NCBI RefSeq assembly: GCF_030651185.1
Contig: NZ_JAUSCJ010000041.1
Location: 93,693 to 157,692, forward strand
From: Phenylobacterium sp.
GTDB taxonomy: Bacteria; Pseudomonadota; Alphaproteobacteria; Caulobacterales; Caulobacteraceae
Direction of reading: 5' to 3'
Length of the DNA: 64,000 bases
Both the position numbers and the translations under genes were made by a program. This document shows, in pieces, positions 1 through 64,000 of this stretch; positions within the stretch are counted from its first letter, which is position 1; the number at the start of each line of letters is the position of its first letter. Below the pieces are notes generated by a model. It had not been told where the DNA came from. It ran no database searches and saw only the letters and a list, made by a program, of their open reading frames with translations.

Positions 1-1
1 A

Positions 2-418
2 GTGATCATCCTCGACACCAACGTGGTGTCGGAACTGATGAGACCGATCCCCTCCGAGGTCGTGCGGGCTTGGCTGTCCAATCAGCCCAGCGAAACCCTC
101 TTCACGACCACCATCACACAGGCCGAAATCCTGTACGGCGTGGCTCTGCTGCCGGAGAGTCATCGGCGCACCATGCTTCTGGCCGCCGCAGAGCAGATGT
201 TCGCCATCGACTTCGCCGACCGGGTTCTGCCTTTCGACGGATCGGCCGCCAAGGCCTATGCGAAATTGGCGGCCGATCGCCGGCGCGAAGGACGACCTGC
301 AGGCGCTTTAGACGTCCAAGTCGCCGCGATCGCTCAAGCGTGCGGCGCTTCTGTCGCGACGCGAAACGTCACGGACTTCTTGGGCTATGGGCCAACGATC
401 ATAGATCCCTGGGCATAG
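2..418 (+). CDS. vapC: PIN-domain VapC toxin (type II TA); antitoxin presumably just upstream of the window
   Basis: MIILDTNVVSE N-terminus, D..IAAIA and ATRN..DF PIN motifs; GTGA at 2-5 fits stop/start overlap with an upstream gene. Confidence 0.9.
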   Translation: MIILDTNVVSELMRPIPSEVVRAWLSNQPSETLFTTTITQAEILYGVALLPESHRRTMLLAAAEQMFAIDFADRVLPFDGSAAKAYAKLAADRRREGRPAGALDVQVAAIAQACGASVATRNVTDFLGYGPTIIDPWA

Positions 419-505
419 GGCCCAGACTGTCCGGACACCTTTTTCCTGTCACACGGGCGCGACATAGGCTTGGCTAGCCTCGCTCATCCTTTCGAAGACC
501 GCACC

Positions 506-838
506 ATGACCGAGCCCAGACGACTGAAGAAAAGCGAATCCCTGGAGATTCGGATTCCGTATCCGACCAAGGAAGCCTTCATGGCCCGTTGCCGGGCCGA
601 TGGCCGCTCGGCCAGCGAGGCCCTGCGCGCCTTCATCGACCAGCAGCTGGAGGCGCCGGCCAAGCCGCGGGTCTCCCGCAAGGGCCTGCGCCTGCTCGTC
701 GGGGCCGCGATCGCCGCGGCGGTTGGCGCTGCGGCCCTGCCGTCGCTGGCGCGCCCCAGCGTGGCCGCGGCCCAGTTCGAACGCATCGACACCAACCACG
801 ACGGCGTCCTCAGCCGCGCCGAGTACGCCGCCCGCTAG
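506..838 (+). CDS. Small protein: ribbon-helix-helix-like N-terminus, hydrophobic helix, C-terminal EF-hand
   Basis: SLEIRIPYPTKEAFMARCRADGRSASEALRAFI (Arc/CopG-like); LLVGAAIAAAVGAAALP; DTNHDGVLSRAEY EF-hand loop. Confidence 0.7.
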   Translation: MTEPRRLKKSESLEIRIPYPTKEAFMARCRADGRSASEALRAFIDQQLEAPAKPRVSRKGLRLLVGAAIAAAVGAAALPSLARPSVAAAQFERIDTNHDGVLSRAEYAAR

Positions 839-1590
839 TCCAGCCGGTGGAAGGCGCGGCTCGCATCGAACCGCATCACCCAGGTCCAGGGCTTGAAGAT
901 CGAGGCGCCGCCCTTCCAGGACAGCATGATGAAGCGCGCCTTGCCCACCAGGTTCTCGGCCGGGACGTAGCCGACCCCGATCTCCTGAGGCCAGCGGCTG
1001 TCCAGCGAGTTGTCGCGGTTGTCGCCCATCATGAAGTAGCGGCCTTCAGGCACCACATAGACCTCGGTGTTGTCGCCCTCATGGTCGGGGGCGCGGTCGA
1101 AGGTGACGTAGCTGGCGCCATTGGGCTTGGGCTCGGCGTATTGCATCACCTGCACGCCCGGCGCGCCGGGGTCCTCGATCATGCCGAGCGGCTTGCGTGC
1201 GATGGCCTTGCCGTTGACGTAGACCCGGCCTCCCGCCACCCGGATGCGGTCGCCGGGCAGGCCGATCAGCCGCTTGATGTAGGTGATCTTCTTGTCGCGC
1301 GGCAGGTGGAAGACCACCACGTCGCCGCGCTGGGGCTGCTTGTCCAGGATCCGGCCCCGGAACAGAGGCGGGCTGAACGGGATGGAGTGGGCGCTCCAGC
1401 CGTAGTCGTATTTCGAGACGATGATGTAGTCGCCCTTCAGCAGGGCCGGCTCCATGGACTCCGAGGGGATCGTGAAGGGCTGGAAGAAGATGATCCGCAG
1501 CACGAGCGCGATCAGCAGGGCGGCGCCGACGGTCTTGCCGATCTCGATCAGCTCCTGCTTGGCGGACTTGGTGGCGGGTTGGCTTGTCAT
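835..1590 (-). CDS. lepB: Signal peptidase I
   Basis: IPSESMEPAL (catalytic Ser), YIKRLIGLPGD (Lys), MMGDNRDNSLDSR box; start moved to ATG 1590. Confidence 0.95.
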   Translation of the reverse strand: MTSQPATKSAKQELIEIGKTVGAALLIALVLRIIFFQPFTIPSESMEPALLKGDYIIVSKYDYGWSAHSIPFSPPLFRGRILDKQPQRGDVVVFHLPRDKKITYIKRLIGLPGDRIRVAGGRVYVNGKAIARKPLGMIEDPGAPGVQVMQYAEPKPNGASYVTFDRAPDHEGDNTEVYVVPEGRYFMMGDNRDNSLDSRWPQEIGVGYVPAENLVGKARFIMLSWKGGASIFKPWTWVMRFDASRAFHRLD

Positions 1591-1653
1591 GGTCAAGGTC
1601 TGGCCGCGCCCGCGCCGCACGGCAATCAAAGACCTGTCCGGACACGCCGCGTC

Positions 1654-2403
1654 TCAGTCCGGACAGACCTCGTCGAGCGCGGCCAGCAGCCGGGCGAGGT
1701 CGGCAGGCCGCGACAGCCGATGGTCGCCGTCCTTGATCAGGCTGAAGACCACGTCGTCGCTGTTCAGCGCCTGGGCCAGCTCCAGGGCATGGCGCCAGGG
1801 AACATCGGGATCGGCCCCGCCCTGCAGGATACGCACCGGCGCGGTGATCGGCACGGGGCCCGGCAGGATCGACCAGCGGGCGCCGTCCTCCAGCAGATTG
1901 GCGGTGATCGGATAGGGCTCGCCATAGTCGCTGGGCCGCAGCCAGACGCCGTCTCGCGCCAGGGCCTCGCGGCCGGCGGCGTCGATCTCGGGCGCCATCA
2001 GCTTCTCGGTGAAGTCGGGTGCGGGCGCGATCAGCACCAGGGCCTTGATCCGGTCGGCGCGCACGGCGGCGGCCAGGCAACTGATCCAGCCGCCCATGGA
2101 GGAGCCCACCAGGACAAGCGGTCCCGCGGCGAGGTCGTCGATCACCGCCAGAGCATCCTCGCGCCAGCGGGTGATGGTCCCATCGGCGAAGTCGCCGCTG
2201 GACTCGCCGTGGCCGAAATAGTCGAAGCGGACATAGGCTCGGCCCCGCGCCTGCGCCCAGTCCGCGATCGCCGCCGCCTTGGTCCCGGCCATGTCGGAGC
2301 GGAAGCCCCCCAGCCAGACCACGGTGGGACCTTCGCCCGCCACGCGCCGCCACGCCACGCGCTCGCCGTCCGGCCGCGCCAGGAAACCCGTCTCTTCGCT
2401 CAT
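1654..2403 (-). CDS. Alpha/beta hydrolase
   Basis: GSSMGG nucleophile elbow, RFDYFGHGES, DGDHRLS. Confidence 0.9.
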   Translation of the reverse strand: MSEETGFLARPDGERVAWRRVAGEGPTVVWLGGFRSDMAGTKAAAIADWAQARGRAYVRFDYFGHGESSGDFADGTITRWREDALAVIDDLAAGPLVLVGSSMGGWISCLAAAVRADRIKALVLIAPAPDFTEKLMAPEIDAAGREALARDGVWLRPSDYGEPYPITANLLEDGARWSILPGPVPITAPVRILQGGADPDVPWRHALELAQALNSDDVVFSLIKDGDHRLSRPADLARLLAALDEVCPD

Positions 2404-2473
2404 GGCTGATCAATAGCCCGTGCGAGGAGGCCCGTCAGCGTGCGACGGGCTTTACGCGCCCCCGCAGTGCGTT

Positions 2474-3658
2474 ATGCAGATGGCCGTGACACTGCCTCCC
2501 AACTTCACATTGCTGCAGGTCGTCCCCGAGCTGGAAACCGGCGGCGCCGAACAGACCACGATCGACGTGGCCAATGCGGTGGTGCGCGCCGGCGGCAAGG
2601 CCCTGGTGGCCACCCGCGGCGGTCGCATGACTGCGCGCCTGGAGGCCGACGGCGGCCGCCTGGCCCAGATGCCGGTGCAGTCGAAGAACCCGCTGGTGAT
2701 GCTGGGCAACGCCGCCCGCCTGGTGGACCTGATCCGCAAGGAGAAGGTCAGCCTGGTCCACGCCCGCAGCCGGGCCCCGGCCTTCTCGGCCCTGTGGGCG
2801 GCCCAGGCGACGGGGACGCCCTTCGTGGCCACCTATCACGGCATCTACAACGCCAAGACCAAGCTGAAGCGCTGGTACAATGCGGTGATGACCCGGGGCG
2901 ATCTGGTGATCGCCAATTCCGACTACACCCGCGACCACGTGCTGAGGGAGCATGACCTCCCGCCGGAGAAGATCGTCACCATTCCGCGCGGCGTGGACCT
3001 GGACCGCTTCAACCCCGCCTGGGTGACCCGCGAGCGGATCGCCGATCTGCGCGCCGCCTGGGGGATCGCCCCCACCGACAACCGCGTGAAGATCCTGCTG
3101 GGCGGGCGCCTGACCCGCATCAAGGGCCACCCCACCATCATCGAGGCCGCCGCCCGGATGAAGGCGCAGGGCCGGTCCAATTTCCTGATCATCTTCGCCG
3201 GCGACGACCAGGGCCGCACCGACTATCGCGAGGAACTGGAAACCTCGATCCGCGACCAGGGCCTCACCGCCGAGGTCAAGCTGGTGGGCCACTGTGACGA
3301 CATGCCGGCCGCCTGCCTGGTCTGCGATCTGGCCATCCTGCCCACCACCGTCCCGGAGTCCTTCGGCCGCACCGCCGTCGAGCCCCAGGCCATGGGGCGC
3401 CCGGTGATCGCCTCCAGCCACGGCGGCGCCACCGAGACGGTGCTAGACGGCAAGACCGGCTGGCTGGTCCCGCCCGGCGACGCGAGCGCCTGGGCCGCCG
3501 CCATGACCCACGCCATCGAGCTTGGGCCTGTCGAACTTCGCAGGATGGGCGAGCTGGCCTCGGCCCGCGCCCGCCAGCTCTATTCCGCCGAGGCCATGTG
3601 CGCGGCCACAATGGAAGCCTATGAACGCGTGCTGACGGCGAGGGCCCATGGCGCGTGA
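2474..3658 (+). CDS. Glycosyltransferase family 4 (GT-B)
   Basis: GGAEQ, HARSR, ESFGRTAVEPQAMGRPVIAS motif. Confidence 0.9.
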   Translation: MQMAVTLPPNFTLLQVVPELETGGAEQTTIDVANAVVRAGGKALVATRGGRMTARLEADGGRLAQMPVQSKNPLVMLGNAARLVDLIRKEKVSLVHARSRAPAFSALWAAQATGTPFVATYHGIYNAKTKLKRWYNAVMTRGDLVIANSDYTRDHVLREHDLPPEKIVTIPRGVDLDRFNPAWVTRERIADLRAAWGIAPTDNRVKILLGGRLTRIKGHPTIIEAAARMKAQGRSNFLIIFAGDDQGRTDYREELETSIRDQGLTAEVKLVGHCDDMPAACLVCDLAILPTTVPESFGRTAVEPQAMGRPVIASSHGGATETVLDGKTGWLVPPGDASAWAAAMTHAIELGPVELRRMGELASARARQLYSAEAMCAATMEAYERVLTARAHGA

Positions 3659-4631
3659 GATCAAGAAGATCCTGGTGATCAAGCTGTCGGCCCTGGGGGA
3701 CTTCGTCCTGGCCCTGGCGGCGATGAAGAAGATTCGCGAGGCGCACAAACGCGCCCACATCACCCTGCTGACCACCCCGCAGTTCGAGGGCCTGGCCAAG
3801 AGCTCACCCTATTTCAACGCCGTGGAGACCGACGGCAAACCCAACGGCCCCGGCGCCTGGCTGGCCCTGCGCGGCCGGATCAAGAAGGCCAAGTACGACC
3901 GAGTCTACGACCTACAGACCTCCTCGGCCTCCAACCGCATTTTCCAGATGCTGCGGCCCTTCCCGCCGGAGTGGTCGGGGATCGCCATGGGCTGCGCCCT
4001 GCCGCACAAGAATCCCCACCGCAATTCCATGCACACCCTGGAGCGCCAGGCCGACCAGTTGAAGTATGCGGGCATCTATCCCGACGCGCCGACCGAGCCC
4101 GGCAGCGCCCCGCCGCCGGACCTGTCCTGGGTGCTGCGCAAGGCGCCCCAGGAGCGCCCCGTGGCCGGCGGCGTCATGCCCCGGCCCTATGTGCTGTTTA
4201 TCCCCGGCGGCTCGGCCCACCGGCTGGACAAGCGTTGGCCCGTCGACCGCTACGGCGAGCTCGGCAAGATCCTCTACGACCGCGGCTTCGACATCGTCAT
4301 CCTGGGCGGCCCCCAGGAGAGCGCCGAGGCCCGCCAGATCCAGCGCTATGTCGGCAAGGCCCGCGACCTCACCGGCCGCACAGACTTCGCCCGCATCGCA
4401 ATCCTGGGGGCCAAGGCCGCCCTGGTGGTGGGAAACGACACCGGACCGCTGCACCTGGCCGCGGCCACGGGCGCGCCGACCATCGTGTTGTTCTCGCGGG
4501 CCTCGGACCCCAATCTGTCGGCTCCGCGCGGCCATGTGGCGGTGCTGCAGGCCGATAATCTGGGCGATCTGGCTGTGGCGAGCGTCGCACAGGCGGCGAA
4601 TGCTTTGGCCCCAGCCCCCGGCGGCGCTTGA
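3648..4631 (+). CDS. Glycosyltransferase family 9 (LPS heptosyltransferase-like)
   Basis: ILVIKLSALGD, KRWP, VGNDTGPLHLAAA motifs; overlaps GT4 stop. Confidence 0.9.
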   Translation: MAREIKKILVIKLSALGDFVLALAAMKKIREAHKRAHITLLTTPQFEGLAKSSPYFNAVETDGKPNGPGAWLALRGRIKKAKYDRVYDLQTSSASNRIFQMLRPFPPEWSGIAMGCALPHKNPHRNSMHTLERQADQLKYAGIYPDAPTEPGSAPPPDLSWVLRKAPQERPVAGGVMPRPYVLFIPGGSAHRLDKRWPVDRYGELGKILYDRGFDIVILGGPQESAEARQIQRYVGKARDLTGRTDFARIAILGAKAALVVGNDTGPLHLAAATGAPTIVLFSRASDPNLSAPRGHVAVLQADNLGDLAVASVAQAANALAPAPGGA

Positions 4632-4729
4632 TCGCGAGGGTCCGCAAGGTCATATACTGTCCGAACGACCCCGGAGCGCATTGCGTGGCCGGCGCGTTCG
4701 CCTTGAAATAGCTCACGGAGCAAAAGCCT

Positions 4730-5263
4730 ATTCGCCGCCCCATGCAGGCGCCGCCCGTCAAAGACGGACCGCGCATCAACGAAGACATCCGCGTCCCCAA
4801 GGTTCTGCTCATCGATCAGCACGGTGAGAAACAGGGCGTGATGCCGACCTCCTCCGCTCTGGAAGCCGCTTTGGAAGCGGGTCTGGACCTGGTCGAGATC
4901 GTGCCGAATGCCGATCCGCCCGTCTGCAAGATCCTGGACTACGGCAAGTTTAAGTTCCAGGAGCAGAAGAAGAAGAACGAGGCGCGCAAGCGGCAGAAGG
5001 TGGTGGAGATCAAGGAGATCAAACTCCGTCCCAACATCGACATCCACGACTACGAAGTCAAAGCGCGCTCCATGCACCGCTTCTTCGAAGAGGGCGACAA
5101 GGTGAAGGTCACCCTGCGCTTCCGTGGCCGCGAACTCGCCCACCCGGAACTTGGCATGAAGCTGCTCCAGCAGGTGAAGGCCGACTTCGAGCCGGTGGCC
5201 AAGGTCGAGTACGAGCCCCGCATGGAAGGCCGCCAGATGATCATGATCCTGGCGCCGCGCTAA
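4730..5263 (+). CDS. infC: Translation initiation factor IF-3, probable ATT start
   Basis: [27 protein letters not shown] motifs; GGAG at 4717-4720 then in-frame ATT at 4730 ahead of ATG 4742. Confidence 0.95.
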
Positions 5264-5287
5264 GGTCTGATCGCCGCAAACGATTTG

Positions 5288-5320
5288 AAGCGGCCGTCCC
5301 CCAGGGGCGGCCGCTTTTTC
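5288..5320 (+). terminator. Rho-independent terminator after infC
   Basis: aagcggccgtcccc / ggggcggccgctt stem followed by T-run. Confidence 0.85.
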
Positions 5321-5401
5321 GTGCCCCCAGGTGAACTGCGACAACCCAGCGTCACACTGGGTCTTTACGCCCTGATCGGTCCAGCTTAACACCGGATCAT
5401 T

Positions 5402-6631
5402 ATGTCCCAGTCCGAGCCGTATAAGGCCCCGGCGCCGCGTTTCGCTGCGGCGTCGCTGATCGCCGTTATCTTCATCAACATGTTGGGCTTCGGGATCATC
5501 GTCCCGTTGTTGCCCTTCTATGCCGACTCCTTCGACGCCGAGCCGTGGCAGATCGGAGCGATCTTCGGCGCCTACTCGGTGGGGGCCTTCTTCGGCGAAC
5601 CCCTATGGGGCCGACTGTCGGACAAGTACGGCCGCAAGCCGCTGCTGATCTCAACCATCATCGGCAACTGCCTCTGCTACCTGGCGCTGGCCTTCGCCCC
5701 CAACATCTGGGCGGCCTTCGCCATCCGCCTGGTGGGCGGGCTGGCCGCCGGCAACGGCGCCGTGGTGCAGGGCTATATCGCCGACGTCACCCCGCCTGAG
5801 AAGCGCGCCCGCCAAATGAGCTATCAGGGCGCGGCCTGGAATGTCGGCCTGATCATCGGCCCCGCGGTGGGGGGCTTCTTCGCCCACACCGGCATGGGCC
5901 CGGCCGGCTTCCGCATTCCGCTGTTCATCGCCTCGGGCCTGGCGGCGCTGTGCGTCGTGGCCATCACCATCTTCATCAAGGAAAGCCGGGTCCGCGAGGA
6001 AGGCATCAGCCATCGCCCCAGCCGCTGGTCGGCCATTGGCGAGGCCGTCACCCATCCGGTGATCGGCCGCATGATGCTGCTGACCTTCCTGGTGGGCTTC
6101 GCCTTCACGGGCATCGAGAGCCAGTTTGGCCTCTGGTCCCAGGCCCGCTTCGGCTGGGGCCCGCGCGAGATCGCGGTATGTTTCGCTTTCACCGGCGCCA
6201 CGGCCTTCTTCTTCCAGACCATGGTCACCGGCCAGATGTCCGAGCGCTTCGGCGAGGGGGTGATGCTGTCCATCGGCATGGGCATGACCGCGGTCGCCGC
6301 AGCCCTGCAGGTCTTCTCCGTCAGCGGCCCCATGACCATCGCCCTGATGTGCCTGACCGCGGCCGGGCAGTCGGTGGCCTTCCCCAATGTGGGCGCCATC
6401 ATCTCGCGCACCGCCGACCCCCATAGGCAGGGTCAGATCATGGGCCTCAACAACGCCACCGGCGCCCTGGCCAGGGTGGTGGGACCCGTCTGCGCGGGCC
6501 TGATGGTGCCCGTCATGCGGGACGGCCCGTTCATCCTGGGCGCCCTGGTGGTGGCGCCGGCCATCCTGCTGGCGCTGTCGGCGACCCGCAGGTCGCGGCT
6601 CCTGAGCGAGCCGCCAAAGCCCGAGCCATGA
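5402..6631 (+). CDS. MFS transporter, TetA/DHA1-like
   Basis: GRLSDKYGRKP motif A, many hydrophobic segments. Confidence 0.9.
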   Translation: MSQSEPYKAPAPRFAAASLIAVIFINMLGFGIIVPLLPFYADSFDAEPWQIGAIFGAYSVGAFFGEPLWGRLSDKYGRKPLLISTIIGNCLCYLALAFAPNIWAAFAIRLVGGLAAGNGAVVQGYIADVTPPEKRARQMSYQGAAWNVGLIIGPAVGGFFAHTGMGPAGFRIPLFIASGLAALCVVAITIFIKESRVREEGISHRPSRWSAIGEAVTHPVIGRMMLLTFLVGFAFTGIESQFGLWSQARFGWGPREIAVCFAFTGATAFFFQTMVTGQMSERFGEGVMLSIGMGMTAVAAALQVFSVSGPMTIALMCLTAAGQSVAFPNVGAIISRTADPHRQGQIMGLNNATGALARVVGPVCAGLMVPVMRDGPFILGALVVAPAILLALSATRRSRLLSEPPKPEP

Positions 6632-7854
6632 CCCCGCCCGGCGCGAGCGTCCCGAGCGAAAAGCAGGACCTCCGCGCCCTGATCATCCTGCTGTCGGTGG
6701 TGTTCCTCAACATCGCCGGCTTCGGGGTGGTCATCCCGCTGCTGCCGTTCTTCGGCAAGGCCTTCGACGCGCCGGCCTGGCAGATCGCCCTGCTGTTCTC
6801 GATGTTCTCCTTCGGCCAGTTCCTGGGTGAGCCCTTCTGGGGCCGGCTCTCGGACCGGGTCGGTCGCCGGCCGGTGCTGATCGTCACCATCGCGGTCAGC
6901 GCCCTGGCCTATGTGGCGCTCGCCTTCTCCCCCAACATCCTGTTCGCCTTCGTTGCGCGGTTCGCCGGTGGCTTCTTCGCCGGCAACATCTCCACCCTGC
7001 AGGGCTGCATGGCCGACATCACCCCCCCGGAGAAGCGCGCCGGCCGCATGGGGGTGATGGGCTCGGCCTTCTCGATGGGCTTCATGACCGGACCTGCCCT
7101 GGGGGGTCTGCTGGCCCAGCCCAGCCTCGGCCCAATCGGCTTCCAGCTGCCCCTGTTCGCCGCCGCGGCGCTTGGCCTGGCCTCGGCGGCCGGCGTCTTC
7201 TTCTTCGTGCGCGAGACCCGGCCGGGTACGCCTGACGTGCGCCCGCGCGGCCGTCAGGTGGCGCTGCGCGAGGCCTTCGCCCATCCGGTGATCGCCCGGG
7301 TCCTGATCATCTCCTTCGTCATCGTCTCGGGCTTCGCGGGCATCGAGGCCACCTACGGCCTGTGGACCGCCGCCAAGTTCGGCTGGGGGCCTCGGGAGAT
7401 CGGCCTGGCCTTCATGGTCATCGGGGTGATCGGGGCCTTCAGCCAGGGCATCGCCACCGGCTGGCTGGTGGCCCGCTTCGGCGAGCCGCGGGTGCTGATC
7501 GCCGGCCTGTGCCTGATGTTCGTCGGCATGCTGGTGCAGTTCACCTCGCAGGTCCCGGCCCAGGCGGTGCTCGGTCTGGCCATCGTCGGCTTTGGCCAGT
7601 CGATCTGCTTCCCCAACCTGGTGGGGCTGATCTCCAAGTCCACCCCACCCGACCGCCAGGGCGAGATGCTGGGCCTCAACATGTCCAACAATGCCCTGGC
7701 CCGGATCGGCGGCCCGATCTATGCGGGCCAGCTCTTCAGCCTGGTCTCCCCCGGCGCGCCCTTCGCGCTCACCGCCATCCTCATCGTGCCCGCCGTGATC
7801 CTGGCCCTGCAGGTGATCAAGCGCCTGCCGCATGGGCAGCCGCCCGCTTCATAA
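6628..7854 (+). CDS. MFS transporter, TetA/DHA1-like, tandem paralogue
   Basis: GRLSDRVGRRP motif A; ATGA overlap with the previous gene; parallel motifs throughout. Confidence 0.9.
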   Translation: MTPPGASVPSEKQDLRALIILLSVVFLNIAGFGVVIPLLPFFGKAFDAPAWQIALLFSMFSFGQFLGEPFWGRLSDRVGRRPVLIVTIAVSALAYVALAFSPNILFAFVARFAGGFFAGNISTLQGCMADITPPEKRAGRMGVMGSAFSMGFMTGPALGGLLAQPSLGPIGFQLPLFAAAALGLASAAGVFFFVRETRPGTPDVRPRGRQVALREAFAHPVIARVLIISFVIVSGFAGIEATYGLWTAAKFGWGPREIGLAFMVIGVIGAFSQGIATGWLVARFGEPRVLIAGLCLMFVGMLVQFTSQVPAQAVLGLAIVGFGQSICFPNLVGLISKSTPPDRQGEMLGLNMSNNALARIGGPIYAGQLFSLVSPGAPFALTAILIVPAVILALQVIKRLPHGQPPAS

Positions 7855-7861
7855 AGAAGAG

Positions 7862-7997
7862 GAACCAGGAACCTCACGAACGACACGAACGCGCGGCTGC
7901 GTGGGCGTGCGCGCGGCCCGGCGCCGCGCAGCGGCTGTCCTCATGGCAGCGACGACGGCGGCCCTCCCGTTCGTGTGGTTCGTGAGGTTCGTGGTTC
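7862..7997. repeat. MITE-like element with 30-bp terminal inverted repeats built from CACGAAC-type units
   Basis: 7862-7891 gaaccaggaacctcacgaacgacacgaacg is the reverse complement of 7968-7997 with 2 mismatches. Confidence 0.8.
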
Positions 7998-8018
7998 AAA
8001 AATCGGCCTCTCGGCCCC

Positions 8019-8750
8019 TCAACCTCCGCTGAACAATCCCGCCAGCAGGTTGATGGTGAGCGCCAACACCACGGTGTTGAAGGTGAAGGCCACGATCCCG
8101 TGGATCGTGCCGATCCGCCGCAGGGGCTTTGAGGTGAAGGCGATGTCGGCCGTCTGGGCCGCCACCCCGATCACCGTCGAGAAGTGCACGAAGTCCCAGT
8201 AGTCGGGCTCCTCTCCGCCCGGAAAGGCCAGGCCTCCCGCCACCGCCTTGCCCGTCGGTTCGGCTTCGGGGGCGTAGTACTCGTGGGCGTAGTGCAGGGC
8301 GAAGATCAGGTGGACCATGAACCAGGAGGCCGCCACCGTCCCGAAGGCCAGCGCCACGCGGCCGGCCCTTTCCAGGCCGTGGCCACCCCTGGCCGTTGAG
8401 AGCTCCACCCCCACCGCCGCGATGCTGAAGGCCGCCGCCAGGACGACCACCGCCAGGATCATGCCCTGGCCCTGGTCCTGCGACGACGCTTGCCTGCGGA
8501 TGTCCGCCGGCGACTTTCCGATCATGAAGGCGATCAGGGCGACGATGAAGACCAGGGCCGTGGCGTCCCAGCCGAAGATGGCGCTGGTGCTCCACTGAAA
8601 CGTCGTCAGGCTGGCGCAGGCCAGCCACACCGCCAGGCCCACGGCGAACGAGGCCAGCAGCCGCGGACGGGCCAGGAACGCCCCGATCACCATGGGCCGA
8701 TGCTTGCGGGGCTTTCTGGCGGGATGCTTGGCGGCGGCTTGGCGGGCCAT
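8019..8750 (-). CDS. DUF1345-like membrane protein
   Basis: ALHYAHEYY, LAFPG.EEPDYWDF, IG...QTAD motifs, several TM helices. Confidence 0.8.
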   Translation of the reverse strand: MARQAAAKHPARKPRKHRPMVIGAFLARPRLLASFAVGLAVWLACASLTTFQWSTSAIFGWDATALVFIVALIAFMIGKSPADIRRQASSQDQGQGMILAVVVLAAAFSIAAVGVELSTARGGHGLERAGRVALAFGTVAASWFMVHLIFALHYAHEYYAPEAEPTGKAVAGGLAFPGGEEPDYWDFVHFSTVIGVAAQTADIAFTSKPLRRIGTIHGIVAFTFNTVVLALTINLLAGLFSGG

Positions 8751-8847
8751 GGGGTTTCGCTCCGTGTCGACAGGGGTATGAACGCGCGGCGCCGGGACTC
8801 AAACCCTTGCTTTCCCGCACCCTTTCGCGTATTCGCCCTCCCCTTCG

Positions 8848-8882
8848 GAACCGTCTGGCCCAATGGCATGCCAGGACGGTTC
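8848..8882 (+). promoter_or_regulatory. 5'-UTR hairpin upstream of rpmI-rplT, candidate autoregulatory leader
   Basis: gaaccgtctggc ... gccaggacggttc stem between a sigma70-like TTGCTT/GCGTATT promoter and the rpmI start. Confidence 0.4.
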
Positions 8883-8922
8883 ATCAATACGCCAGAGGAC
8901 GGGGCTCACGCTCCGCAGAGAA

Positions 8923-9123
8923 ATGCCGAAACTGAAGACCAAGTCAGGCGCCAAGAAGCGCTTCAAAATCACTGCGTCTGGCCTCATCAAGGCCGGCGTC
9001 GCGGGCAAGCGCCACCGGCTGATGAGCCACAGCGCCAAGTACATCCGTCAGAACCGTGGCACGAAGGTCATGTCGTCGTCCGACGTCAAGACCATCAAGT
9101 CCTACCTGCCCTACGGCCTTTGA
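8923..9123 (+). CDS. rpmI: 50S ribosomal protein L35
   Basis: MPKLKTKSGAKKRFKIT. Confidence 0.97.
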   Translation: MPKLKTKSGAKKRFKITASGLIKAGVAGKRHRLMSHSAKYIRQNRGTKVMSSSDVKTIKSYLPYGL

Positions 9124-9138
9124 TCGGAGCACTGACAC

Positions 9139-9495
9139 ATGGCACGCGTTAAAAGGGGCGTTGTCGCCCACGCCCGTCACAAGAAGGTTCTTGAGCAGGC
9201 CAAGGGTTTCTACGGCCGCCGCAAGAACACCATCCGCACGGCCAAGGCTGCGGTCGACCGCGCCGGTCAGTACGCCTATCGCGACCGCAAGGTCCGCAAG
9301 CGTAATTTCCGCTCGCTCTGGATCCAGCGCATCAACGCCGCGGCCCGCATCGAGGGTCTGACCTACGCGACCTTTATCCACGGCCTCGACCTGGCCGGGA
9401 TCGAGATCGACCGCAAGGTCCTGTCGGACATCGCGGGCAACGACCCGGTTGCGTTTAAGGCCATCGCTGAGAAGGTTCGCGCCGCTCTGGCTTGA
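9139..9495 (+). CDS. rplT: 50S ribosomal protein L20
   Basis: [20 protein letters not shown]. Confidence 0.98.
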
Positions 9496-9526
9496 GGCCC
9501 GGGAGCCCTTGGCTCCTAAAGCATTC

Positions 9527-9561
9527 AAAGCCCTTCGGCCGAACCGCCGGAGGGCTTTTTG
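9527..9561 (+). terminator. Rho-independent terminator after rplT
   Basis: aaagcccttcgg ... ccggagggctttttg. Confidence 0.75.
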
Positions 9562-9607
9562 CTGTCCTCTTCCCGCGCCCTGTCACCCCCTCTAAGAACG
9601 CCGTGTC

Positions 9608-10714
9608 ATGACCGCCAAACTCGAAGCCGACCTCACCGCCGCCATCGCGGCCGCCACCGACCTTCAGGCCCTGGAGGCCATACGGGTCTCGGCCCTGGGC
9701 AAGTCCGGGGCGATCTCCGACCTGCTCAAATCCCTGGGCGCCATGTCCCCCGACGAGCGCCGGGAACAGGGCCCGCGGATCAATGGCCTGCGCGACCGGG
9801 TCGCCGCCGCCATCGCCGAGCGCAAGGCGGGCCTGGAGGCCGCCGAGCTGGACGCCCGCCTGGCGTCGGAACGCGTCGATCTCTCCCTGCCGGCGCCGCC
9901 GCGCCGCAAGGGTGGGGTCCACCCCACCATGCAGGTGATGGACGAGATGATCGCCATCTTCGCCGACATGGGCTTCGCCCTGGCCGAGGGGCCGGACATC
10001 GAGACCGACTTCAACAACTTCACGGCCCTGAACTTCCCGCCCAAGCATCCGGCCCGGGAGATGCACGACACCTTCTTCCTGCCGGAGAACGAGCAGGGCG
10101 AACGCAAGGTGCTGCGCACCCACACGAGTCCCGTGCAGGTGCGCGTCATGAACCGCACCAACCAGAAGCCGGCCGCCCCCTGGATCGCCACGGGCCAGGA
10201 GCCGCCGATCCGCGTCATCGTGCCGGGCCGCACCTTCCGCAAGGACAGTGACCAGACCCACACGCCGATGTTCCACCAGATCGAGGGTCTGGTGATCGAC
10301 AAGGCCATCCACATGGGCCACCTGAAGTGGACGCTCGAGACCTTCCTCGGCCGGTTCTTCGAGACCCCGGACGTGGTCACCCGCTTCCGTCCGCACCACT
10401 TCCCCTTCACCGAGCCCAGCGCCGAGATGGACGTGCAGTGCGACCGCTCGGGCGGTGAGGTGAAGATCGGGCAGGGAACCGACTGGCTGGAGATCCTCGG
10501 CTGCGGGATGGTCCATCCCAATGTGCTCCGCAACTGCGGCCTGGATCCCGACGTCTGGCAGGGCTTCGCCTTCGGCTGCGGCGTCGACCGGCTGGGCGTC
10601 CTGAAATACGGCATGCCCGACCTGCGCGACATGTTCGCCACCGACGTCCGCTGGCTGCAGCACTACGGCTTCTCGGCCTTCGCCGCGCCGAACCCGGCGA
10701 CGGGGCTCAGCTGA
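9608..10714 (+). CDS. pheS: Phenylalanyl-tRNA synthetase alpha subunit
   Basis: [35 protein letters not shown]. Confidence 0.98.
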
Positions 10715-11121
10715 TGGCCGCTCTCACCGACCTGGCCGGCCTGGAGCACTTCATGTTCGGCGACAGCCCCGCCATGGCCGACGAACTCCTGGCCCTGGTC
10801 CTGGCGGGCAAGAAGACCGCCACCTGCTGGGCCGCCTCCCAGGGACTGAAGGGCAGCGCCCCCGGCGCACGCTATGTGGTTCAGGACGGCGCGGGCGCCC
10901 CGCGCGCGATCATCGAGTCGGTGGAACTGGTCCAGCGCCGGTTCGACGAGGTCGACGCCACCTTCGCCGCGGAGGAGGGCGAGGGCGACCTCAGCCGTGC
11001 CCACTGGGCCGCCGTCCATGAGGACTATTTCGTCCGCGAAGCCACCTACGCCCCAGACATGCTGCTCTGGTGCGAGCGCTTCCGCCTGATCGAGATTCTC
11101 GGCGAAGGAGCCGACCAATGA
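10714..11121 (+). CDS. ASCH-domain (PUA-like) protein
   Basis: [25 protein letters not shown]...W...H..YF motifs; TGATG and ATGA overlaps with pheS and pheT. Confidence 0.85.
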
Positions 11122-13490
11122 AGTTCACCCTCTCCTGGCTGCGCGAGCACCTCGACACCACCGCCACCGCCTCCGAACTGGTGGACGCCATGACCATGGC
11201 CGGCCTGGAGGTCGAGCACGTCGCCGACCCCGCCACCAAGCTGGCCGCCTTCACGGTCGCCAAGATCGTCGAGGCGGTTCAGCACCCCAACGCCGACCGC
11301 CTGCGGGTCTGCCAGGTGGACACCGTCGACGGCCGCAAGGAGATCGTCTGCGGCGCCCCCAATGCGCGGGCCGGCCTGACCACCATCTACGCCCCCATCG
11401 GCGCCTATGTGCCGGGCCTGGGCGTGACGCTGGTGGAGAAGCCGGTGCGTGGCGTGGTCTCCAACGGCATGCTCTGCTCGGCCTCCGAGCTGGAGGCCGC
11501 ATCTGAGTCTGACGGCATCATGGACCTGCCCGACAACCTGGCGGTGGGGACGCCGGCCGCCACGGCGCTGAGCCTGGAAGCCGTCATCGACTTCGAGGTC
11601 ACCCCCAACCGCCCCGACTGGCTGGGCGTGGTGGGCATCGCCCGCGACCTGGCCGCCGCCGGTCTGGGCGACTTGAAGGACATCGCCATCGCCCCGGTCC
11701 CCGGGAGCTTCGCCAATCCCATCGAGATCAGGCTGCCCGCGCCCGAGGCCTGCCCGGCCTTCTCCGGCCGGCTGATCCGCGGCGTGAAGAACGGACCCTC
11801 CCCGGCCTGGCTGGCCCAGCGCCTGACCTCCATCGGCCTGCGCTCCATCAACACCCTCGTTGATATCACCAACCTGATCACCTACGACCGCGCCCGGCCG
11901 CTGCACGTCTATGACGCCGCCAAGCTGACCGGCGGCTTCATTGAGGCCCGTATGGGCGCCTCGGGCGAAGAGGTCGCGGCCCTCGACGGCAAGACCTACG
12001 CCGTCACCCCTGACATCTGCGTCATCGCCGACGGCTCGGGCGTCATCGGCCTGGGCGGGGTCATGGGCGGCGAGAGCACCGGCTGCTCGGAGACCACCAC
12101 CGAGGTCTTCCTGGAAAGCGCCTGGTTCGACCCGATCCTGACCGCCCAGACAGGCCGCAGCACCGGCATCAATTCCGACGCCCAGTACCGCTTCGCCCGC
12201 ACCGTCGATCCCCAGTCCCTGGTCCCCGGCCTGGAGCTGGCGACCCGGCTGATCCTCGAACTCTGCGGCGGCGAGGCCTCGGAACTCACCCTGGCCGGCG
12301 AGGCGCCCACGCCGCCCACCGCCATGACCTTCGACCGGGCTTACGTGAAGCAGCTGTCGGGCCTGGATATCGGCGAGGCCCGCATCGACGAGATCCTCAC
12401 CAGGCTCGGCTTCGCAGTCGCCGGCGACCAGGTCACCCCGCCCTCCTGGCGCCGCGACGTGGAGGGCAGGGCCGACCTCGTCGAGGAGGTGGCCCGCATC
12501 CAGGGCTACGACGCCCTGCCCGCCACGCCCCTGCCCGAACTGGCCCCCGCCGCCGGCGGCGTGCTCACCGTGCGCCAGGGCCGGGTCCGGGTGGCGCGCC
12601 GCGCCATGGCCGCCCGCGGCTATGCCGAGACCATCACCTGGAGCTTCACGGCCCAGGCGACGGCGAAACTGTTCGGCGGCGGCGATCCCAAGCTGGTGGT
12701 GACCAATCCCATCGCCTCGGATCTGGACTGCATGCGGCCGTCCATCCTGCCCAACCTCATCGAGGCGGCGGGCCGTAACGCCCGGCGCGGCTTCCCCGAC
12801 CTGGCCGCCTTCGAGATCGGCCCGCTCTATCGCGGCGACGAGCCGCAGGACCAGGTGACCGTGCTGGCCGCCCTGACAGCCCCGCACCCGCCCCGCCGCT
12901 GGGACGGCGCCAGGACCGATCCGCTGTTCGACCTCAAGGCCGACCTGATGGCCATCCTGGAGGAGATCGGCGCGCCGAACCTGCAGCTGGTCCAGGGCGG
13001 CACGTCGGACTGGTGGCATCCGGGTCGTTCGGCCCGCCTGCAGCTTGGCCCCAAGACCATCGTCGCCGAGTTCGGCGAACTTCACCCGCGCGTGCTCAAG
13101 GCGCTGGACGTCGACGGCCCGCTGGTGGCCTTCGAACTGAACCTGGACGCCCTCCCCGAGGGCAAGAGGAAGTCCACCAAGACCAGGCCGGCCCTTGAGC
13201 TGTCGGCCCTCATGCCGCTCAGCCGCGACTTCGCCTTCGTGGTCGGCGCCGAGGTGGCGGCCGGAGACCTGGTCCGCCCGATCCTCGCCGCCGACAAGGC
13301 CCTGATCGCCGACGCCCGGGTCTTCGACGTCTATCAGGGGGCCGGCGTGGCCGAGGGCTCCAAGTCGGTGGCCATCGAGGTCCTGCTCCAGCCCCGCGAG
13401 AAGACCCTCACCGAGCCGGAGATCGAGGCCCTGTCGGCCAGGATCGTGGCGGCCGCCGACAAGGCCGTGGGCGCGAAGCTGCGGAGCTAG
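11118..13490 (+). CDS. pheT: Phenylalanyl-tRNA synthetase beta subunit
   Basis: [26 protein letters not shown]-terminal RDFAFVV FDX-ACB domain. Confidence 0.98.
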
Positions 13491-13502
13491 CTCCGCCCTC
13501 GA

Positions 13503-13613
13503 TGTCATCCGGGAAACGCGAAGCGTTGTCCGGGACCCAGATGCGCGGGGCTTGCAGGATAGATCAGCGCGTCTGGGTCCCGGTCTTCCGCTCACGCGGA
13601 AACCGGGATGACA
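13503..13613. repeat. Palindromic intergenic repeat (GTCAT...ATGAC type)
   Basis: tgtcatccggg / ccgggatgaca ends, inner gggacccag / ctgggtccc stem; sister copy at 16928-17020. Confidence 0.8.
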
Positions 13614-13626
13614 CCCGGGGTGCGCG

Positions 13627-13654
13627 CTTGAAACCCCCCGCGCGCCATCCCATA
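13627..13654 (+). promoter_or_regulatory. Sigma32 (RpoH)-like promoter
   Basis: CTTGAA-N16-CCCATA, 8 nt before ATG 13663. Confidence 0.5.
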
Positions 13655-13662
13655 CCTTGCGC

Positions 13663-14220
13663 ATGACCACGCCCCCGACCGCCCCGCGCCACGCCAAGCC
13701 CAAGCCCGTCCTCGAACGCTGGCTGGAGACGGCCCTGTTCCGCTCCCGCTGGCTGATGGCGCCCTTCTATGTGGGTCTGATCCTGGCCCTGGCCGGCCTG
13801 GTCATCGTCTTCTTCAACGAGGCCTGGCACGAGTTCCAGCACATCACGACCATGAGCCCGGAGGAGGCCATCCTCATGGCGCTCTCCCTCATCGACCTCT
13901 CCCTGGCCGGCAACCTGCTGCTGATCGTCACCTTCTCGGGCTACGAGAACTTCGTCTCGAAGATCGACACCGGCGACGACGAGGACCGCCCCTCCTGGAT
14001 GGGGACGGTGGACTTCTCGGGCCTGAAGATGAAGCTGATCGCCTCCATCGTGGCGATTTCCGGCATCGCCCTGCTGCGGGCCTTCATGCGCCTGTCGGAG
14101 AACGAGCCGATCCCCGACCGGACCCTGGCCTGGCTGGTGGGTATCCACCTGACCTTCGTGGTCTCCGGCGTCATGCTGGCCCTGATGGACCTGCTGGCCT
14201 CCAAGACCGACAAGCACTAG
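13663..14220 (+). CDS. UPF0114/TIGR00645 (YqhA-like) membrane protein
   Basis: SRWLMAP.Y.GL, FSGYENFVSK, LKMKL...IVAIS. Confidence 0.85.
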   Translation: MTTPPTAPRHAKPKPVLERWLETALFRSRWLMAPFYVGLILALAGLVIVFFNEAWHEFQHITTMSPEEAILMALSLIDLSLAGNLLLIVTFSGYENFVSKIDTGDDEDRPSWMGTVDFSGLKMKLIASIVAISGIALLRAFMRLSENEPIPDRTLAWLVGIHLTFVVSGVMLALMDLLASKTDKH

Positions 14221-14234
14221 GAGGCCGGCCGTCC

Positions 14235-14885
14235 CTAGAAGGGCCAGACCCGGCGCTTACGGCTAAAGCCGAGATAGCCGATGTTGGCGCCCAGCCGCAG
14301 GCCGACGCCGGCGCGGATGGGGGCCAGGATCACCTCGTCGGAGCGTAGGTAGTTCACGCCCACCCCGCCCACCAGATAGGCCGAGCCCTCCACGCCCGGG
14401 AAGCGCTGGAAGAGGATCTCCGGGTACTGGAGATTGTAGCAGAGGGTGAAGACCCGGCTGGCGTTGCCGCCCAGGTCCCAGCCCACCGACGGGCCCTGCC
14501 AGAAGACCTCCAGCGGCTCGCGGTTCTTCATATAGAGCAGGCCCTTGCCGTAGCGGGCGCCGACCGAGATCGCGCCCGAGGCCTCCTGGCCGGCGATATA
14601 GGCCGTGGGCCGGCCATTGTCGCGGAACACCCGCTCGATGGCGCCCCCGGCGGCCTCGGCGGTCACCCCCAGGAAGTCGGAGACGTTGTTGACCATCTCC
14701 TCGCGGGAGAAGGGCTCGGCCGGGGCCGGGGCCGGATAGTTGGGATTCTGGCCCGGAGACGGCGGCGGGGCGGCCGGATAGTTCGGTGTCTGGTAGGGGC
14801 CGGGCTGGCCCGGCTCCTGGGCCTTGGCGGCCCCGGCGGCGCCCAGCGTGGCCAGGCCCGAAACGATCAGTGTGCGGCGATCCAT
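14235..14885 (-). CDS. eipA: DUF1134 / EipA-like envelope protein
   Basis: Signal-like N-terminus, G.P.AYI.G.E.SGA...G.RYG.G, FWQGPSVGWD, PIRAGVGLRLGANIGY. Confidence 0.75.
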   Translation of the reverse strand: MDRRTLIVSGLATLGAAGAAKAQEPGQPGPYQTPNYPAAPPPSPGQNPNYPAPAPAEPFSREEMVNNVSDFLGVTAEAAGGAIERVFRDNGRPTAYIAGQEASGAISVGARYGKGLLYMKNREPLEVFWQGPSVGWDLGGNASRVFTLCYNLQYPEILFQRFPGVEGSAYLVGGVGVNYLRSDEVILAPIRAGVGLRLGANIGYLGFSRKRRVWPF

Positions 14886-14951
14886 GGAACGTCCCCGAAT
14901 GAAGGCGAAACAGCCTCCCATCCCCTGGCGCCATCAATGCGGCGGCGCAGC

Positions 14952-14966
14952 TTAACGTCCGATTAA
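14952..14966. promoter_or_regulatory. CtrA box
   Basis: Exact TTAA-N7-TTAA (ttaa cgtccga ttaa) between divergent eipA and lepA. Confidence 0.7.
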
Positions 14967-15035
14967 GCATGATGACCCGCCAGGGGCCGCTCCGCCCTCG
15001 CAGGAGCGCCGGAATGTGGTAGAGGCTGGCGCACC

Positions 15036-16841
15036 ATGAGCACCCCTCTTTCCAGAATCCGCAACTTCTCCATCGTGGCCCACATCGACCACGGCAAGTC
15101 GACCCTGTCCGATCGCCTGATCCAGGAGACCGGCGGCCTCACCAAGCGTGAGATGACCGAGCAGGTCCTGGACAATATGGAGATCGAGCGCGAGCGCGGC
15201 AACACCATCAAGGCCCAGACCGTGCGTCTGGAGTACAAGGCTCGCGACGGCGAGACCTATGTCCTCAACCTGATGGACACCCCGGGCCACGTCGACTTCG
15301 CCTATGAGGTCAGCCGCAGCCTGGCCGCCTGCGAGGGCTCGATCCTGGTGGTGGACTCCAGTCAGGGCGTCGAGGCCCAGACGCTGGCCAACGTCTACCA
15401 GGCCATCGACAACAATCACGAGATCGTCCCGGTCCTCAACAAGATCGACCTGCCCGCCGCCGAGCCCGAACGGATTCGCCAGCAGATCGAGGACGTCATC
15501 GGCATCGACGCCTCCGAAGCCGTGCTCTGCTCGGCCAAGACCGGCGAGGGCATCGCTGAGGTGCTGGAGGCCGTCGTCACCCGCCTGCCGCCCCCCAAGG
15601 GCGACCGCGACGCGCCGCTCAAGGCCCTGCTGGTGGACGCCTGGTACGACCCCTATCTCGGCGTCGTCGTGCTGGTCCGCGTCCTCGACGGGGTGCTGAA
15701 GGCCGGCATGAAGGTGCGCATGATGAATGCCGGCGTCACCCACCAGATCGACCGCATCGGCGTCTTCAAGCCCAAGCAGACCGAGGTCGCCGAGCTCGGC
15801 CCCGGCGAAATCGGCTACATCACCGCCCAGATCAAGCAGGTGGCCGACGCCGCCGTCGGTGACACCATCACCGACGAGAAGCGCCAGACCGCCACCGCCC
15901 TGCCCGGCTTCCGGGTCGCCCAGTCAGTGGTGTTCTGCGGCCTGTTCCCTGTGGACGCCGCCGACTTCGAGGACCTGCGCGCCGCCATCGGCCGCCTGCG
16001 CCTGAACGACGCCTCCTTCACCTACGAGATGGAGACCAGCGCGGCGCTCGGCTTCGGCTTCCGCTGCGGGTTCCTGGGCCTGCTGCACCTGGAAATCATC
16101 CAGGAGCGCCTCTCCCGCGAGTTCGACCTCGACCTGATCGCGACCGCGCCCTCGGTAGTCTACAAGATCGGTCTGAACGACGGCTCGGAGATGGAGCTGC
16201 ACAACCCGGCCGACCTGCCCGATCCGGTGAAGATCGCCACCATCGCCGAGCCCTGGATCAAGGCCACCATCCTGACCCCCGACGAGTATCTCGGCTCGGT
16301 GATCAAGCTCTGCCAGGACCGCCGCGGCGAACAGCGGGAACTCAGCTATGTCGGCTCCCGCGCCCTGGTGGTCTATGACCTGCCGCTCAACGAGGTGGTG
16401 TTCGACTTCTACGACCGCCTGAAGAGCGTCTCCAAGGGCTACGCCTCCTTCGACTACGCCATCGAGGGCTACCGGGTCGGCAACCTGGTGAAGATGTCGA
16501 TCCTGGTGAACGCCGAGCCAGTGGACGCGCTCTCCATGCTGGTCCACGCCGACCGCGCGGAGGCTCGCGGCCGCGGCATGGTGGAGAAGATGAAGGACCT
16601 CATCAGTCCCCACATGTTCCAGATCCCGATCCAGGCGGCCATCGGCGGCCGCATCATCGCCCGCGAGACCGTGCGCGCCCTGCGCAAGGACGTGACCGCC
16701 AAGTGCTACGGCGGCGACATGAGCCGCAAGCGCAAGCTGCTGGACAAGCAGAAGGCCGGCAAGAAGCGCATGCGCCAGTTCGGCAAGGTGGAAATCCCGC
16801 AGGAAGCCTTCATCGCCGCCCTGAAGATGGACGCCGATTAG
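15036..16841 (+). CDS. lepA: Elongation factor 4
   Basis: [40 protein letters not shown]. Confidence 0.98.
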
Positions 16842-16849
16842 CGGCTTAT

Positions 16850-16899
16850 CCTTCTCCCCTTGCGGGAGGAGTTGTCAGCGAAGCTGACGCATGAGGGGT
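16850..16899. repeat. CIR-like repeat half element
   Basis: ccttctccccttgcgggag ... gtcagcgaagctgac ... atgagggg; same head at 60880. Confidence 0.7.
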
Positions 16900-16927
16900 C
16901 ACGCTCCGATCTCAGAACGACACCCCC

Positions 16928-17020
16928 GTCATCCCGGACGCCGATAGGCGATCCGGGACCCAGGGGCCGTGCGCACCGCCCCTGGGTTCCGGCTCTCCTC
17001 TTCGCTACGGCCGGGGTGAC
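16928..17020. repeat. Palindromic intergenic repeat (GTCAT type)
   Basis: gtcatcccgg / ccggggtgac ends with inner cccagg / cctggg stem. Confidence 0.75.
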
Positions 17021-17165
17021 GCAGTGGGTTCGCCCGATCGGTCTGTCGACCCCGCGAAGGACGTCATTGCGCACCGTCCACGCGCCTTGCCCCAGGACCT
17101 CACCCTCGCCTACAAATCGCCCTCAAGCTTGGCTATGACGCCCGCCATCCTCAAGGAGCTACTGA

Positions 17166-17303
17166 ATGCGCAAGATCCTGGTTCTCGCCGTCGCCGCCAC
17201 CGCCCTGCTCACCGCCGCCTGCAACACCATCTCCGGCGCGGGCCGTGACGTCTCGGCCGCCGGCCGCGCGGTCAGCGGCGCCGCCGACGACGCCAAGCGC
17301 TAG
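17166..17303 (+). CDS. Entericidin A/B family lipoprotein (45 aa, not on the ORF track)
   Basis: MRKILVLAVAATALLTAACNTISGAGRDV; lipobox LTAAC; aaggag SD. Confidence 0.9.
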   Translation: MRKILVLAVAATALLTAACNTISGAGRDVSAAGRAVSGAADDAKR

Positions 17304-17309
17304 GCGCTG

Positions 17310-17474
17310 TCAGGCGTCCTCTTCGCGGGACGCCGCTTCCGCGATCTTGACCCTGTCCCCCGGCGGCGCCACCGCCGGGTCGGCATTGCGCATCTTGTCC
17401 TCGGCCGGGGTCGTGGGGCCGGTATGGCCATGGACGGATTTTCCGTCGGACATGGGCTTGGGATCGGAATTCAT
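17310..17474 (-). CDS. Small hydrophilic hypothetical protein (54 aa)
   Basis: ggaga SD before ATG; GGAAC-N17-CATT promoter-like motif upstream. Confidence 0.5.
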   Translation of the reverse strand: MNSDPKPMSDGKSVHGHTGPTTPAEDKMRNADPAVAPPGDRVKIAEAASREEDA

Positions 17475-17499
17475 GAATCTTCTCCGCATCTTGCTCATC

Positions 17500-17525
17500 A
17501 ATGAGTTGTGCGGCTGATACGTTCC
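17500..17525 (-). promoter_or_regulatory. EcfG/SigT-like general stress promoter
   Basis: GGAAC-N17-CATT on the minus strand. Confidence 0.5.
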
Positions 17526-17660
17526 CGCCCACGCCGTGAGACCTAACGACGCGCCATCAATGGGGAACTCCAAGCCCCGCCTGGGATTGCGAAGATCATG
17601 TTCCCGATGCGACCGCCCGTCACCTTGGACTCCCAAGGCCCCGATACACATATGGCGGTC

Positions 17661-18059
17661 ATGTCCCGTCACGAACGTCCCACCCTGATCCAAGCCATGA
17701 CCCGCGGCCTCCGTGGGCGCTGCCCCCACTGCGAGCAGGGCGCGCTCTATTGGAAGTACCTGAAGGTCGAGCCCCGCTGCCAGGTCTGCGGCCACGACAT
17801 CGCCCAGTATCCCGCCGACGACGGCCCGGCCTATTTCACCATCCTGATCGTCGGCCACCTGCTGGTGGCGCCGCTGCTGTTCTTCCCGATCATCTGGCAG
17901 GCGCCGGCGGCGATCATGGTGCCTGCCACCCTGATCCCCCTGGCCGTGGCGACGCTGGCCCTGCTGCCCCGGGTGAAGGGCGCCTTCATCGGCCTGCTCT
18001 ACGCCCTGAAGGTCAAGGAAGCCGACGCCCGCCTGCACACCGCCGATATGGCGGACTAG
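17661..18059 (+). CDS. DUF983-like membrane protein
   Basis: GLRGRCPHC...C..CG, DDGPAYFTILIVGH, PRVKG; alternative start 17652. Confidence 0.85.
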   Translation: MSRHERPTLIQAMTRGLRGRCPHCEQGALYWKYLKVEPRCQVCGHDIAQYPADDGPAYFTILIVGHLLVAPLLFFPIIWQAPAAIMVPATLIPLAVATLALLPRVKGAFIGLLYALKVKEADARLHTADMAD

Positions 18060-18083
18060 CAACCTTCTCCGGCGACGCTCGTT
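18059..18083 (+). promoter_or_regulatory. EcfG/SigT-like promoter
   Basis: GCAAC-N16-CGTT upstream of the DUF3309 gene. Confidence 0.45.
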
Positions 18084-18134
18084 TCCCGGCCATAGCGCCT
18101 GGCCACCCGGCCAGGCCTCAGGGAGGCTTGAGCC

Positions 18135-18293
18135 ATGTCGCTGGGGACTATTCTACTCATCATTCTCGTACTCGCCCTGATCGGCGCCCTGCCCACCTGG
18201 GGGCACTCGCGTTCGTGGGGCTACTTCCCCTCCGGCGGCCTGGGCCTGGTGCTGGTGATCGTCCTGGTCCTGGTCCTGATGGGCCGGATATAG
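18135..18293 (+). CDS. DUF3309 family small membrane protein (52 aa, not on the ORF track)
   Basis: MSLGTILLIILVLALIGALPTWGHSRSWGYFPSGGLGLVLVIVLVLVLMGRI; ggagg SD. Confidence 0.9.
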   Translation: MSLGTILLIILVLALIGALPTWGHSRSWGYFPSGGLGLVLVIVLVLVLMGRI

Positions 18294-18363
18294 CGCAAGC
18301 GCCCTTCGCGTAGGCGGCAAGACATTCTAGCATTCCCCCGATCCAGTTCGGTCGGGGGAATGC

Positions 18364-19692
18364 ATGACAGTTACGGAAAGCGGCGGTGAACTTCCGTCTG
18401 AGGCCCTGGCGCCGGGATTGACCCCCATGCAGCGGTTCAGGGCCATCCTGGGCGGATCGGCGGGCAACTTCGTCGAATGGTACGACTGGTTCGTCTACTC
18501 CTCCTTCGCCCTCTATTTCGCCAAGCACTTCTTCCCCAAGGGCGACGAGACCGCCCAGCTGCTGCAGGCCGCCGCGGTGTTCGCCGTGGGCTTCCTGGCC
18601 CGGCCCATCGGCGCCTGGTTCATGGGCCTCTATGCCGACCGCGCGGGGCGAAAGGCCGCCCTGACCGTCTCGGTCTCCATGATGTGCGCCGGCTCCTTCG
18701 CCATCGCCATCATCCCCGACTATTCGATGATCGGAACCGCCGCCCCCGTGGCGCTCGTCCTGGCGCGCCTGGTCCAGGGTCTGTCCCTGGGGGGCGAGTA
18801 CGGCGCCAGCGCCACCTACATGTCGGAGATGGCCGGCAAGAAGCGCCGTGGCTTCTGGTCGAGCTTCCTGTTCGTCACCCTGATCCTGGGCCAGCTCACC
18901 GCCCTGGCCGTCCTCATCCTGCTTCAGAACGTGCTGTCGCCGGAGGATCTGGCCCAATGGGGCTGGCGCATTCCCTTCGCCATCGGCGGGGTCCTGGCCA
19001 TCGTGGTGTTCTGGATCCGCACCGGCCTGGAGGAAAGCCAGTCCTACCTGACCGCCCAGGCCGAGGGCGCGGAACGCAGCCGCACCATGCTGTTGTTCGT
19101 GAAGTTCCCCAAGGAGACGGCGACCATCTTCGCCCTGACCTCGGCGGGGTCCTTGGCCTTCTATGCCTACACGACCTACATGCAGAAATTCCTGGTCAAC
19201 ACCTCGGGCTTCACCAAGGACATGGCCACCGCGATCACGGCCGCCGCCCTGCTGGTCTACATGATCGCGCAGCCGGCCTTCGGGGCGCTGTCCGATGCGG
19301 TTGGCCGCAAGACCACCCTGGTGGCCGCCTTCCTGCTGGGGACCATCTTCACCTATCCCATCTTCTCGAAGATCGCGGTGACCACCGACCCCACCATGGC
19401 GTTTGCCCTGATGTGCGCCCTGGTGCTGATCCTGTCGGGCTACACCGCCGTCAACGCGGTGCTGAAGGCTGAGCTGTTCCCCGCCCACGTCCGGGCGCTC
19501 GGCGTCGCACTGCCCTACGCCACGGCCAACGCCATCTTCGGCGGCACGGCGGAGTATGTCGCCCTGTGGTTCAAGAAGGAGGGCATGGAGAGCGGCTTCT
19601 ATGTCTATGTCGCGACGATCATGGGCCTGGCCTTCCTGGTGGCGCTGACCCTGCGCGACACCAACAAGCACAGCCTGATCACGGAGGACTAG
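18364..19692 (+). CDS. MFS metabolite:H+ symporter (KgtP-like)
   Basis: GNFVEWYDW, RPIG, ADRAGRK, QGLSLGGEYG, AELFP. Confidence 0.92.
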   Translation: MTVTESGGELPSEALAPGLTPMQRFRAILGGSAGNFVEWYDWFVYSSFALYFAKHFFPKGDETAQLLQAAAVFAVGFLARPIGAWFMGLYADRAGRKAALTVSVSMMCAGSFAIAIIPDYSMIGTAAPVALVLARLVQGLSLGGEYGASATYMSEMAGKKRRGFWSSFLFVTLILGQLTALAVLILLQNVLSPEDLAQWGWRIPFAIGGVLAIVVFWIRTGLEESQSYLTAQAEGAERSRTMLLFVKFPKETATIFALTSAGSLAFYAYTTYMQKFLVNTSGFTKDMATAITAAALLVYMIAQPAFGALSDAVGRKTTLVAAFLLGTIFTYPIFSKIAVTTDPTMAFALMCALVLILSGYTAVNAVLKAELFPAHVRALGVALPYATANAIFGGTAEYVALWFKKEGMESGFYVYVATIMGLAFLVALTLRDTNKHSLITED

Positions 19693-19693
19693 T

Positions 19694-20392
19694 TTGCCGC
19701 TCGCGCTCTCGCCCCTGGACTTGACGGCGCTCATCGTCTTCGCCGTCGCGTGGCTGGCCTATGAGCCGCTGCTGAAGGCCGCCGCCCGGGGCAAGGGCGC
19801 CATCAACACCGACATGACCGTCATCCGGGTCGCCTGGATGAAGAACATGGCCGGGCGCGAGAACAAGTTCATGGACGGCCAGCTCCTGGGCCACGCCCTG
19901 AACTCCGCCTCCTTCTTCGCCTCCTCCAACCTGATCCTGATAGCCGGGGCCGCGGGCGTGCTGTTCGGGGGCGAGAGCACCTTCCGCTCGGCCTCCAGCC
20001 TGGTGGTGATCCAGACCTCCACCCGCCTGGTGTTCGAGTTGCAGATCGCCCTGGTGCTGGTGGCGCTCGCCCGCGGCCTGCTGGATTTCATCTGGTCGAT
20101 CCGCCAGATGAACTACTGCATCGCCGCCGTGGGCGCGGCGCCCGACAGCGAGGACGCGGCCTTCAAGACCGCCTATGGCGAGGCCGCCGCCCGGCTGCTC
20201 AATCCGGCCCTGTCGGCCTTCAACGCCGGCGTTCGCGGCTACTACTTCGCTTTGGCGGCCGCGGCCTGGCTGTTTGGCCCCATCGCCTTCCTGGCCGCCA
20301 CCCTCGGTGCGGTGAGCCTGCTGCTCTGGCGTCAGCGCCGCTCCAAGGCCGCCGGCGCCATCGCCGACCTGCGCAAGCTGCTGGGGGGCTAA
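19694..20392 (+). CDS. DUF599-like membrane protein
   Basis: R..WM..M, SFFASS, FN.G.RGYYFA motifs; TTG start. Confidence 0.8.
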   Translation: MPLALSPLDLTALIVFAVAWLAYEPLLKAAARGKGAINTDMTVIRVAWMKNMAGRENKFMDGQLLGHALNSASFFASSNLILIAGAAGVLFGGESTFRSASSLVVIQTSTRLVFELQIALVLVALARGLLDFIWSIRQMNYCIAAVGAAPDSEDAAFKTAYGEAAARLLNPALSAFNAGVRGYYFALAAAAWLFGPIAFLAATLGAVSLLLWRQRRSKAAGAIADLRKLLGG

Positions 20393-20400
20393 CTCCTTCA

Positions 20401-20545
20401 ATTCCTCCCCCAGGCCGTAGGCCGTTTCGGGGGAGGTGGATCGCAGGCCAGGCCTGCGAGACGGAGGGGGTTTGGGCCGTGGATGTGGCGAGGCCCCAGC
20501 CCCCTCCACCGTTTCGCGGTCCCCCTCCCCCGGTGGGGGAGGAAT
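20401..20545. repeat. 145-bp CIR-like palindromic element
   Basis: attcctcccc / ggggaggaat ends; near-identical same-length copy at 30764-30908. Confidence 0.85.
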
Positions 20546-20546
20546 G

Positions 20547-20714
20547 TTAGAGCCCCAGCTCTTTGCGTTGCGCCCAGGTCAGCTTGGCCGCGACCAGGCC
20601 GTGGGCCGTCGTCAGGCAGTCGCTGACCTCGGCGGCGTCCATCCCCGCCAGGTCCTCGAACCACACCCACCTGGCGCGCGCCAGATAGGGCGCGGAAGGC
20701 CCGATCCCAACCAT
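20547..20714 (-). pseudogene. C-terminal fragment of an MmcQ/YjbR-family gene
   Basis: SAPYLARARWV...TAHGLVAAKLTWAQRKELGL resembles the family C-terminus; only 55 codons remain. Confidence 0.65.
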
Positions 20715-20738
20715 CTTGCCACAGGTCGCCGACGCCGC

Positions 20739-20766
20739 TTGCCCGGGCGAGCTTCCTGAGTATATT
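20739..20766 (+). promoter_or_regulatory. Sigma70-like promoter of tRNA-Ser
   Basis: TTGCCC-N16-TATATT. Confidence 0.55.
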
Positions 20767-20807
20767 GCGCGCCTTCGCGGGCGGCCTGAGGGCGGCTTGC
20801 GACGGCC

Positions 20808-20897
20808 GGTGAGGTGGCGGAGTGGTCGATCGCGCACGCTTGGAAAGCGTGTTTAGGTGAAAGCCTAACGAGGGTTCGAATCCCTCTCTCACCGCCA
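20808..20897 (+). tRNA. tRNA-Ser(GGA)
   Basis: 90 nt; GGTGAGG/TCTCACC acceptor stem, CACGC-TTGGAAA-GCGTG anticodon arm, long variable arm, GTTCGAAT loop, encoded CCA. Confidence 0.97.
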
Positions 20898-21312
20898 AAA
20901 CTTCCGGTCCAACCGGCTCCCAATTTCACAGGTCGTGAAGCCCTCGGAATTCGCGGCGGATTTCCGCAGCTCCGGAGTTTGGCCTCCCACAAAGCCCGAT
21001 TTCAGAGGCGCTCATGAGCGTTTCGGGCCGCGTCTCCACCCGCGAGCGCCCCAGACCTGATCGGGTCGAGGCGGAGAGTCCCGACAATTTAAAGTCGCGA
21101 CCACCAATGCAAAGTTGAATGATAGCTGAAGAGAGGGTGTCTATTTCTGGTACGGTATCAAATACTATTAACTAATATTCCCTCTAGGCGTGTAATTTAT
21201 AGATAATATAGATTTTCGTTTTGAATAACCGAGACTTCTCTTTAGTCCCCTGCCCGACGTATTTGCGTAACGGCCTGCGCGCGGGCCGATTCTACTAAGG
21301 GGCGAATTCACC

Positions 21313-23298
21313 ATGAGCGAACTGATCACCAACGGCGGCTTCAGCACCGGCACATTTGCGGGCTGGACTGCGGGCAGCAACCAAACCAACCCGTATCAGG
21401 CCTCCTTCGGTGGGAGCGGTAATTCTCAGGTCGTCAATTCCACCTCAGGCCAACCGGCCTGGTTCATGCGTAACGTCGCAGGCGGCAGCGCCACTCCGAT
21501 AAGCGGCTACACGGCGTTTAATGGCTTCGACGGCAGCCCGGGTAAGTTCACCCTGAGCCAGACAATTCACATTGATGAGACCGTGTCCTCGGCCATCTTG
21601 AAGTTCGATTTCGCTTCCACCACCAGTTACAGTGGTGCGGCTCGCACCTTTGATGTTGTTCTCACCCAGGGCGGCGTCACAAAGGCCAGCTTCTATCATT
21701 TTGTGGCCCCGTTCGGCGACTCGGCCTGGAGCCCGGTCACGCAGGTGTCGCTGGATATCGGTGCGACCTTGAATTCGCTCAGCGCGGGTGACTACACGCT
21801 GACCTTCGTCGAGGTCATCCCCAGCAACTTCACCGGCCCCGGCGCCTTCGGTCTGGACAATATCTCGCTCAACGCCACCTTCGGCCCCAGCAACGTGGCG
21901 CCCGTCGCCGTCGCCGACGCCTTCGCGGCGACCGAGGATGGCGCGGCGGTGACGCTTAACGTGCTGGCCAACGACACTGACGCCGACGCCGGCGACACCA
22001 AGACCCTGGTCTCGGTCAACACCACGGGCACGACGGGGTCAGCGACCGCCAACGCCGACGGCACGGTGACCTACAATCCGGGCGCCAACTTCCAATCGCT
22101 GAAGGCCGGCGCCACGGCCACCGACACCTTCAGCTACACCCTGAAGGACACCGCGGGCCTGACCAGCACCACGACCGTCACCATGACCGTCACCGGCGTG
22201 AACGACGGTGTCATCGCCGTCGCCGACAGCGGCGCGGCGACCGAGGATGGCGCCGCGGTGACGCTGGACGTCCTGACCAACGACACCGACGTCGATGCGG
22301 GCGACACCAAGACCCTGGTCTCGGTCGACGCCACCGGCGCCCTGGGATCGGTGAGCGCCAACGCCGATGGAACCGTGAGCTACGTCACGGAATCGGCCTT
22401 CCAGAGCCTGAAGGCCGGCGCGACGGCCACCGACACCTTCAGCTATACGGTCCGGGATTCCGCCGGCGCCGAGAGCACGGCCTCGGTGACCATGACGGTC
22501 ACCGGCGTGAACGACGGACCGGTCGCCCTGGCGGACGCGGGGTCGGTTTCCGAAGACCAGTCGGTGATCCTCAACGTTCTGGCCAATGACACCGATATTG
22601 ACACTGGCGACCTGAAGACCCTCGTTTCCGTGTCGGCCACCACCAGCGGCGCCAGTGTCGCCATCGTCGATGGCAAGGTGGTTTACACCGCCGACGCAGA
22701 CACCCAGGACCTGTTGACCGAGGGTCAAACCGCGACTGACAGTTTCACCTATGTGATGGCCGACTCTGCGGGCGCCACCAGCACTGCGACGGTCAGCGTG
22801 ACGGTTGGCGGCGTCGCCAACGGGGCCAATATTCTTGGCACGGTGAAGTCCGATGTTCTGTTGGGCACGGCGGCCGACGAGCGTATCGAGGGCGGCAACG
22901 GCGACGACACCGTCAATGGCTACGACGGGGCCGACAACCTCTTCGGCGGCAACGGCGGCGACCGGCTGTTCGGCGGGGCGGGCATCGACCAGCTCTCCGG
23001 CGAAAATGGCTCCGACACTCTCGACGGTGGGGCCGGCAATGACATCCTGACTGGCGGGAACGGGCCGGACCGTTTCGTCTTCGGCGCCGGCTTCGGCAAC
23101 GATACGATCACCGACTTCAAGGCGCAGAACGACACCATCCAAATCGACCACAACCTGGTGGGCGGCTTCGGCGCCCTGATGAGCCACGCGTCCCAGGTCG
23201 GGAGCTCGGTGGTGATTGCACTCGACGCCGCCCACTCGATCACGCTGCAGGGCGTGAACCTGTCGAGCCTGAGCAGCAGCGACTTCGTCTTCTCCTGA
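21313..23298 (+). CDS. RTX-type secreted adhesin-like protein: N-terminal beta-rich domain, three Ig/cadherin-like repeats, GGxGxDxxx repeats
   Basis: Repeats start at 21892, 22201, 22510 (309-bp period, AxxDxxxxxED...NVLANDTD); about seven Gly/Asp nonapeptides; no Sec signal. Confidence 0.9.
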
Positions 23299-23306
23299 TG
23301 ACGGTG

Positions 23307-23334
23307 GACGGGGCGGCTTTACGGCCGCCCCGTC
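23307..23334 (+). terminator. Stem-loop after the RTX gene
   Basis: gacggggcggc / gccgccccgtc; no strong T-run. Confidence 0.55.
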
Positions 23335-23597
23335 TCAACTAGCTGGGGACACCCCCTGCGGGAGGCGCCTGACTATTGGACCTCCCCAACCCAAAGGGGC
23401 CTGCCCTATTCTTTGATCTGACCGCGCGGTGGCGACAGGCTGAAGCCAAAGAGTTCGCCAAGCGAAGGCGCACGGGCATGCTCATTGATTTCCCTCGGCA
23501 GCTGAGGACCGGGCGCGCCGGCAGGTACCGGCCATCCGTGGAGGAGTCCCACGAGTGGCTTGAGAGTTGTGGAGACAAGTCGACCTCCGCCTGTCCC

Positions 23598-23627
23598 CAC
23601 CGCCAAAACTTCCGGCCCAACCGGCTC
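23598..23627 (+). repeat. att-like direct repeat of the tRNA-Ser 3' end plus flank
   Basis: caccgccaaaacttccggcccaaccggctc matches 20890-20919 at 29 of 30 positions. Confidence 0.9.
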
Positions 23628-23704
23628 TCGGCCTTGGGGACGTTGCAAGCTCCGACAAACGCACGCGGGGCGAACGGAATGCCGCCCGCCTCGCGCGTCC
23701 TGGG

Positions 23705-24262
23705 CTACTTCACGCAGCAGCGGTTGATCTGCAGCTTGGCCGAGAGGACGCGGGTGTCGTCCTGCACATAGAAGCTCAGGCGATTGTCGGCGTTCATGGC
23801 GGCCAGGGCCGCTGCGCTCATGACGTAGACGCGGGTGGTGGGCTGGTTGATGGCCACCGGGAAGGCCGTGTAGACCGCGCCATTCAGGCCGGGGAAGGCG
23901 ACCCCGTTGCTCATGACCCCCATCGAGTCATTGCCGGCGTCCGAACCGGCGGCCGAGGTCCCGGCCTGGTTGGCCCGCAGGGTGATGGTCAGGGTGGCGC
24001 CCAGGATCTGGCAGCACTGGGGCGGCTTCCACTGGAAGGTGTGCAGGAAGAACTTGTTGGGCGCGGCGTCGTTGAGGCCCGCGCGGGCGATGGCGAGCAT
24101 GTCGGGCCGGAAGTCGGCGTTGATGGGCGTCGGCGTGCTCAGGTCGATCGTCTCATAGGACGGCTTTGGGCAGAGCATGGGACGGCCGGTGTCCTGACCC
24201 AGGGCCATGCCTGCCGACAGCAGACAGCCGATCAGGGCGGTCATGAAAATCGTGCGCTTCAT
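23705..24262 (-). CDS. Secreted Cys-containing hypothetical protein (185 aa)
   Basis: MKRTIFMTALIGCLLSAGMALG signal-like; C, CC, CC pattern; high GC3. Confidence 0.8.
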   Translation of the reverse strand: MKRTIFMTALIGCLLSAGMALGQDTGRPMLCPKPSYETIDLSTPTPINADFRPDMLAIARAGLNDAAPNKFFLHTFQWKPPQCCQILGATLTITLRANQAGTSAAGSDAGNDSMGVMSNGVAFPGLNGAVYTAFPVAINQPTTRVYVMSAAALAAMNADNRLSFYVQDDTRVLSAKLQINRCCVK

Positions 24263-24365
24263 CGGTCTACACCTCAATTGGATCGCCCAGGGTTTGCGCG
24301 AACTGAACAGAGGTCGTTGGGCCGAGGGAGGCGGTTCAAATCGCGCGCCCCCCTCGCGCCGCCAT

Positions 24366-24788
24366 CTAGTTGAACTTCGGACCAACCTTTTCGATCTTGT
24401 CGCGCGGGCTGATCAGCACGCAGGTCTGGCCGACCACCCGGTAGGGCCGGACCACGATATTCTGAGCGTAGGTCCCGATCGGTGCGCTGTTGGGATGCTT
24501 GAAGGTCAGCTTGTACGTGCCCTCAGGCAGCTGGAACTTGCGCACGGTTCCGGTGCTGTTCAGAGGGGCGGCCGGAAACATGGTGGCCGGCCCGCTGGGC
24601 TGCTTGCGGAAGGTGTACTCCAGGCCGACGTCGGCGAAGGAGAACAGGTTGAGTTTCACCGTGTAGACGCCCCCGCCGCCGGGGGCGATCTCGCAGATAT
24701 TGGTCGCCGAGGTGACCACCTGGGCGTCGGCGGACCCCGCCAGGGCCAGCCCCGCGGCGGTCGCCGCCATCATCATCCTGAGCCTCAT
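24366..24788 (-). CDS. Secreted hypothetical beta-rich protein (140 aa)
   Basis: ggaga SD; signal peptide ending ADA-Q; one Cys near each end of the mature chain. Confidence 0.8.
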   Translation of the reverse strand: MRLRMMMAATAAGLALAGSADAQVVTSATNICEIAPGGGGVYTVKLNLFSFADVGLEYTFRKQPSGPATMFPAAPLNSTGTVRKFQLPEGTYKLTFKHPNSAPIGTYAQNIVVRPYRVVGQTCVLISPRDKIEKVGPKFN

Positions 24789-25019
24789 GTCGTTTCTCCA
24801 TAGGCGGGCGCGCGGGACTGAATCCCGGCGACCTGGGGGGATGGAAGGAGACACTCCAGCCTGCTGCAACCGGCGCGAGCCCTCTGGCCTGCGACGGCTG
24901 CGAGGGACGCAGACCGTCCGCATCTCACCCCCAGCAGGTCGTTGGAAGCGGCGCCAAGGTTCAATCAGCCAGGGTTGTGCGCGCCTTCGCGGGCGGCCTG
25001 AGGGCGGCTCGCGACGGCG

Positions 25020-25107
25020 GGTGAGGTGGCGGAGTGGTCGATCGCGCACGCTTGGAAAGCGTGTTTAGGTGAAAGCCTAACGAGGGTTCGAATCTCTCTC
25101 ACCGCCC
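25020..25107 (+). pseudogene. Degenerate second copy of tRNA-Ser(GGA)
   Basis: Identical to 20808 onward until the T-arm; 2-nt deletion (aatctctctcacc vs aatccctctctcacc); ends GCCC rather than GCCA; 5' flank 24978-25019 also duplicated. Confidence 0.9.
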
Positions 25108-25210
25108 AAATTCTGCGATAAAACAAGATGTTACGGGCGTCGAAGGGTGATGTCCTTGGCGCATTGGCGGTCATGACGCCGCCTCCGGAACGGAGGCTCG
25201 GACGTCTCTC

Positions 25211-25906
25211 TCAGCGCGGCGCCCGGGGCCTGTGAGAAACGCGCCATGACGCGCGCCACGACACGGGAGACAGCGCCACCCGTCCGGGATCGGCCGCCCG
25301 CGGCCAACTGAGCTGGACTCGGACGACGCCCTCACCGCCAAAACGTCCTGTCAGGAGATCAGGGGCCCAATCACCTTGCTCGGGCCGGCGGGGGGGTGAC
25401 GGCTCGAACAAGCGCTCGCAGGGCAGCATGTCGTCGGGAAATTCCTTGGGCTCGATGTCGCCGGTGGCCAGCCCCGCGAGGAAATCGGTGAGGCCGCAAT
25501 CGAACGCCTCATACTCCCCCATGCCGCGATCCCAGACCACGACGCCCCAGGCGTCGGGTGGGCCGCGCGGGAGCCAAAGAAGATAGTCGCCGAAGTCGGT
25601 CTTCCCGAACGGCAGCAATCCGCCCGGCTCAGGCCACAGGGGATAGGGGCGATCCTCGTCATCCCGGAGGACGTCACAGATCACGCGAACTTCGGATTGC
25701 AGCCTCACATAGGGACTCCAGGACACCGGCACGTGGACTCCCACGAACTCCATAAAGCTGCCGAACCCGTAGAGCCGGACGAAGTCCTTGTAATCCTGGG
25801 GCAGGCCCGTTCCGAGGTCAGCCTCAATCGCTTCCCAAGGTCCGGCATAGGTTTCATCGGGCGCCACCGGCGGCGGGACCACCCTGATCAGGTTTTCAAT
25901 GGTCAC
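25211..25906 (-). CDS. SMI1/KNR4 (SUKH) immunity protein
   Basis: WEAIEADLGTGLPQDYKDFVRLYG, LLPFGKTDFGDYLLW; GTG start with ggagg SD overlapping the toxin stop. Confidence 0.88.
   Translation of the reverse strand: MTIENLIRVVPPPVAPDETYAGPWEAIEADLGTGLPQDYKDFVRLYGFGSFMEFVGVHVPVSWSPYVRLQSEVRVICDVLRDDEDRPYPLWPEPGGLLPFGKTDFGDYLLWLPRGPPDAWGVVVWDRGMGEYEAFDCGLTDFLAGLATGDIEPKEFPDDMLPCERLFEPSPPRRPEQGDWAPDLLTGRFGGEGVVRVQLSWPRAADPGRVALSPVSWRASWRVSHRPRAPR
25331..25344 (+). repeat. Short att-like copy of the tRNA-Ser 3' end
   Basis: ctcaccgccaaaac identical to 20888-20901. Confidence 0.65.
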
Positions 25907-26852
25907 GCTTCCTCCCCGCAGGATTCTCGATGATGCGAGCGATGGGCGCCCCGCGAGAACCAAGCGCAGCGAGCAGAATTCTCGCAGGCGCGAGCACTCC
26001 CGCATTGTACAGCGGCATTGCTGTATACTGGATGATTTCCCCCGCCTTGACCCGCCGCCCCGTCGCGTTCTCGAAGCGCTGCATCAGAGATGAGTTGGTT
26101 GGATTTTGCGTCAATGTGACGAGGTCTAGTGGGCTCCGACCTGAACCTCCAAGTTGCTTTGCTTGGAGGTGTCCCCGCGCTTCATTGTACTTTGTCCCGT
26201 CGCCTTGCCAACCGGGCGGGGTCACCCGCCGGTTGGCCTTCGTCCCAGAGCCGAGAGTGGAGGCTGTTAGAGTCGCAACCAACCCCGTCGCCTGTCCAAG
26301 CGGGGTGGGGCGACCGTGTCTGACCGCAGGCTGTTTGACCAAGGGCGGCGCCAACACTGGTCGTCTGGCCGTCGGCGCAAGAGGGGCGAACCTGGGACGG
26401 GGTGCAGCCCCGAGGAGTGCGGCATCCGCCGCACTTCCGCCTATCAGCGCCCCGTTGCGCGCCTGTGGGGATGCGTTCGCGAGCGTGGCGATCGCATAGG
26501 CGGCGCTCCCGAGCGGGTGGTCCGCCATGAAGAGGGCGCGAGTGACCGCCTGCCTCCGGTCTGCGCGCACGGTGGGCGAGATCGCCGGATCATCAACGTG
26601 CACCAAGACGTCGGCGCGCCCATTGTCGACTCGCCTGTAGGTTCGACCGCCGATCGTGACATAGGGGTTCGGACGAGCGGCTCGATTGAGCAAGGCGAGA
26701 CGCCCATAAGCTGAGGGGAATGATCCCGCAGCTAGAGGCGTCGGCGCGGCTATCGCACTCTGCCCTGCACCACGCTGTCGGACCAATTTGCCATGCGGGT
26801 CACCCAAAGGATTAGGAACGGAACGCGGCTTTCCATTCGGCATCTCCGCCAT
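25896..26852 (-). CDS. Polymorphic-toxin-like protein with C-terminal DNA/RNA non-specific (His-Me) endonuclease
   Basis: PPGWQGDGTKYNEARGHLQAKQLGGSG, LVTLTQNPTNS..M..FE motifs; SUKH gene directly downstream. Confidence 0.85.
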   Translation of the reverse strand: MAEMPNGKPRSVPNPLGDPHGKLVRQRGAGQSAIAAPTPLAAGSFPSAYGRLALLNRAARPNPYVTIGGRTYRRVDNGRADVLVHVDDPAISPTVRADRRQAVTRALFMADHPLGSAAYAIATLANASPQARNGALIGGSAADAALLGAAPRPRFAPLAPTARRPVLAPPLVKQPAVRHGRPTPLGQATGLVATLTASTLGSGTKANRRVTPPGWQGDGTKYNEARGHLQAKQLGGSGRSPLDLVTLTQNPTNSSLMQRFENATGRRVKAGEIIQYTAMPLYNAGVLAPARILLAALGSRGAPIARIIENPAGRKRDH

Positions 26853-26938
26853 TCAACATCTCTTTCGCTCGCGATTTCGCCGGCGCGGCCTTGGCTGCCG
26901 CATCTGGAAAATCTGCCACAAGCTCGCTCTTTTGTCTA

Positions 26939-26953
26939 GAACAAAACAAGAAC
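26939..26953 (-). promoter_or_regulatory. Alphaproteobacterial LexA (SOS) box
   Basis: GTTC-ttgtttt-GTTC on the minus strand, abutting a TAGACA -35-like hexamer (26933-26938), 86 nt before the toxin ATG. Confidence 0.8.
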
Positions 26954-27074
26954 ATGTTCGGCATCGAGACTTTTGCGGTGGCCTCGTCAACGCTCGGCGG
27001 GTCACACACCGGCCGAGTTCAAGACTTCGGCCCACCAGCCTCTCCAGAAGGGGACGGCGCCGCTTCGGGAATCC

Positions 27075-27917
27075 CTAGTCCCCGGCCATCTCCCTCAGGT
27101 CCCGCTCGGCGGCGATGTAGCCGAAGGCGTACTTGCTGCGACCGCGGAGGATCTGCTCGAACACCTCGCGGGCGCGCGCCGTGTCGCCATTGTAGAGATG
27201 CCAGTTACCCACGCCATAGCCCTGGGTGGCGTAGAGGGTCTCCAGGTCGTGGATCACCTGGGAGCCGATCTCCGGGGTCAGCAGGTCGTCCGGCGCGAAT
27301 TCGCCCCGGTACATCCGCAGGCGGCGATAATAGGAGGGGCCTTCGACGAAGGCCTCGTCCGGCAACCCGCTCGGGACCGTCGCCAGCACCTGCTCGGCGC
27401 CCACCTCGTCGCCCTTGCGGCGCAGGGTCATGTAGAGCCAGTCGTTACAGGCGGTCAGCCCGTCATGGTCGCCGGGCGCCACCCAGTCCAGACAGCGCCG
27501 ATAGGCGGCCTCGGCCGCATCCCAGTCCCCCAGCAGATAATGCGCCAGGGCCAGGTGGTACCAGGTGTTGAACTGGATGCTGGTGGCGGGCACCGGCAGC
27601 TCGTTGCCCTTGCCGTCCGGCTCGATCCACTCCGGCTTGCCCTCGATCAGCTCCGCGGCGCGGGCCAGGTCGGCGAGCCCCTCGGCGAACCGCCGGGTCG
27701 ACAGATAGCGGTGGCCGCGCTGGCGCAGGAGTTCGAAGGAGTCGGGGAACCGCTCCAACCCCTCGCTGAACACCGCGATGGCCTCGTCGATCTGGTAACG
27801 GAACCCCAGCACCCGACCGTACCAGACGGTGTTGGGCAGGGAGGGATCGTCCTCATGGTTGGATCGGGCGCTGTCGAGGGTGCGGCGGGAGCGGTCCCGG
27901 AGGCTGTCTTGCGTCAT
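27075..27917 (-). CDS. TPR-like repeat protein
   Basis: Helical repeats, e.g. WYHLALAHYLLGDWDAAEAAYRRC, YGVGNWHLYNGD..RA. Confidence 0.75.
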   Translation of the reverse strand: MTQDSLRDRSRRTLDSARSNHEDDPSLPNTVWYGRVLGFRYQIDEAIAVFSEGLERFPDSFELLRQRGHRYLSTRRFAEGLADLARAAELIEGKPEWIEPDGKGNELPVPATSIQFNTWYHLALAHYLLGDWDAAEAAYRRCLDWVAPGDHDGLTACNDWLYMTLRRKGDEVGAEQVLATVPSGLPDEAFVEGPSYYRRLRMYRGEFAPDDLLTPEIGSQVIHDLETLYATQGYGVGNWHLYNGDTARAREVFEQILRGRSKYAFGYIAAERDLREMAGD

Positions 27918-27956
27918 GACCTCAGTGAAGCGGCTGGCGCGCGATGCGTAAAGCCC

Positions 27957-28451
27957 TCAGCCCGCGGCGGCGCGCGGGGCCTCCGACTTGGCGTAGCGCT
28001 GGCTGACCCGGCGCAGGCCCTCCAGGATGGCCTTGGTGCCGTTGGCGTCCTTGCCCGCCTCGGTGTGCAGCAGCAGGCGGAAGGCCCGCAGGTGGACGGC
28101 CACGGCGTTGGCGTCCCAGGTCTTGCGGGTCCGCAGATAGTCGGTCAGGTCGGCCAGGCTCACCAGGGCGGTGTCGATGGGCGCCAGGCCGCAGGCGGTG
28201 GGCACGCCGATCGCCGCGCTGGCGATGGCGTAGAGCTCGTCGGCGACGGCGGCGTCATACTCGCCATTGGCCCGGCCAGCGCACAGCTCGGCCTGATCAA
28301 GCGTCACCCGCAGTTCATCCAGGCACTCGGCGCGCAGGCTTTCCAGCCCCGCCCCCGCCCGCTTGACCGCGTCGGCGACGGGAACCCCGCCAGGGGTGCG
28401 CAGCAGCTTGGCCAGCCGCACCACGGGAATATGAATCTTTACAGAGCTCAA
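27957..28451 (-). CDS. cheE: CheE-like chemotaxis-associated protein
   Basis: RLAKLLRTPGG...A...L N-terminus and AVAVHLRAFRLL; coupled to the upstream receiver gene. Confidence 0.6.
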   Translation of the reverse strand: MSSVKIHIPVVRLAKLLRTPGGVPVADAVKRAGAGLESLRAECLDELRVTLDQAELCAGRANGEYDAAVADELYAIASAAIGVPTACGLAPIDTALVSLADLTDYLRTRKTWDANAVAVHLRAFRLLLHTEAGKDANGTKAILEGLRRVSQRYAKSEAPRAAAG

Positions 28452-29062
28452 AGTGTCACCCGCCGTGTCTTCAGCATGCCGTCGATGCTGTCCTGTTCCA
28501 TGTTGGGCTCGTTCGCCTCGCCGACGTCGCCCACCAGATCGTCGCGGCGCCGGCCGACCTGGCCGGCAGGCACGCCCTCGTTCTTGAAGCGGCGATCGGG
28601 ACCCATATAGTTGTCACACTCCACGAACCGCCGGCCTTCGCGGGCGATCCAGAGCACCCGCTCCAGCACCGTGATCGGGGTCAGCGGCTTGGTCATGACG
28701 AAATGGGCGCCGCAGTCGCGGGCCTTCTGCACGGCGTTGCCCGGGGTATGTCCCGCGGTCAGCAACACCGGCACGTAGCAATTGGGTTCGATGCGCGAGC
28801 GGCGCAGCCACCTCACGAAGTCATAGCCCTCGCCGGTCGGCCCCAGCGCGTCGGCCACCACAAGGTCCAGCTCCACCTTGGCCACCAGGCCCTGGGCTTC
28901 TTCCACGTTCTCGGCGCGATGCAGCACCTTGGCGCCGAAGCCGGTGAGGATCTGCACCAGGATGCTCATGCCCATGGTCGACTCCTCGAGGATGAGCACG
29001 GAAGCTCGCTCAAGGTTGAATCGGGCGCGGGAATCGGGACTGAGACCCATGCTGTCCTTCAT
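28448..29062 (-). CDS. CheY-like receiver with Cle-type c-di-GMP-binding Arg-rich tail
   Basis: Receiver fold (LILEE, VVAD, MTKP) followed by YMGPDRR...GRRRDD. Confidence 0.8.
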   Translation of the reverse strand: MKDSMGLSPDSRARFNLERASVLILEESTMGMSILVQILTGFGAKVLHRAENVEEAQGLVAKVELDLVVADALGPTGEGYDFVRWLRRSRIEPNCYVPVLLTAGHTPGNAVQKARDCGAHFVMTKPLTPITVLERVLWIAREGRRFVECDNYMGPDRRFKNEGVPAGQVGRRRDDLVGDVGEANEPNMEQDSIDGMLKTRRVTL

Positions 29063-29195
29063 GCCGGGCCTGGGGTGGATTCCCGTAAGACCCGGACAGT
29101 TCTTATGTTTCGCCGCGAGGCGCGACGGTTTCAGTCTGACCCGAGAGGGTTAAGAACACCTTCCTGTCCGGGGTGCGACAGGGCGCCCCACAGGG

Positions 29196-30701
29196 TCAGC
29201 GGGTGTTCGGCGACCGCAGGTAGATCGGGTTGGTCAAAAGCACCAGCTGGCCGTCGGCGCCGCGCAGGTCGACCCGCAGCCAGCCGGCGATCCCGTCGCT
29301 GATCAGATCGAAGGTGGTCGTCTCGTCGTAGCTGGCCAGGACCGCGTCCGGCAGCTTGGCCAGCCGCGCGGCGGGGCCTGCGAGGCTGAGCTGTCCGCCC
29401 GCCCCGCCGACGATCCGCACGGTCACGCGCACCGTCGTCCCGGCCGGCGCGGCGAGCACATCACCCATCTCGGCGCGCGCGTCGCCGGCCTGCGCCGTGA
29501 CCTCGATCAGGCGATCGCGCGAGCCGCTGATGTCGATGAAGACGTGACCGGCTTGGAGGCCCGCCAGGATCGCGGCCTGGGAAAGATCGGCGCCACGGAC
29601 CACGGTGGTCGGCATGCCCACCGCCGGCGCCTTGCCGGGACCCAGGGTGGCGTCGTGGTTGTCGGACCCGCCGATGGCGGTGATCTGGTGGCCTTCGTTC
29701 AGCCGCGCCTCCCAGAAGGCGATGCCGGAGAACAACCCCTCGGCCTTGCCGCCAGCCAGCGCCAGGGCCCCGCCGTTCACCACCTCCATCACCCCGATCC
29801 GCTCATAGGGCGTGCCCGCCACGGTCCAGCCGCAGCCCATGCAGAGTTCGCCGGACGGCAGGGCCGGGTGATTGATCGAAAACACCCCGCCCGCCGCGCT
29901 CACCGCGTCCAACAGCCTGGCCAGGGTCGGGACGCGAGAGCTCCCCAGCTGGAAGTCCAGGGCCCCGGTGGGCCCGAACACATTGGCGTGGCCCTGGAAG
30001 GTGGTGATCTCGCGGCCGGCGATCAGCAGCAGGTCGTCGTAAAAGGGCGCCAGTTCCCGCAAGGCCCCGTTTTGTGAGGCGGTGTTGTGGTCGGTCACCG
30101 CGATGAAATCGAGCCCCCGCTCCGAGGCGGCCTCCAGGGTCTTGAACACCGGGCACGGAACCTTCAGCCCGCGCCGCGACAGACAGGTCCCGTCGGAATG
30201 GGCGGTGTGCAGGTGCAGGTCGCCGCGATACCAGCCGGGCCCGGCCCTCACCGGCGTGGCCGACAGGCTGGTCGGCGCGTCGCCCGCGCGTTCGAACCAG
30301 ATCTTCGCGCGATAGGCCGCGCGCGTCCCTTTGCGGATATTCGGCGCCCCCAGCACCAGCCGCCAGGTCCCCGCCGGCAACGGCCCGGCCAGGTAGGACG
30401 GCGTCGCCTCGGCGTCGGAGATCGTGAAGCTGGCCTTGTTCCCGCCGCTCCAGCCCCGGAACCGCTGCGGATCGCGAACGCCTAAGTCGATCGTCGCCTT
30501 CTGGTCGCGCCCCGAATAGTCGAAGGCCACCGTGATCGCCGTGACCCCCGCCGGGACCCTGAACGGGACCTCGCGATAGGTCTGGTGATCGGCGCCCGTC
30601 AGCGCGCCGGCGAGGGTGAGGTCGGGCGTTTGCTGCGCCCTCGCAGCAGACCCAAAGACCAGCACCACCAGCATTGTGAGGATGTGAAAGCTGTGCCGCA
30701 T
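29196..30701 (-). CDS. Secreted PHP-fold metallohydrolase (CehA/McbA-like)
   Basis: Signal peptide; GDLHLHTAHSDG, TDHN, INHP, GGSDNH. Confidence 0.85.
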   Translation of the reverse strand: MRHSFHILTMLVVLVFGSAARAQQTPDLTLAGALTGADHQTYREVPFRVPAGVTAITVAFDYSGRDQKATIDLGVRDPQRFRGWSGGNKASFTISDAEATPSYLAGPLPAGTWRLVLGAPNIRKGTRAAYRAKIWFERAGDAPTSLSATPVRAGPGWYRGDLHLHTAHSDGTCLSRRGLKVPCPVFKTLEAASERGLDFIAVTDHNTASQNGALRELAPFYDDLLLIAGREITTFQGHANVFGPTGALDFQLGSSRVPTLARLLDAVSAAGGVFSINHPALPSGELCMGCGWTVAGTPYERIGVMEVVNGGALALAGGKAEGLFSGIAFWEARLNEGHQITAIGGSDNHDATLGPGKAPAVGMPTTVVRGADLSQAAILAGLQAGHVFIDISGSRDRLIEVTAQAGDARAEMGDVLAAPAGTTVRVTVRIVGGAGGQLSLAGPAARLAKLPDAVLASYDETTTFDLISDGIAGWLRVDLRGADGQLVLLTNPIYLRSPNTR

Positions 30702-30714
30702 TCAGAAGGAATAT

Positions 30715-30740
30715 CCACGAACCACACGAACCACACGAAC
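30715..30740. repeat. Solo arm of the CACGAAC MITE-like repeat
   Basis: ccacgaaccacacgaaccacacgaac matches the TIR of 7862-7997. Confidence 0.7.
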
Positions 30741-30763
30741 AAACGGGAGCGTCAGCGGGCTCA

Positions 30764-30908
30764 ATTCCTCCCTCAGCGCGCAGCGCGGTTCGGGGGACGT
30801 GGATCGCAGGCCAGGCCTGCGAGACGGAGGGGGCTCGGCCCGTGGAACCTGCACAGCCCCAGCCCCCTCCACCGCTTCGCGGTCCCCCTCCCCCGGAGGG
30901 GGAGGAAT
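30764..30908. repeat. 145-bp CIR-like palindromic element
   Basis: Near-identical to 20401-20545. Confidence 0.85.
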
Positions 30909-30976
30909 TGGGAAATGCTGCACCCTATCCCCCGCAGCAAAACGCCCTCCCCGGTTTCCCGGGAAGGGCGGAATTG

Positions 30977-31008
30977 CTGCACCTCATGCTGCGCAGCATG
31001 AGGTGCAG
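30977..31008. other. Perfect 32-bp palindrome
   Basis: ctgcacctcatgctgc-gcagcatgaggtgcag, no loop. Confidence 0.9.
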
Positions 31009-31026
31009 TAAGTCGTTGAAACAAAA

Positions 31027-32166
31027 CTAGGCTTCGTTGCCGAAGATCACCGTTCCGGCCGCGGCGAACATGCCGCCGACGCCCTGGCAGACGCTGATCT
31101 TGGCGCCGTCGACCTGGGCGGCCGCGGTGCCGCGCATCTGACGCACGCTCTCCATCAGGGCGTACATCCCGTACATGCCCGAGTGCATGTACGACAGGCC
31201 GCCGCCGTTGGTGTTCATGGGCAGCTTGCCGCCGATGGCGGTGTTGCGCTCACGCACGAAGTCCTTGGCCTCGCCGGGCTTCACGAAGCCCAGGTCCTCC
31301 AGGCCGTACAGCGGCAGGTGGGCGAAGGCGTCGTAGATCATCAGGTGATCGACGTCGGCATGCTTGATGCCGGCTTCCTCGAAGGCCTTCTTGCCCGAGA
31401 CGCGGAACGCCTTGGAGGAGTTGAAGTCCTCCATCTGGCTGACCATCGGGGTTTCCACGCTCTCCCCGGTGCCCAGGACGTAGACCGGCTTGTTGGGGAA
31501 GTCCTTGGCGCGGTCGGCGCTGGTGAGGATCAGGGCCCCGCCACCGTCGGTGACCAGGCAGCACATCAGCATCCGGAACGGCCAGGCGATCATCGGCGAG
31601 TTCAGCACGTCGTCGACGGTGATCGGGTCCTTGAAGGACGAGCGCGGGTTCAGCGCCGCCCATTCCCGCTGGATCACGGCCACCATGGCCAGGTCTTCCT
31701 CGGTCACGCCGTAGGTCTTCATGTAGCGAAGCACCGGGATCGTGAACATGGTCGGCGGGCTGGTGACGCCATAGGGCATCTCGAACTGGCCCATCAGCGA
31801 GCTGGCGTTACGGCCAAAGCCGCCGGCGCCGACCCGTGAGCGGCCCGATTCCCCGTGGGTGATCAGGATGGTCTTGGCCAGGCCCGCATTGATGGCGGCG
31901 GCCGCGTGGCGGACGTGCAGCATGAAGGAGCAGCCACCGACGCTGGTGCCGTCGGCATAGGTCGGCGTGATGCCGAGATACTGGGCCAGTTCGACGGGGC
32001 TGACCCCGGCGGTGGCGACGCCGTCGATGTCCGACGGCTTCAGGCCGGCGTCCTTCATGGCGTTGAGGGCGGCGTCGGCGTGCAGACCCAGGACGGAAAC
32101 GTCCGGAATCTTGCCCATCTTGGTGGTTTCAGCGGCCCCGACGACCGCGACTGATTTCGGTTTCAT
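31027..32166 (-). CDS. Thiolase-like protein (SCP-x/lipid-transfer type)
   Basis: CCLVTDGGGA, YDAF, NTNGGGLSY.HSG. Confidence 0.9.
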   Translation of the reverse strand: MKPKSVAVVGAAETTKMGKIPDVSVLGLHADAALNAMKDAGLKPSDIDGVATAGVSPVELAQYLGITPTYADGTSVGGCSFMLHVRHAAAAINAGLAKTILITHGESGRSRVGAGGFGRNASSLMGQFEMPYGVTSPPTMFTIPVLRYMKTYGVTEEDLAMVAVIQREWAALNPRSSFKDPITVDDVLNSPMIAWPFRMLMCCLVTDGGGALILTSADRAKDFPNKPVYVLGTGESVETPMVSQMEDFNSSKAFRVSGKKAFEEAGIKHADVDHLMIYDAFAHLPLYGLEDLGFVKPGEAKDFVRERNTAIGGKLPMNTNGGGLSYMHSGMYGMYALMESVRQMRGTAAAQVDGAKISVCQGVGGMFAAAGTVIFGNEA

Positions 32167-32174
32167 ATGCGCTC

Positions 32175-32579
32175 TCAGCCCTTCGCCGGTTCGAACAGGG
32201 GAAGGGAAATGTCGTCGGTCTGCTTCTCGAACTTCACCTGGACCTTCATGTCCAGCTGCAGGGCTTCCGGCGTCTGCGGGCAGCCCACGATGTTGGTCAT
32301 CAGGCGAGGACCTTCATCCAGCTCCACCACCGCGATGGAGTGCGGCTCGGTGCCCATGTCGGGGCGCGGGCGGTGGTTGATGACGTAGGAGTAGAGGAAG
32401 CCCTTGCCGCTGGCGGCATAGACCTCGACATCGCGCGATCCGCACTTGGGGCAGAACGGGCGGGGCGGGAAATAGCTGTGGGTGCATTCGGTGCAGCGCT
32501 GCAGGCGCAGTTCGCCGTCCTTGCAACCCTCCCAGAAATGCCGGGTCTCCGGCGTGGGTTCGGGCAACATTCGAGCCAT
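32175..32579 (-). CDS. DUF35 Zn-ribbon/OB-fold protein
   Basis: LQRC..C....FPPR.FCP.C, ELDEGPRLMTNI. Confidence 0.9.
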   Translation of the reverse strand: MARMLPEPTPETRHFWEGCKDGELRLQRCTECTHSYFPPRPFCPKCGSRDVEVYAASGKGFLYSYVINHRPRPDMGTEPHSIAVVELDEGPRLMTNIVGCPQTPEALQLDMKVQVKFEKQTDDISLPLFEPAKG

Positions 32580-32690
32580 ATGAAAAATCGTCCCTGATCA
32601 AATTCGTCTTGGCCCTCAAAACGAGGGCGCTGCAACAAACCCGAGGTTGGCCCGCTTGTCGATTGTTAACGTGGCGGGAAGCTGGACGAT

Positions 32691-32752
32691 CTCTCCTCTC
32701 CCCCTGGGGAAGAGGAGGAGATAGCTGGGGCTCCGGCGAGAACGGGTGAGGA
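32691..32752. repeat. Degenerate CIR-like half element
   Basis: ctcctctccccctggggaagaggag hairpin ... gggtgagg. Confidence 0.55.
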
Positions 32753-32783
32753 ATTCCCGGCCGAAAGGCGATAAACTCTTCCC

Positions 32784-33869
32784 ATGCTTGAAAGCGTGAT
32801 CGCGCAATATGGATGGTCGGCCCTGCTGGCCTTGGCCTTCGCGGCCCACGCCGAGGCCGGCCACACGCCGGCCCGCGTCATCGCCCAGCACCGCGACGGC
32901 TATCTCGTCGCCACCGATGACGGCGAACTGCGCGCCAACCTCTCGGGCCGCCTGCATCACGAGGCCCAGGAGGCCGACCCGCCGTCCGTCGGCGACTGGG
33001 TGGCCCTGGCGCTGAACCCCGCCGACGGCGCGGCCACCATCGAGGCGGTCCTGCCCCGGCGCACGGTGCTCACCCGCCGCGCCGCCGACAGCCTGGGCAA
33101 GCTGCAGGTCATCGCCGCCAATATCGACGTGGTGTTCGTCGTCTCCTCGATGAACGCCGACCTCAATCCGCGCCGGATCGAGCGCTATCTGGCCGCCGCC
33201 TGGCAGAGCGGGGCGCGGCCGGTGGTGGTGCTGACCAAGTCCGACCTCTCCGACGATCCGACAGGTGAGGCCGCCGAAATCGTCGCCCTGGCGGACGGCG
33301 CCCCGGTGCTGCTGGTCTCGGCGCGGGACGGCGTTGGCCTGGCGCCCCTGCTGGCCCAGGTCGCGCCCGGTGAGGTCTGCGTGCTGATCGGCTCGTCCGG
33401 GGTCGGCAAGTCCACCCTGGTCAACGCCTTCCTGGGCGAGGACCGCCTATCGGTGGCGGAGATCCGCGAGGCCGACGACCAGGGCCGCCATACCACCAGC
33501 AGTCGGCAGCTGGTCCTGCTGCCGGGCGGCGCCCTGCTGCTCGACACGCCGGGCATCCGCGAGGTGGGGCTGATCGACGCCGAGGAGGCCGTGAGCGAGG
33601 TCTTCGACGACATCGAGAGCCTGGCCGGCGACTGCCGGTTCAACGACTGCGGCCATACTCACGAACCCGGCTGCGCGATCGCGGCCGCCCTGCAGAGCGG
33701 CGCCCTCGATCCCGGCCGCTGGGCCAACTTCCAGAAGCTCGGGCGGGAATTGGCGGCGGTGGCGCAGAAGGCCGAGCGGATCGCCAAGGCGGCCGAGCGC
33801 CGCCAGTCCGCCGCCCAGGCCAAGACCTACCGCGCCACCAAGCGTGACCACCGGGGCGGCGCCGACTGA
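32784..33869 (+). CDS. rsgA: Ribosome small subunit-dependent GTPase A
   Basis: LTKSD, GSSGVGKST, GRHTT, DTPGIRE, CRFNDCGHTHEPGC zinc finger. Confidence 0.93.
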   Translation: MLESVIAQYGWSALLALAFAAHAEAGHTPARVIAQHRDGYLVATDDGELRANLSGRLHHEAQEADPPSVGDWVALALNPADGAATIEAVLPRRTVLTRRAADSLGKLQVIAANIDVVFVVSSMNADLNPRRIERYLAAAWQSGARPVVVLTKSDLSDDPTGEAAEIVALADGAPVLLVSARDGVGLAPLLAQVAPGEVCVLIGSSGVGKSTLVNAFLGEDRLSVAEIREADDQGRHTTSSRQLVLLPGGALLLDTPGIREVGLIDAEEAVSEVFDDIESLAGDCRFNDCGHTHEPGCAIAAALQSGALDPGRWANFQKLGRELAAVAQKAERIAKAAERRQSAAQAKTYRATKRDHRGGAD

Positions 33870-33911
33870 TCGCGCCGCCATTCCAGAGCACCGCTGCTTT
33901 TCCGCCCCCAT

Positions 33912-34601
33912 CTACGGCGCTGGAAATGCTCCAAACTGCGCCTCGAACGCCGCCAGGCCCGGCGCGCTGAAGGTCACCAGCCGCGTCCCCTGGGTCCGCC
34001 GCGCCCAGCCCAGGTCGTAGATCCGGGTCAGCATGGCGGCCCCCAGCGAGCCGGCCAGGTGGCTGCGGCGCTCGCTCCAGTCCAGGCAAGCCTTGCAAAC
34101 CGGACGGCGACCGCGCGGGAGGGCGTCGGGCTCGATCCCGAAGGCGCGCAGGAAGCCGGTGTCAGGCCCCAGGCTGAGCGCGCCGTCGCGGTCCTCGATC
34201 ACCCCGCGGGCCAGCAGATTGTCCAGCAGGATGACCGCCAGCTCGCCGGCCAGGTGGTCGTAGCAGACCCGTGCCCGGCGCAGGGCGGGCTCCTTCGGTC
34301 CCGGTCGGGTGCGCAGATGGCCGGTGCGGGTGGCCAGGCCCATGAGGGTCTCCAGCAGGGCCGCCACGTCCTCGCCGGCCAGGGCGTAGTAGACACTGCG
34401 TGACTGCTTGACCCTCACCAACAGGCCATCGTCGGTCAGCTTGGCGAGATGCGAACTCGCCGTCGAGGCCGTGATACCGGCCTCCCGCGCCAGTTCGCCA
34501 GCCGTCAGCGCCTGACCGGCGACCAGCGCGGTCAACATGTTGGCCCTTGCCGGGTCCCCCAGCAGGGCGCCGATCCGGGCGATGTCGGGACCGAGTTTCA
34601 T
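33912..34601 (-). CDS. ArsR/SmtB-family regulator
   Basis: LGDPARANML, TASSHLAKL, RVCYDHLAG, CLDWSERR.H. Confidence 0.9.
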   Translation of the reverse strand: MKLGPDIARIGALLGDPARANMLTALVAGQALTAGELAREAGITASTASSHLAKLTDDGLLVRVKQSRSVYYALAGEDVAALLETLMGLATRTGHLRTRPGPKEPALRRARVCYDHLAGELAVILLDNLLARGVIEDRDGALSLGPDTGFLRAFGIEPDALPRGRRPVCKACLDWSERRSHLAGSLGAAMLTRIYDLGWARRTQGTRLVTFSAPGLAAFEAQFGAFPAP

Positions 34602-34714
34602 AGGCTGAGCCTAGCCCCGAACCCCTTCGACGACAATTCGACCGCCATCGAAACATGCCCGCGTCCGGGCGCCCTATGAGAGGGGCCTTATCTACCCTCC
34701 GTGGAGACCGACAC

Positions 34715-35023
34715 GTGACGATCACCTGCCACATCCGCTATGTCATCGACCCCTTCCAGCGCGACGCCTTCGAGGCCTATGCAAGGAACTGGCTGACCAT
34801 CATCCCGGCCTGCGGCGGCGACCTGATCGGCTACTGGCTGCCGCACGAGGGGACCAACGACGTCGCCCACGCCCTGATCTCCTTCCAGAGCCTCGCCGCC
34901 TACGAGGCCTACCGCGCCCGCCTGCGCACCGACCCGGCCGGAGCCGCCAACTTCGCCCTGGCCCAGCAGCAGCGGTTCATCCTGCGGGAGGAGCGGACTT
35001 TTCTCGCCCCGGTGACCGCGTGA
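34715..35023 (+). CDS. NIPSNAP family protein
   Basis: [26 protein letters not shown]. Confidence 0.85.
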
Positions 35024-35364
35024 TCGCCGTCATCTTCGAGGTCCTGCCCCACCCACAGACCCGCGGCGCCTACCTCGACCTCGCCGCTGACCTGCGCCCG
35101 CTGCTGGACGGGATCGACGGCTTTGTCTCCATCGAACGCTTTGAAAGTCTTACCGAACCCGGGAAGCTGCTCTCCCTCTCCTTCTGGCGCGACGAGGCGG
35201 CGGTGGCGCAGTGGCGGGCCCTGGAGCCGCACCGGGGAGCCCAGGCGGCGGGCCGGTCCGGCGTCTTCGCCGACTACCGCCTGCGGGTGGCCGAGGTGCT
35301 GCGCGACTACGGCCTGAATGACCGTACGGAAGCGCCGGCCGATTCCAGGACCCGGCACGGCTAG
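35020..35364 (+). CDS. Antibiotic biosynthesis monooxygenase (ABM) family protein
   Basis: [22 protein letters not shown]. Confidence 0.88.
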
Positions 35365-35445
35365 GCCTTGCCTGCCAAGGATTGCGGCCCCATCGTCCTC
35401 CCCTGGACAGCCCGCGAAGACGGGCCGCAAAGGGAGCTTGAGACC

Positions 35446-36984
35446 ATGTACCTGCCCGACCACGCGCGCCTGACGCCCGACAAGCCGGCCCTGATCTCCG
35501 CCGACACCGGCCAGGTGGTGACCTATGCCCAGCTCGACGAGCGGTCGAACCGCGTGGCCCAGTTCCTCTGGGCCCAGGGCCTGCGCCGGGGCGACCACAT
35601 CGCGGTCCTGATGGAGAACAACCTGGCCTTCATGGACCCGGTCTGGGCGGGCTTCCGCTCAGGGCTCTACGTCACCACCATCAACCGCTACCTGCCGCCG
35701 GACGAGGCCGCCTACATCATCGGCGACTGCGGGGCCAAGGCCCTGGTCACCTCCTACGAGAAGCGCGAGCTGGCCCAGGCCCTGGCCGACCTGATCCCCA
35801 ACTGCAGGGTCCGCCTGATGGTGGGCGGCACGATCCCCGGCTGGGAGTCCTACGAGGACGCCCTGGCCGCCGCCTCGCCCGAGCCGCTGGCCCAGGAGTG
35901 GATGGGCGACTCCATGCTCTATTCGTCGGGCACCACCGGGCGGCCCAAGGGCATCCTGCGACCCCTGCCGCAGGTCACGCCGGCCGAGGGTTTCGCGGCC
36001 CGCCAGGCGGTCAACCGCTATGGCCTGACGCCCGACAGCGTCTACCTCTCGCCCGCCCCGCTCTATCACGCCGCCCCGCTGGCCTATGTGCTCAGCGTCC
36101 AGTCCTTCGGCGGCGCGGTGGTGATGATGGAGCGCTTTGACGCCGAGCAAGCCCTTGCGCTGATTGAGAAATACCACGTCACCCACAGCCAGTGGGTGCC
36201 CACCATGTTCGTCCGCATGATGAAGCTTCCGCCGGAGGCCCGCGCCCGCCACGACCTCTCCAGCCATCAGGTCGCCATCCACGCCGCCGCCCCCTGCCCG
36301 GTGGAGGTGAAGCGTCAGATGATCGCGTGGTGGGGGCCGATCCTCTACGAGTACTACGCCGGCACCGAGGGCTCGGGCTCGACCTTCATCACCTCGGAGG
36401 ACTGGCTGGAGCATCCCGGCTCGGTGGGCCGCGCGGCGCTGGGCGTGCTGCACATCTGCGACGAGAACGGCGCCGAACTGCCGGTCGGCGAGACCGGCCT
36501 GGTCTATTTCGAGCGCGAGACCCCGACCTTCGAGTACCACAACGACCCCGGCAAGACCGCCGACGCCCGCCACCCGCAGCACCCCAATTGGAACGCTCTG
36601 GGCGACGTCGGCTATCTCGACGCCGACGGCTATCTCTACCTCACCGACCGCAAGTCCTTCATGATCATCTCCGGCGGGGTGAACATCTATCCGCAGGCCA
36701 TCGAGGACCTGCTGGTGACCCACCCCAAGGTCGCCGACGTGGCGGTGTTCGGCATCCCGCATCCGGAAATGGGCGAGGCGGTGAAGGCCGTGATCGAGCC
36801 GGCGCCGGGCCATGCCCCCAGCGACGAACTGGCGCAGGAGCTGCTGGCCTACGCCAAGGCCCGGCTGGCCCACTACATGGCCCCGCGCTCCATCGACTTC
36901 ATCGAAGAGATGCCGCGCCTGCCCACCGGCAAGCTCTACAAGCGCCTCCTGCGCGACGCCTACTGGCAGGACCGCAAGATCTAG
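35446..36984 (+). CDS. Acyl-CoA synthetase (AMP-forming)
   Basis: YSSGTTGRPKG, EYYAGTE, GDVGYLD, DRK..MIISGGVNIYP, LPTGK. Confidence 0.93.
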   Translation: MYLPDHARLTPDKPALISADTGQVVTYAQLDERSNRVAQFLWAQGLRRGDHIAVLMENNLAFMDPVWAGFRSGLYVTTINRYLPPDEAAYIIGDCGAKALVTSYEKRELAQALADLIPNCRVRLMVGGTIPGWESYEDALAAASPEPLAQEWMGDSMLYSSGTTGRPKGILRPLPQVTPAEGFAARQAVNRYGLTPDSVYLSPAPLYHAAPLAYVLSVQSFGGAVVMMERFDAEQALALIEKYHVTHSQWVPTMFVRMMKLPPEARARHDLSSHQVAIHAAAPCPVEVKRQMIAWWGPILYEYYAGTEGSGSTFITSEDWLEHPGSVGRAALGVLHICDENGAELPVGETGLVYFERETPTFEYHNDPGKTADARHPQHPNWNALGDVGYLDADGYLYLTDRKSFMIISGGVNIYPQAIEDLLVTHPKVADVAVFGIPHPEMGEAVKAVIEPAPGHAPSDELAQELLAYAKARLAHYMAPRSIDFIEEMPRLPTGKLYKRLLRDAYWQDRKI

Positions 36985-37388
36985 ACGGCTGAGCCTTGGG
37001 TCTTCCGCCGTTCGGTAGAGGCGCGCAGTTCCGCCCAGATGGCGTCGTTCATCGCCTCGTCGCGGCCCTCGACCGCAGTCTGTAGGGTGATGAGGGCCGC
37101 GCGCAGGCGGCCGTTCTCCGCGGCCAGGGCCGAGAGCCGGAAGTCGTCCTCGGCATGTTCCGCCGGCGGCGGGGCATAGGCCGCGCCCCGGGCCAGCAGG
37201 GTGCGGAAGGCACGGTTCTCCATCACCAGATGATGGGCCGCGCTATCCCAGTTCTCAGCGGCCAGGCCCATCAGCAGGGCCGAGAGGCCCAGCGCGCTGG
37301 CCCGGTCGACGGGGTTCACATGGGGCGCGGCGTTGGCGGCGACCTTGCCGGCAAGGTCCATGAGGACGGCCGGGACTGAAGGGATCAT
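36981..37388 (-). CDS. Small helical hypothetical protein coupled to the phosphotransferase
   Basis: Start overlaps the phosphotransferase stop; plausible codon use. Confidence 0.65.
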   Translation of the reverse strand: MIPSVPAVLMDLAGKVAANAAPHVNPVDRASALGLSALLMGLAAENWDSAAHHLVMENRAFRTLLARGAAYAPPPAEHAEDDFRLSALAAENGRLRAALITLQTAVEGRDEAMNDAIWAELRASTERRKTQGSAV

Positions 37389-38410
37389 AGCCGCCCCATG
37401 ACTTGCAGAGCCGCCCGGTCCTGGGCGTTGGTCATGGCCCAGGCGGGATAGACCATGATGGGTTCGCGGTTGCCGCCGTCCAGCCAGGCCCTGGCGCTGG
37501 AGACCCAGATCGCCTGGCCCTTCACGCAATTGAACAGGGTCCACCAGTGCAGGGCGGCGGGGTCGGCCGTGAGGCCGCTCGCCCGCTCCCAGATGGCGAC
37601 GGCCTGGTCCTGCGGGACGAGCCCTCCGGCCAGGCCGCGGCCGAAGGTCCAGATGGGATTGAGGCTCCACCCCAGGTCCTCCAGGGGGTCTCCCAGGTGG
37701 GCCATCTCCCAGTCGAGGATGCCGTGGATTTGCCCCTCGGTGTCATAGAGGAAGTTGCCCGTGCGGTAGTCGCCATGCACCACGCCCACCTTCTGGGCCG
37801 GCGGCGGCGGATTGGCGCGCAGCCAGCGGATGGCCGCGCGGATGATTGGCAGGGGCTCGGCCTCGTCGTCGTTGAGGACCCCTTCCCAGTAGGTGAGTTC
37901 GCGGTTCCAGCAGTCGCCCGCCGCGACGGCGGGCATCACGGCGGCGAGGCCGTTGGCGACCGGATCGGCCTTGGCGATCTCGCCGAGGATGGTCCACTTG
38001 CGCTCGGCCAGGCGGGCATGGGTGTCGAGATAGGGGTCGGCCCAGAGCAGGCCGGGGCCGGCCTGGAAGCCGACGATCTCCTCGGCGATGAAGAAGGGAT
38101 GGTCCAGCGGCCCATCGCCCTCCTCCAGCCACAGCATCTCCGGGGCCGGGACGCTGGTTCCGTGGAAGGCGCGATAGGCCTCGAACTCGATCCGGCGCTC
38201 GGTGTCGATCAGGCTGGCGGGGGGATCGCGGCGCAGGATCAGCTTGCGCTCGCGAGCCTGGCCCCCTTGCGTCCAGGACGCCACGAAGCGGTAGGTTTCC
38301 CGCGAGGCGCCACCGGAAATACGCGACAGGTCGCGGACGGCCACGTCGGTGGCCTCCGGCATCTGAACGGCGATATAGGCCGAGATGCGAGGTTCCAGAG
38401 GATGGCTCAC
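37385..38410 (-). CDS. APH/choline-kinase-like phosphotransferase
   Basis: GGASRET, HGDYRTGNFL, LDWEMAHLGDPLEDL; GTG start inferred. Confidence 0.9.
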   Translation of the reverse strand: MSHPLEPRISAYIAVQMPEATDVAVRDLSRISGGASRETYRFVASWTQGGQARERKLILRRDPPASLIDTERRIEFEAYRAFHGTSVPAPEMLWLEEGDGPLDHPFFIAEEIVGFQAGPGLLWADPYLDTHARLAERKWTILGEIAKADPVANGLAAVMPAVAAGDCWNRELTYWEGVLNDDEAEPLPIIRAAIRWLRANPPPPAQKVGVVHGDYRTGNFLYDTEGQIHGILDWEMAHLGDPLEDLGWSLNPIWTFGRGLAGGLVPQDQAVAIWERASGLTADPAALHWWTLFNCVKGQAIWVSSARAWLDGGNREPIMVYPAWAMTNAQDRAALQVMGRL

Positions 38411-38624
38411 CGGTCGCTCGAGGGGCCTTGAGCGACCGTGAGCTGCGAAAATGTCATGTCGGCTGCGCTCATCTTCGACCGGCCGCTTGTCGCCCCTACG
38501 TAAGCTTACGTGAGGGCAGCAATCGACGCTCTCCCTTGTCTTGTTATCTTTGTTCACTTGATACTGCCCTGACACGCGCGGCGGCAATACCGACAACGAT
38601 AACACGCGCCCCGGAGGATGCCCG

Positions 38625-39707
38625 ATGCTCACCAAGGCCGATGATTTCCCGATCCACCAGACTCCCGATCCCATCGCCTATTCGGGCACAGACCGGAACT
38701 TCTACGACCGGTACTTCTTCAACGGCTATCAGCCGGACGGGACGGAGTTCTTCGCCGCCGCCTTCGGGGTCTATCCCAACCTCAACGTCGCCGACGCCCA
38801 CTTCGCGGTGGTGCGCGACGGGGTGGAGCACTGCCTGCACGTCAGCCGCGTGCTGAACAGCGAGCGGATGGAGCTCTCCTGCGGGCCCATCACCATCGAG
38901 ATCCTGGAACCCCTGCAGAAGCTGAAGGTGACGGTCACCTCATCGGAGGGCATCGCCGCCGAGCTCGTCTTCGAGGGCCGCACCTTTCCCATCGAGGAGC
39001 CGCGCTTCACCCGCCGCAACGGCCCCCGCGCCTTCATGGACTACACCCGCCTGACCCAGAACGTGCGCTGCAGCGGCTGGATCGAGGTGGACGGCAAGCG
39101 GGTCACCCTGGCGGCCGGCAGCGTCGGGACGCGGGATCGCTCCTGGGGCATCCGGCCGATCGGCGCCCCCGATCCTCAGCCGGCCGTGCCGCAGACCATC
39201 ACCGGCTTCTTCTGGCAGTGGACGCCGCTGAACTTCGCCGACCGCAGCGTCTTCTTCCACGTCAACGCCGACTCCGACGGCACGCCCTGGAACACCCGGG
39301 CGGTGATCCTGCCCGACGGCGCCGGCGAGGGCGGCGGCTATCACAGTGAGCATGCCAAGATCGACGACGTCTCGATGATTCCCGGCACCCGCCACGCCCA
39401 GGGCGGCACCCTCAACATTCCCCTGGCCCAGGGCTCGGCCAGCGTGAAGTTCGAGCCCTTCCTGACCTTCCTGATGCGCGGCATCGGCTATGGCCATCCC
39501 GAGTGGCGGCACGGCGGCTACAAGGGCGACCTGGTGGTGGCCCGCGAGGACATCGATCTGGCCGCCACGAACATGGCCAGCCCCGAGAACTGGCACATCC
39601 AGGCGCTCAGCCGCGTGACCTTCTCGACGCCGGGCGATGAGCCCATCAAGGGCATGGGCGTGTTCGAGCAGCTGATCGCGGGGCCCTACCGCCCGTACGG
39701 ACTTTAG
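38625..39707 (+). CDS. Conserved hypothetical beta-rich protein (possible AttH/tocopherol-cyclase-like barrel)
   Basis: ggagg SD; FYDRYFFNG, GTRDRSWGIRP motifs; fold call tentative. Confidence 0.7.
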   Translation: MLTKADDFPIHQTPDPIAYSGTDRNFYDRYFFNGYQPDGTEFFAAAFGVYPNLNVADAHFAVVRDGVEHCLHVSRVLNSERMELSCGPITIEILEPLQKLKVTVTSSEGIAAELVFEGRTFPIEEPRFTRRNGPRAFMDYTRLTQNVRCSGWIEVDGKRVTLAAGSVGTRDRSWGIRPIGAPDPQPAVPQTITGFFWQWTPLNFADRSVFFHVNADSDGTPWNTRAVILPDGAGEGGGYHSEHAKIDDVSMIPGTRHAQGGTLNIPLAQGSASVKFEPFLTFLMRGIGYGHPEWRHGGYKGDLVVAREDIDLAATNMASPENWHIQALSRVTFSTPGDEPIKGMGVFEQLIAGPYRPYGL

Positions 39708-40381
39708 CGCTGGCAGACCGCCCGGAACCCCGCGGCCGCATAGGCGATCATCCGCGGGGTGACGGCGGCAATGTCCGCGGAGCGGCACAGGCCACCCGAG
39801 AGGGTGTCGATGCGGCCGGTTTCGGCCAGGGTCAGGGTCAGGCTGCCCGACAGCATGTGATAGGACCAGAACAGGTCCTCCTCCCGCGCATAGGGCAGGG
39901 CGCGGCGCACCACCCGGATCAGGCGGTGGATGACGGGGTCGAAGTAGCGGGTCATGGTCTCGCCGCCCCAGACCGGCGTATTGTTGACCACCCCGATCAG
40001 GGCGAAATAGGCGCGCCATTCGGGGCCCGCATTGGCGCAGCGTTCCAGCACCGGGTTGAGGAAGGCCGCCACCGCGCCCTCGACGGTGATGTTGTCGCCG
40101 GCTTCCGCCTCGTAGCGGTCCATGGCCTCCAGGCGATCCTTGTTCAGCACCTCGGCGCGGCGCAGGAAGACCGCGTCGAACAGGCCCTTCTTGGAATCGA
40201 AATAGTAGTGCAGCAGGGCGGTGTCGACCTTGGCCTTCTTGGCCACCGCCCGCAGGGTGACGCCGTCGAAGCCGTGGCGCGAGAACTCGGCCTCGGCCAC
40301 GTCGAGGATCCGCTCGCTGGTTTCGAAGCTCTTCTGGGCCCGGGTCTTGCCGGCGGCCTTGGACTGCAACGCTGTCGCCAT
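39704..40381 (-). CDS. TetR-family regulator
   Basis: ERILDVAEAEF..HGFDGVTLRAVA, LLHYYFDSK. Confidence 0.92.
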   Translation of the reverse strand: MATALQSKAAGKTRAQKSFETSERILDVAEAEFSRHGFDGVTLRAVAKKAKVDTALLHYYFDSKKGLFDAVFLRRAEVLNKDRLEAMDRYEAEAGDNITVEGAVAAFLNPVLERCANAGPEWRAYFALIGVVNNTPVWGGETMTRYFDPVIHRLIRVVRRALPYAREEDLFWSYHMLSGSLTLTLAETGRIDTLSGGLCRSADIAAVTPRMIAYAAAGFRAVCQR

Positions 40382-40479
40382 GTGGCCTTCCCAAACGGTT
40401 CGCGCTTTGAGTATGGCGCGCTGCGCCGAAGTCTCAAAGGTGATCGCCGACCCTGACGGCTCCGGTTCGCAAGTCAATG

Positions 40480-40499
40480 TTCATTCAACGCTGAGTGAT
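40480..40499. promoter_or_regulatory. Candidate TetR operator 1
   Basis: ttcattcaacgctgagtgat imperfect palindrome directly before TTGACT. Confidence 0.6.
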
Positions 40500-40549
40500 T
40501 GACTTGAGAGGCGGACGGGGGTGCTGTTCCCGGACATCAGGAGCCCGCC

Positions 40550-41428
40550 ATGACCGACCCCGCGATGAGAACCTGGACCACCGCCGATGGTCTGACCCTG
40601 TCGGCGCGCGACTATGCGGCGGCCGACGGCCCGGCGCGGACGCCGGTGGTCTGCCTGCACGGCCTGACCCGCAATTCCCGTGACTTCGAGGTGGTGGCGC
40701 CGCGGATCGCCGCCTGCGGCCGACGCGTCCTGGCCCTGGACGTGCGGGGCCGCGGCCGTTCGGCCTGGGACCCCAGTCCCCTGAACTACAACCCCGCCGT
40801 CTATGCCGGAGACGTCATCGCCCTGCTGCAACAGAGCGGGATTGCCCGCGCCCACTTCGTCGGCACCTCCATGGGCGGCCTGATCACGCTGACCCTCTCG
40901 GCCATGCGTCCGGACCTGATCGCCGGGGTGGTGCTGAATGATGTCGGGCCGGAGGTCGGCGCGGCGGGCCTGGCGCGGATCGCCGGCTATGTCGGCGGCG
41001 CGCCCCAGGTGGCGAGCTGGTCGGAGGCCGCCGCCTACGCCAGGTCCGTCAACGGCGAGGCCCTGCCCGGCCTGACCGAAGCCGACTGGGAGCGCTTCGC
41101 CCGCCGGGTGTTCCGGGAAACCGACAAGGGGCTGGCCCTCGACTACGACCCGGCCATCTCCGAGGTCTTCAAGGTCGCCCCCACCGCCGCGCCCGCCGCG
41201 ACGGGCCCCGACCTCTGGCCGCTGTTCGTCGCCATGGCGACGGGCAAGCCCCTGCTGCTGGTGCGGGGGGGCCAGTCCGACATCCTGGAGGCCGCCGTCG
41301 CCGACCGCATGGCCGCGCTGCTGCCGCACATGCTCCGGGTCGACATCCCCGGCGTCGGTCACGCCCCGACCCTGGAGGAGCCCCAGGCCCTGGCCGCCCT
41401 CGACGCCTATTTCGCCGCCGCGGCCTGA
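40550..41428 (+). CDS. Alpha/beta hydrolase
   Basis: CLHGLTRN, GTSMGG, GHAPTL. Confidence 0.92.
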   Translation: MTDPAMRTWTTADGLTLSARDYAAADGPARTPVVCLHGLTRNSRDFEVVAPRIAACGRRVLALDVRGRGRSAWDPSPLNYNPAVYAGDVIALLQQSGIARAHFVGTSMGGLITLTLSAMRPDLIAGVVLNDVGPEVGAAGLARIAGYVGGAPQVASWSEAAAYARSVNGEALPGLTEADWERFARRVFRETDKGLALDYDPAISEVFKVAPTAAPAATGPDLWPLFVAMATGKPLLLVRGGQSDILEAAVADRMAALLPHMLRVDIPGVGHAPTLEEPQALAALDAYFAAAA

Positions 41429-41485
41429 CGCGCGGGTCAGCTTCTGTGGCGCGCTTGCATCGGTCGAAAAGTGTCTGGTCGGAAA

Positions 41486-41505
41486 TTCACTCCACGATGA
41501 ATGAA
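41486..41505. promoter_or_regulatory. Candidate TetR operator 2
   Basis: ttcactccacgatgaatgaa, 15 of 20 identical to operator 1, just before TTGACG. Confidence 0.6.
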
Positions 41506-41581
41506 TAATTGACGCCCCTCGGGAGCGGGGCCACGGTCACGCTCAAATGAGGCGTCCGTCCGGGCGCCATGGGAGGGACAT

Positions 41582-43822
41582 ATGCAATCCAATTGGAAGC
41601 TCGCGCTCGCCGCGAGCGCGGCCTGGAGCGTTATCGCCGGCCAGGGCTACGCCCAAACCACCCCCGGTACGGTCGAGGAGCTGGTGGTCACCGCCCGCCG
41701 CGTCGAGGAAAATCTGCAGACCACGCCGGTCGCCATTTCGGCCTTCTCGAGCGAGACCCTGCAACGCCAGGGCGCGACGGCGATCACCGACCTGCAAGGC
41801 GCCGTGCCGAACCTGAACCTGGTCCAGGGCCGCGCCTCGTCGAACTCCACCAACATCTACATCCGCGGCATCGGCCAGCCCGACGCCCTGCAGACCTTCG
41901 ACCCCGCGGTCGGCGTCTACGTGGATGACGTCTATTACAGCCGCATCCGGGGCACCCAGTTCGACCTCCTGGACCTTGCCCGTGTCGAAGTGCTGCGCGG
42001 CCCCCAGGGCACGCTCTACGGCAAGAACACCATCGGCGGCGCCCTGAAGCTGGTGAGCCGCCAGCCTGACCAGACCGTCCGCTCGCAGAGCTCGGTGAGC
42101 GTCGGCAGCTACGACCTGTTCGAAGCCAAGATCGCCCTGTCGGGTCCCGTCAGCGACACCCTGGCCCTCGGCTTCGCGGCCATGGGTTCGAGCCGGGGCG
42201 GCTACGTCACCGATCCGGTGAACGGCGCCGAGTACAACGACAAGCACACCTTCTCCAGCCGCGTGGCCCTGGCCTGGACGCCCAATGACCGGCTGAGCGT
42301 CAACGCCTCGGCCGACTACACCAAGGACAAGTCCGGCCTCAGCGTCGGCCAGGCCCAGAACAGCCTCACCTCGGCCTTCGGTCCGGTGCTCTATCCCGTC
42401 CCGCTGGCGATCCCGGAATACAACTTCAGCACCACCACGACGCCGGGCCTGCCCAACGAGACCCGGTTCGAGCACTGGGGCGCAGCCGTCACCGTCGGCT
42501 ACGACCTGACCGACACCCTGTCGCTGAAGTCGATCACCGCCTACCGCAACCTCGACAGCGACGACTACATCGACTTCGACGCCACCGCCCTGCAGCTGAC
42601 CGACGCCCTGGTGGCGGTGGACCAGGACCAGGTGAGCGAGGAGCTGCAACTGGCCTATAACGAGGGCCCCTGGCAGGTGATCGGCGGGCTCTACTATCTG
42701 AAGGAAACGGTGAAATCGCACCAGGCCGCCTTCGCCAACGCCTACACCGCGCCCTTCAGCTTCCTGCGCACCGTGGACGACGACCTGAAGACCACCAGCT
42801 GGGCCGCCTACGCCAACGCCAGCTACGCGCTGACCGAGCAGCTACGGCTGTCGGCCGGTGTCCGCTACACCAACGAAGAGAAGAAATACGCCCGCACCAC
42901 CTCGACCTTCTCGAACCTGGGCGCGCTGAACGGGACCTTCGCCTTCAAGGCCGAAGAAACCTGGGACGACGTCTCGCCGATGGTCAGCCTGGACTATCAG
43001 GCCTCGGACGATGTCTTCTTCTACGGTCGCATTTCCAAGGGCTTCAAGTCGGGCGGCTTCAACGGCCGCGCCAACGCGCCGGGCGAAGAGCAGCCCTATG
43101 CGCCTGAGACCGCGCTCTCCTACGAGGCCGGCGTGAAGACCGAGCTGTTCGACAACCGCGCCCGGGCCAACTTCACGGTCTTCTACAACGACTACCAGGA
43201 CTTCCAGGCCCGCGTCGGCCACTCGGTCACCTCGCCGACCCAGCCGATCCCGGCCATCGACTTCACCGTGCTGAACGCCGGCCAGCTGAAGATCTACGGG
43301 GCTGAACTGGAACTGGCGGCCAATCCCATCCAAGGCCTCAGCCTGAACGCCGAGGTGGGCTACCTGAACGCCGAGTACGGAGAGTTCTCCGAACAGCGCG
43401 CCGCCGTGGCCCCGGCCACCGGCTTCACCAACCTGGACCGTTCCTGGCAGACCCCGGCCTTCTCGCCGGAATGGACCGGCCGAGTCGCCGGCCGCTACGA
43501 GTGGGACCTGGGGGACACCGGCTTCGTCAGCGTCGGCGCCCAGGCCCGATACCGTTCGGAGATGGCGCTGGCCATCGACAACGCCAACCTGGTCACCCGC
43601 GCCCGCTTCCCCGGCATCTTCCAGCCGAGCTACTGGCTCTATGACGCGCAGATCGTCTGGGAGAGCTCGCAGCGGCATGTCTCGGCCGGGATCTACGGCA
43701 AGAACCTCGCCGACGAGGTCTACAAGACCGACGCCCAGGAGTTCTCCTCGGTGGGCGGCATCCGCACGGCCTATTTCGGCGCCCCGCGCACCGTGATGGC
43801 CACGGTGACCCTGAAGTACTAG
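41582..43822 (+). CDS. TonB-dependent receptor
   Basis: Signal peptide, EELVVTARR TonB box, RVEVLRGPQGTLYGKNT plug, terminal aromatic residue. Confidence 0.95.
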   Translation: MQSNWKLALAASAAWSVIAGQGYAQTTPGTVEELVVTARRVEENLQTTPVAISAFSSETLQRQGATAITDLQGAVPNLNLVQGRASSNSTNIYIRGIGQPDALQTFDPAVGVYVDDVYYSRIRGTQFDLLDLARVEVLRGPQGTLYGKNTIGGALKLVSRQPDQTVRSQSSVSVGSYDLFEAKIALSGPVSDTLALGFAAMGSSRGGYVTDPVNGAEYNDKHTFSSRVALAWTPNDRLSVNASADYTKDKSGLSVGQAQNSLTSAFGPVLYPVPLAIPEYNFSTTTTPGLPNETRFEHWGAAVTVGYDLTDTLSLKSITAYRNLDSDDYIDFDATALQLTDALVAVDQDQVSEELQLAYNEGPWQVIGGLYYLKETVKSHQAAFANAYTAPFSFLRTVDDDLKTTSWAAYANASYALTEQLRLSAGVRYTNEEKKYARTTSTFSNLGALNGTFAFKAEETWDDVSPMVSLDYQASDDVFFYGRISKGFKSGGFNGRANAPGEEQPYAPETALSYEAGVKTELFDNRARANFTVFYNDYQDFQARVGHSVTSPTQPIPAIDFTVLNAGQLKIYGAELELAANPIQGLSLNAEVGYLNAEYGEFSEQRAAVAPATGFTNLDRSWQTPAFSPEWTGRVAGRYEWDLGDTGFVSVGAQARYRSEMALAIDNANLVTRARFPGIFQPSYWLYDAQIVWESSQRHVSAGIYGKNLADEVYKTDAQEFSSVGGIRTAYFGAPRTVMATVTLKY

Positions 43823-43838
43823 GCGCCTCTTGAAACGG

Positions 43839-43869
43839 AAAAGGCCCGGGTGATCCCCGGGCCTTTTTT
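43839..43869. terminator. Bidirectional terminator between TBDR and globin
   Basis: aaaaggcccggg ... ccccgggcctttttt. Confidence 0.85.
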
Positions 43870-43887
43870 GTGTCTGGAGACGCGGCT

Positions 43888-44370
43888 CTAGCGGGTGACG
43901 ACGTCGCGCTTCATCGGGGCCAGCTTGGCCAGCAGCTGGTTCTGGTACCGGTAGGCGACGCCTTCCTTGTCCATGGCCAGCTGCAGGTGTTCGACCAGGA
44001 TGTTGAACTCAGCGGTGTTGATCCCCTGGTCCTTGTGGGTCGTCTTCATGTCGCGGCCGGTATAGGCCACCGGCGCCCCTAGCAGGTAGACCACCTGTTC
44101 CTTCAGAGTCCGGCGCAGGCGCTCCATGTCGGTGGCGTGGAAGATCTCCCGCAACTTCGGATCTGCGACACTGCGGTCGAGGGTGTCGTCAACGATGCGG
44201 GCCACGCCGTCTCGGCCATGGAAAGCCGCCAGCATCTGATCGCCGGTGAACGGGATCGCCCCGGCGTTGGCGCTGGACTGGGTATAGGGATCGACCGGCT
44301 TTTCCTCGGCGACGGCCGGAGCGGCCACAGCCAGGGCTGTGGCGAAGATCAGGGTGCGGAGGTTCGACAT
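43888..44370 (-). CDS. Group I truncated haemoglobin with N-terminal signal peptide
   Basis: G..GV.RIVD, DP....F, YTGRDM..TH, EFN.LVE.L..AM; AVA-E signal peptidase site. Confidence 0.85.
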   Translation of the reverse strand: MSNLRTLIFATALAVAAPAVAEEKPVDPYTQSSANAGAIPFTGDQMLAAFHGRDGVARIVDDTLDRSVADPKLREIFHATDMERLRRTLKEQVVYLLGAPVAYTGRDMKTTHKDQGINTAEFNILVEHLQLAMDKEGVAYRYQNQLLAKLAPMKRDVVTR

Positions 44371-45248
44371 CAGAAGCCTGCCTGGATCGAGAGGTAGAGA
44401 CCGCGCTGGTCCTTGAAGGTGGCGATGGTCCCGAGGTCCGCATAGGCTGCGGTGACCGAGAGGTTCTTGTTGAAGGCGTAGGCGGCGAACACATCGACCC
44501 AGTCGTCCTCCTTCAGCCCCACCAGATTGTCGGGCTTGGAGCGGTATTCCGCGCCGATCAGCAGACGCTTGGAGACCAGGTAGCCGGCCGAACCCTCGAA
44601 CTGGATCTGGTAGTCATCGTTCTTGCCGCCGCCGAAACCCAGCAGGCCGGTCTGGTTGGCCTTGGTGGCGCGCAGGGCGCCGCTCATCACCAGGCTCTGG
44701 TTCAGCAGCACCTTGGTGGCCGCCACATAGTAGTCGACGCCCGAGTCATCCTTGCCGCCGAGGGCCTTGATGAGGGTGTCCCTGTCATTCTTCTTCCACT
44801 GGACGCCCACGGCGACCTGAGGGACCCAGCTGTCCTGGGCGTAGACGGCGTCCCCCAGGACGCGGACCTTCGCGCCCACGACATCCTGGTTGAAGGTGAA
44901 GCCCTGGCCCAGGCCCAGCTTGGCGCCCGTCTCGCCGGTGTCGAAGGCCTGGCGAGTGTAGGAGACCTCGACCCGGTCGTGGAAGCCCACCGACACGCCG
45001 CCGGCGCGGAACTGGTAGTCTGGCAGCTCCACCAAGGTGGCGTGGGCGTTGGCGCCCCACTCGTCACGGGTTCCGTAGCCGGTAATCGTCGCCCAACTGG
45101 CCAGGCCGCCGCCGCCCGCGCCCTCGACGCTGGTGACGCCGCCGGTCAGCAGCAGCTTGCCGCTGGTTTCCATGTCGCTGGCCTCGGCGAGGCTTCCCGC
45201 CATCGCCAGGCCCAGGGCGAGCGAAATCACGCCCGATTTGCTTGTCAT
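44370..45248 (-). CDS. DUF3034-like outer-membrane beta-barrel protein
   Basis: GKLLLTGGV..VEG..GGGL..WATI, KANQTGLLGFGG, EYRSKPDNL, terminal F; TGATG coupling to globin. Confidence 0.8.
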   Translation of the reverse strand: MTSKSGVISLALGLAMAGSLAEASDMETSGKLLLTGGVTSVEGAGGGGLASWATITGYGTRDEWGANAHATLVELPDYQFRAGGVSVGFHDRVEVSYTRQAFDTGETGAKLGLGQGFTFNQDVVGAKVRVLGDAVYAQDSWVPQVAVGVQWKKNDRDTLIKALGGKDDSGVDYYVAATKVLLNQSLVMSGALRATKANQTGLLGFGGGKNDDYQIQFEGSAGYLVSKRLLIGAEYRSKPDNLVGLKEDDWVDVFAAYAFNKNLSVTAAYADLGTIATFKDQRGLYLSIQAGF

Positions 45249-45398
45249 GATTTCCGCTCCCCTCGCGCCCGGACATCCGCCGGGACCCGCCGAACCTGTT
45301 ACGGAAGGCATGCCTCACAGCCCTTTAAGGAAGGTTCACCGGCGGCGAACCGGCGCGACGTTAACCTCGCGGCGACCGGCGCGGGGCGATGGTGGGCC

Positions 45399-46034
45399 AT
45401 GCGCGCACTCATCCTGGCGGCCCTGGCGGCCCTGACGCTCTCCCCCCAGGCCCTGGCCGGAGACCTCTCCGTGGTGGTCCGCAATGTGCACGGACAACCG
45501 GTGAAAGACGCCGTGGTCACCCTGAGGCCAGCCTCCGGAGCGGCGGCCGCCGCGCCCATCAAGTTCACCTGGCCCTATTCGGTGGCCCAGCAGAACATCA
45601 GCTTCAATCCCTTCGTGCTGATCGTGCCGGTGGGCAGCAACGTGACCTTCCCCAACAAGGACAATGTCCGCCACCACGTCTATTCGTTCTCGCCTGCCAA
45701 GAAGTTCGAACTGAAACTGTACGGCCGCGACGAGAGCCGCAGCGTGGTGTTCGACAAGGCCGGCGTCGTGGCCCTGGGCTGCAACATCCACGACCAGATG
45801 ATCGCCTACGTGGTGGTGGTGGACACCCCCTACGCGGCCAAGACCGGCGCCGACGGGATCGCCCTGATCCGCAACGCGCCCGGCGGCAGCGCCGCCATGA
45901 CCGTCTGGCAGCCCTATATGAAGACCGCCAGGAACCAGGTCGCAAAGACCATCGCCGTCCCCGCCGCCGGCGGCCGCCAGGAGGTCAGCGTCGACCTGCG
46001 TCCCGCGCCGGGCGCGATGAACATGATCCACTAG
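45399..46034 (+). CDS. Periplasmic cupredoxin-like ('methylamine utilisation protein'-type) protein
   Basis: Signal peptide; FPNKDNVRHHVYSFS, LGCNIHDQM type-1 copper-like ligands. Confidence 0.82.
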   Translation: MRALILAALAALTLSPQALAGDLSVVVRNVHGQPVKDAVVTLRPASGAAAAAPIKFTWPYSVAQQNISFNPFVLIVPVGSNVTFPNKDNVRHHVYSFSPAKKFELKLYGRDESRSVVFDKAGVVALGCNIHDQMIAYVVVVDTPYAAKTGADGIALIRNAPGGSAAMTVWQPYMKTARNQVAKTIAVPAAGGRQEVSVDLRPAPGAMNMIH

Positions 46035-46042
46035 ACGGGCGT

Positions 46043-48394
46043 TCAGCCGAACCTGCGCTTCCGCTCTTCATCGTCGCGCATGAACACCAACAGCTCATGG
46101 AGCGGCTGGGGCTTGGCGATCAGGTAGCCCTGGATGGCGTCGCAGCCCATGGCCGCCAGCATCTGGAAGGCGTCGGGCTTCTCCACCCCCTCAGCGGTGA
46201 CCTTCAGCCCCAGGCTATGGGCCAGGTCGATGGTGGAGCGCACGATCAGGGCGTCCCGCTGGCTCTCGGTGACATCCATGATCAGCGAGCGGTCGATCTT
46301 CAGTTCGTGCCCGCGGATCTGCTTCAGATAGGCCAGGGACGAGAGGCCGGTGCCGAAGTCGTCGATGGAGATCAGGACGCCTGCGGCGCGGAACCTGTCG
46401 AGCACCTGCAGGGCGACTTCGGGGTTCTCGATCACCGCCGTCTCGGTGATCTCGAAGCACAGCTTGCCCACCGCCTGGGGCGCCATGCGGTCCACCAGAT
46501 CGGCGAAGTCGAGGTCCCCCAGCAGACGGCCCGAGATATTCACCGACATCTCGACGACATGGCCATGCTGAGCCAGCTTGGCCTGGTCCTCGATGGCCTG
46601 GCGCAGGACCCAGTCGGTGAGGGTGCGGATATGGCCGGTCTCCTCGGCCATGGGAATGAACAGGTCCGGTCGCAGCAGGCCCCGGGTCGGATGTCGCCAG
46701 CGGACCAGGCCCTCGACCGCGTTCACGGTCCGCGCGCGCAGGTCGAACTTCGGCTGGTGAAAAAGCTCGATATGGCCCGAGCGGATGGCCCAGAGCATGC
46801 CGCTCATCAGGGCCAGGTTCGAGGACGGGTCGCCATAGGCCTCGGCGTCGAAGAAGGCGATCTTGCACCGCGCGGCGCGGGCCTGATCGAAGCCGATATT
46901 GGCCCGCTCGATGGTCGCGCCGGGTGCGTCAGTGGCCAGGACGGGGGCCAGGCCGACCGTCAGGGCCACGTCGATGGCGTCGCCGCCGATATGCAGGGGC
47001 TGCTCAAGATCTCCCAGCAGGTGCAGCATCAGGGCCTCGGCCGCCGCCTCGCTGCCGGCCTCGAAGGCGAGCGCCAGGACATCGGTGGAGAGCCTGGCCA
47101 CCAGACCGCGCGGCTGCAGGCCGGCCAGCCGCTCGCCGACCTCGCGGATCACCTGGGCGGCGGGCGCATAGCCGATCGCGCCGCGCACATGGGCGAAGCG
47201 GTCGACACCCAGGACGGCGACGAACAGCCCCTCGTCCCCGGGCGCGCGCAGGATATCCAGTCCCTTCTCCAGGGCCAGGCGGTTGGGCAGTCCCGTCTCG
47301 GGGTCATGGTGCGCCAGGTGAGTGATCCGCCGCTCGCGCTCGCGGATCTCGGTGGCCATGATGTTGAAGCTCTCGGCCAGGCGGCCGATCTCGTCCTGGC
47401 TCTCCACCGGCACGTGAGCGTCCTCGCCCCGTTGCAGCCGCCGCGCGCCCTCGTCCAGGGCCGAGATCGGGCGGGTGACGCTCTTGGCCAGGGTCCAGCT
47501 GCCATAGATCACCAGCAGCAGGCCCAGCAGGCCGGACCCGGCGATGATCGCCAGCAGCGGGCGGTACGGACCAAAGGCCCGAGACACCGGATAGCTCAGC
47601 ACCAGATCGGCGGTCTCGCCCGCCGTCAGCACCGGCAGGGGTTTGACGAGCGCGATGGCCTTGCCGGCCGAGGTGTTCAGGGTGCGCGGCGCGGTGATCC
47701 TGGCGGCCACGGCCTTCTCGATGAAGGCCGCCAAGCTGGCCATGTCGGCCTGGCTTATCGTCTCGCTGGAGACCCAACCGTCCTTGGTCCGGTGCGCGAC
47801 GCTGGCGTCCAGCGGGATGGCGGCCAGCCGCTCCAGGGCCGACATCTCGGTCTGATCCAGGCGGGCGGCGAACACCACCCAGCCGATCAGGTCGGGCGAC
47901 ATCACCGGGGCGGCGATCATCTGGTAGGGCATGCCGTCGAGCACGAAGATACCCGAGGGCGCCTCGGACTCGTACATCGCCGCCACCAGATCATCGGCCC
48001 GCAGGGTCAGCCGGCTGCTGTCGGCGGCCGTCACCTGGCCGTCCACGCCCACGATGAAGGCCAGGTCGATCCGCAGTCGGGCGCGCAGGTTCTCCATGGC
48101 CGAAACGATGGTGGCCTGGTCCCGTGTCGCCACCGCCTCGCGGAAGCCGAAATCGCGGCTCAGCAGGGCCGCGCCCTGGCGCAGCTGCTCCGAACGCAGC
48201 GACCAGACGCGGTCGAATACCGTGCCCGAGGCGGTAAGCTCACCGCGCACCTGTCGCTGGGCCGCGCTGGAGATGGCCGAGAACACCGCCACCGAGATCA
48301 GGATCAGGGTCACCCCAAACAGCGCCGCGTAGAGCAGGGTCAGCTTGGTGCGCAGGAACTTGAACATCGCCAGACGGCGCAGCACGAACTCCAC
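46043..48394 (-). CDS. Membrane sensor with HAMP, degenerate GGDEF and EAL domains (c-di-GMP phosphodiesterase)
   Basis: Two TM segments, QDEIGRLAESFN HAMP, RLSTD in place of GGDEF, EGL, EITE, DDFGTG, KIDRS, EGVE, QGY. Confidence 0.92.
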   Translation of the reverse strand: MEFVLRRLAMFKFLRTKLTLLYAALFGVTLILISVAVFSAISSAAQRQVRGELTASGTVFDRVWSLRSEQLRQGAALLSRDFGFREAVATRDQATIVSAMENLRARLRIDLAFIVGVDGQVTAADSSRLTLRADDLVAAMYESEAPSGIFVLDGMPYQMIAAPVMSPDLIGWVVFAARLDQTEMSALERLAAIPLDASVAHRTKDGWVSSETISQADMASLAAFIEKAVAARITAPRTLNTSAGKAIALVKPLPVLTAGETADLVLSYPVSRAFGPYRPLLAIIAGSGLLGLLLVIYGSWTLAKSVTRPISALDEGARRLQRGEDAHVPVESQDEIGRLAESFNIMATEIRERERRITHLAHHDPETGLPNRLALEKGLDILRAPGDEGLFVAVLGVDRFAHVRGAIGYAPAAQVIREVGERLAGLQPRGLVARLSTDVLALAFEAGSEAAAEALMLHLLGDLEQPLHIGGDAIDVALTVGLAPVLATDAPGATIERANIGFDQARAARCKIAFFDAEAYGDPSSNLALMSGMLWAIRSGHIELFHQPKFDLRARTVNAVEGLVRWRHPTRGLLRPDLFIPMAEETGHIRTLTDWVLRQAIEDQAKLAQHGHVVEMSVNISGRLLGDLDFADLVDRMAPQAVGKLCFEITETAVIENPEVALQVLDRFRAAGVLISIDDFGTGLSSLAYLKQIRGHELKIDRSLIMDVTESQRDALIVRSTIDLAHSLGLKVTAEGVEKPDAFQMLAAMGCDAIQGYLIAKPQPLHELLVFMRDDEERKRRFG

Positions 48395-48395
48395 G

Positions 48396-48548
48396 TCAGT
48401 CGCCCCCGGGCTTCACGGCCGCCGCGACCATGACGACGGCCGCCGCCACCGGCTTGCCGGACGGAGGCTTGAGGCTGACCGCCGGGTCGCCGGCCTGGGC
48501 CGGGCCAGCCACCAGCAGCCCGAGGAGGAGGGCCGGGAGTAGGCGCAT
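48396..48548 (-). pseudogene. 50-codon stub resembling the N-terminus of the cupredoxin-like gene
   Basis: aaggag SD; MRLLPALLLGLLVAGPAQAGDPAVSLKPPSGKPVAAAVVMV vs MRALILAALAALTLSPQALAGDLSVVVRNVHGQPVKDAVVTL. Confidence 0.6.
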
Positions 48549-48756
48549 GGCGTTCTCCTTACCCAGAGTGGTGTGAAGCTCGGGTAAAGCGGCGCCCGAC
48601 TCGCCCGCGACGACGCGAAGACTTGCGCAAGGGGCGCGCGGCTTGGCACACTGGCGTCATTGACGTTCTCTCCGGCGTGCTTTGCGCCAATTTTTGAAAG
48701 CTACGACTTTGACCCTTTCAGCTACGGCGGCATATTCGGCCGCTGCCAGCAGCCCC

Positions 48757-49674
48757 ATGGCTTCGGTGGACGCCCTCATCGAAGGGCTGGCCGGCGTCGG
48801 CTACATCGCGTCCCGTCGCATCGCCACGGCCCTCTACATGGCCGTGCATCTGCAGAAGCCCATCCTGGTGGAAGGCTCGGCCGGGGTCGGCAAGACCGAA
48901 CTGGCGCTGTCCACCGCCGCCCTGCTCGGCCTGCCGCTGATCCGCATGCAGTGCTACGAGGGCCTGGACGAGTCCAAGGCCCTCTACGAGTGGAAGTACG
49001 GCAAGCAGCTCCTCTACACCCAGATTCTCAAGGACCGCATGGGCGCCCAGCTGGCCGAGGCCGGCGGCACCATGGACGAGGCCATGGACCGCCTGCACGG
49101 CATCGGCGACCTGTTCTTCTCCGAACAATTCCTGGAGCCGCGCCCGCTGATGAAGGCGCTGCGGGAGGATGACGGCTGCGTCCTGCTGATCGACGAGATC
49201 GACAAGTCCGACGAGGCCTTCGAGGCCTTCCTGCTGGAGGTGCTCTCGGCCTATCAGGTCTCGATCCCCGAGCTTGGCGTGCTGAAGGCCAAGACCCCGC
49301 CGATCGTGTTCCTGACCTCCAACAACGTCCGCGACCTGGGTGACGCCCTGAAGCGCCGCTGCCTGCACCTGCACATCCCCCTGCCCGACGCCGCCCTGGA
49401 GCGGAAGATCGTCGCCAGCCGCGTGCCCGGCATTGAGGCCAAGTTGACCCACGAGCTGGTGAGCTTCGTGCAGTCCCTGCGCACGCTCGACCTGCGCAAG
49501 TCGCCCTCGATCTCCGAGACCGTGGACTGGGCCCGAGCGCTCATCCTGCTCAACGCCGAGAGCCTGGACGGCGAGGTCGTGCGTGACAGTCTCAACGTGC
49601 TGCTCAAGTTCGAGCAGGACATCGCCTCCGTGGAGCCGCAGATCGTCGAGCTGATCCGCCGGCCCCTGGCCTGA
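48757..49674 (+). CDS. MoxR-family AAA+ ATPase (CoxD-like)
   Basis: EGSAGVGKT, LLIDEIDK, LGDALKRRC. Confidence 0.92.
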   Translation: MASVDALIEGLAGVGYIASRRIATALYMAVHLQKPILVEGSAGVGKTELALSTAALLGLPLIRMQCYEGLDESKALYEWKYGKQLLYTQILKDRMGAQLAEAGGTMDEAMDRLHGIGDLFFSEQFLEPRPLMKALREDDGCVLLIDEIDKSDEAFEAFLLEVLSAYQVSIPELGVLKAKTPPIVFLTSNNVRDLGDALKRRCLHLHIPLPDAALERKIVASRVPGIEAKLTHELVSFVQSLRTLDLRKSPSISETVDWARALILLNAESLDGEVVRDSLNVLLKFEQDIASVEPQIVELIRRPLA

Positions 49675-49684
49675 GGGTCCCGCC

Positions 49685-51046
49685 ATGCAAGGCGCGATGG
49701 AAGACTTCCTCCGGGCCCTACGGGCCGCGGACGTCAAGGTCTCGCCCGTCGAGGCGATCGACGCGCACCTGACGGTGGCCACGGTGGGCTTCGCCGACCG
49801 CGAGCTGTTCAAGGACGCGCTGTGCGCGACCCTGGCCAAGACCGCCGACGAGGTCACTCGTTTCGACGAGACCTTCGAGACCTTCTTCGACCGCGAGACC
49901 TTCCAGCTCGAACCGCCGCCGCCCGCCGGTAAGGACGGCGAGCCGGAGGGCACGCCTCCGGAGGTCGCGAATTCCGAACTGGCCCAGATGCTGCTCAACG
50001 GCGACGTCTCGGCCCTGGCCCAGGCGATGGAGGCCGCGGCCGAACGGGCCCAGGTCTCGTCCATCCGCCTCTCCACCCAGCGCAGCCGCCTGACCCGGCG
50101 GATGCTGGAGGAGATGGGGCTGTCGGAGATCGAGCAGATCATCGCCGCGGCCAAGAAGCTGGAGGACGCCCGCAGTCAGGCCCTGGTGGCGCGGCTGGAG
50201 TCCGGCAAGAAAGCGCTGACCGAGGAAGCCCAGCGCTTCGTCGATCGCCAGCACGAACTCTATGCCTCGGAGAGCGGAAAGAACCTCCGCGAGGAGCTCC
50301 TGGCCCGCAAGGCGCTGAACGCCGAGGGCGGCATCGACCCGGCCGACCTGGTGATGATGCAGGCCCTGGTGAAGAAGATGGCCAAGCGGCTGGCCGATCG
50401 CTATTCGCGCCGCCGCAACAAGGCCCAGCTCGGCCACCTGGACGTCCGCCGCACCCTGCGCAAGTCCATGGCCTATGGCGGCATGCCCTTCGAGATCGTC
50501 TGGAAGACCAAGAAGGTCGAGAAGCCGAACATCGTGGCCATCTGCGACGTCTCGAAGTCCGTCGCCGCCGCCGCCCAGTTCCTGCTGACCTTCCTTTATA
50601 GCTTGAACGAGGTTGTCGACAGGATGGAGGCCTTCGCCTTCTCCGGCCGGATGATCAGCGTCAACGACGTGATGGACGAGAACAAGGTCGAGACCGCCAT
50701 CCTGGAGGTTCTGAAGAAGATCGGCTTCCAGCAAACCGACTACGGCAAGAGCCTGGAAGACTTTTGCGACCTGCACCTGGACCAGATCGACCGCCACACC
50801 ACGGTGATCTTCCTGGGGGATGCGCGGTCAAACTATGCAGACCCTCGAGTCGACCTGTTCGCGACGATCCAGAAGCGCTGCCGCGCCATGATCTGGCTGA
50901 ACCCCGAACCCGAGAGCTATTGGGGCCAGGGCGACAGTGTGATGCAGCGCTATCAGCCCTTCTGCCACGTGGCCAAGCCTTGCAACACCCTGGGCCAGCT
51001 GGAGCGAATCATCGAGGACGTGCTGCGGACCTACATCCCGAACTAG
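49685..51046 (+). CDS. VWA-domain protein (CoxE-like)
   Basis: LDVRRTLR, ICDVS.SV MIDAS, TDYG, LGDARSN, WLNPE. Confidence 0.9.
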   Translation: MQGAMEDFLRALRAADVKVSPVEAIDAHLTVATVGFADRELFKDALCATLAKTADEVTRFDETFETFFDRETFQLEPPPPAGKDGEPEGTPPEVANSELAQMLLNGDVSALAQAMEAAAERAQVSSIRLSTQRSRLTRRMLEEMGLSEIEQIIAAAKKLEDARSQALVARLESGKKALTEEAQRFVDRQHELYASESGKNLREELLARKALNAEGGIDPADLVMMQALVKKMAKRLADRYSRRRNKAQLGHLDVRRTLRKSMAYGGMPFEIVWKTKKVEKPNIVAICDVSKSVAAAAQFLLTFLYSLNEVVDRMEAFAFSGRMISVNDVMDENKVETAILEVLKKIGFQQTDYGKSLEDFCDLHLDQIDRHTTVIFLGDARSNYADPRVDLFATIQKRCRAMIWLNPEPESYWGQGDSVMQRYQPFCHVAKPCNTLGQLERIIEDVLRTYIPN

Positions 51047-51059
51047 GCCTCGTGACGTG

Positions 51060-51440
51060 TCAGTGGCCGTTGAGGCCGACGGTCCCGGCCGGATAGTCGC
51101 GGCCCGTGCGGATCATGCCGTCGTTGTAGTAGACCGGCCGACCGGGTGCGGAGTAGCGGCTGACGGCGGCCTGGGCTCGCCGATACTTCTTGCCTAGGGG
51201 GCGGCGGTAGGCTGGCTGTTGACGATAGGCGTCCTGCGGGTAGCCGTCCTGCTGGGCGTAGCGGTCATCCAGCGGCGTGGCGCCCGGTTGCCGGTACCCG
51301 TCGTCCCGCGGCGCGCGGTCGGTCGGATAGGGCTGGCCGCCCCGATCCGAGGGGTCGATGGCGCGGCTGTAGGACTGGGCTGACGCCGTCGTGGCGCAGG
51401 CCAGGGCCAGCAGGGTCGCGGGGATCAGCAGGGTTCGCAT
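51060..51440 (-). CDS. Secreted low-complexity hypothetical protein
   Basis: MRTLLIPATLLALACATTASAQ signal-like; Tyr/Pro/Gln/Asp-rich; alternative start 51449. Confidence 0.65.
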   Translation of the reverse strand: MRTLLIPATLLALACATTASAQSYSRAIDPSDRGGQPYPTDRAPRDDGYRQPGATPLDDRYAQQDGYPQDAYRQQPAYRRPLGKKYRRAQAAVSRYSAPGRPVYYNDGMIRTGRDYPAGTVGLNGH

Positions 51441-51450
51441 GACGGACATC

Positions 51451-51987
51451 TCAGCGCCGATGGGGCGGCGGGATGGGGATGATGCAGGCCTGGCGGGCAT
51501 GGTTGGGAACCCGGCCCCGCGGACAGGGCGCACAGCCGCCGGGTGAGCGGCTGTCGTGGATGAGGTTGCGCGCGCGCGTGGTGCAGTCGCCGTTCGGCTC
51601 TCCCACCGCGATAGGCGTCGGCGGCGGCGCGGCGGCGATCGCCGGGGAGGCCGCGGCAGGCTTGGCATAGGTGGAAGGCTTGGCGGCTGGCGTCGCGGTC
51701 GCCTTGACCGGCGCCGCCGGGGCGCCGCTGACGATGGGCGTACGGACACCGTTGACGGTCTGGTAGACGGTGGGCGTTTCGGCGGCCTTCTGGGCGCTGG
51801 CCGGAGGGCCTGCCGCCAAGGCCACGCACTTGCCGGCGGCGTCCTTGGCCTGGCCCGGCGGGCACCAGGGCACGGCGGCCGCCGGACCTGGCGCGACCCC
51901 CGGGGCGGGCTTGGTGGATTGGGCCGTGGCGACGGGCCCCGTCAGCAGCAGGGCCACGCCCAGAAGCGCTGAGATCGATCGAAACAT
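51451..51987 (-). CDS. Secreted Pro/Ala-rich protein with six cysteines
   Basis: ggagg SD, signal peptide, WCPPGQAK...C and C...CAPCPRGRVPN....C. Confidence 0.75.
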   Translation of the reverse strand: MFRSISALLGVALLLTGPVATAQSTKPAPGVAPGPAAAVPWCPPGQAKDAAGKCVALAAGPPASAQKAAETPTVYQTVNGVRTPIVSGAPAAPVKATATPAAKPSTYAKPAAASPAIAAAPPPTPIAVGEPNGDCTTRARNLIHDSRSPGGCAPCPRGRVPNHARQACIIPIPPPHRR

Positions 51988-52057
51988 CCGCCAGCCCTCC
52001 TGTTAACCAAGCCGCACAGTCCTTCGCGCGGCCCCTGCGGTCAAGCTGGCGCCCGCC

Positions 52058-55000
52058 TCACCAGGAATCGATCCAGCGCAGCTTCTTTTCCGTGCGGGCC
52101 GGAACCGGCGGCAGGGACTTCAGCCCCGCCAGCACCCAGCGGCGGGTGTCGGCGGGATCGATGACGTCGTCCAGGTCGGTTCCCGCGCCGCGGGCCAGGG
52201 CCTTGCCGGCGGCATAGGCCCGCGCCACCCGCTCGTCGAAGCTCCTCTTGCGTTCCACCGGATCGGCGATGGCCGCCAGCTCGTTGCGGTAGCCCAGCTT
52301 CACCGAGCCCTCCAGCCCCATGCCGCCGAACTCGCCGGTCGGCCAGGCGACGCAGAACATGGCCGCCTGATAGCTCCCCCCGGTCATGGCGATGGCGCCC
52401 AGACCATAGCTCTTGCGCAGGATCACCGAGAAGATCGGCACGGTGAGGTTCGCCCCGATCACGAACAGCCGCGAGCAGTGGCGGATCAGGCCGGTCTTCT
52501 CCGCCTCCGGCCCCACCATGTTGCCCGGCGTGTCCGACAGCGACAGCAGCGGGATGTCGAAGGCCTCGCACAGCTGCATGAAGCGGGCGGCCTTGTCCGA
52601 GGCGTCGGCGTCGATGGCCCCGCCGATATGGTGCGGGTTATTGGCGAACACCCCGACCGGGCGGCCCTCGATGCGGATGAAGGCGGTGATCATGGCCAGG
52701 CCGAACTTCGGTCGCAGCTCCAGCACCGAGTCCTCGTCGGCGATCAGCTCGATCACCTTGCGCACGTCATAGACCCGCAGCCGGTTCTCCGGGATCGACC
52801 GGCGCAGCAGCCGCTGGTCGGCGCAGGTCCAGTCGGCGACAGGTCCCTGGAAGTAGGAGATGTACTGCTTGGCCAATCGTACGGCGTCGGCCTCGTCGTC
52901 CGCCAGCACATCGATGGTGCCGTTGGCCTGCATGACCTTCAGCGGCCCGATCTCCTCGGGGCGGAAGACGCCGAGCCCGCCGCCCTCCACCATGGCCGGA
53001 CCGCCCATGCCCAGGGCCGAATCCTTGGTGGCGATGATCACGTCGCAGCAGCCGAGGATGGCGGCGTTGCCGGCGAAGCAGCGGCCGGAATTTATCCCCA
53101 CCAGGGGCACAGCCCCCGACAGCCGTCCCCAGAACTCGAAGCCCCGGGTGAAGCCGCCGCCCTCGGTGTCGCCGGGCCGTCCGCCGCCGCCCTCGGTGAA
53201 GAACACCGTGGGGACCCGCCAGCGCAGGGCGATCTCGCTCATCCGGTCGAGCTTCTCGTGATTGTGCGCCCCCTGGGTGCCGGCCAGCACGGTGTAGTCA
53301 TAGGCCATGACCGCGACCCGGGCCTTGTCCTCGGCGAAGCGATCGCCGTTCACCTGGCCCAGGCCCATGACCATGCCGTCGGCCGGCGTGGTGGCGATCA
53401 GCTCATCCAGGGTATTGCGGCGGCGGCGCGCGGCGAGGGTCAGAGCCCCGTATTCGGTGAAGGTGCCGGGATCGCAGAGGTCCTCGACGTTCTCCCGCGT
53501 GGTCCGTTGTTTCGTCTTGCGGCGACGGGCGACAGCCTCGGGTCGCGCCGCGTCCAGGGTCAGGCGATGACGCTCCAGCACCTCGGCCAGGTCGGGGCGG
53601 ATGAAGTCCAGGTCGATGATCTCCTCGGCCTCGCCCGCGTCGCCCTCCACCTCGCCCGCCTCGATGAAGGCCAGGGGGTGGTCCTCGAAGACCGTGTCGC
53701 CCGCCTCCACTGTGATCTCGCGCACCACGCCGGAGACGGCGGCGGAGACCACGTGCTCCATCTTCATGGCTTCCATGATGAACAGCGCCTGGCCCTCACG
53801 GACTGTATCGCCGACGGCGACGGAGAGCGCGATCACCGTGCCCTGCAGCGGCGCGCGCAGGGGCCGGGTCCCCTCCGGTCCCTCGGCCTCGGCGTCGGCC
53901 TCCTCGACGCGGGCGCGCTCTTCCCTGCCGAGCGCCAGGACCGCCAGCGGATCGCCGGCGTCGATCTGCACGCCGGCCCGCTTGGCGACACCCCCTGATG
54001 CGGCGGCTTCGAAGTAGAGTTTTGGAGCGTCGGCCGTGGCGGCCAGTTCGCCCATGGTCTCCTCGATGAACCGGGTATGGACCTCGCCGGCCACCACCGC
54101 CGGATGGGCCAGCAGGCTCTGCAGGAAGCCGATGTTGGTGGGCGCGCCGGCGATCTTGAACTCCGACAAGGCGCGGTGCGCCTTGGCCACGGCCACCGGT
54201 AGGCCGCCGGAGCCTGCGTGGACGATCAGCTTGGCCAGCAGGGAGTCGTAGCGGGCGCTGGTCCGGTAGCCGGCATAGCCAAAGCCGTCGACCCGAACCC
54301 CTGGTCCCGACGGTGGTTCAAAGGCCGAGAGCACACCCCCCGCCGGACGCGCCGAACCATCGGCGCTCATGGTCTCCAGATTGACCCGAGCCTGCACCGC
54401 CACCCCGCGCGGCGCCGGGACCTCCGTCTGGGTGAGATTCAGGTCCGCCAGGGAGCGGCCGCGCGCCACTTCGATCTGCAGGCGCACCAGATCCAGGCCC
54501 AGAACCTCCTCGGTCACCGTATGCTCCACCTGCAGGCGTGGATTGGCCTCGATGAACACCAGGCGCGGATCGGCGCCGGTCTCCACCAGGAACTCCACCG
54601 TCCCCAGGCTGCGATAGTGGGCGGCGCGGCCCAGGGCCACAGCGGCCTCGAACAGCTGCTCGCGGATCGCCATGGGCAGGGTCGAGGCGGGCGCCATCTC
54701 CACCACCTTCTGGCGCTGCCTCTGCAGGCTGCATTCGCGGTCCCACAGGTGGGAGACGCTGACGCCGTCGCCGAGGATCTGCACCTCGATATGCCGGGCC
54801 CTCGCCAGGAACTGCTCGACATAGAGCGCGCCGTCACCGAAGGCCGCCAGGGCCTCCGAGGCGCAGCGTTCGAAGGCCTGTTCCAGCTCTTCCACCGACC
54901 GGGCGGGGCGCATGCCGCGCCCGCCGCCGCCGCAGACCGCCTTGACCATCACCGCCCCGCCGGCCCCCAGGCCCGCCAGGAAGGCCTTGGCCTGTTCCAG

Positions 55001-55411
55001 CGTGGTCGCGCCCTCGGTTCCCGGCAGGATCGGCACGTCGCAGCGCGCGGCCAGCGCCCGGGCCTGCCCCTTGTCGCCGAACAGGTCGAGGGTCTCAGGG
55101 CTCGGCCCCACGAAGATCACCCCGGCCTGGCCGCAGGCCCGCGCGAAGGCGGCGTTCTCGCTGAGGAAGCCGTAACCCGGATGGATAGCGTCGGCGCCGC
55201 AGGCCTCGGCCACCGCCAGGATCTGCGCGCCGTCGAGATAGGCCGCCGGGCCCGAGCCCTTCAGCCCCACCGCCGCGTCCGCCTTGCGGGTATGGAGGGA
55301 GGCGGCGTCATCCTCCGCGAAGACCGCCACGGTGGCGATGCCCATCTCGGCGGCGGTACGGGCGATCCGCACGGCGATCTCGCCGCGGTTGGCGATCAGA
55401 AGCTTCTTCAC
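52058..55411 (-). CDS. Single-chain biotin-dependent acyl-CoA carboxylase (BC-BCCP-CT fusion)
   Basis: LLIANRGEIA, HPGYGFLSEN, EAMKME biotinyl motif, C-terminal carboxyltransferase (GGGGRPGD, DTPG.MVG). Confidence 0.93.
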   Translation of the reverse strand: MKKLLIANRGEIAVRIARTAAEMGIATVAVFAEDDAASLHTRKADAAVGLKGSGPAAYLDGAQILAVAEACGADAIHPGYGFLSENAAFARACGQAGVIFVGPSPETLDLFGDKGQARALAARCDVPILPGTEGATTLEQAKAFLAGLGAGGAVMVKAVCGGGGRGMRPARSVEELEQAFERCASEALAAFGDGALYVEQFLARARHIEVQILGDGVSVSHLWDRECSLQRQRQKVVEMAPASTLPMAIREQLFEAAVALGRAAHYRSLGTVEFLVETGADPRLVFIEANPRLQVEHTVTEEVLGLDLVRLQIEVARGRSLADLNLTQTEVPAPRGVAVQARVNLETMSADGSARPAGGVLSAFEPPSGPGVRVDGFGYAGYRTSARYDSLLAKLIVHAGSGGLPVAVAKAHRALSEFKIAGAPTNIGFLQSLLAHPAVVAGEVHTRFIEETMGELAATADAPKLYFEAAASGGVAKRAGVQIDAGDPLAVLALGREERARVEEADAEAEGPEGTRPLRAPLQGTVIALSVAVGDTVREGQALFIMEAMKMEHVVSAAVSGVVREITVEAGDTVFEDHPLAFIEAGEVEGDAGEAEEIIDLDFIRPDLAEVLERHRLTLDAARPEAVARRRKTKQRTTRENVEDLCDPGTFTEYGALTLAARRRRNTLDELIATTPADGMVMGLGQVNGDRFAEDKARVAVMAYDYTVLAGTQGAHNHEKLDRMSEIALRWRVPTVFFTEGGGGRPGDTEGGGFTRGFEFWGRLSGAVPLVGINSGRCFAGNAAILGCCDVIIATKDSALGMGGPAMVEGGGLGVFRPEEIGPLKVMQANGTIDVLADDEADAVRLAKQYISYFQGPVADWTCADQRLLRRSIPENRLRVYDVRKVIELIADEDSVLELRPKFGLAMITAFIRIEGRPVGVFANNPHHIGGAIDADASDKAARFMQLCEAFDIPLLSLSDTPGNMVGPEAEKTGLIRHCSRLFVIGANLTVPIFSVILRKSYGLGAIAMTGGSYQAAMFCVAWPTGEFGGMGLEGSVKLGYRNELAAIADPVERKRSFDERVARAYAAGKALARGAGTDLDDVIDPADTRRWVLAGLKSLPPVPARTEKKLRWIDSW

Positions 55412-55455
55412 GTCCCCTACCCTCTCGCGGCCTGTAGCCGTCTCGTCGTTGTGGA

Positions 55456-56703
55456 TTAGCGCACCGGCGGCGAAAGCAGCCCTTCGAACAGTGGCCGCAC
55501 ATAGAGGTTCACCGCCTGGGCCGGCGTCACCGCCGCCGCCCAGTGCCGCAGTTCGGCCGCGGCATTGATCGCCGCGGTGATCACCTGGGCGCCGATATTG
55601 GTGTCGATGGGCCGCAGCGATCCGTCGGCGATCCCGTCGCTGATCAGCGAGGCGAAGCGGTCGGAGATGCGGTCGAACTTGGCCACCAGCTTGGGCTGGA
55701 GGGCTTCCGGGGCAGAGGTCAGGGCCGAGGTGCGCAGCAGGGGCGCATTGCCCGACATCTGGTATTCCACCAGCGCCGCGGCCACGGTGGCCAGGGTCTG
55801 CAACCCGTCGGTGGTGACCAACTCGGCCTGGCGGATGGCCCGGCGCATCACCTCTATGGTGCGCTCGAAACAGGCTTCGACCAGCTCATCCTTGGTCTCG
55901 TTGTGGTGGTAGAAGGCGCCCTTGGTGACGTTCAGCCGCGCCGAGATCTTCTCCACCGAGGCGCCGAGATAGCCCTCCTCGTTGATCAGCTCGGTGGCCG
56001 CCCGCAGGAAGAGCTCGCTGGATATCTCCCCGCCCTCAGGCGGTTCCGGGATCAGGTTCGGCAAGGGCCTGGGGTTCCAGGCGGCGCCGGTCGCAGCCAG
56101 GCCGTCGGCGGTGATGGACAGCAGGCGCTGGGTGACCCGGCCATAGTCCTCGGGATCGTGCCGGTGCAGCCAGACCGGCGCCCAGAAGATCTCCGACAGC
56201 AGCATGTGGGTCCGGGCGTTCAGCTCCAGCCGGGTGAGCGCCGCGGTCTCCCGCCCGTCCAGAAGGCCCCGCGCGCGCCGGAACATGTCCACATAGGCGG
56301 CGTTGACGGCTGCGGAGTTCAGGGCGCGCACGTCGTTGAAGGTGGTGAGGGGTTCGACCTCCGCCAGGGCCATGCGGCGGCGATAGTCGAGATAGGCGTC
56401 GAAGAACCGGGTCAGGCGCTCGCGGGCGCCGGCGCCGGTCTCGCCGGCCGCCAGGAACTGGCTGAACCCCTCGACCCCCTTGAGGAAGCAGGCCGCGGCC
56501 AGGTCTTCCTTGTTCTTGAAATAGTAGATCACCCCGGTCGGCACGAGATTCAGACTCGCCGCCACCTCGCCGAGCGTCATTCCGCGCACGCCCTTGCGGT
56601 TCAGGACCTCGACGGCCGAGGCGACGATGGCGGTCTTGCGCTGTTCAAACCGGCGCGTCGGACCACGGGTCGCTTTCGCCTGCAGCTCAAGGGTTTCCGT
56701 CAT
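55456..56703 (-). CDS. Regulator with two TetR HTH domains
   Basis: KGVRGMTLGEVA..GVIYYFKNKEDL and EGYLGASVEKIS..KGAFYHHNETKDEL. Confidence 0.88.
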   Translation of the reverse strand: MTETLELQAKATRGPTRRFEQRKTAIVASAVEVLNRKGVRGMTLGEVAASLNLVPTGVIYYFKNKEDLAAACFLKGVEGFSQFLAAGETGAGARERLTRFFDAYLDYRRRMALAEVEPLTTFNDVRALNSAAVNAAYVDMFRRARGLLDGRETAALTRLELNARTHMLLSEIFWAPVWLHRHDPEDYGRVTQRLLSITADGLAATGAAWNPRPLPNLIPEPPEGGEISSELFLRAATELINEEGYLGASVEKISARLNVTKGAFYHHNETKDELVEACFERTIEVMRRAIRQAELVTTDGLQTLATVAAALVEYQMSGNAPLLRTSALTSAPEALQPKLVAKFDRISDRFASLISDGIADGSLRPIDTNIGAQVITAAINAAAELRHWAAAVTPAQAVNLYVRPLFEGLLSPPVR

Positions 56704-56799
56704 GTCTCCACCCGCTTCGCGCGGGCTGACGCCGCGTCTTCTGGTCCTACCCTAGCGCGACCCGCGGCCCCGGCGAAAGCCGCCAGGACCGCAAGGGGG

Positions 56800-58992
56800 T
56801 CAAACGCTCTTCAACGCCTCGGTATTGATCGGCAGGCTGCGGATACGCTTGCCGGTCGCCGCGAAAATGGCGTTGCACAAGGCCGGCGGGGCCGGCGGCA
56901 GGGCGGGTTCGCCGAGGCCCGTGGGCGGATTGTCAGTGATCAGGAAATGCACCTCCACCGGCGGCGCGTCGGCCATCCGCAGCAGCGGATAGTCGCCGAA
57001 GTTGCTCTGCACCGCCGCGCCGTTCTCGATGGTGATCACCTGGCCCAGCGCCGCCGACAGGCCGTCGAGCACCGAGCCCTGCACCTGGTTGATCCCGCCG
57101 GCCGGATTGACGATCTGGCGGCCCACATCGGCGGCCACCCAGACCTTGTCGACCTTCACCGCGCCATCGGCGGCGACAGTGGCCTGCACCACCTCGGCGA
57201 AGTAGCCCATGTGGCTAAAGTGGAAGGCGATCCCCATGCCGGTCCCCTTGGGCAGCTTGGTCTTGCCCCAGCCGGCCTTCTCGGCGGCCAGCTTGACCAC
57301 ACCGCTCATGCGGTCGGCGGCGTAGCCGTTCTGGCCGGGCGTCCCCATCATCCCGCCGCCGCCCAGCAGCTTCAGGCGGAAGGTGACCGGATCGGCGCCC
57401 GCCGCATGGGCCAGCTCGTCGATGAACGACTGGATGACGAAGGACAGCGCGTTGCTGCCCGGCGCCCGCAGCGGACCGGTCGGCACGCCCGTCGGGATCA
57501 GCGACAGGTCGTAGCGGTAGTTGGGCACGAAGCGTGACGGGAACTCGGTCTGCGACATGCCGGCGCTGGAGGCGAACTTGCCGTCGTTCCCCAGGCTGAC
57601 GAAGTGGTCATGCCAGGCCGTGACCGTCCCGCTCGCATCGACGCCGCCTGAGAGGAAGTGATAGCCGGCCGGCCGGTAGTAATCGTACCGGAGGTCGTCC
57701 TCGCGGGTCCAAAGCATCTTCACCGGGGCCTTGGCCTCGCGGGCGATCCAGGCGGCCTGGACCATGTAGTCATTGGCGAGCCGGCGCCCGAAGCCGCCGC
57801 CGCAGCGGGTCATGTGCAGGGTGATGTCGGCGGGCGCGATGCCCAGGGTCTTGGCCACCAGCTGGCGGCCGGCCTCCGGGTTCTGGGTCGGCGCCCAGAT
57901 CTCCAGCTTGCCGTCCTTGAAGGCGGCCGTGCAGTTCATCGGCTCCAGGGCGGCGTGGGCGATGAAGGGGTAGCTGTAGGCGGCCTCCACCGTCTTGGCC
58001 GCGCCCTTCAGGGCCGCCGCGACGTCCCCGTCATGGCGTTCAGTGCGCAGCGGCGCGGCCTTGGACAGCGCCAGGGCCTGGGCGTCGTAGCCGGCGCTGG
58101 ATTGCTTGGAGGTGGGATGCTCGGCCCACTGGGTATTGAGCTTCTCGCGCCCCTTGCGGGCCTGCCACCAGCTGTCGGCCACCACGGCCACGCCGGGGAC
58201 CAGGCCGGAGAGATCGGTCCCGCCCTCCACCACGAAGGCCTGCCGTACGCCCTTCACCGCCTTGGCGGCGGCCAGGTCGGCGCTGGCCACCTTGGCGCCG
58301 AACACCGGCGCCTTGTCGAAGGTGGCGTAGAGCATGCCCGGGACCACCACATCGATCCCGAACAGCGGCTTGCCGCTCACCAGAGCGGCGCTGTCCACCT
58401 GCGGCATGAACTTGCCGAGGATCTTGTAGTCCTTGGGGTCCTTCAGCGGCACGGACTTCAGGTCCGGGGCCGGCAGGGTCGCGGCCTTGGCGGCCAGCGA
58501 ACCGTAGGTCGCCTTGCGGCCCGAGGCCTTGTGATGGACGACGCCCGAGGCCGTCGTACATTCGGCGGCCGGTACGTTCCAGGTCTGGGCGGCGGCGGCC
58601 ACCACCATGGCCCGGCCCGCGGCGCCCACCCGGCGCAGCTCATCCCAGTGCAGCGGCGTGGCCATGCTGCCGCCGGCGAACTGGCGGCCATAGGTGGCCG
58701 GGTCGCCGTCGGCCTGCTTGGTGGTGACCTGGGCCCAGTCGACGTCGAACTCCTCGGCGATGATCATCGGCAGGGAAGTCTTGATCCCCTGGCCGATCTC
58801 CGGGTTCTTGGAGACGATGGTGACCTTGTTGTCGGGGGTCAGGCTGACATAGGCGTTGAGCTTGGCGTCAGCGGCCGGCGCCGCTGCGCCCGCCTTGCCG
58901 GCCAGGTTGAAGGACAGGACCAGACCGCCGGCCAGGGCGCCGGTCTTGAGCAGGTCGCGGCGCGAGGCGCCTTCGGCGAAACCGTCGGCCAT
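56800..58992 (-). CDS. Molybdopterin-binding subunit, IorB/xanthine dehydrogenase family
   Basis: SRRDLL twin-Arg leader, [28 protein letters not shown]. Confidence 0.92.
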
Positions 58993-58993
58993 C

Positions 58994-59461
58994 TTACGCC
59001 TCCACCTTCTGGCCAGAGGCCTGTTTGATCGCCGCGCGGATGCGGACATAGGTGGCGCAGCGGCAGATATTCCCGCTCATCGCGGCGTCGATATCGGCGT
59101 CGGCGGGCTTGGGCGTGGCGTTCAGCAGCGCGGTGGCCGACATGATCTGACCCGGCTGGCAGTAGCCGCACTGGGCGACGTCCAGTTCGGTCCAGGCCGC
59201 CTGCACCTTCTTGCCGATGGCGGTGGCGCCGATGCCCTCGATGGTGACCACCTTGGCCGCGCCGACCGCCTCGATGGGCAGGGCGCAGGAGCGCACTGGC
59301 TGGCCGTCGATATGGACCGTGCAGGCGCCGCACTGGCCGACGCCGCAGCCGAATTTCGGCCCCAGGATCCCCAGTCCGTCGCGCAGCGCCCAGAGCAGGG
59401 GCGTGCCCTCCTCGACGTCCACGCTCTGGCTCTTGCCGTTGACGTTGATCTTGAAGGCCAT
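58994..59461 (-). CDS. 2Fe-2S subunit, IorA-like
   Basis: KFGCGVGQCGACTV, QCGYCQPG, GNICRC. Confidence 0.95.
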   Translation of the reverse strand: MAFKINVNGKSQSVDVEEGTPLLWALRDGLGILGPKFGCGVGQCGACTVHIDGQPVRSCALPIEAVGAAKVVTIEGIGATAIGKKVQAAWTELDVAQCGYCQPGQIMSATALLNATPKPADADIDAAMSGNICRCATYVRIRAAIKQASGQKVEA

Positions 59462-59516
59462 GGCGGCGCCGCTCCCAAATATCTTGTTGCACTGAGCCTA
59501 ACCGCGACGCCGCCCC

Positions 59517-60833
59517 TTAGCCAGTCAGGGGAACGATCCCGGTGAGGATTCCCGCGATCAGCAGCACCAGGGACAGGGCCACGGCCCAGGCCAGGGTGAA
59601 CCTCTGGTGCTGGGCCAGCTCCACGCGGACCAGTCCCACCAGCAGGTAGGTGGACGGCACCAGGGGCGAGAGCAGGTGGACAGCCTGGCCCGTCAACGAG
59701 GCCCGCGCGATCTCCACCGGCGTGATCCCATAGGGACCCGCCGCCTCCGACAGGATCGGCAGGATGCCGAAATAGAAGGCGTCGTTGGAGATGAAGAAGG
59801 TGAAGGGCATGGCCAGCAGGGCCGTGATCGGCGCCAGGTAGGGACCCAGGACCGGCGGGATCAGGCCGGTGACGCTGCCGGCCATGGCCTGCGTCATCCC
59901 CGTGCCATTGAGGATGCCGGTGAAGATGCCGGCCGCGAAGATCAGGGCGATCACCGGCAGGATGTTGGGCGCATGGGCCGCGATCCGCGCCTTCTGAGCG
60001 GCCAGCGACGGGTAGTTCAAAACCAGCGCCAGGGCCGTGGCGATCATGAACAGCACCGGCAGCGGCAGGACCCCCACCACCAGGGCGGTCAGCAGGCCGA
60101 GCGTCAGGGCGAGGTTCAGCAGGATCAGCCTGGGCCGTTCGGTGCGGTCATTGTCGTCCACCAGGTCACGGACCAGCGCTTCCTCGTCCGGCGCCCGCAG
60201 TTCGCCGGTGGAGGAGAGCAGGCCCAGGCGCTTGCGCTCGGCCCGCCCCAGAATCCAGGCTGTCAGCAGGATGAAGCCCATCCCCGCCAGCATGCTTGGG
60301 ATCATCGGGACGAAGATGTCGGCGGCGTCGAGCTGCAGGGCGCTGGCCGCCCGCGCCGTCGGCCCGCCCCAGGGGGTGATGTTGGTCACCCCGCAGGCCA
60401 GCATCAGCAGGCAGGCCAGGATCAGCGGGTTGAGCCCGATCCGCCGGTAGAGCGGCAGCATGGCCGCGCAGCAGATCAGGTAGGTGGTCGACCCGTCCCC
60501 ATCCATCGACACCACCAGGGCCAGCACCGCCGAGCCGAGCACGATCTTCACCGGATCGCCGCCGACCACGCGGACGATCAGGGCCACCAGGGGATCGAAC
60601 AGACCCGCATCAGTCATCAGGCCGAAGAACAGGATGGCGAAGGCCAGCATCACCCCGGTGGGGGCGAGCGCCTTGACCCCGTCGAGCATCATGAGCCCGA
60701 GGTCGGCGCCGTGCCCGGCCAGCAGCCCGAAGGCCACCGGCGTCAGGATCAGGGCCACCAGGGCCGAGACGCGACCCGTCATGATCAGAGTCATGAAGGT
60801 CGCCACCATGGCGAAGGCTAGCAGGGTCAGCAT
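59517..60833 (-). CDS. CitMHS-family metal-citrate transporter
   Basis: DAGLFDP, DGDGSTT, PWGGPTAR, SNDAFYFG, HLLSPLV. Confidence 0.9.
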   Translation of the reverse strand: MLTLLAFAMVATFMTLIMTGRVSALVALILTPVAFGLLAGHGADLGLMMLDGVKALAPTGVMLAFAILFFGLMTDAGLFDPLVALIVRVVGGDPVKIVLGSAVLALVVSMDGDGSTTYLICCAAMLPLYRRIGLNPLILACLLMLACGVTNITPWGGPTARAASALQLDAADIFVPMIPSMLAGMGFILLTAWILGRAERKRLGLLSSTGELRAPDEEALVRDLVDDNDRTERPRLILLNLALTLGLLTALVVGVLPLPVLFMIATALALVLNYPSLAAQKARIAAHAPNILPVIALIFAAGIFTGILNGTGMTQAMAGSVTGLIPPVLGPYLAPITALLAMPFTFFISNDAFYFGILPILSEAAGPYGITPVEIARASLTGQAVHLLSPLVPSTYLLVGLVRVELAQHQRFTLAWAVALSLVLLIAGILTGIVPLTG

Positions 60834-60879
60834 GACGCCAACCTCGCCGAGAATCTGCGGAGGTGGAAGGCTTCCATTT

Positions 60880-60902
60880 CCTTCTCCCCTTGCGGGAGAA
60901 GG
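60880..60902. repeat. Truncated CIR-like hairpin
   Basis: ccttctccccttgcgggagaagg. Confidence 0.65.
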
Positions 60903-60910
60903 AAACCGAA

Positions 60911-61606
60911 TTAAGGCAACACCACCACGCTGTCGGGCAGCTCATTGGGATTGTCGGACCCATTGGCGGGGAAGTGCTGCGCGAGGATGTCGGCGCAGAG
61001 CGCGATCGCCGCCTCGAAGCCCTCGGCCGGTTTCTTCCCCTTGATGCCGGAGATCAGCGCGGCCATGGCCTCGTCCCACACCTTGGGATCGACCTTGGAG
61101 GCCACGCCCTCGTCGGCGATCAGCTCGGCCATGCGCTCCTTGGCGGAGACATAGATCAGCACGCCGGTGCGCTCGCGGGTGGCCGCCAGGTTCTTGGCCA
61201 GGAACTGCTCCTGGGCCCGCCTGCGGACCTGCTCGCGTTTCAAGCCCTTGGGCGTCAGCAGCCGGCGCAGGGGACGGATCACCCCCACCAGCACCGCCAC
61301 CACCACGAAAAGCACCCCCTGCATCATCAGGGCGCCTGTCAGGGCCCCGCGCACCGACTGCTCGGCCACGGTCCCGATCTGGGCGGCCGTCCACTCCCCG
61401 GTGAGGATCTCGGGCGCGCTCACATGGATTCCGCCCGCCAGCAGCAGGGCCGGCGCGGCCAGGGCCGCGATCGCCGCCCACGCCACCGGCACCTCGCCGT
61501 AGTCGGAGGATTCCCGGGCCACCACGGTGTAGATCTCGCCCCGGGTGCGCAATTCGCCCCGGGCGACCGCGGCCTCGACCCGCGACCGGTCGGCCTCTGA
61601 AAGCAT
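60911..61606 (-). CDS. TPM-domain membrane protein
   Basis: E.RTRGEI, TRERTGVLIYVS..ER.AE.IAD.G, NPNELPD; TGATG coupling. Confidence 0.85.
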   Translation of the reverse strand: MLSEADRSRVEAAVARGELRTRGEIYTVVARESSDYGEVPVAWAAIAALAAPALLLAGGIHVSAPEILTGEWTAAQIGTVAEQSVRGALTGALMMQGVLFVVVAVLVGVIRPLRRLLTPKGLKREQVRRRAQEQFLAKNLAATRERTGVLIYVSAKERMAELIADEGVASKVDPKVWDEAMAALISGIKGKKPAEGFEAAIALCADILAQHFPANGSDNPNELPDSVVVLP

Positions 61607-62397
61607 CACCATCCTCCTGAAGACCCACCGCCGCCGAACGATCCGCCGCCACCGCTGAAGCCGCCGCCACCGCCGCCCCAGCTTCCGCCGCCGCCACGGC
61701 CGTTGCCGGAGAGCAGCAGGGGCAGAATCCACCACAGGCCGCCCCCGCGACGTCCGCGGCGCCCGCGTCCGCCGCGCAGGATGCTGCTGAGCACCCAGAA
61801 GATGATCACCACGATGAAGATGATCACGCCGGGCAGGCTGGACTCCGACTCCACCTCCGGCTCGGGCGTCGCCGCGGCGATGGCCTTGGCCTGGTCGTCG
61901 GGCAGGGAGAGCTGGCCGATCACGGCCTGGGCGCCAGCGACCACGCCCTCCTCCATCTTGCCCGACCGGAAGGCGGGCAGAATCTTGGTCTGGATGATCA
62001 CACTGGAGAGCGCGTCGGTCAGGATGCCCTCGAGGCCATAGCCGACCTCGATGCGCACCTTCTTGTCGATGGGCGCCACCAGCAGCAGGACCCCGTCATT
62101 GCGGGTCTTGTCGCCGATGCCCCAGGCGCGGCCGAGCTGGTAGCCGTAGTCCTCGATCTCATAGCCGCCGAGGTCGGGCAGGGTCGCCACCACCATCTGC
62201 CGGCCGGTCTTGGTCTCGAGATCGGCGAGCTCGGCGGTGAGCGTCTGCTCGGCTTGCGGCGACAGCAGGCCGGCATTGTCCACCACGCGCCCGGTGAGCG
62301 GCGGGAACTTCGGGGCGGCCATCGCCGCCCCGCCGATCAGCATGAGGCCGAGGACCGCGAGGGCGAGAGCGCCCCACGGTCCCTTGCGCGGGGTCAT
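61606..62397 (-). CDS. TPM-domain (YgcG-like) membrane protein with Gly-rich tail
   Basis: GRVVDNAGLL, WGIG....NDGVLLLVA, RIEVGYGLEG, GGGSFGGGGSSGGW. Confidence 0.92.
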   Translation of the reverse strand: MTPRKGPWGALALAVLGLMLIGGAAMAAPKFPPLTGRVVDNAGLLSPQAEQTLTAELADLETKTGRQMVVATLPDLGGYEIEDYGYQLGRAWGIGDKTRNDGVLLLVAPIDKKVRIEVGYGLEGILTDALSSVIIQTKILPAFRSGKMEEGVVAGAQAVIGQLSLPDDQAKAIAAATPEPEVESESSLPGVIIFIVVIIFWVLSSILRGGRGRRGRRGGGLWWILPLLLSGNGRGGGGSWGGGGGGFSGGGGSFGGGGSSGGW

Positions 62398-63071
62398 TGG
62401 GCAGGCGCGGCCGGCAGGTTGGAAGCCGCCGGCGCCGCCGTCGGCGAGAAGCTGACACTGGGCGCGGCCTGGGCCGCGGCGTTGGCCTGGAACATCACCA
62501 TCGGCTTGGAGCCGCTATGGACGGTGGAGGCCCAGAAGCTGTTGGGGAACTTGCGGAACTCCAGATTGTAGTCACGGACCGCCTCGTTGTAGTCGCGGCG
62601 CGACACTGTGATCCGGTTCTCGGTGCCTTCAAGCTGGCTCTGCAGGGCCAGGAAGTTCTGGTTGGACTTCAGGTCCGGGTAGTTTTCCTGAATCATCATC
62701 AGCCGGCCGAGCACGCCCGACAGCTTGTCCTGGGCGGCGGCGTACTGGGCGAACTGCGCCGGGTCGGTCAGGGTCGAGGCGTCGACCTTCACCTGGGTCG
62801 CCGAGGCGCGGGCCTCGGTGACGGCGGTCAGGACGCTCTTCTCCTGGGCGGCGTAACCCTTCACGGTCTCCACCAGGTTGGGAATCAGGTCGGCGCGGCG
62901 CTGGTACTGATTCTGGACCTCGGCCCACTGGGCCTTGGCGCGCTCTTCCTTGGTGGGGATGTTGTTGATCCCGCAGCCGGCGATCAGGACAGGCGCGAGC
63001 ACCAGCAGAGCGGCGCGCGCGAGGCGATTGCGAAGCGTGGACAAGGTATGTGGCTCCCTAAGAGCAGGCAT
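62394..63071 (-). CDS. lemA: LemA-family lipoprotein
   Basis: LIAGC lipobox, QYQRRADLIPNLV, ENYPDLKSN.NF..LQ.QLEGTENRI. Confidence 0.92.
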   Translation of the reverse strand: MPALREPHTLSTLRNRLARAALLVLAPVLIAGCGINNIPTKEERAKAQWAEVQNQYQRRADLIPNLVETVKGYAAQEKSVLTAVTEARASATQVKVDASTLTDPAQFAQYAAAQDKLSGVLGRLMMIQENYPDLKSNQNFLALQSQLEGTENRITVSRRDYNEAVRDYNLEFRKFPNSFWASTVHSGSKPMVMFQANAAAQAAPSVSFSPTAAPAASNLPAAPAQ

Positions 63072-63173
63072 CAGGATCAGGCCCTGACTAACGGCCTATG
63101 TGGCCCCGTCGTTGAGATGGCGCAACGACGCGGCGGATTAAGCTTTGGAAAGCTCCGCCACACAAGTTGGTTG

Positions 63174-64000
63174 CTACTTCCGCGCCGCCGCCGTGCGTTC
63201 GCGGATCGCCTTGAACTCCGAGCCGGCCTTCCAGTCGGGCCAGTCCTTGGCGTCCGAGGCGATGGCCTTGCCCATCACGTAGAGCAGCTCCACGTCCTGG
63301 GCCGCGCCGCGCAGGTCCCAGTCGGGGCTCCAGGCGTCGCAGGGCTGATGGTAGCAGTTGGCGGTATAGTCGCTGACCCACTTGTCGCCCGCGGCCCGGC
63401 CGCCCTTCACAAGATCAGCCCCGCCGCCCAGCCCCATCAGCAGCATCACCGGCACCCCCTGCTTTGCCAGACTGAAATGGTCGGCGCGGAAGAACAGGCC
63501 GCGCTCGGGCCTGGCGTCCGGCGTCACGGTCCGATCCTGGTCCTTGGCCGCGGCGATAAGCCGGTCGTCGAGCTGGCTCTGGCCGTAGCCCACCAGCACC
63601 ACGTCCCGGGCGGGGCCTGCCGTCTGCAGCACGTCCATCGTCAGGTTGGCCGCCATCTTGTCCAATGGGGTGTGCGGATGGGCGGCATAGTATTCCGAGC
63701 CCAGCAGGCCGCGCTCCTCCGCCGTCCAGGCGGCGAACAGAGTGGTGCGGGCCAGGCGCGGGCTAGCGGCGAGCGCCCGGGCGATCTCCAGCACGCCGGC
63801 CACCCCGATGGCGTCGTCGGCCGCGCCGTGGCGCACCTTGTCGCCGTTCACCGGCTCGCCCAGGCCGAAGGCGTCCCAGTGCGCGGAGAACATCACGCTC
63901 TCCTGGGGCTTGCTCGCGCCCGTCAGCTTGGCCAGCACGTTGCGGCTGACCACCTGGCTGTGGGTGACCCGGTAGTCGGCAGAGAAGGTCGCGCCGGTCA
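63174..64000 (-). CDS. M28-family peptidase, 3' part (5' end outside the window)
   Basis: SAHWD, GAADDAIG, AEERGLLGS, RADHFS, YHQPCD. Confidence 0.9.
   Translation of the reverse strand, partial: TGATFSADYRVTHSQVVSRNVLAKLTGASKPQESVMFSAHWDAFGLGEPVNGDKVRHGAADDAIGVAGVLEIARALAASPRLARTTLFAAWTAEERGLLGSEYYAAHPHTPLDKMAANLTMDVLQTAGPARDVVLVGYGQSQLDDRLIAAAKDQDRTVTPDARPERGLFFRADHFSLAKQGVPVMLLMGLGGGADLVKGGRAAGDKWVSDYTANCYHQPCDAWSPDWDLRGAAQDVELLYVMGKAIASDAKDWPDWKAGSEFKAIRERTAAARK

Follow-up and report, generated by a model that had tools for sequence, protein, structure and literature searches.

Layout of the locus

The window, by which we mean the whole stretch of 64,000 nucleotides of Phenylobacterium sp. 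DNA that was analysed, carries a short gene whose predicted product joins an RHH DNA-binding domain, a membrane helix and an EF-hand. We refer to this RHH / membrane helix / EF-hand protein as RTE. Its gene lies between a vapC gene and a convergent gene for a paralogue of signal peptidase I, here called S26p (Table 1). The reading frame translates to 110 amino acids plus a stop codon, so that the length of 111 aa given in the original prediction has to be corrected. A chance open reading frame can be ruled out, because a word-indexed search gave 479 homologues at E<=0.01, an exhaustive search gave 260 clusters at 50% identity with E<1e-10, and about 25 positions, mostly in the RHH domain and the helix, are invariant in the family. 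A literature search returned no paper describing RTE, no paper joining an RHH domain, an EF-hand and a transmembrane segment, and no treatment of RHH together with signal peptidase in the sense of RTE; no NCBIfam model covers the protein. The earlier remark that no characterised example of the architecture was known is in line with this outcome, and RTE is apparently a small, conserved membrane protein that has gone undescribed.

Table 1. Features of the RTE-S26p locus, with positions in the window.
Feature	Positions	Residues	Strand	Evidence or remark
vapC (PIN domain)	2-418		+	PF01850, E 3e-11; context only
Operator-like box TGTCCGGACA, perfect 10-bp palindrome	428-437		.	78 nt upstream of RTE ATG
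Promoter-like element TTTTTCCTGTC after RTE box	440-450			
Promoter-like element GGCTTGGCTAGCC after RTE box	467-479			
RTE gene (RHH / membrane helix / EF-hand protein)	506-838	110 codons + stop	+	No internal stops
RHH DNA-binding domain (predicted)	542-652	13-49	+	AF2, Foldseek, Pfam RHH_1, invariant columns
Signal-peptide-like membrane segment	677-751	58-82	+	Conservation in 196 family members
Single EF-hand, periplasmic (predicted)	755-832	84-109	+	Pfam, AF2, family profile
Ca2+ loop of the EF-hand	788-823	D95-E106	+	
S26p, signal peptidase I paralogue	835-1590	251 aa from ATG 1590	-	PF10502, TIGR02227; convergent with RTE gene
Tandem boxes upstream of S26p, TGTCCGGACA and AGTCCGGACA (one mismatch)	1635-1644 and 1656-1665		.	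21 bp centre to centre

The stop codons of RTE and S26p overlap in the palindrome CTAG (835-838), and the two transcripts must therefore overlap at their 3' ends, which makes antisense interference possible. In two relatives (loci L001 and L004) the RTE and S26 genes abut or overlap by at most 8 nt. An alpha/beta-hydrolase gene (1654-2403, minus strand) is found directly upstream of S26p on the same strand. Since the distal of the two boxes upstream of S26p begins at the hydrolase stop codon, any read-through into S26p would cross both boxes.

On the other flank, the RTE gene starts 88 nt past the PIN/VapC gene, and its position directly downstream of vapC is as first described. An RHH-type vapB lies just upstream of the window (L139:1190-1398) and ends 4 nt inside vapC, completing a toxin-antitoxin pair unrelated to RTE. 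As this complete vapB is present and RTE homologues have unrelated upstream neighbours, the adjacency to vapC is incidental. The functional link to vapC that had been considered was rejected, given the complete vapB-vapC pair upstream, the upstream neighbours that vary between genomes, and the conserved promoter region that RTE has of its own.

Domain structure of RTE

The three-part layout proposed in the original prediction agrees with our analysis, with an RHH domain at residues 13-49, one hydrophobic helix at residues 63-78 and an EF-hand loop from D95 to E106. We built an AlphaFold2 model of the monomer from an alignment of 107 sequences, in which the homologues are at least 53% identical; the model is of moderate confidence (pLDDT 75). 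It gives the N-terminus the RHH fold that had been read from the sequence, with an extended stretch at residues 12-19 and helices at 21-32 and 36-49, and pLDDT exceeds 90 over residues 21-50. The domain comprises a beta strand (LEIRIPY), helix A (21-32), a turn (G33-R34-S35) and helix B (36-49). Conservation in RTE is highest over the N-terminal 50 residues, and K8, K9, S10, E14 and R16 in the RHH region are invariant. When the model was compared with the PDB by Foldseek, nearly all matches were RHH proteins (AmrZ, ParG, Arc, CopG, ORF56, NikR, ParD, TacA and VapB), with an rmsd of 1.3-1.9 Å across 36-40 columns. The domain has only about 40 residues and the Foldseek E-values are for that reason not significant, so what we used from the list is the consistency of the RHH matches. 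Pfam RHH_1 matches RTE with E 0.009 and 16.4 bits, under the gathering cut-off of 20.5, and it matches at E<=0.1 in just 17 of 107 homologues. RTE carries a divergent RHH domain. RHH domains bind DNA as dimers.

The membrane segment follows this domain and has the parts of a signal peptide: a basic n-region (R55, R58, K59 and R62), an h-region (L63-L78) that is rich in Ala and Gly, and a c-region (P79-S80-L81-A82) followed by R83-P84. The hydrophobic, Ala-rich helix noticed at the outset is thereby recovered, and in the AlphaFold2 model it extends over residues 58-81. The predicted N-in/C-out topology is backed by the four basic residues before the helix and the one after it. The h-region contains a GxxxAxxxG motif (G66, A70, G74) that is nearly invariant in the RTE family and would fit helix-helix packing in a dimer.

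In the 196 family members compared, the helix ends in P-[S/T/A]-x-A. Position -3 is S, T or A in 196/196 members and position -1 is A in 194 of them; position +2 is P in 153/196, and the uncharged span is 20-21 residues long in 160/196. The motif type differs by subfamily (PSLA↓RP, PSAA↓xPD, PATA↓QPD), with the -3/-1 rule retained. In its basic n-region, its hydrophobic h-region and the small residues at -3 and -1, RTE has the make-up of signal peptidase I substrates. Since it comes after a folded domain of 55 residues, the segment departs from a canonical signal peptide, which would stand at the extreme N-terminus. The helix ends in a near-invariant site of the signal-peptidase-I type and may be a cleaved signal peptide, the case that was named at the outset as a refutation of the regulator model. 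Cleavage behind a folded RHH domain would make RTE a regulator controlled by proteolysis and would not abolish the model. Two observations speak against cleavage, namely that an uncharged span of 20-21 residues equally suits a stable, uncleaved anchor, and that Arg at +1 and Pro at +2 are atypical for efficient cleavage sites. An RR pair is found in 61% of family n-regions, but RTE itself has RK, and the spacing and the high hydrophobicity fit Tat poorly.

The EF loop at the C-terminus is canonical, as had been noted (D95-x-N97-x-D99-G100-x-L102-S103-x-x-E106), and the AlphaFold2 model places it between helices at residues 84-94 and 104-109. EF-hand_5 matches RTE with E 1.8e-4 and 21.3 bits, under its cut-off of 25.9. 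A profile of the RTE family matches solved EF-hand proteins at E of about 1e-8, and the EF loops are canonical in all of the 107 members tested. Most homologues have two or four hands and pass the Pfam EF-hand threshold. RTE has a single hand rather than paired hands in one chain, and EF-hand pairing in RTE would need a homodimer. An EF loop was found in 186 members, and in 143 of them the first loop Asp lies 11-12 residues past the putative cleavage site, which means that the entering helix of the first EF-hand starts 1-2 residues past that site.

S26p, an extra signal peptidase I that accompanies RTE

S26p is assigned to signal peptidase I by PF10502 (E 3.8e-52, 177 bits, cut-off 22.9) and TIGR02227 (166 bits, cut-off 47). 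The protein retains the Ser58/Lys119 dyad and box E (GDNRDNSLDSR). A search for residues specific to the S26p clade found only one conservative V/I change, and no mark of dedicated specificity.

The S26 gene is convergent with RTE and abuts it in the window and, on metagenome contigs, at L001 and L004, despite outer flanks that differ on both sides. An S26 neighbour is present at 27/29 sampled loci of the family and in 57/77 named genomes, among which contig ends interrupt several. The genome of the window has two S26 genes, and the other one is the housekeeping lepB, since it is followed by rnc. In a maximum likelihood tree, all 30 RTE-adjacent S26 genes fall in one clade (30/30), and the 45 lepB-rnc genes, taken from these and other genomes, lie outside it (support 98/100). 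At least two S26 copies are present in 35/35 RTE-positive genomes, and many non-carriers have one. We found three exceptions to the pairing: genome G422 has an S26p-clade gene and has lost RTE, and genomes G588 and G438 have RTE and lack S26p. In G588, which belongs to the same genus, the RTE gene stands alone amid unrelated neighbours (L131, G588:C19:72500-79500), and this suggests that RTE was relocated or acquired separately there.

A third clade of signal peptidase I paralogues, adjoining neither rnc nor RTE, is found at L125, L126, L128 and L129 (genomes G405, G434, G574 and G550) in genomes without RTE, and tandemly duplicated or triplicated lepB genes lie upstream of rnc at L090 (G438:C10:78000-81900), L087 (G570) and L091 (G432).

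Operator-like boxes upstream of RTE and S26p

The alignment of upstream regions revealed the palindrome TGTCCGGACA before RTE. The same box, paired with a one-mismatch copy, stands before S26p. The proximal box of the pair sits 54 nt before the S26p start, and on the S26p strand the tandem boxes are followed by the -35-like element TTTGATTGCC. Exact copies of TGTCCGGACA occur twice in the 4.12-Mb genome, both of them in the RTE-S26p module, and the tandem pair is unique genome-wide in this genome (G000) and in G594. A box with at most two mismatches is present in 26/26 S26p upstream regions. Tandem boxes 20-24 bp apart are found in 23/26 S26p upstream regions vs 0/44 lepB-rnc regions, and in those 23 regions they end 3-4 nt ahead of a -35-like TTCGCTGG or TTGATTG element. 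A generic scan for sigma-70 promoters and terminators found nothing useful.

Upstream of RTE homologues, including those of other orders, the arrangement of the box and TTTnCTGTC is kept. In distant homologues (other orders, Devosia) this box precedes the homologue's own gene, and a degenerate second one often follows after 21-23 bp; these homologues have no S26 gene nearby and a different periplasmic part. In several genera the RTE promoter lacks the box. The exceptions to the pairing of RTE with S26p would be in keeping with a regulatory role of the box. No genome other than G588 and G438, in which S26p is absent, has an exact or one-mismatch box before the lepB locus, and the only two exact boxes of the G588 genome lie before RTE and before lepB. 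G422, which has the S26p-clade gene without RTE, has no box. All three behave as a model in which RTE acts through the boxes would predict. The second lepB copy of G438 carries the box TGTCCGGACG plus TTTTTCC.

Other tandem boxes were sought in the genome of the window and in five relatives, and only the S26p site was found; the regulon therefore looks local. The relatives have further single exact boxes at roughly the rate of the controls, most of them inside coding sequence. In the literature, the sequence TGTCCGGACA appears only in unrelated p53 papers. The sole gene that always accompanies the box is the RHH gene, from which we infer, as the parsimonious reading, that the RHH domain reads the box; RTE would then regulate its own gene and, within Caulobacteraceae, also one for signal peptidase I. 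Covariation cannot be used to link the two, as neither the beta strand nor the box varies.

Distribution and variants of the family

RTE belongs to a large, unannotated alphaproteobacterial family. In 150 representatives the layout is constant, with an N-terminal [KR][KR]SE[ST]LEIR, a hydrophobic segment near residue 60 and one, two or four EF-hands, and the proteins range from 100 to 365 residues in length. With its one EF-hand RTE represents the minimal form, and two are found in most relatives, some of them of the same genus. The distribution is patchy: full-length matches to RTE occur in 35/201 sampled Caulobacteraceae genomes and in 6/19 genomes of the same genus, and such matches number only 3 in an even sample of 401 genomes across the class. 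Among the named carriers are Phenylobacterium ferrooxidans, P. aquaticum, P. conjunctum, Caulobacter ginsengisoli, Brevundimonas staleyi and Devosia spp.

Some members depart from this layout on the periplasmic side. P0151, P0174, P0211, P0214 and P0168 have the RHH front end, the helix and a PSLA-type site, followed by short, Cys-containing tails with no recognisable EF-hand. At the Devosia loci L225-L231 another periplasmic segment ends in a single DxDxNG loop. Because these tails and the differing Devosia segment share the RHH front end, the RHH-helix part seems to be a portable module.

Proposed mechanism and alternative explanations

We propose that RTE is a membrane-anchored RHH regulator of signal peptidase I that probably responds to Ca2+ and is probably itself a substrate of the enzyme. 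The position of the boxes near its own gene and near S26p points to a circuit that would control protein-export processing. RTE and S26p would together form a conserved, undescribed two-gene regulatory module. The genes are convergent and do not make up an operon, which counts against this reading. The original idea of a minimal one-component regulator in the membrane fits all our findings, and only its functional connection with vapC has to be dropped; S26p and the boxes did not figure in it. In our view it is likely that RTE, as an RHH regulator in the membrane, works through the TGTCCGGACA boxes on both S26p and its own gene. That the same regulator is in addition subject to feedback through its cleavage by signal peptidase is plausible, and we would place it slightly on the doubtful side of an even call.

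In the proposed mechanism, RTE would reside in the inner membrane with the RHH domain in the cytoplasm and the EF-hand in the periplasm. The proposal demands that RTE dimerise, since RHH binds DNA as a dimer, GxxxAxxxG packs and a single EF-hand requires a second one. As a dimer, the RHH domain would bind the palindrome TGTCCGGACA at one box before its own gene and at two before S26p, where the boxes lie two helical turns apart and abut a -35-like element. As the dimer would bind boxes before both genes, RTE would set the transcription of S26p as well as its own. S26p may be activated, as the location of the boxes just upstream of the -35-like element hints. RTE would be cut by signal peptidase I (S26p or LepB) at P-S-L-A↓R-P, releasing a periplasmic EF-hand peptide, and the remaining RHH-helix stub would then be degraded or released. 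If RTE is cut in this way, the amount of active regulator would report the available peptidase activity, and the binding of Ca2+ would modulate access to the site, because the first EF-hand begins 1-2 residues past it. Taken to its full extent, the idea is that RTE is a transcription factor placed inside a signal-peptidase substrate, the uncut precursor of which would switch on a back-up peptidase from the tandem TGTCCGGACA boxes. A shortage of peptidase capacity, or masking of the site by Ca2+-bound EF-hands, would let uncut RTE build up, and cutting would remove RTE and close the loop. We put this complete circuit forward tentatively, and consider it rather unlikely to be right in every part.

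The main rival has the same core as the explanation that we favour and differs from it only on proteolysis. RTE would stay intact as a sensor of the ToxR kind, in which Ca2+ and EF-hand pairing alter the packing of the helices, the geometry of the RHH dimer and thereby DNA binding; P-S-L-A-R-P would be a hinge, and S26p the regulated output, an alternative peptidase for certain Ca2+ conditions. The fold, the pairing with S26 and the boxes support it just as well. The uncharged span fixed at 20-21 residues has the length of a membrane-spanning helix, an EF-hand only 1-2 residues past that helix would allow rigid coupling, and both the nearly invariant GxxxAxxxG and the EF loops, canonical in 107/107 members tested, suit a sensor of this type. 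However, it leaves unexplained why a signal peptidase should be the sole conserved target, and why the -3/-1 rule holds in 196/196 members while the motif type changes between subfamilies; also, with a linker of only about 10 residues between RHH and helix, the target DNA would be held at the membrane. We regard this alternative as possible, if doubtful.

It could also be argued that RTE is an exported EF-hand peptide with S26p as a dedicated maturation peptidase for its unusual, long signal sequence, in a role comparable to that of SipW for TasA in Bacillus. The N-terminal domain would then merely couple the expression of substrate and peptidase, or another factor would read the boxes. This would account for a signal-peptide-like segment and for a dedicated S26 clade co-inherited with RTE, and an EF-hand protein that is free in the periplasm and has an ordinary signal peptide is known from Caulobacter, namely CaBP (PMC13171946). 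Yet the N-terminal 50 residues, with their RHH fold, are the most conserved; the boxes go with the RTE gene across orders without a nearby S26p, and disappear where RTE is lost; and the periplasmic part has EF-hands in varying number, with another part in its place in some members. On this evidence we think the explanation improbable. An antitoxin-like RHH protein, linked to vapBC, co-transcribed with vapC and acting on the toxin, would be suggested by the place of RTE directly downstream of vapC and by the frequency of the RHH fold among antitoxins. RTE differs from a VapB-type antitoxin in lying downstream of vapC, and a separate and complete vapB of the RHH type overlaps the vapC start; its homologues adjoin unrelated upstream genes, and it has a conserved promoter and box of its own, so that this reading is almost certainly wrong.

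Comparison with known systems

The cleavage that we propose for RTE has a precedent in anti-sigma factors. RsiV and RsiP undergo site-1 cleavage by signal peptidase, which is gated by ligand (PMC6066255, PMC4183432, PMC8844934), and RsiP of B. thuringiensis is cut by one particular paralogue, SipP (PMC8844934). Like RsiV (B. subtilis, C. difficile) and RsiP, RTE is predicted to be a single-pass protein with a cytoplasmic regulatory domain, in which the helix runs into a site of the signal-peptidase-I type and the extracytoplasmic ligand-binding domain starts right past this site. Unlike them, it has a DNA-binding RHH in place of an anti-sigma domain and an EF-hand as its ligand domain, and a peptidase paralogue is encoded next door that is apparently the regulator's own target; cleavage of RTE is a proposal. 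A search for anti-sigma matches in 107 RTE members gave a faint match to CnrY in 2/107 only, and no sigma gene is adjacent. RTE may work like RsiV, but it is not a member of the RsiV/RsiP family.

CaBP of Caulobacter vibrioides (CCNA_02838; PMC13171946), which comes from the same bacterial family, is a periplasmic EF-hand protein that responds to Ca2+ and is tied to envelope and stress regulation. We considered whether RTE and CaBP are the same protein and rejected this, as CaBP lacks a DNA-binding domain and has, besides three EF-hands, an ordinary signal peptide of 21 aa.

In its predicted topology RTE resembles ToxR, TcpP, CadC and VtrA, in which a single membrane helix likewise connects a DNA-binding domain in the cytoplasm to a sensor in the periplasm, and DNA is bound at the membrane. 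Those regulators have winged-helix domains of the OmpR type and far larger sensor domains, unlike RTE, and we know of none of this type with an RHH domain, an EF-hand or a signal peptidase as its target. In its DNA binding, RTE would be closer to MetJ, Arc, CopG and AmrZ, which have a beta-alpha-alpha fold and recognise short palindromes that are often repeated in tandem along one DNA face; the 8-bp met-box of MetJ is the closest in style to the RTE box. All four are soluble and, unlike RTE, have no membrane helix or exported domain.

The logic of the proposal is that of monitoring substrates, which feed back on export components (PMC7897499). In the pairs MifM and YidC2, and VemP and SecDF2, an export substrate feeds back on a component or on a back-up paralogue, as RTE would. 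MifM and VemP act by translation arrest within an operon, whereas the feedback by RTE would be transcriptional, with the DNA-binding domain fused to the substrate. No monitoring substrate for signal peptidase is known to us.

Implications

Signal peptidase I is an essential enzyme and an antibiotic target, and to our knowledge how bacteria regulate it is largely unknown. A dedicated regulator with a defined operator would make this regulation directly testable. RTE would add a fold, RHH, and a sensor, the EF-hand, to the short list of membrane-bound one-component regulators, and it would be a concrete bacterial candidate for a sensor of periplasmic Ca2+. If the feedback through cleavage is true, the principle of the monitoring substrate would extend from translocation (SecM, MifM, VemP) to the removal of signal peptides, and signal-peptidase-gated proteolysis would extend from anti-sigma factors to a direct DNA binder. 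RTE would then be the first monitoring substrate for signal peptidase I, and the module would keep the last step of protein export in balance by itself, as a homeostat that takes Ca2+ as a second input. With 110 residues and a 10-bp operator, RTE would be among the smallest conceivable transmembrane signalling devices, and could serve as a tool.

Follow-up and report, generated by a model that had tools for sequence, protein, structure and literature searches.

A probable composite genomic islet without its own recombinase at the tRNA-Ser(GGA) gene of Phenylobacterium

In a Phenylobacterium metagenome-assembled genome from groundwater, the tRNA-Ser(GGA) gene is followed by a segment (positions 20898-27075 of the 64 kb stretch of DNA analysed here, the window) that we consider likely to be a composite, recombinase-less genomic islet at an integration hot spot of this genus. 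The best reading is that minimal or decayed integrative elements have gathered by tandem accretion at the att site of the tRNA gene (tDNA). An initial annotation had offered two alternatives, an integron-like stack of cassettes and eroded stacked islands, of which the second is the better description; the array is not an integron. Its cargo consists of secreted, surface or antagonism-related proteins, which supports the extracellular and competition-related character originally ascribed to it, and its GC content falls to 52-56%, a foreign composition. The features are collected in Table 1.

Table 1. Features of the tRNA-Ser(GGA) locus (window positions).
Feature	Position	Strand	Basis
Promoter-like site TTGCCC-16-TATATT before functional tRNA copy	20739-20766	+	Conserved in relatives (alignment)
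42-nt leader (u42) copy 1, -10 box to tRNA	20766-20807	+	Repeat comparison
tRNA-Ser(GGA), intact, CCA encoded	20808-20897	+	ARAGORN; Rfam 57.3 bits
att core copy 1, attL of RTX cassette	20890-20919	+	Repeat search; attL/attB/attR alignment
RTX cassette left arm, non-coding	20920-21082	+	Similarity searches
RTX adhesin gene unit	21083-23335	+	Pfam, homology limits, GC dip
RTX/cadherin adhesin gene, 661 aa	21313-23298	+	Pfam: three Big_9/cadherin-like repeats and HemolysinCabind
RTX cassette right arm	23336-23569	+	Similarity searches
~36-nt motif TGGAGACAAGTCGACCTCCGCCTGTCCCCACCGCCA	23570-23605	+	Sequence comparison with L071, L072
att core copy 2, attR of RTX cassette	23598-23627	+	Repeat search; attL/attB/attR alignment
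orfA, 185 aa, Cys-containing orphan	23705-24262	-	ORF analysis
orfB, 140 aa	24366-24788	-	ORF analysis
Leader u42 copy 2	24978-25019	+	Repeat comparison
Pseudo-tRNA-Ser(GGA)	25020-25108	+	ARAGORN; Rfam 40.1 bits
222-nt segment, pseudo-tRNA 3′ end to core copy 4	25109-25330	+	Absent in L005
SUKH/SMI1-KNR4 immunity protein, 231 aa from GTG	25211-25906	-	Pfam
att core copy 4 (CTCACCGCCAAAACGTCCTGTC)	25331-25352	+	Aligns with tRNA 3′ end of L005
Toxin, 318 aa, C-terminal Endonuclea_NS_2 nuclease domain	25896-26852	-	Pfam
Possible degenerate fifth core copy, trailer part (ancestral trailer beside TPR)	27019-27044	+	21/26 match
TPR protein, conserved right-hand flank	27075-27917	-	Pfam; ~50 nt from tRNA in empty-site species

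In sister species the tRNA-Ser(GGA) and TPR genes lie ~50 nt apart, and therefore all of 20898-27075 is to be regarded as inserted. The TPR gene follows the tRNA within ~50 nt to 1.4 kb in L011, L013, L019, L026 and L028, and this adjacency is probably the ancestral state. The tRNA gene itself is 100% identical to that of the closest relatives.

Four copies of the tRNA 3′ end had been described initially; all were recovered in place and exceed chance expectation. The 30-nt repeat 20890-20919/23598-23627 agrees at 29 of its 30 positions and comprises 8 nt of tRNA 3′ end and 22 nt of trailer, just as had been annotated. The fourth copy, CTCACCGCCAAAAC at 25331-25344, can be followed over 22 nt (25331-25352, 91% identical). 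With at most one mismatch, CACCGCCAAAAC occurs three times in the 64 kb, each time within the array (0.17 matches expected; three or more in none of 100 shuffles). The possible fifth copy, adjoining the TPR stop codon, is weakly significant, as 0.3% of random windows score at least as high; in L008 the TPR stop is preceded by an F1-like TTCCGGCCCGA. The att core is made up of the last 8-18 nt of the tRNA and ~22 nt of trailer.

Comparison with related strains and species shows that the array was built by successive insertions directly 3′ of the tRNA, each giving a core copy on its distal side. This supports the serial insertion proposed at the outset. In L065, which lacks the RTX cassette, the tRNA is followed by a single 30-nt core and then by orfA, and the attL/attB/attR alignment of the window with L065 is exact at this core; a second, diverged empty-site contig is present in X13. 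In X3/X20 an additional cassette separates the tRNA from the RTX cassette and bears a new core copy (CACCGCCAATCACTCCGGTCCAACCGGCTC) at its distal edge. Core copy 4 is the direct counterpart, in the alignment, of the tRNA end of L005, which makes the 222-nt segment an indel flanked by repeats. Another cassette in the RTX slot, in X13, retains 18 nt of the tRNA end at its right joint. For at least some modules, the boundary is a precise recombination joint at a repeat.

Variable cassette content, which the initial annotation had suggested looking for between the same repeats, was found in L065, L061, X3/X20 and X13, but several breakpoints lie off the repeats. The RTX slot of L061, L063, X7 and X8 holds a 1657-nt cassette encoding a 388-aa HemolysinCabind protein, in L061 without a distal repeat. 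Repeat-independent breakpoints between strains were located at 24966|27090, 20898|23665, 23658|24348 and 25939|26570, and some strain differences are deletions with ends that ignore the repeats. A second species pair has the same pattern: compared with the empty site of L009, L021 carries an insert of 1.4 kb that has no integrase and repeats 11 nt of the tRNA end.

The RTX unit consists of ~230 nt of AT-rich upstream sequence, the gene and a terminator-like hairpin (judged by eye; the terminator scan made no call there). It is present at 83-92% identity in at least four other chromosomal contexts within the genus, with sharp homology limits at the upstream region and the terminator hairpin. 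The left arm has no detectable relatives, the right arm none outside strains with the RTX cassette, and the arms contain no recombinase pseudogene fragments. The 3′ end of the ~36-nt motif forms the first 8 nt of core copy 2, and the motif also adjoins RTX homologues in L071 and L072.

The initial statement that no recombinase is encoded in cis holds for the window: tblastn with four recombinases from relatives gave no match in the 64 kb at E<=1, and a six-frame motif scan found no credible recombinase. There is thus no direct sign that larger islands have decayed, with no recombinase in the window and no pseudogene fragments in the arms. Relatives carry such enzymes at the same tRNA. L032 has a tyrosine integrase 160 nt away from this gene, with the same 16-nt core (CACCGCCAAAACTTCC) in its attL, and L035 has a P4-type integrase; large serine recombinases occur here in L012, L023, L042 and L054 and survive as remnants in L009 and L058. 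IMG/VR contigs also pair a large serine recombinase with this tRNA.

The pseudo-tRNA repeat was rightly noted but is larger than claimed. A gap-free 123-nt repeat (20766-20888/24978-25100, 98% identical) belongs to a duplication of ~132 nt, spanning the 42-nt leader and the whole tRNA, and the four repeats are thus not equivalent punctuation marks, as had been assumed. The duplicated segment starts directly after the -10 box of the promoter-like site. The leader differs across species, and its two window copies are near-identical (2 differences); promoter scan and alignment found no promoter upstream of leader copy 2. The second tRNA copy has lost 2 nt from its T-stem, has CCC where CCA is expected and scores lower in Rfam; it is therefore a pseudo-tRNA, and this leader-tRNA copy is promoterless and decaying. 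Its counterpart in L061 has a different T-stem lesion (Rfam, 47.1 bits). The 3′ flank of the pseudo-tRNA is orthologous to the native tRNA flank in L007/L008, and since window 24978-26953 is colinear with the native tRNA locus of these two, the pseudo-tRNA module is the old locus, pushed inward. The adjoining 222-nt segment had been listed as a non-coding spacer of ~220 nt; the segment is real, but half of it, the right 120 nt, lies inside the SUKH reading frame and is covered by its 3′ end. An identity block of 132 nt is unusual for integrase att sites, and a Campbell-type homologous crossover fits it as well as a site-specific one.

The gene content of the modules (RTX adhesin, two secreted orphans, toxin-immunity) is as initially described. 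Neither orfA nor orfB has a Pfam match; the N-termini of both are signal-peptide-like by eye. The orfA family is rare (17 proteins) and elsewhere adjoins a CsgG/ECF sigma/S8 peptidase cluster, and the orfA-orfB pair is conserved (L074/L075). The SUKH frame crosses the fourth repeat, ending at 25211, and is called as a 231-aa gene in the independent L061 assembly. The toxin gene has a GC3 of 0.66, against ~0.9 in host genes. SUKH orthologues are found at the tRNA in L005, L007, L008, L024 and L044; located directly at the tRNA in these, the toxin-immunity pair would be the oldest resident and not a late capture. It is like polymorphic toxin-immunity pairs in its Endonuclea_NS_2 and SUKH/SMI1-KNR4 content, gene order and 11-nt overlap, in the greater divergence of the toxin than of the immunity protein between species, and in the toxin-domain-deleted orphan-immunity variants of some strains. 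Unlike these pairs, the N-terminal 185 aa of the toxin contain no recognised trafficking domain, and no secretion system is encoded nearby.

The build-up probably started from the tRNA-TPR arrangement, as the oldest step, with insertion of the SUKH-toxin pair as the second and the 222-nt remnant as the third. In a fourth step, orfA and orfB would have arrived together with a duplicate of the whole leader and tRNA, leaving the distal leader-tRNA copy promoterless and decaying. The RTX cassette would be the fifth step, with a different cassette in the slot, or an additional one, in other strains. Mechanistically, conservative site-specific recombination between a circular element with the same core (attP) and the tRNA-proximal core is likely. 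Given an identity block of 30-40 nt, the catalyst is most probably a tyrosine integrase, which may act in trans from another element of the genome or have been deleted from each element, and later deletions ignoring the repeats would trim the array. Published tandem accretion and decayed elements at tDNAs match this pattern (PMC5704250; bioRxiv 10.1101/2020.12.28.424599; PMC4383910).

An account without any site-specific recombinase is unlikely. Homologous recombination would here swap contents between the conserved flanks, tRNA/P232 and TPR, and the repeats would be left over from rare events, illegitimate or Campbell-type, for instance when RecA crosses in a circular chromosomal fragment with the tRNA region. 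A single crossover with a circle is expected to leave a duplication like that of the 132-nt leader-tRNA, whose leader is lineage-specific and near-identical in both copies; many strain-difference breakpoints lie off the repeats, a 3-nt difference cluster at the 24966|27090 joint suggests mosaic ancestry, and the 5′ part of the X3 RTX gene is more diverged than the 3′ part. However, this account leaves unexplained why no fewer than three independent insertions (window, X3/X20, X13) all hit the tRNA end precisely and all duplicate the same 30-40-nt core, why the pattern recurs in another species (L021/L009), and why three integrase families are present at exactly the same site in relatives.

It is also improbable that the array is an integron-like capture platform, and hence a functional cassette store instead of debris. 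Self-contained genes would leave ordinary chromosomal loci as small circles via an attC-like ~36-nt motif ending CCACCGCCA, and an integrase encoded elsewhere would dock these circles at the tRNA end. The sharply delimited RTX unit, found at 83-92% identity in at least five different contexts, is consistent with such traffic, as are cassettes of 1.4-2.7 kb with one or two genes and no recombinase debris, and alternative cassettes of one slot that both code for RTX-type proteins. The motif, which neighbours RTX homologues in both L071 and L072, directly borders the core in the window; in a circularised cassette it would lie ~185 nt upstream of the RTX unit, and in L071 it lies 216 nt upstream. 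However, window searches found no intI-like gene or attI, and the repeats copy the tRNA end and, with a weak dyad of 4-6 bp, are not imperfect palindromes of the attC type. The cassette arms do not significantly resemble the flanks in L071, L072, L077 or L078, and the case for circular permutation therefore comes down to the motif. IMG/VR does not contain this motif, a degenerate search through JGI metagenomes returned mostly chance matches without recombinase association, and the known independent instances of the motif number three.

An assembly artefact, named initially as a possible refutation, in which the 132-nt repeat mis-joined tRNA copies from different molecules or strains of the metagenome, is scarcely credible: X1 Logan unitigs do break within a 75-nt identical stretch of the two copies, so that their left-right pairing depends on the original assembler, but the order tRNA - cassette - orfA - orfB - second tRNA - SUKH - toxin - TPR is found on one 11-kb contig of the independent NCBI MAG L061, several runs (X7, X8, X9, X11, X13, X18) have Logan contigs that again show the orfB-leader-tRNA and tRNA-spacer-SUKH joints, and the single-tRNA X2/X3 have the same P232-tRNA and tRNA-RTX joins as the window.

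As accreted elements, the modules can be compared with several known systems. Like tDNA islands (Islander database, PMC4383910), they are integrated at the 3′ part of a tRNA gene that is regenerated, with a displaced copy of the tRNA end at the far edge of the insert and a foreign composition; unlike them, they lack an integrase gene and measure 0.2-2.7 kb, 22 of the 30 nt of the identity block lie in the trailer past the tRNA, and one repeat is a complete leader-plus-tRNA copy. CIMEs related to ICESt1 of Streptococcus thermophilus have kept attL and attR and lost their integration and transfer genes, and tandem accretion, the entry of new elements into a resident att site, builds up arrays at the 3′ end of a target gene (PMC5704250). 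As with CIMEs, mobilisation would need an integrase in trans (PMC5704250); the likeness is one of layout, whereas conjugation or relaxase remnants are absent here, the host is alphaproteobacterial and the modules are single-gene. Prochlorococcus tycheposon arrays (bioRxiv 10.1101/2020.12.28.424599) share the partial tRNAs scattered across the island and the cargo modules that differ among coexisting strains, but tycheposons are defined by tyrosine recombinases and replication modules, neither of which is present here, and the cargo here is secreted or antagonistic proteins, not nutrient uptake genes. On the best reading, the array resembles CIME or tycheposon-remnant arrays.

With chromosomal integrons the array shares small cassettes stacked in one place, a recombinase outside the cassettes and cargo skewed to secreted or adaptive functions. 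In the strict sense the term does not apply, since intI, attI, Pc and attC sites are lacking, at least the RTX cassette brings an upstream region and a terminator hairpin of its own, the genes are in mixed orientation and the anchor is a tRNA gene. In SCCmec composite islands and pseudo-SCC at rlmH, stacked cassettes are bounded by directly repeated copies of the target gene's 3′ end, and some SCC elements have no recombinase genes and rely in trans on the large serine recombinases Ccr. Enzymes of this class likewise occur at the present tRNA in sister taxa; the target here is a tRNA gene, not rlmH, the window encodes no large serine recombinase, and the identity block exceeds the SCC integration site sequence in length.

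The piling up of islands at tRNA genes is already known; at this tRNA-Ser(GGA) gene it is seen with the enzyme missing and on a miniature scale.

The interval between tRNA-Ser(GGA) and the gene of a TPR protein is a stack of recombinase-less islets that differs from strain to strain and occupies a tRNA hot spot; this stack is real and well delimited. Coding frames were picked by GC3 and annotated by Pfam (see table); a minus-strand ORF at 19679-20509 was ruled out by GC3 as the flanking gene, the true gene being the DUF599 gene on the plus strand. The toxin of the SUKH-toxin pair is 318 aa long, carries its Endonuclea_NS_2 domain at residues 186-292 and is followed by the immunity gene with an 11-nt overlap. 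This is the order of C-terminal toxin domain and cognate immunity gene that a putative polymorphic toxin-immunity system would have. Across species, amino acid identity is lower for the toxin (51-68%) than for its SUKH immunity partner (62-85%). The RTX gene contains a 309-nt internal tandem repeat (21905-22513, 78% identity) corresponding to Big_9/cadherin-like domains, and Logan contigs from all runs end within it. Compared with the window, public sequencing run X3 is 93% identical in the 5′ part of the RTX gene and 98% identical in its 3′ part and orfA/orfB, which suggests a mosaic gene.

Features of the tRNA-Ser(GGA) locus and its flanks (window positions)
Feature	Position	Strand	Details
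DUF599 protein gene	19694-20392	+	upstream flank of tRNA
Promoter-like site	20739-20766		TTGCCC-16-TATATT; before tRNA copy 1 only
tRNA-Ser(GGA)	20808-20897		CCA encoded; Rfam 57.3 bits
Repeat, 30 nt	20890-20919 / 23598-23627		29/30 match; 8 nt tRNA end + 22 nt trailer
Repeat, 123 nt	20766-20888 / 24978-25100		gap-free, 98% identity
Repeat, 22 nt	20888-20909 / 25331-25352		91% identity
RTX/cadherin adhesin	21313-23298	+	
Motif, ~36 nt	23570-23605		TGGAGAC..G.CGACC.....CTG...CCACCGCCA; ends in first 8 nt of repeat 2
orfA	23705-24262	-	signal-peptide-like N-terminus, no Pfam family
orfB	24366-24788	-	signal-peptide-like N-terminus, no Pfam family
Pseudo-tRNA (second copy)	25020-25108		T-stem without 2 nt, CCC instead of CCA; Rfam 40.1 bits
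SUKH immunity	25211-25906	-	SUKH_6/SMI1_KNR4
Endonuclea_NS_2 toxin	25896-26852	-	
TPR gene	27075-27917		right flank

The initial annotation described the array as punctuated by four copies of the tRNA 3′ end. All four are present: the repeat search gave the 30-, 123- and 22-nt repeats, and CACCGCCAAAAC is found three times in 64 kb, always within the array, against 0.17 expected by chance. They are not equal punctuation, however, because the 123-nt repeat is a duplication of a 42-nt leader together with the entire tRNA. The core, that is the block of identity formed by the tRNA 3′ end and its trailer, has a weak fifth copy of its trailer portion at 27019-27044, adjoining the TPR gene stop codon. 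The segment of 222 nt between the pseudo-tRNA and repeat 4 likewise exists as described, but it is not wholly a non-coding spacer, since the SUKH frame enters it through the fourth repeat.

The second tRNA copy lacks the intact cloverleaf, the CCA or processable 3′ end and the promoter of a functional tRNA, and a search upstream of it revealed no promoter-like site. The leader varies between species and yet is near-identical in the two window copies; the duplication therefore arose inside the window lineage. The same two-tRNA layout is found in L061, an independent MAG contig, with a different lesion in the T-stem of the distal copy (47.1 bits), and hence decay of this copy is proceeding separately in two lineages. 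An assembly artefact, which the initial annotation had allowed for, is ruled out as the source of the layout by this contig. An apparent DR1 x DR4 recombinant in run X18, with the tRNA fused to the SUKH flank, turned out to be the second tRNA copy and spacer of the L061 type. ARAGORN called two further 92-nt genes for tRNA-Phe on the minus strand, at 9315-9406 and 23110-23201 (anticodons aaa and gaa). An Rfam scan of 19000-29000 gave no support for the second, which falls within the RTX coding sequence; both calls are probably false positives. The trailers (20898-20919 and 25345-25360 in the window, and those of comparison loci L005, L032 and L065) share a short dyad at a constant offset past CCAAAA, differing in sequence (CCGGT/ACCGG, TCCTG/CAGGA, TCCC/GGGA, TTCCCT/AGGGAA), which may represent either a processing hairpin or a site of the recombinase core type. 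Conservation of the hairpin as a structure was rejected: the offset is shared, but folding energies did not exceed those of shuffled sequences except in L032.

Insertions fall precisely at the end of the tRNA, duplicating a core of 30-40 nt, as seen in strain states assembled from public-run contigs and exact-protein look-ups. In L065 the site is empty, with the tRNA, a single core copy (CACCGCCAAAATTTCCCGGCTGACCGGCTC) and the orfA flank contiguous, and the alignment of attL, attB and attR between the window and this locus is exact at the core. Run X13 provides a second, diverged example of the empty site, and another of its contigs carries different sequence before 23598, the last 18 nt of which come from the tRNA 3′ end. 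Inserts are also stacked, the newest lying nearest the tRNA, and have no recombinase in cis. In runs X3 and X20 the tRNA and the RTX cassette are separated by at least 2 kb of different sequence. This insert ends on the right in a new core copy, CACCGCCAATCACTCCGGTCCAACCGGCTC, which abuts the left arm of the RTX cassette; since the insert lies on the tRNA side of the cassette, the newest insert adjoins the tRNA. An exact-match look-up with the 164-aa neighbour, aimed at recovering this insert, gave no match.

Later deletions are independent of the repeats. In X2, X3 and X5, position 24966 is joined to 27090, and everything from the pseudo-tRNA through the toxin is absent. This form was considered as the ancestral one and judged a derived deletion, because its TPR gene has lost four conserved codons at the end: the protein terminates in ...DLRED*, that of the window and of every relative in ...DLREMA(G/E)(D/G)*. 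X11 has kept orfB and lost orfA, with 30 nt of filler at the joint of 23658 to 24348, and X9, X14 and X18 share a 630-nt deletion (25939-26570) that takes away most of the toxin, nuclease domain included, and leaves SUKH as an orphan immunity gene. In L061, L063, X7 and X8, a cassette of 1657 nt without a distal repeat replaces 20899-23664; its product, of 388 aa, contains ten HemolysinCabind repeats. The expectation that content would vary between the repeats was thus borne out in part: content is highly variable and some joints (L065, X13, X3/X20 and L005) fall exactly at repeats, but others (the 1657-nt cassette, 24966 to 27090, 23658 to 24348 and the 630-nt deletion) fall elsewhere.

Strain variation extends to other places around the array. 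At 27090-27095, X2, X3 and X5 read CTCGCG, like all sister species, and the window reads CTCCCT, a cluster of three differences in strains otherwise ~0.3% apart that may mark a recombination boundary. Between toxin and TPR gene there are ~2.8 kb extra in X11 and ~3 kb in L008. L061 and X7 carry, at a CTAG just past the TPR stop (window ~27078), a 98-nt two-hairpin insert with CTAG at both ends (L061 reverse complement 8704-8801) that looks like a MITE- or REP-like element. Upstream of the tRNA promoter, the sequence that follows the DUF599 stop (20392) is a second variable spot (20393-20700), which includes a GC-rich palindromic REP-like stretch (~20398-20545) with a metagenome k-mer depth of 100-2300x against ~30x in neighbouring sequence. 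Strains differ there by a 159-nt skip (X2), a 434-nt replacement and a YjbR gene (L061, L065 and X7), and the sister species L001, L002 and L007 have ~2.5 kb at this spot.

The order of events before these strain-level changes was read from 60 Phenylobacterium/Caulobacteraceae loci, retrieved from GTDB species genomes with the DUF599 gene as probe. In all species compared, variable sequence starts directly after CCA. The TPR gene lies ~50 nt past the tRNA in L013, L026 and L028, and the gap is up to 1.4 kb in L011, L017 and L019; relative to these species, therefore, the entire 20898-27075 has been inserted. In L005, L007, L008, L024 and L044 the SUKH-toxin pair stands immediately at the same tRNA; the pair is the old resident of the site. 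The stretch 24978-26953 (leader, pseudo-tRNA, 222-nt segment, repeat 4, SUKH and toxin) matches L007 and L008 colinearly over their native tRNA locus, at 75% identity, which makes the pseudo-tRNA module a former tRNA locus that has moved inward. The tRNA 3′ end of L005 aligns onto repeat 4, and the 222-nt segment is therefore an indel flanked by tRNA-end copies. A second species pair, L021 and L009, contrasts a 1.4-kb integrase-less insert bearing an 11-nt tRNA-end repeat with an empty site. This was the only case to hold among candidate distal tRNA-end repeats in relatives' loci, since 11-12-mers proved equally common upstream and downstream and are mostly due to chance. A gene for a 154-aa acidic protein is a further small cargo gene seen at the site, between tRNA-Ser(GGA) and TPR gene in L015 (5895-6353), L017 (10053-10511) and L019 (12686-12967); the same protein is encoded at other places in L071 (1811-2275), L074 (657-1121) and L052 (1879-2337).

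The array encodes no recombinase, as first proposed; for the window as a whole the negative is a soft one. No recombinase was found in the array or the 64-kb window by tblastn with relatives' recombinases (E<=1) or among the array ORFs by Pfam, all of these ORFs being explained by Pfam or homology, and a scan of the window for the box II motif of tyrosine recombinases gave one match, in a non-coding frame. Searches with blastn and tblastx against all loci detected no recombinase remnants in the cassette arms, the spacer or the regions upstream of orfB and the toxin. Relatives do have recombinases at this tRNA. In L032, 160 nt separate the tRNA from a tyrosine integrase of 572 aa (11497-13215; DUF6538 + Phage_integrase), and genes for a reverse transcriptase, a resolvase and a SIR2-like protein come after it; the attL of L032 has CACCGCCAAAACTTCC in common with the window repeats. 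L035 has a P4-type integrase. Large serine recombinases are found in L012, L023, L042 and L054, with remnants in L009 and L058, and homologues stand beside tRNA-Ser(GGA) in the IMG/VR contigs L079 and L088. Their 3′ ends face the tRNA at a distance of 350-460 nt in L023, L042, L054 and L079, and they lie farther away in L012 and L088. Members of this family are 40-55% identical in hosts of 47-68% GC, and the literature searched held no description of a tRNA-Ser-specific family of large serine recombinases. Low-GC phage contigs in IMG/VR share the tRNA 3′ end only, in an attP-like manner.

The initial annotation likened the array to an integron-like stack, a comparison that fails on both defining features. 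An integron has intI beside attI and Pc, whereas no tyrosine recombinase was found in the array or window. In an integron, most cassettes lack a promoter, and each is closed by an attC site, an imperfect palindrome of ~57-141 nt. Here, by contrast, the boundaries are copies of tRNA 3′ end and trailer with a dyad of only 4-6 bp, and the RTX unit keeps its own upstream region and terminator hairpin, conserved elsewhere with the gene. An SCC-like composite would have a large serine recombinase (Resolvase + Recombinase domains) acting at the 3′ end of its target gene; such enzymes lie 350-460 nt off this tRNA or farther away in the loci named above, and none is in the window. A tycheposon is defined by its own type of tyrosine recombinase, together with a replication or cargo module at one of a few tRNA sites, and no recombinase was found in the window; the array resembles tycheposon remnant arrays (bioRxiv 10.1101/2020.12.28.424599) rather than the element itself. 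Closer is the tDNA island of the Islander type, with an intact tRNA at one end and a displaced 3′-end direct repeat at the other, and empty sites in L065 and X13, although no integrase gene, which the Islander definition places inside the island, was found here; integrases occur at the same tRNA of other genomes (L032, L035, L012, L023, L042 and L054). The RTX cassette, with 30-nt repeats and no recombinase, agrees with a CIME (cis-mobilizable element), which keeps attL and attR and lacks integration and transfer genes. A CIME would also derive from an ICE or IME by deletion and be excisable by a related integrase in trans or cis; the cassette arms showed no trace of an ICE or IME. The new core copy that the X3/X20 cassette places beside the tRNA is as expected of tandem accretion, and in this the array resembles streptococcal elements (PMC5704250).

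The cargo has relatives away from the tRNA. The RTX gene unit (~21083-23335), which runs from an AT-rich upstream region to a terminator-like hairpin recognised by eye and not called by a scan, has counterparts of 83-92% identity in four or more further chromosomal settings within the genus (L071, L072, L077 and L078), none with a tRNA beside it. The orfA family comprises 17 proteins only, and in L074 and L075 the orfB-orfA pair lies 3′ of a cluster with CsgG, ECF sigma and S8 peptidase genes. The arms of the RTX cassette (20920-21082 and 23336-23569) have no matches except for the ~36-nt motif adjoining the right arm, which is also found by RTX homologues in L071 (2302-2337) and L072 (7399-7434), with a weaker copy in L074; in L071 and L074 it lies just 3′ of the 154-aa gene. 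The tRNA-Ser(GGA) end of this lineage could be read as a dock for tiny self-contained cassettes that would be copied from ordinary chromosomal loci by way of TGGAGAC...CCACCGCCA, a short recombination motif on this view, and moved among strains by an integrase that no cassette ever contains; it would then be a tRNA-anchored functional analogue of the integron with secreted or antagonistic cargo. This reading rests on one short motif, and we consider it improbable. A circularised RTX cassette is not colinear with L071, the motif alone being common to both, and the arms are no more similar to the flanks of L071, L072, L077 and L078 than is shuffled sequence. Nor did the motif qualify as the attP of a phage or other element: it had no matches in IMG/VR, and a degenerate scan of metagenomes gave nine mostly chance matches with no RTX, 154-aa or recombinase genes alongside. 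Core plus trailer had no match in IMG/VR either.

For recombinase-less islets stacked at the tRNA, the route of entry would be conservative site-specific recombination of a circular element with the core nearest the tRNA, with the enzyme supplied in trans or lost from each element. The catalyst was probably a tyrosine integrase, given the length of the identity block (30-40 nt). The duplication of leader and tRNA would fit an element whose att region took in the tRNA locus in full, as aberrant excision might produce, and would fit a homologous-recombination crossover equally.

As a mechanism this brings nothing new. What the locus adds is a strain-resolved view, in natural groundwater, sediment and freshwater populations, of a tRNA end gaining and losing one-gene modules for surface and antagonism functions, with nearly all intermediate states surviving in public data. 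It also offers an att core (30-40 nt) amenable to experiment, together with candidate recombinases, namely the L032-type tyrosine integrase and the tRNA-Ser-associated large serine recombinases. The picture of accretion and decay drawn from streptococcal CIMEs, staphylococcal SCC and Prochlorococcus tycheposons is thereby extended to the Caulobacteraceae and to unusually small units.

Follow-up and report, generated by a model that had tools for sequence, protein, structure and literature searches.

In the textbook case of lambda-gal, an aberrant excision is followed by integration via host homology: through one illegitimate joint, DNA internal to the prophage becomes linked to the host DNA next to attL; the prophage loses its far end, and the captured host segment is finally present as two direct copies on either side of a defective element. 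Long att identity blocks are known from SLP1 (~112 bp) and HP1 (~182 bp), in which the repeat spans the whole tRNA gene and is stably carried by an active element that encodes its integrase. According to the Islander signature, an island is recognized by an intact tRNA gene at one end and, at the other, by a direct repeat of its 3′ fragment; the insert is missing from sister genomes, and such inserts can form a tandem array at a hot spot (PMC4383910). The same publication stated, in 2014, that no serine integrase was known to use a tRNA gene as its target (PMC4383910). The islands integrated in the ssrA (tmRNA) gene of Dehalococcoides form tandem arrays downstream of this small-RNA gene, with short repeats of its 3′ end between them, and carry a reverse-strand serine-recombinase gene beside attL and a ParB-domain gene nearby; their integrase-less members have been proposed to be cis-mobilizable elements (PMC3146451).

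The locus described here is located in a stretch of 64,000 nucleotides, hereafter called the window, that corresponds to positions 93693 to 157692 of the 283-kb contig C4 in the 4.1-Mb draft genome of a Phenylobacterium sp. It contains a tRNA-Ser(GGA) gene and, behind a 4.2-kb insert, a second copy of this gene. The reconstruction proposed below for this copy would share with lambda-gal the illegitimate joint beside attL, the loss of the far end and the duplication of a host segment; in contrast to lambda-gal, we infer the event from a 4.2-kb relic that carries no phage genes. As in SLP1 and HP1, the repeat spans the whole tRNA gene, but no such active element is found here and the leader included in the repeat is private to the host. 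All the features of the Islander signature listed above are present except that (i) the repeat is the whole tRNA gene with a 42-nt leader instead of a 3′ fragment, (ii) the insert is devoid of integrase and (iii) its proximal arm comes from a serine-recombinase element. The locus resembles the ssrA islands by its array organization and by a reverse-strand serine-recombinase module beside the left junction, which is found in the elements of related genomes, but its target is tRNA-Ser(GGA) instead of tmRNA and one of its repeats reaches 130 bp whereas every repeat is 20 bp long in Dehalococcoides. Overall, the second copy is genuine and probably a pseudogene; as a recombination scar, it is unusual by its length but ordinary by its mechanism.

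Structure of the locus

Alignment with MAFFT and repeat search revealed two copies of the same sequence, R1 (20766-20897) and R2 (24978-25107), at a spacing of 4212 bp Table 1. The repeat unit consists of the 42-nt leader and of tRNA-Ser(GGA), and amounts to 130 bp in R2. The insert is thus flanked by the intact tRNA gene at one end and by a repeat in direct orientation at the other. Identity starts at 20766, exactly at the final base of the second hexamer of the sigma-70-like promoter. A first-pass annotation of the window, made from the sequence alone, had already read the onset of identity in this way (20766 compared to 24978) and its extension over the leader and the tRNA, and both are supported by the alignment and the repeat search.

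R1 and R2 are identical except for four changes: (i) T>C in the leader (20798/25010), (ii) C>G at position -1 (20807/25019), (iii) the loss of CC in R2 and (iv) CCA>CCC in R2. The 2-nt deletion and the change of CCA had been noticed previously; the alignment retrieves both and places the deletion in the 3′ strand of the T stem. R1 carries the sole intact gene of the GGA isoacceptor, as the other serine anticodons of the genome (GCT, TGA and CGA) are each served by one gene.

Table 1. Position of the features of the tRNA-Ser(GGA) locus in the window
Feature	Position	Strand	Evidence and remarks
Promoter-like site of the R1 tRNA-Ser	20739..20766	+	TTGCCC-16-TATATT; kept in relatives
R1 5′ leader, left part of R1	20766..20807	+	Alignment, repeat search
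Functional tRNA-Ser(GGA) in R1	20808..20897	+	ARAGORN, Rfam 57.3 bits, RNAfold cloverleaf
Y arm, putative relic of the element-side arm of a large-serine-recombinase element, 140 nt	20898..21037	+	76-90% identical to arms in G177, G182 and G137; with the tRNA end, attL-like junction
RTX cargo gene, 661-aa Big_9/cadherin-like/RTX adhesin-type protein	21313..23298	+	Pfam
Internal junction (site 2)	23570..23627	+	35-nt IS6-terminal-repeat-like arm ending with CACCGCC, followed by an exact copy of the first 23 nt of the Y arm
Cargo gene S1, small secreted protein	23705..24262	-	Signal peptide; no Pfam match
Cargo gene S2, small secreted protein	24366..24791	-	Signal peptide; no Pfam match
Segment X, unique non-coding DNA, 186 nt	24792..24977	.	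Right end (24977/24978) is the sole novel, non-homologous joint
R2 leader copy, left part of R2	24978..25019	+	Alignment
Probable pseudo-tRNA-Ser(GGA) in R2	25020..25107	+	CC deletion, CCA>CCC; Rfam 40.1 bits; with the next flank, attB-like junction
Ancestral downstream spacer (~220 nt)	25108..25330	.	Follows the tRNA in G102 and G059a, and the distal repeat in G016; missing from G059b
Fourth, old copy of the tRNA 3′ end, CGCCCTCACCGCCAAAA	25327..25343	+	Repeat search; in G059b, the tRNA itself is joined here
SUKH immunity gene and Endonuclease_NS_2 toxin gene, older cassette of the same array	25211..26852	-	Pfam; ~75% orthologue in G102 and G059

R2 is far longer than ordinary att repeats, as had been suspected: the other repeated tRNA fragments found in the islands of this genome measure 45-53 nt, and the tRNA-Ser(GGA) fragments found elsewhere in the genus measure 50-58 nt or 17 nt. 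The accompanying statement of the first-pass annotation, that att duplications involve only the 3′ part of the tRNA, holds for most cases but not as a rule.

The integration site in related genomes

Upstream of the repeat, the order LepA, DUF983, MFS transporter, DUF599, promoter, leader and tRNA is syntenic across all close relatives. Downstream, the tRNA of three contigs from relatives (G102:C23, G059:C159 and G059:C197) is directly joined to a homologue of positions 25108-26953 of the window (~75% identity), which corresponds to an empty site. The two G059 contigs read as belonging to two strains present within one mixed bin (G059a and G059b). The tRNA of G016, the closest relative, is separated by a 14.9-kb island from a 17-bp repeat, CTCTCTCACCGCCAAAA, which is followed by a homologue of positions 25093-25564. 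These empty sites and the flank of the distal repeat of G016 indicate that the sequence located 3′ of R2 is the ancestral downstream flank. Furthermore, since the sister Phenylobacterium genomes are devoid of the 4212-bp block, this block is an insertion in the genome studied here. R1 has therefore retained the ancestral upstream flank and the promoter, and R2 rests on the ancestral downstream flank; R2 with this flank thus has the shape of an unoccupied target site (attB-like), in which the 17-bp core is almost intact (16/17).

The island of G016 (G016:C1:2625040-2639935; L035 13040-20000 and L036 1-7935) carries a P4-type tyrosine integrase gene, a Toprim/AAA_25 replication module, a gene encoding a protein of >1378 aa with weak matches to P-loop/STAND-type NTPases and a gene encoding a DUF4145 protein; this content may be that of a defence island.

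The region that follows R2 is itself composite. The toxin/immunity cassette found behind the spacer is entirely missing from G112. The further copies of the tRNA end, the loss of the spacer in G059b and the loss of this cassette in G112 indicate that the locus is a layered array of relics. The final ~40 codons of the SUKH ORF cross the fourth copy of the tRNA end and enter the 220-nt spacer (25211-25343). In G059b, which has no spacer, the SUKH homologue terminates against the tRNA. This comparison suggests that the C-terminus of the SUKH protein may be encoded by relic DNA.

Content of the insert

The insert begins with the Y arm, for which related elements provide a probable source. In G177 and G182, a homologue of this arm is located directly behind tRNA-Ser(GGA). 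In G177, the arm leads within ~330 nt to a gene encoding a large serine recombinase (LSR) of 589 aa, whose Resolvase and Recombinase domains were confirmed, followed by DUF2924, DUF3489 and ParB/methylase-like genes; no LSR gene is visible in G182 because the contig ends inside the arm. In G137, the same arm and an LSR fragment adjoin an arm that looks like an IS6 end and not a tRNA. In G094, a more distant homologue of the element lies behind tRNA-Ser and encodes an LSR 66% identical to the one of G177. An LSR gene is therefore found beside the homologous arm in G177, G094 and G137, but is absent from the window. On the basis of this homology, R1 and the Y arm have the form of the left junction of an LSR element, whose body would have been lost here.

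A family of LSR elements encoding LSR, DUF2924, DUF3489 and ParB/methylase-like proteins is thus found behind tRNA-Ser(GGA) in several Phenylobacterium species (G177:C11, L059 1-4315; G094:C34, L065 7445-12100; G182:C68, L066; G137:C17, L051). In G094, where the element is carried by a 245-kb contig, no repeat of the tRNA region of at least 13 nt was found within 60 kb, and tRNA-Ser(GGA) occurs only once in the whole genome. Duplication of the tRNA is therefore not a normal outcome for the elements of this family. We also considered an element that would carry a tRNA and insert at the border between promoter and leader; this was ruled out by G094, in which the element coexists with only one copy of the tRNA.

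A second junction of the same type is found inside the insert. Positions 23598-23627 match positions 20890-20919 at 29 of 30 bases, i.e. the end of the tRNA (CACCGCC) and the first 23 nt of the Y arm. The 35-nt arm located on its left side (window 23570-23604; TGGAGACAAGTCGAC...CACCGCC) resembles the terminal repeat of an IS6-family element, and intact IS6-family elements of that kind are present on contig C12 of the same genome and in G182. No significant match to an IS6 transposase remnant was found to the left of this arm at 23570. The junction between an IS6-like arm and the element start recurs in G137 (L051 679-713) and, in a weaker form, on contig C12 of the same genome (C12:109461-109495). 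In at least two genomes, an IS6-like end is thus joined to the element arm at exactly the nucleotide where the tRNA end meets it. A secondary target or a microhomology may be provided by CACCGCC, the heptamer that the two ends have in common. Further sites with an arm resembling an IS6 end were observed at C12:120117-120150 and in L072 and L073.

The cargo has several origins. The RTX block shows 89% DNA identity to a region of G059:C175 (L052 6919-9281) that is located directly behind tRNA-Arg(CCT) in that genome. An exact-protein look-up of the RTX protein gave no record for other assemblies. The genome studied here has its own tRNA-Arg(CCT) gene (C12:123479-123555), which is followed by a truncated tyrosine integrase gene and two IS6 copies.

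Homologues of S1 and S2 are found at other chromosomal loci in G016, G059, G146 and G102. In G059 (C170, L053 6988-13051) and G146 (C183, L054 7604-13654), the S1 and S2 homologues bracket a ~5-kb cluster homologous to a region located at 44.7-49.5 kb of contig C24 in the genome studied here, and the S1/S2 unit is near tRNA-Leu(TAA). They bracket a shorter part of this C24-like cluster in G102 (C6, L055 8863-11409). In G016 (L050 9162-14000), S1 and S2 are side by side and adjoin the C24-like cluster.

Segment X yielded only chance matches among the 197 genomes of the genus. At its right end (24977/24978), the unique DNA of the island is directly joined to the leader, from the first base of the latter, and no homology is found on the left side of this joint.

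The insert has att-like repeats at both ends and carries neither integration nor transfer genes, as do cis-mobilizable elements and decayed islands. Pfam search detected no recombinase domain in the ORFs of the insert, and a scan of the genome for PF00589 gave no match on the 283-kb contig C4. By tblastn, the tyrosine integrase of G016 had no match near the insert and the LSR of G177 had no homologue anywhere in this genome.

State of the duplicated tRNA gene

R2 had been described as a promoterless and structurally damaged pseudo-tRNA linked to the cassette, with the advice to score both copies; the promoter scan, Rfam, ARAGORN and RNAfold all point in this direction. With the Rfam tRNA model, R2 scores 17 bits below R1 and two of its T-stem pairs are non-canonical, although its score still exceeds the gathering threshold of 29 despite the damage. 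ARAGORN calls tRNA-Ser(GGA) at 20808-20897 and makes a second call at 25019-25108, but it fits R2 only out of register: a shift of one base is needed, which gives a G.G mismatch atop the acceptor stem and a T stem of 4 bp. The minimum-free-energy fold computed by RNAfold is a cloverleaf for R1, but not for R2.

The consensus scan of positions 20500-25500 detected only one sigma-70-like site, the one of R1, and no promoter-like site upstream of R2 on the + strand of X. The gene that neighbours R2 on its upstream side is divergent and would not provide read-in transcription. A conserved hairpin in the leader was unsupported by RNAalifold. R2 is therefore probably a dead duplicate, i.e. a pseudogene, even if neutral decay is not statistically demonstrable from a pair that differs at just four places. 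As both ARAGORN and the Rfam tRNA model still call R2 a tRNA-Ser, automatic annotation would count a second, probably dead, GGA gene in this genome.

ARAGORN also called 92-nt tRNA-Phe genes within coding regions of the window (9315-9406 and 23110-23201, minus strand) and a tRNA-Pro gene inside a repetitive gene on contig C2 of the same genome (C2:72774-72852). All these calls within genes are probably false positives, and none of those located in the window reaches the Rfam tRNA threshold. The apparent duplication of tRNA-Pro on contig C2 was accordingly discarded as a false ARAGORN call in a repetitive coding region.

Origin of the duplication

The leader and the tRNA were aligned with those of eleven relatives. 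The leader states common to R1 and R2, CGCGGGCGGCCTGAGGGCGGCT, are found in none of these relatives, G016 included. The T found at 20798 in R1 is derived, all the relatives and R2 having a C at this position; conversely, the G at position -1, the CC deletion and CCC are derived states of R2. Since they have private leader states in common, R2 arose from the gene of its own lineage after the split from G016. The duplication is probably young relative to this split, as ~2 leader changes separate R1 from R2 compared to 4-5 that separate them from G016, although such very small counts give only a rough idea. The first-pass annotation had proposed that R2 could be a relic of the tRNA end of a donor chromosome, carried in with the cassette. 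The leader bases private to this lineage and the continuity of the 3′ end of R2 with the ancestral downstream flank speak against this origin.

No other full-length repeat of the leader and tRNA was found among the 197 genomes of the genus. Two apparent double matches were examined and rejected: those of G059 come from the two syntenic contigs of the mixed bin, and those of G177 from contig ends that overlap by 127 nt. The CC-deleted variant had no match in GTDB representative genomes, and neither the X/R2 joint nor the junction between the tRNA end and the Y arm had any match in metagenomes.

We consider that R2 has, with good probability, no function and arose as a by-product when DNA recombined at a hot spot for islands. 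An LSR element, or a tandem pair, would once have been integrated behind the tRNA. A single illegitimate join, comparable to the aberrant excision of lambda-gal or to the joint of a tandem duplication, would then have fused a point internal to the element (24977) to a point located 42 nt upstream of the tRNA (20766). Two routes could have followed: either homologous recombination within the 130 bp with a chromosome carrying an empty site, or site-specific excision of all the DNA that extends from a second left junction to the right one. Both routes would have led to the order tRNA, relic, tRNA′ and flank and to the loss of the recombinase gene, and R2 would then have drifted by C>G at position -1, deletion of CC and change of CCA into CCC.

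A single illegitimate join is the simplest account; the two other junctions are of standard types, one attL-like (R1 and arm) and the other attB-like (R2 and flank). The 5′ limit of the repeat at the edge of the promoter is taken as the chance position of the illegitimate breakpoint. No intermediate form was found in the 197 genomes of the genus, in GTDB representative genomes or in metagenomes. Overall, R2 is most likely the remnant of the recombination of 4.2 kb of mobile DNA into the much-used insertion hot spot located behind tRNA-Ser(GGA); apart from its unusual length, it is a scar of the kind that islands ordinarily leave.

Among the other explanations, R2 could be the own arm of an element whose attP comprised the leader and the whole tRNA, that integrated site-specifically and whose integrase gene was later deleted. 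The position of R1 and R2, which flank the insert in the manner of attL and attR, and the presence of an element arm at the start of the insert fit this scenario, for which the long att identity blocks of SLP1 and phage HP1 offer a precedent. We nevertheless find it unlikely: the intact related elements have no tRNA-like distal arm (no second copy being found in G094), the att sites of serine recombinases need no long identity and no such element was found among the 197 genomes of the genus. Furthermore, as the leader of R2 carries private states, its prior capture by the element from the same lineage would be required.

It is improbable that the 20.9-27 kb region is a tRNA-anchored array of cassettes devoid of its own integrase and served in trans by the serine recombinases of visiting elements, for which R2 and its flank would constitute a regenerated and usable attB. 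If this were true, the array could gain and release cassettes without any risk for the sole tRNA-Ser(GGA) gene, and would act as an integron-like platform based on tRNA ends.

The first-pass annotation also raised the possibility of a decoy integration site or RNA. R2 could in this case have a function, either by offering a spare target that keeps integration away from the real gene, or through an RNA that is regulatory or resembles a tRNA. The almost intact 17-bp core next to the flank and the score of 40 bits as a tRNA are in favour of such a role. However, with neither a promoter-like site nor a cloverleaf, with changes that are not compensatory (C>G at position -1 even breaks a pair needed by the shifted register) and with no conservation that could point to selection, R2 being unique among the 197 genomes of the genus, such a function is very improbable.

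There is an extremely small probability that an error of assembly or sequencing created R2 or the differences between the two copies. The CC deletion does affect a CCC run, which is error-prone on some platforms, but each copy has distinct unique flanks inside one 283-kb contig and the three substitutions are not expected from a collapsed or duplicated repeat.

The proposal that a tRNA precursor was reverse-transcribed and then inserted as R2 fits the extent of R2, which spans roughly the transcribed region without its promoter, but can practically be dismissed, because the final base of the -10 hexamer is already part of the repeat, whereas the transcript is expected to start some 5-8 nt downstream of this hexamer in sigma-70 promoters, because R2 is not at a separate insertion site, its 3′ end being continuous with the ancestral flank without any target duplication, and because Pfam detected no reverse transcriptase in the insert.

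Consequences and further variability of the locus

As a recombination scar, R2 serves mostly as a caution and as a marker, and the pseudo-tRNA by itself raises no new question. The 130-bp direct repeat makes the 4.2-kb block encoding the adhesin and the secreted proteins liable to loss by homologous recombination. More generally, tRNA-Ser(GGA) is the target of at least three kinds of integrating elements in Phenylobacterium, one of them with an LSR.

An extra segment of ~2.1 kb that carries a gene encoding a TPR protein is located between DUF599 and the promoter of the tRNA in G016, G059a, G102, G112 and G097. It is absent from the genome studied here (window 20695-20702 compared to L035 10749-12844), which indicates that the upstream side of the tRNA is variable too.

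Follow-up and report, generated by a model that had tools for sequence, protein, structure and literature searches.

What does a small nuclease gene do behind a predicted SOS operator and in front of an immunity-like gene in a Phenylobacterium genome, and by what route might its product reach a target? The gene pair lies on the reverse strand of contig NZ_JAUSCJ010000041.1, within a stretch of 64,000 nucleotides (positions 93,693 to 157,692 of the contig) that was analysed as a whole and is called the window below; its source is a groundwater metagenome, and only DNA metagenome runs contain the window sequence. An initial annotation, made without database searches, had read the pair as a DNA-damage-inducible module, bacteriocin-like or suicidal, in which a nuclease toxin is translationally coupled to a SUKH immunity gene and no delivery system is visible. 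The coordinates of all features are collected in Table 1.

Table 1 Features of the toxin–immunity operon, with positions counted from the first nucleotide of the window; aa, amino acids.
Feature	Position	Strand	Description
Predicted LexA operator	26939..26953	(-)	GTTCTTGTTTTGTTC; alphaproteobacterial direct-repeat SOS box, exact match to GTTC-N7-GTTC
-35-like hexamer	26933..26938	(-)	TAGACA, directly adjoining the second half-site; TTGAC in the consensus of the family
Second conserved promoter block	26910..26922	(-)	CTTGTGGCAGATT; family consensus gtG.gA...tt
Toxin gene	25896..26852	(-)	318 aa: leader, middle domain, Pro-rich linker and PF13930 His-Me nuclease
Leader, aa 1-45	26718..26852	(-)	MAEMPNGKPRSVPNPLGDPHGKLVRQ...; predicted disordered; common to toxins with unrelated C-termini
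Middle domain, aa 61-148	26409..26672	(-)	Three strands and three Ala/Gly-rich helices; restricted to the nuclease subfamily
Nuclease domain, about aa 176-313	25914..26327	(-)	Contains RGH (226-228), N253 and E261
Shine-Dalgarno sequence of the immunity gene	25911..25915	(-)	GGAGG, inside the 3' part of the toxin gene; spaced 4 nt from the GTG
SUKH/SMI1_KNR4 immunity gene	25211..25906	(-)	231 aa; GTG start at 25906, stop ends at 25211

The nuclease motif set that had been noticed by eye at the end of the 318-aa reading frame was confirmed. Residues 186-292 of the toxin match Pfam PF13930, Endonuclea_NS_2 (E=7e-11; 42.9 bits against a cutoff of 27), and R226, H228, L234-G235-G236, N253 and E261 are invariant in 25 of 25 homologues. 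A profile of the nuclease family searched against the PDB matched the nucleases Sda1, Spd1 and EndA/NucA, with the catalytic residues aligned to the Sda1 core; a Foldseek search with the AF2 model of the toxin, which is of medium confidence (pLDDT 64), returned Spd1, EndA, NucA, Sda1 and EsaD (probability 1.00, E=6e-6 to 2.5e-4). By homology and predicted structure, the C-terminus is a PF13930 His-Me nuclease with the beta-beta-alpha-metal fold. Elsewhere this domain forms the tip of giant toxins of the Rhs, Fn3, Hint and T7SS types. Neither the toxin nor the immunity protein matched any NCBIfam or PADLOC model, and the nuclease family was present in none of the viral contigs scanned.

The assignment of the partner to SUKH also held: its product scores above the cutoffs for SUKH_6 (42.2 bits, cutoff 27, E=1.4e-10) and SMI1_KNR4 (39.5 bits, cutoff 25.4, E=1e-9). 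Translational coupling is borne out by the internal GGAGG and by an 11-nt overlap of the two genes, which covers the last toxin codons and the TGA stop (25898-25896); in most homologues the overlap is ATGA. A SUKH homologue lies directly 3' of the nuclease gene in all 28 related genome loci, which are spread over four phyla and include genes for actinobacterial proteins longer than 1,900 aa and for plasmid-borne Rhs and T7SS toxins. The SUKH protein is thus the putative cognate immunity protein of the nuclease. It is cytoplasmic, as would be expected for a bacteriocin and for a suicide module alike.

The perfect box GTTCTTGTTTTGTTC sits 86 nt 5' of the toxin ATG and abuts the -35-like hexamer, exactly at the position first reported. 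GTTC-N7-GTTC, claimed there as the alphaproteobacterial LexA operator, agrees with the published operator of Caulobacter (PMC12700426, PMC9578287), in which two LexA-box promoters with the box GTTCttgttatGTTC are induced by MMC (PMC12700426; PMC9578287); the box of the window differs from the latter by one spacer base (PMC12700426). As a count the pattern is not significant in the window (2 observed where 1.24 are expected; a count of 2 is reached in 35 of 100 shuffles), and its significance was therefore drawn from conservation across homologues. Lack of conservation in homologues had been set beforehand as one finding that would speak against the initial annotation; what was found is clear conservation. 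Among the 16 homologous genome loci with upstream DNA, a perfect box lies 87-107 nt upstream in 12 and at an estimated 20-42 nt in three more, in which the gene starts are uncertain (15/16 in all); it is the sole invariant block of the intergenic alignment, the surrounding DNA being unalignable. It was also found in 33 of the 39 metagenome loci that bear the leader described below. Altogether, 44 distinct promoter sequences carry the box, with the consensus GTTC-N7-GTTCTTgac, and across them its position relative to the -35 is fixed and spacer and flanks vary.

The second promoter block, in which T141, T143, G144 and A147 are invariant (alignment A3), is probably the -10 or extended -10 region. 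A simple sigma-70 consensus scan did not flag a promoter at the box and this block, which was not counted against the assignment, as promoters of the Caulobacter type deviate from the E. coli consensus. None of the canonical SOS genes (recA, lexA etc.) lies within the loci examined. From the operator and its conservation, we infer a LexA-repressed, DNA-damage-inducible toxin–immunity operon.

How the toxin would leave or enter a cell may depend on its N-terminal half (aa 1-175), which had been described as free of a signal peptide and of any recognised Rhs, CDI or T6SS marker. Pfam and a check for signal-like stretches agree: no hydrophobic stretch of this kind is present, and there were 0 matches in Pfam, NCBIfam, PADLOC and PHROG (the PHROG search overall gave two weak matches only, both to families of unknown function). 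The N-terminal model found no fold match in the PDB (Foldseek, best E=1.7), so that no recognised trafficking or secretion domain was found by Pfam, NCBIfam, PHROG or fold search; nor was a receptor-binding domain, a TonB box or a TolB box recognised in the toxin, the boxes being judged by eye. In the AF2 model, residues 1-60 have a pLDDT below 50 and the middle domain has values of 70-92; the leader is accordingly predicted to be disordered.

The first 25-45 residues or so form a conserved leader, MAxMPRGEPRSVPDPAGExYDxM. In 50 distinct sequences its amino acids are conserved and its synonymous codons saturated, all being in use, and by this comparison the leader is under strong purifying selection. 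Proteins that share it were identified by an exhaustive search of representative proteins, in which only 103 of 1.84 billion matched the N-terminal profile; a word-indexed protein search with the leader profile gave only fragments of 25-79 aa. In a 3,623-aa protein the single match to the N-terminus covers just one short beta-hairpin. As PxxxxDPxG in the leader resembles the Rhs end-of-core motif, an Rhs origin was considered. It was dropped because, in the actinobacterial Rhs, Fn3 and Hint proteins that carry this nuclease, the region preceding the toxin shows no homology to the N-terminus found here. The initial annotation had suggested looking for the same N-terminus with other toxin tips behind a conserved upstream box. 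Such proteins were found, but the shared part comprises the first 25-45 residues only: the middle domain of about 90 aa is confined to the nuclease type, in two proteins (P0084 and P0096) it is joined to the nuclease behind another N-terminus, and the leader alone reaches other toxin types. The leader is probably used for export or uptake.

The leader precedes unrelated C-termini, namely the nuclease, an HNH-like type, a glycine-zipper type and two unknown types. Every leader-bearing toxin type lies behind the same box and promoter and is followed by a conserved gene of its own, and the partner varies with the toxin: SUKH, a family of 150-172 aa, a membrane protein (paired with the glycine-zipper type) or lipoproteins. 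A shared N-terminal region with alternative C-termini, together with an immunity gene that changes with the type, marks polymorphic toxins, and both were found here. On this comparative evidence, the pair is assigned to a family of predicted damage-switched toxins that share a short N-terminal tag and had not been described before. The HNH-like leader family comprises at least 398 proteins; among those listed, all with a source name are annotated 'hypothetical protein'. PDB matches of the HNH-like type to Kelch/SAKe proteins contained no significant stretch and were treated as compositional. The sister types gave 0 matches to the PADLOC models of anti-phage defence.

Two of the sister types (P0146/P0151 and P0150) have toxins without Sec or Tat signals, and the product of the adjoining gene has a lipobox signal peptide. 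Lipoprotein immunity proteins point to toxins that act from outside the cell and would not be pure suicide modules. This argument from exported immunity rests on the sister toxin types and not on the nuclease type.

The module has a GC content of 0.60-0.64, against about 0.69 in its flanks. In several genomes the cassette occupies a conserved chromosomal site adjoining tRNA-Ser, a position compatible both with a housekeeping-like role and with an island. The interval from the SUKH stop to tRNA-Ser is empty and holds no lysis or release gene, and no secretion-system genes were found in the window or, in complete or large contigs, within 10 kb. The absence of nearby secretion genes is usual for S-type pyocin-like bacteriocins.

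Our preferred reading, to which we give a probability of about 0.58, is a LexA-repressed toxin–immunity operon that most likely encodes a colicin- or S-pyocin-like bacteriocin and belongs to a Caulobacterales-specific polymorphic toxin family. In the undamaged cell, LexA on the GTTC-N7-GTTC box abutting the -35 would block RNA polymerase; after DNA damage, activated RecA would cause LexA to cleave itself, and the operon would be transcribed. The overlapping layout of the genes indicates that nuclease and SUKH are translated in a coupled manner, so that the producer would make an inactive complex. The toxin would then leave and enter related cells by a route dependent on the conserved disordered leader. 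It would probably be released when a damaged subpopulation lyses, perhaps with the aid of a P22-like element under the same control. In a recipient without the cognate SUKH protein, the nuclease, like other non-specific His-Me nucleases, would degrade nucleic acid.

A bacteriocin-like role is favoured over an intracellular SOS-triggered suicide or growth-arrest module, of the BapE or toxin–antitoxin type, because sister cassettes that share its leader and promoter encode lipoproteins as immunity proteins. After severe damage, a suicide nuclease would outlast or outnumber its SUKH inhibitor and fragment the chromosome of the cell that made it; the leader would then serve as a degron or regulatory handle and not as a transport signal. 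Caulobacter offers precedents in BapE, an SOS-controlled endonuclease that kills the damaged cell, and in a LexA-controlled HigBA module; co-expression of toxin and inhibitor from one promoter and the joint absence of an export signal, a lysis gene and a nearby secretion system would also suit this role. Lipoprotein or membrane immunity in the sister cassettes, however, would be pointless if the toxin remained cytoplasmic; the nuclease–SUKH unit otherwise tips secreted toxins of the Rhs and T7SS types; and a constant N-terminus with swapped toxin–immunity pairs is a hallmark of interbacterial toxins. The lack of PADLOC matches and a genome scan with the nuclease motifs, which returned 0 Caulobacter loci, argue in the same direction. 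We consider a suicide module possible, though not likely.

The initial annotation had conjectured an undescribed route such as lysis or packaging by a phage or a GTA, and a phage or GTA may be the vehicle. The second alternative starts from the P22-like element, which is a lead for toxin release or delivery. In four loci (L076, L049, L058 and L161) the leader gene is immediately followed by a P22-like portal gene (PF16510, E=5e-197); in others (L030-33 and L074/75) it adjoins the remnant of a portal gene or a large terminase gene. The element includes scaffold and P22 coat genes and has 147 same-strand LexA boxes in 740 kb, about one-third of which share the box-TTGAC promoter and a 5'UTR motif with the toxin cassettes. 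No separate box lies between cassette and portal gene in L161 and L076, and the two may therefore be co-transcribed there. These observations would suit a toxin carried as cargo of an SOS-induced phage-derived particle, in which the leader directs diverse toxins to the capsid or portal for loading and the P22-like particle injects them into neighbours. Against this, only 2 of 80 portal-bearing viral contigs have a leader gene, and most leader cassettes, that of the window included, stand alone, with no portal gene within 4-10 kb or within the 64 kb. Portal adjacency may merely mark a hotspot for moron insertion, and neither tail genes nor lysis genes were identified. Particle cargo appears unlikely on balance. 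The broader proposal that the leader is a new targeting signal tying the SOS-induced toxin family to an SOS-box-controlled P22-derived particle, by portal or capsid packaging or by release through lysis, is similarly doubtful; such LexA-triggered, phage-derived delivery in Caulobacterales would be distinct from tailocins, eCIS, GTAs and MuF toxins.

It is highly improbable that the toxin is an effector of a known secretion system (T6SS, T7SS, CDI, T1SS or T4SS) encoded elsewhere in the genome. Such systems employ the nuclease–SUKH unit in other phyla, and an orphan effector gene can sit far from its apparatus; yet Pfam shows no PAAR, MIX, LXG, VENN, Rhs or RTX marker in the toxin, apparatus genes are absent from the window and from the 10 kb around the cassette in other genomes, and the N-terminal profile is confined to its small family among the representative proteins. 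A chance box in front of a pair without DNA-damage regulation, compatible as it is with a pattern no commoner in the window than expected, is contradicted by the comparative data from the 44 promoters and can be given hardly any credence.

If the bacteriocin-like reading is correct, the SOS regulon of Caulobacterales gains hundreds of toxin–immunity cassettes, the HNH-like type alone contributing those of at least 398 proteins. It would also define a short and transferable N-terminal signal, whose partner, whether exporter, importer or phage particle, could be fished for directly; two toxin families and several immunity families, all uncharacterised, would be supplied as well, besides a putative HNH-like toxin family. 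In enterobacteria and Pseudomonas, bacteriocins under SOS control are textbook knowledge. The literature searched contained no alphaproteobacterial equivalent with a direct-repeat LexA operator and no description of the leader.

Among the closest known systems are MuF-type phage-borne polymorphic toxins and the internal proteins of T4 with their capsid-targeting sequence. By analogy, the leader could steer diverse toxins into a phage head, and some cassettes abut a portal gene; unlike MuF toxins, however, the family has no MuF domain, its association with portal genes is only occasional, and packaging is hypothetical.

With the nuclease colicins (E2/E7/E9) and the S-type pyocins, the operon shares the order of a nuclease gene followed by a coupled immunity gene, SOS control (predicted here from the operator), an N-terminus that is disordered (by prediction here) and bears a short conserved motif, and a C-terminal cytotoxic domain; like S pyocins, it is chromosomally encoded and is adjoined by no dedicated secretion machinery or lysis gene. 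It differs in its nuclease, which is of the EndA/Sda1/EsaD (PF13930) type and not the HNH type of colicin DNases; in its immunity protein, which is SUKH and not Im/ImmE; in its operator, which is the alphaproteobacterial direct repeat to which LexA itself binds and not a P-box/PrtN circuit; and in its size of only 318 aa, with no recognised receptor-binding domain or TonB/TolB box.

Fold, immunity superfamily and gene order are those of the Endonuclea_NS_2/SUKH polymorphic toxins (Rhs; T7SS EssD/EsaD-EsaG and YeeF/YezG), and a constant N-terminus with variable toxin tips is common to polymorphic systems of the Rhs and T7SS types (PMC5714182). In contrast to those toxins, the constant part here is a leader of 25-45 aa with a LexA-box promoter, in place of a large Rhs, LXG, PAAR or filamentous haemagglutinin trafficking domain, and the leader-family proteins have only 200-320 aa.

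BapE of Caulobacter crescentus, the SOS- and DriD-controlled 'apoptosis' endonuclease, comes from the same bacterial family and is likewise an endonuclease behind GTTC-N7-GTTC; its box is GTTCgcgttatGTTC, and it is induced late after mitomycin C. BapE was compared by its description and promoter only, the literature searched giving no description of its domains. It differs from the window operon in that it is described as acting on the producer's own chromosome, in that the literature found mentions no immunity partner, and in that the bapE promoter is without the box-TTGAC architecture; an exact scan of the metagenome contigs for the published bapE promoter gave 0 matches. The present family bears on 'bacterial apoptosis' of the BapE type, since damage-induced nucleases of this clade may be weapons released from dying cells, instead of or besides suicide devices.

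The gene pair was found as the initial annotation had described it, a His-Me nuclease gene coupled to an SMI1/KNR4 (SUKH) gene, with an upstream GTTC-N7-GTTC box, spacing and flush TAGACA included; the description is thus accurate, since ORF, Pfam match, overlap and box positions were all confirmed in the window. PF13930 (Endonuclea_NS_2; aa 186–292, E = 7e-11, above threshold) is the sole Pfam match of the toxin; the immunity gene has GGAGG 4 nt upstream of its start and, as read from the sequence, overlaps the toxin gene end by 11 nt. Adjoining genes share the orientation of the pair, and none is secretion-related (upstream, by Pfam: a TPR protein, a 164-aa protein and a response regulator); downstream, a convergent tRNA-Ser(GGA) gene lies 100 nt past the SUKH stop. 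The window derives from a groundwater metagenome. Regulation, toxicity, immunity and transport are all deduced from sequence and comparative genomics.

Coordinates of features in the window and in related loci (window numbering, unless a locus or the toxin is named)
Feature	Position	Strand	Details
Toxin ORF	26852→25896	-	318 aa; ORF reading
SUKH_6/SMI1_KNR4 immunity gene	GTG 25906, to 25211	-	231 aa; Pfam match
Box	26953→26939	-	GTTCTTGTTTTGTTC; 86 nt before toxin ATG; TAGACA directly after
Second window box	24547–24561	+	GTTCCGGTGCTGTTC; GC-rich spacer, within overlapping ORFs
tRNA-Ser(GGA), two copies	20808–20897; 25019–25108	+	
GC down to 0.52–0.56	20800–21600		
ARAGORN "tRNA-Phe" calls	9315–9406; 23110–23201	-	92 nt each
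Disordered region	toxin aa 1–60		AF2
Middle domain	toxin aa 61–148		AF2, pLDDT 70–92; three strands and three Ala/Gly-rich helices
Disordered Pro-rich linker	toxin aa 149–173		AF2; nuclease domain next
Leader genes, same type	L035, 384–1190 and 2322–2732		
Leader-only ORF	L030–L033, 5001–5123		
Second box, HNH-like cassettes	L050 3488; L063 2064; L069 1397; L075 4741; L158 10736		
VgrG3-C-like and LprI-type genes	L161, 1349–2927		just upstream of the cassette
Xre/MbcA-ParS and RES-domain pair	L076, 261–1402		immediately ahead of box, leader ORF and portal

The two tRNA-Ser copies are identical across the gene and about 45 nt upstream, and the toxin-adjacent copy lacks 2 nt of the T-arm region. 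They enclose 4.1 kb that encode a 661-aa cadherin-like/Big_9/RTX protein and two small ORFs with no Pfam match; the arrangement looks like the result of an insertion by which the tRNA gene was duplicated. In homologous loci L001, L002 and L003, too, the toxin pair stands beside tRNA-Ser, and in L007 such a gene lies about 2 kb away. The metagenome-assembled genome E19_concoct.bin.37_sub (L001 and L003) carries two nuclease–SUKH cassettes, located on different contigs and each with ~68% identity to the window toxin; the two adjoin tRNA-Ser and share upstream neighbours with the window, and this bin may be a mixture of two strains. The SUKH protein has 231 aa in the window and L001/L002, most homologues ending at about 170–186 aa, and conservation of its Arg/Pro-rich C-terminal extension is confined to this clade. 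Of the two ARAGORN calls, one has the anticodon aaa and the other falls within the RTX gene; both appear to be false positives.

Control of the pair by LexA is very likely (probability roughly 0.85), judging from the promoter DNA of its relatives. Full-length toxin homologues (about 316 aa) number 55 in a search of 5.8 billion proteins, all named ones from Phenylobacterium; when one genome per species was scanned, the yield was 18 toxin-family loci (Phenylobacterium, Caulobacterales or unclassified Alphaproteobacteria only) and 10 further distant loci with a match limited to the nuclease. Conservation of the box, on which the initial annotation had made its proposal depend, is borne out: a perfect GTTC-N7-GTTC is present in 15 of the 16 family loci with upstream DNA, 87–107 nt ahead of the start in the 12 whose start codon is clear, and when 12 upstream regions are aligned a TGTTC-N7-GTTCT block is invariant amid unalignable flanking DNA, followed about 20 nt downstream by a second short block, cTTGTG..A. 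The consensus of 44 distinct promoters is aT-GTTC-ttnTTTT-GTTC-TTgac, ~15 nt, gtG.gA...tt, with the operator fused to the -35 element. The Caulobacter LexA operator is GTTC-N7-GTTC, and two MMC-induced Caulobacter LexA-box promoters carry GTTCttgttatGTTC, one spacer base different from the window box (PMC12700426, PMC9578287); the bapE promoter box is GTTCgcgttatGTTC (PMC12700426). Within the window the box is not enriched (2 matches vs 1.24 expected), and the second match looks like a chance one.

Residues R226, H228, L234-G235-G236, N253 and E261 are invariant in 25 toxin homologues. The family profile matches the PDB streptococcal nucleases Sda1, Spd1 and EndA/NucA, which the AF2 toxin model (medium confidence, pLDDT 64) also resembles, together with the T7SS toxin EsaD. 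A SUKH homologue lies directly downstream of the nuclease in 28/28 loci, among them one Faecalibacterium locus, one Bacteroidetes locus and actinobacterial proteins of 1,900 to >2,100 aa whose upstream parts are Fn3, Hint or YD/Rhs-like; the same nuclease sits at the tip of plasmid-borne proteins with the annotations RHS, DUF6531, DUF4781 or T7SS-secreted. This pairing, and the use as tip of giant and plasmid-borne toxins, identify the nuclease–SUKH unit as a predicted standard polymorphic-toxin cassette, the peculiar part here being the region in front.

In that region, a PDB search gave no fold relative for the middle domain. A profile of aa 1–150 gave only 103 matches in an exhaustive search of 1.84 billion representative proteins, among which the full N-terminus is confined to ~300-aa nuclease proteins; P0084 and P0096 combine middle domain and nuclease with a different N-terminus, and about a dozen matches cover the first 35–50 residues only, followed by unrelated sequence. 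The idea that the same N-terminus and box would precede other toxin tips holds for this leader (the first ~25–45 residues), but not for the full N-terminus, which is nuclease-only. The leader consensus is MAxMPRGEPRSVPDPAGExYDxMxR. It is conserved as peptide, not DNA: in 50 distinct sequences Pro sites use four codons, one Arg site six, and Ser both TCN and AGC, so that neither recombination nor an RNA-level effect can by itself account for the conservation. An N-terminal, disordered, strongly conserved piece of 25–45 aa would fit a linear motif for export or uptake, comparable to the disordered translocation domains of colicins and pyocins; no Tol or Ton box was recognised in the leader.

A leader scan of metagenome contigs gave 39 loci, 33 of which have a perfect box no more than 300 nt upstream, and of the remaining six, two have <90 nt of upstream sequence; exact protein look-up gave four further leader loci with a box. 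Toxin types and partners are: type 1, PF13930 nuclease with SUKH; type 2, HNH-like (invariant HH...N...H.R) with a conserved 150–172 aa protein downstream, usually in ATGA overlap; type 3, glycine-zipper toxin with a membrane protein next downstream; type 4, P0146/P0151, whose partners have lipoprotein signal peptides (lipoboxes LSGC, LFGC) and clearly similar sequences; type 5, P0150, with a partner of lipobox LAAC. The uncharacterised HNH-like family (alignment A7; L037–L075, P0168–P0287) comprises at least 398 proteins of about 220–240 aa without Pfam match, the HNH likeness being judged by eye; among the matches listed, all those with a source name are "hypothetical protein", and the organisms are mostly Phenylobacterium. 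Its uncharacterised immunity family has the motif FPVLGF..D..WGFPD...LT.CGP.TL. A second GTTC-N7-GTTC, frequently GTTCCyGTTTCGTTC, is found in HNH-like cassettes 8–21 nt ahead of the immunity-gene start codon. On the 2.7-kb contig L035 only the second leader gene has a box, and the first is followed by a lipoprotein gene and another small ORF. Leader-only short ORFs of 25–79 aa are numerous (also P0152–P0167), one of 40 aa with an intact immunity-type gene next; such ORFs are probably all that is left of former toxin genes whose immunity genes became orphans.

The layout, with an operator on the -35, a toxin, a coupled immunity gene and nothing else, is most likely that of a damage-induced bacteriocin: DNA damage would switch on both genes and the toxin would act on other cells. 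The strongest competing explanation is a BapE-like suicide or toxin-antitoxin module that acts inside the producing cell; the cytoplasmic SUKH partner is equally compatible with it, so that for the nuclease type the argument is indirect. Toxins without Sec/Tat signal that are paired with periplasmic lipoprotein immunity, however, must enter the periplasm from outside; the nuclease–SUKH unit serves secreted toxins elsewhere, and a constant N-terminal piece with exchanged toxin-immunity pairs is a signature of interbacterial conflict. The bacteriocin reading is accordingly favoured on comparative grounds. No secretion-system genes were found in the window, nor ≤10 kb from cassettes in one complete genome and a 1.2-Mb contig.

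A P22-like element may have a part in release or delivery of leader toxins, since in several independent loci the cassette immediately precedes a portal gene of P22 type (PF16510, E = 5e-197): box, 72-aa leader ORF, portal (L076); box, leader gene, box, portal (L049, L058); box, leader toxin, lipoprotein immunity gene, portal (L161). In L030–33 and L074/75 the cassette stands beside a portal remnant or large terminase. This widespread head-gene element includes large terminase and, beyond the portal, scaffold and P22-type coat genes; 164 portal relatives are in IMG/VR, mostly on 10–30 kb contigs, and the closest cultured phage has <50% identity. Its loci (L076/L077, IMG/VR contigs L078–L157, L049, L058, L161) hold, ahead of its genes, 147 same-strand boxes in 740 kb vs ~6 estimated by chance, about a third with the shared box-TTGAC architecture and some with the toxin-cassette 5'UTR motif. 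Against a tight link, the leader gene is on only 2/80 portal loci, and most cassettes, the window's included, stand alone. The element may be a lysis supplier, a delivery particle or a mere insertion hotspot; that the toxins are cargo of such a particle is unlikely. Its structural genes are apparently under direct LexA control, which would be unusual for a phage, and it may represent an SOS-inducible particle of Caulobacterales that is domesticated or defective. In L161 a 219-aa T6SS_VgrG3-like_C protein (putative peptidoglycan hydrolase) and two divergent LprI-type lysozyme-inhibitor-like genes look like a second, leaderless toxin-immunity set; L076 has an Xre/MbcA-ParS antitoxin and RES-domain toxin pair.

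No paper was found on the leader or on an SOS-controlled polymorphic toxin family in alphaproteobacteria, which is weak evidence of absence because literature coverage was incomplete. Among known systems, nuclease colicins and S-type pyocins are functionally closest, the cassette differing in nuclease type, immunity type and operator. Within the same bacterial family, BapE comes nearest as a precedent. In its components the cassette most resembles Endonuclea_NS_2/SUKH polymorphic toxins, whose large trafficking domain is replaced here by a 25–45 aa leader and a LexA-box promoter.
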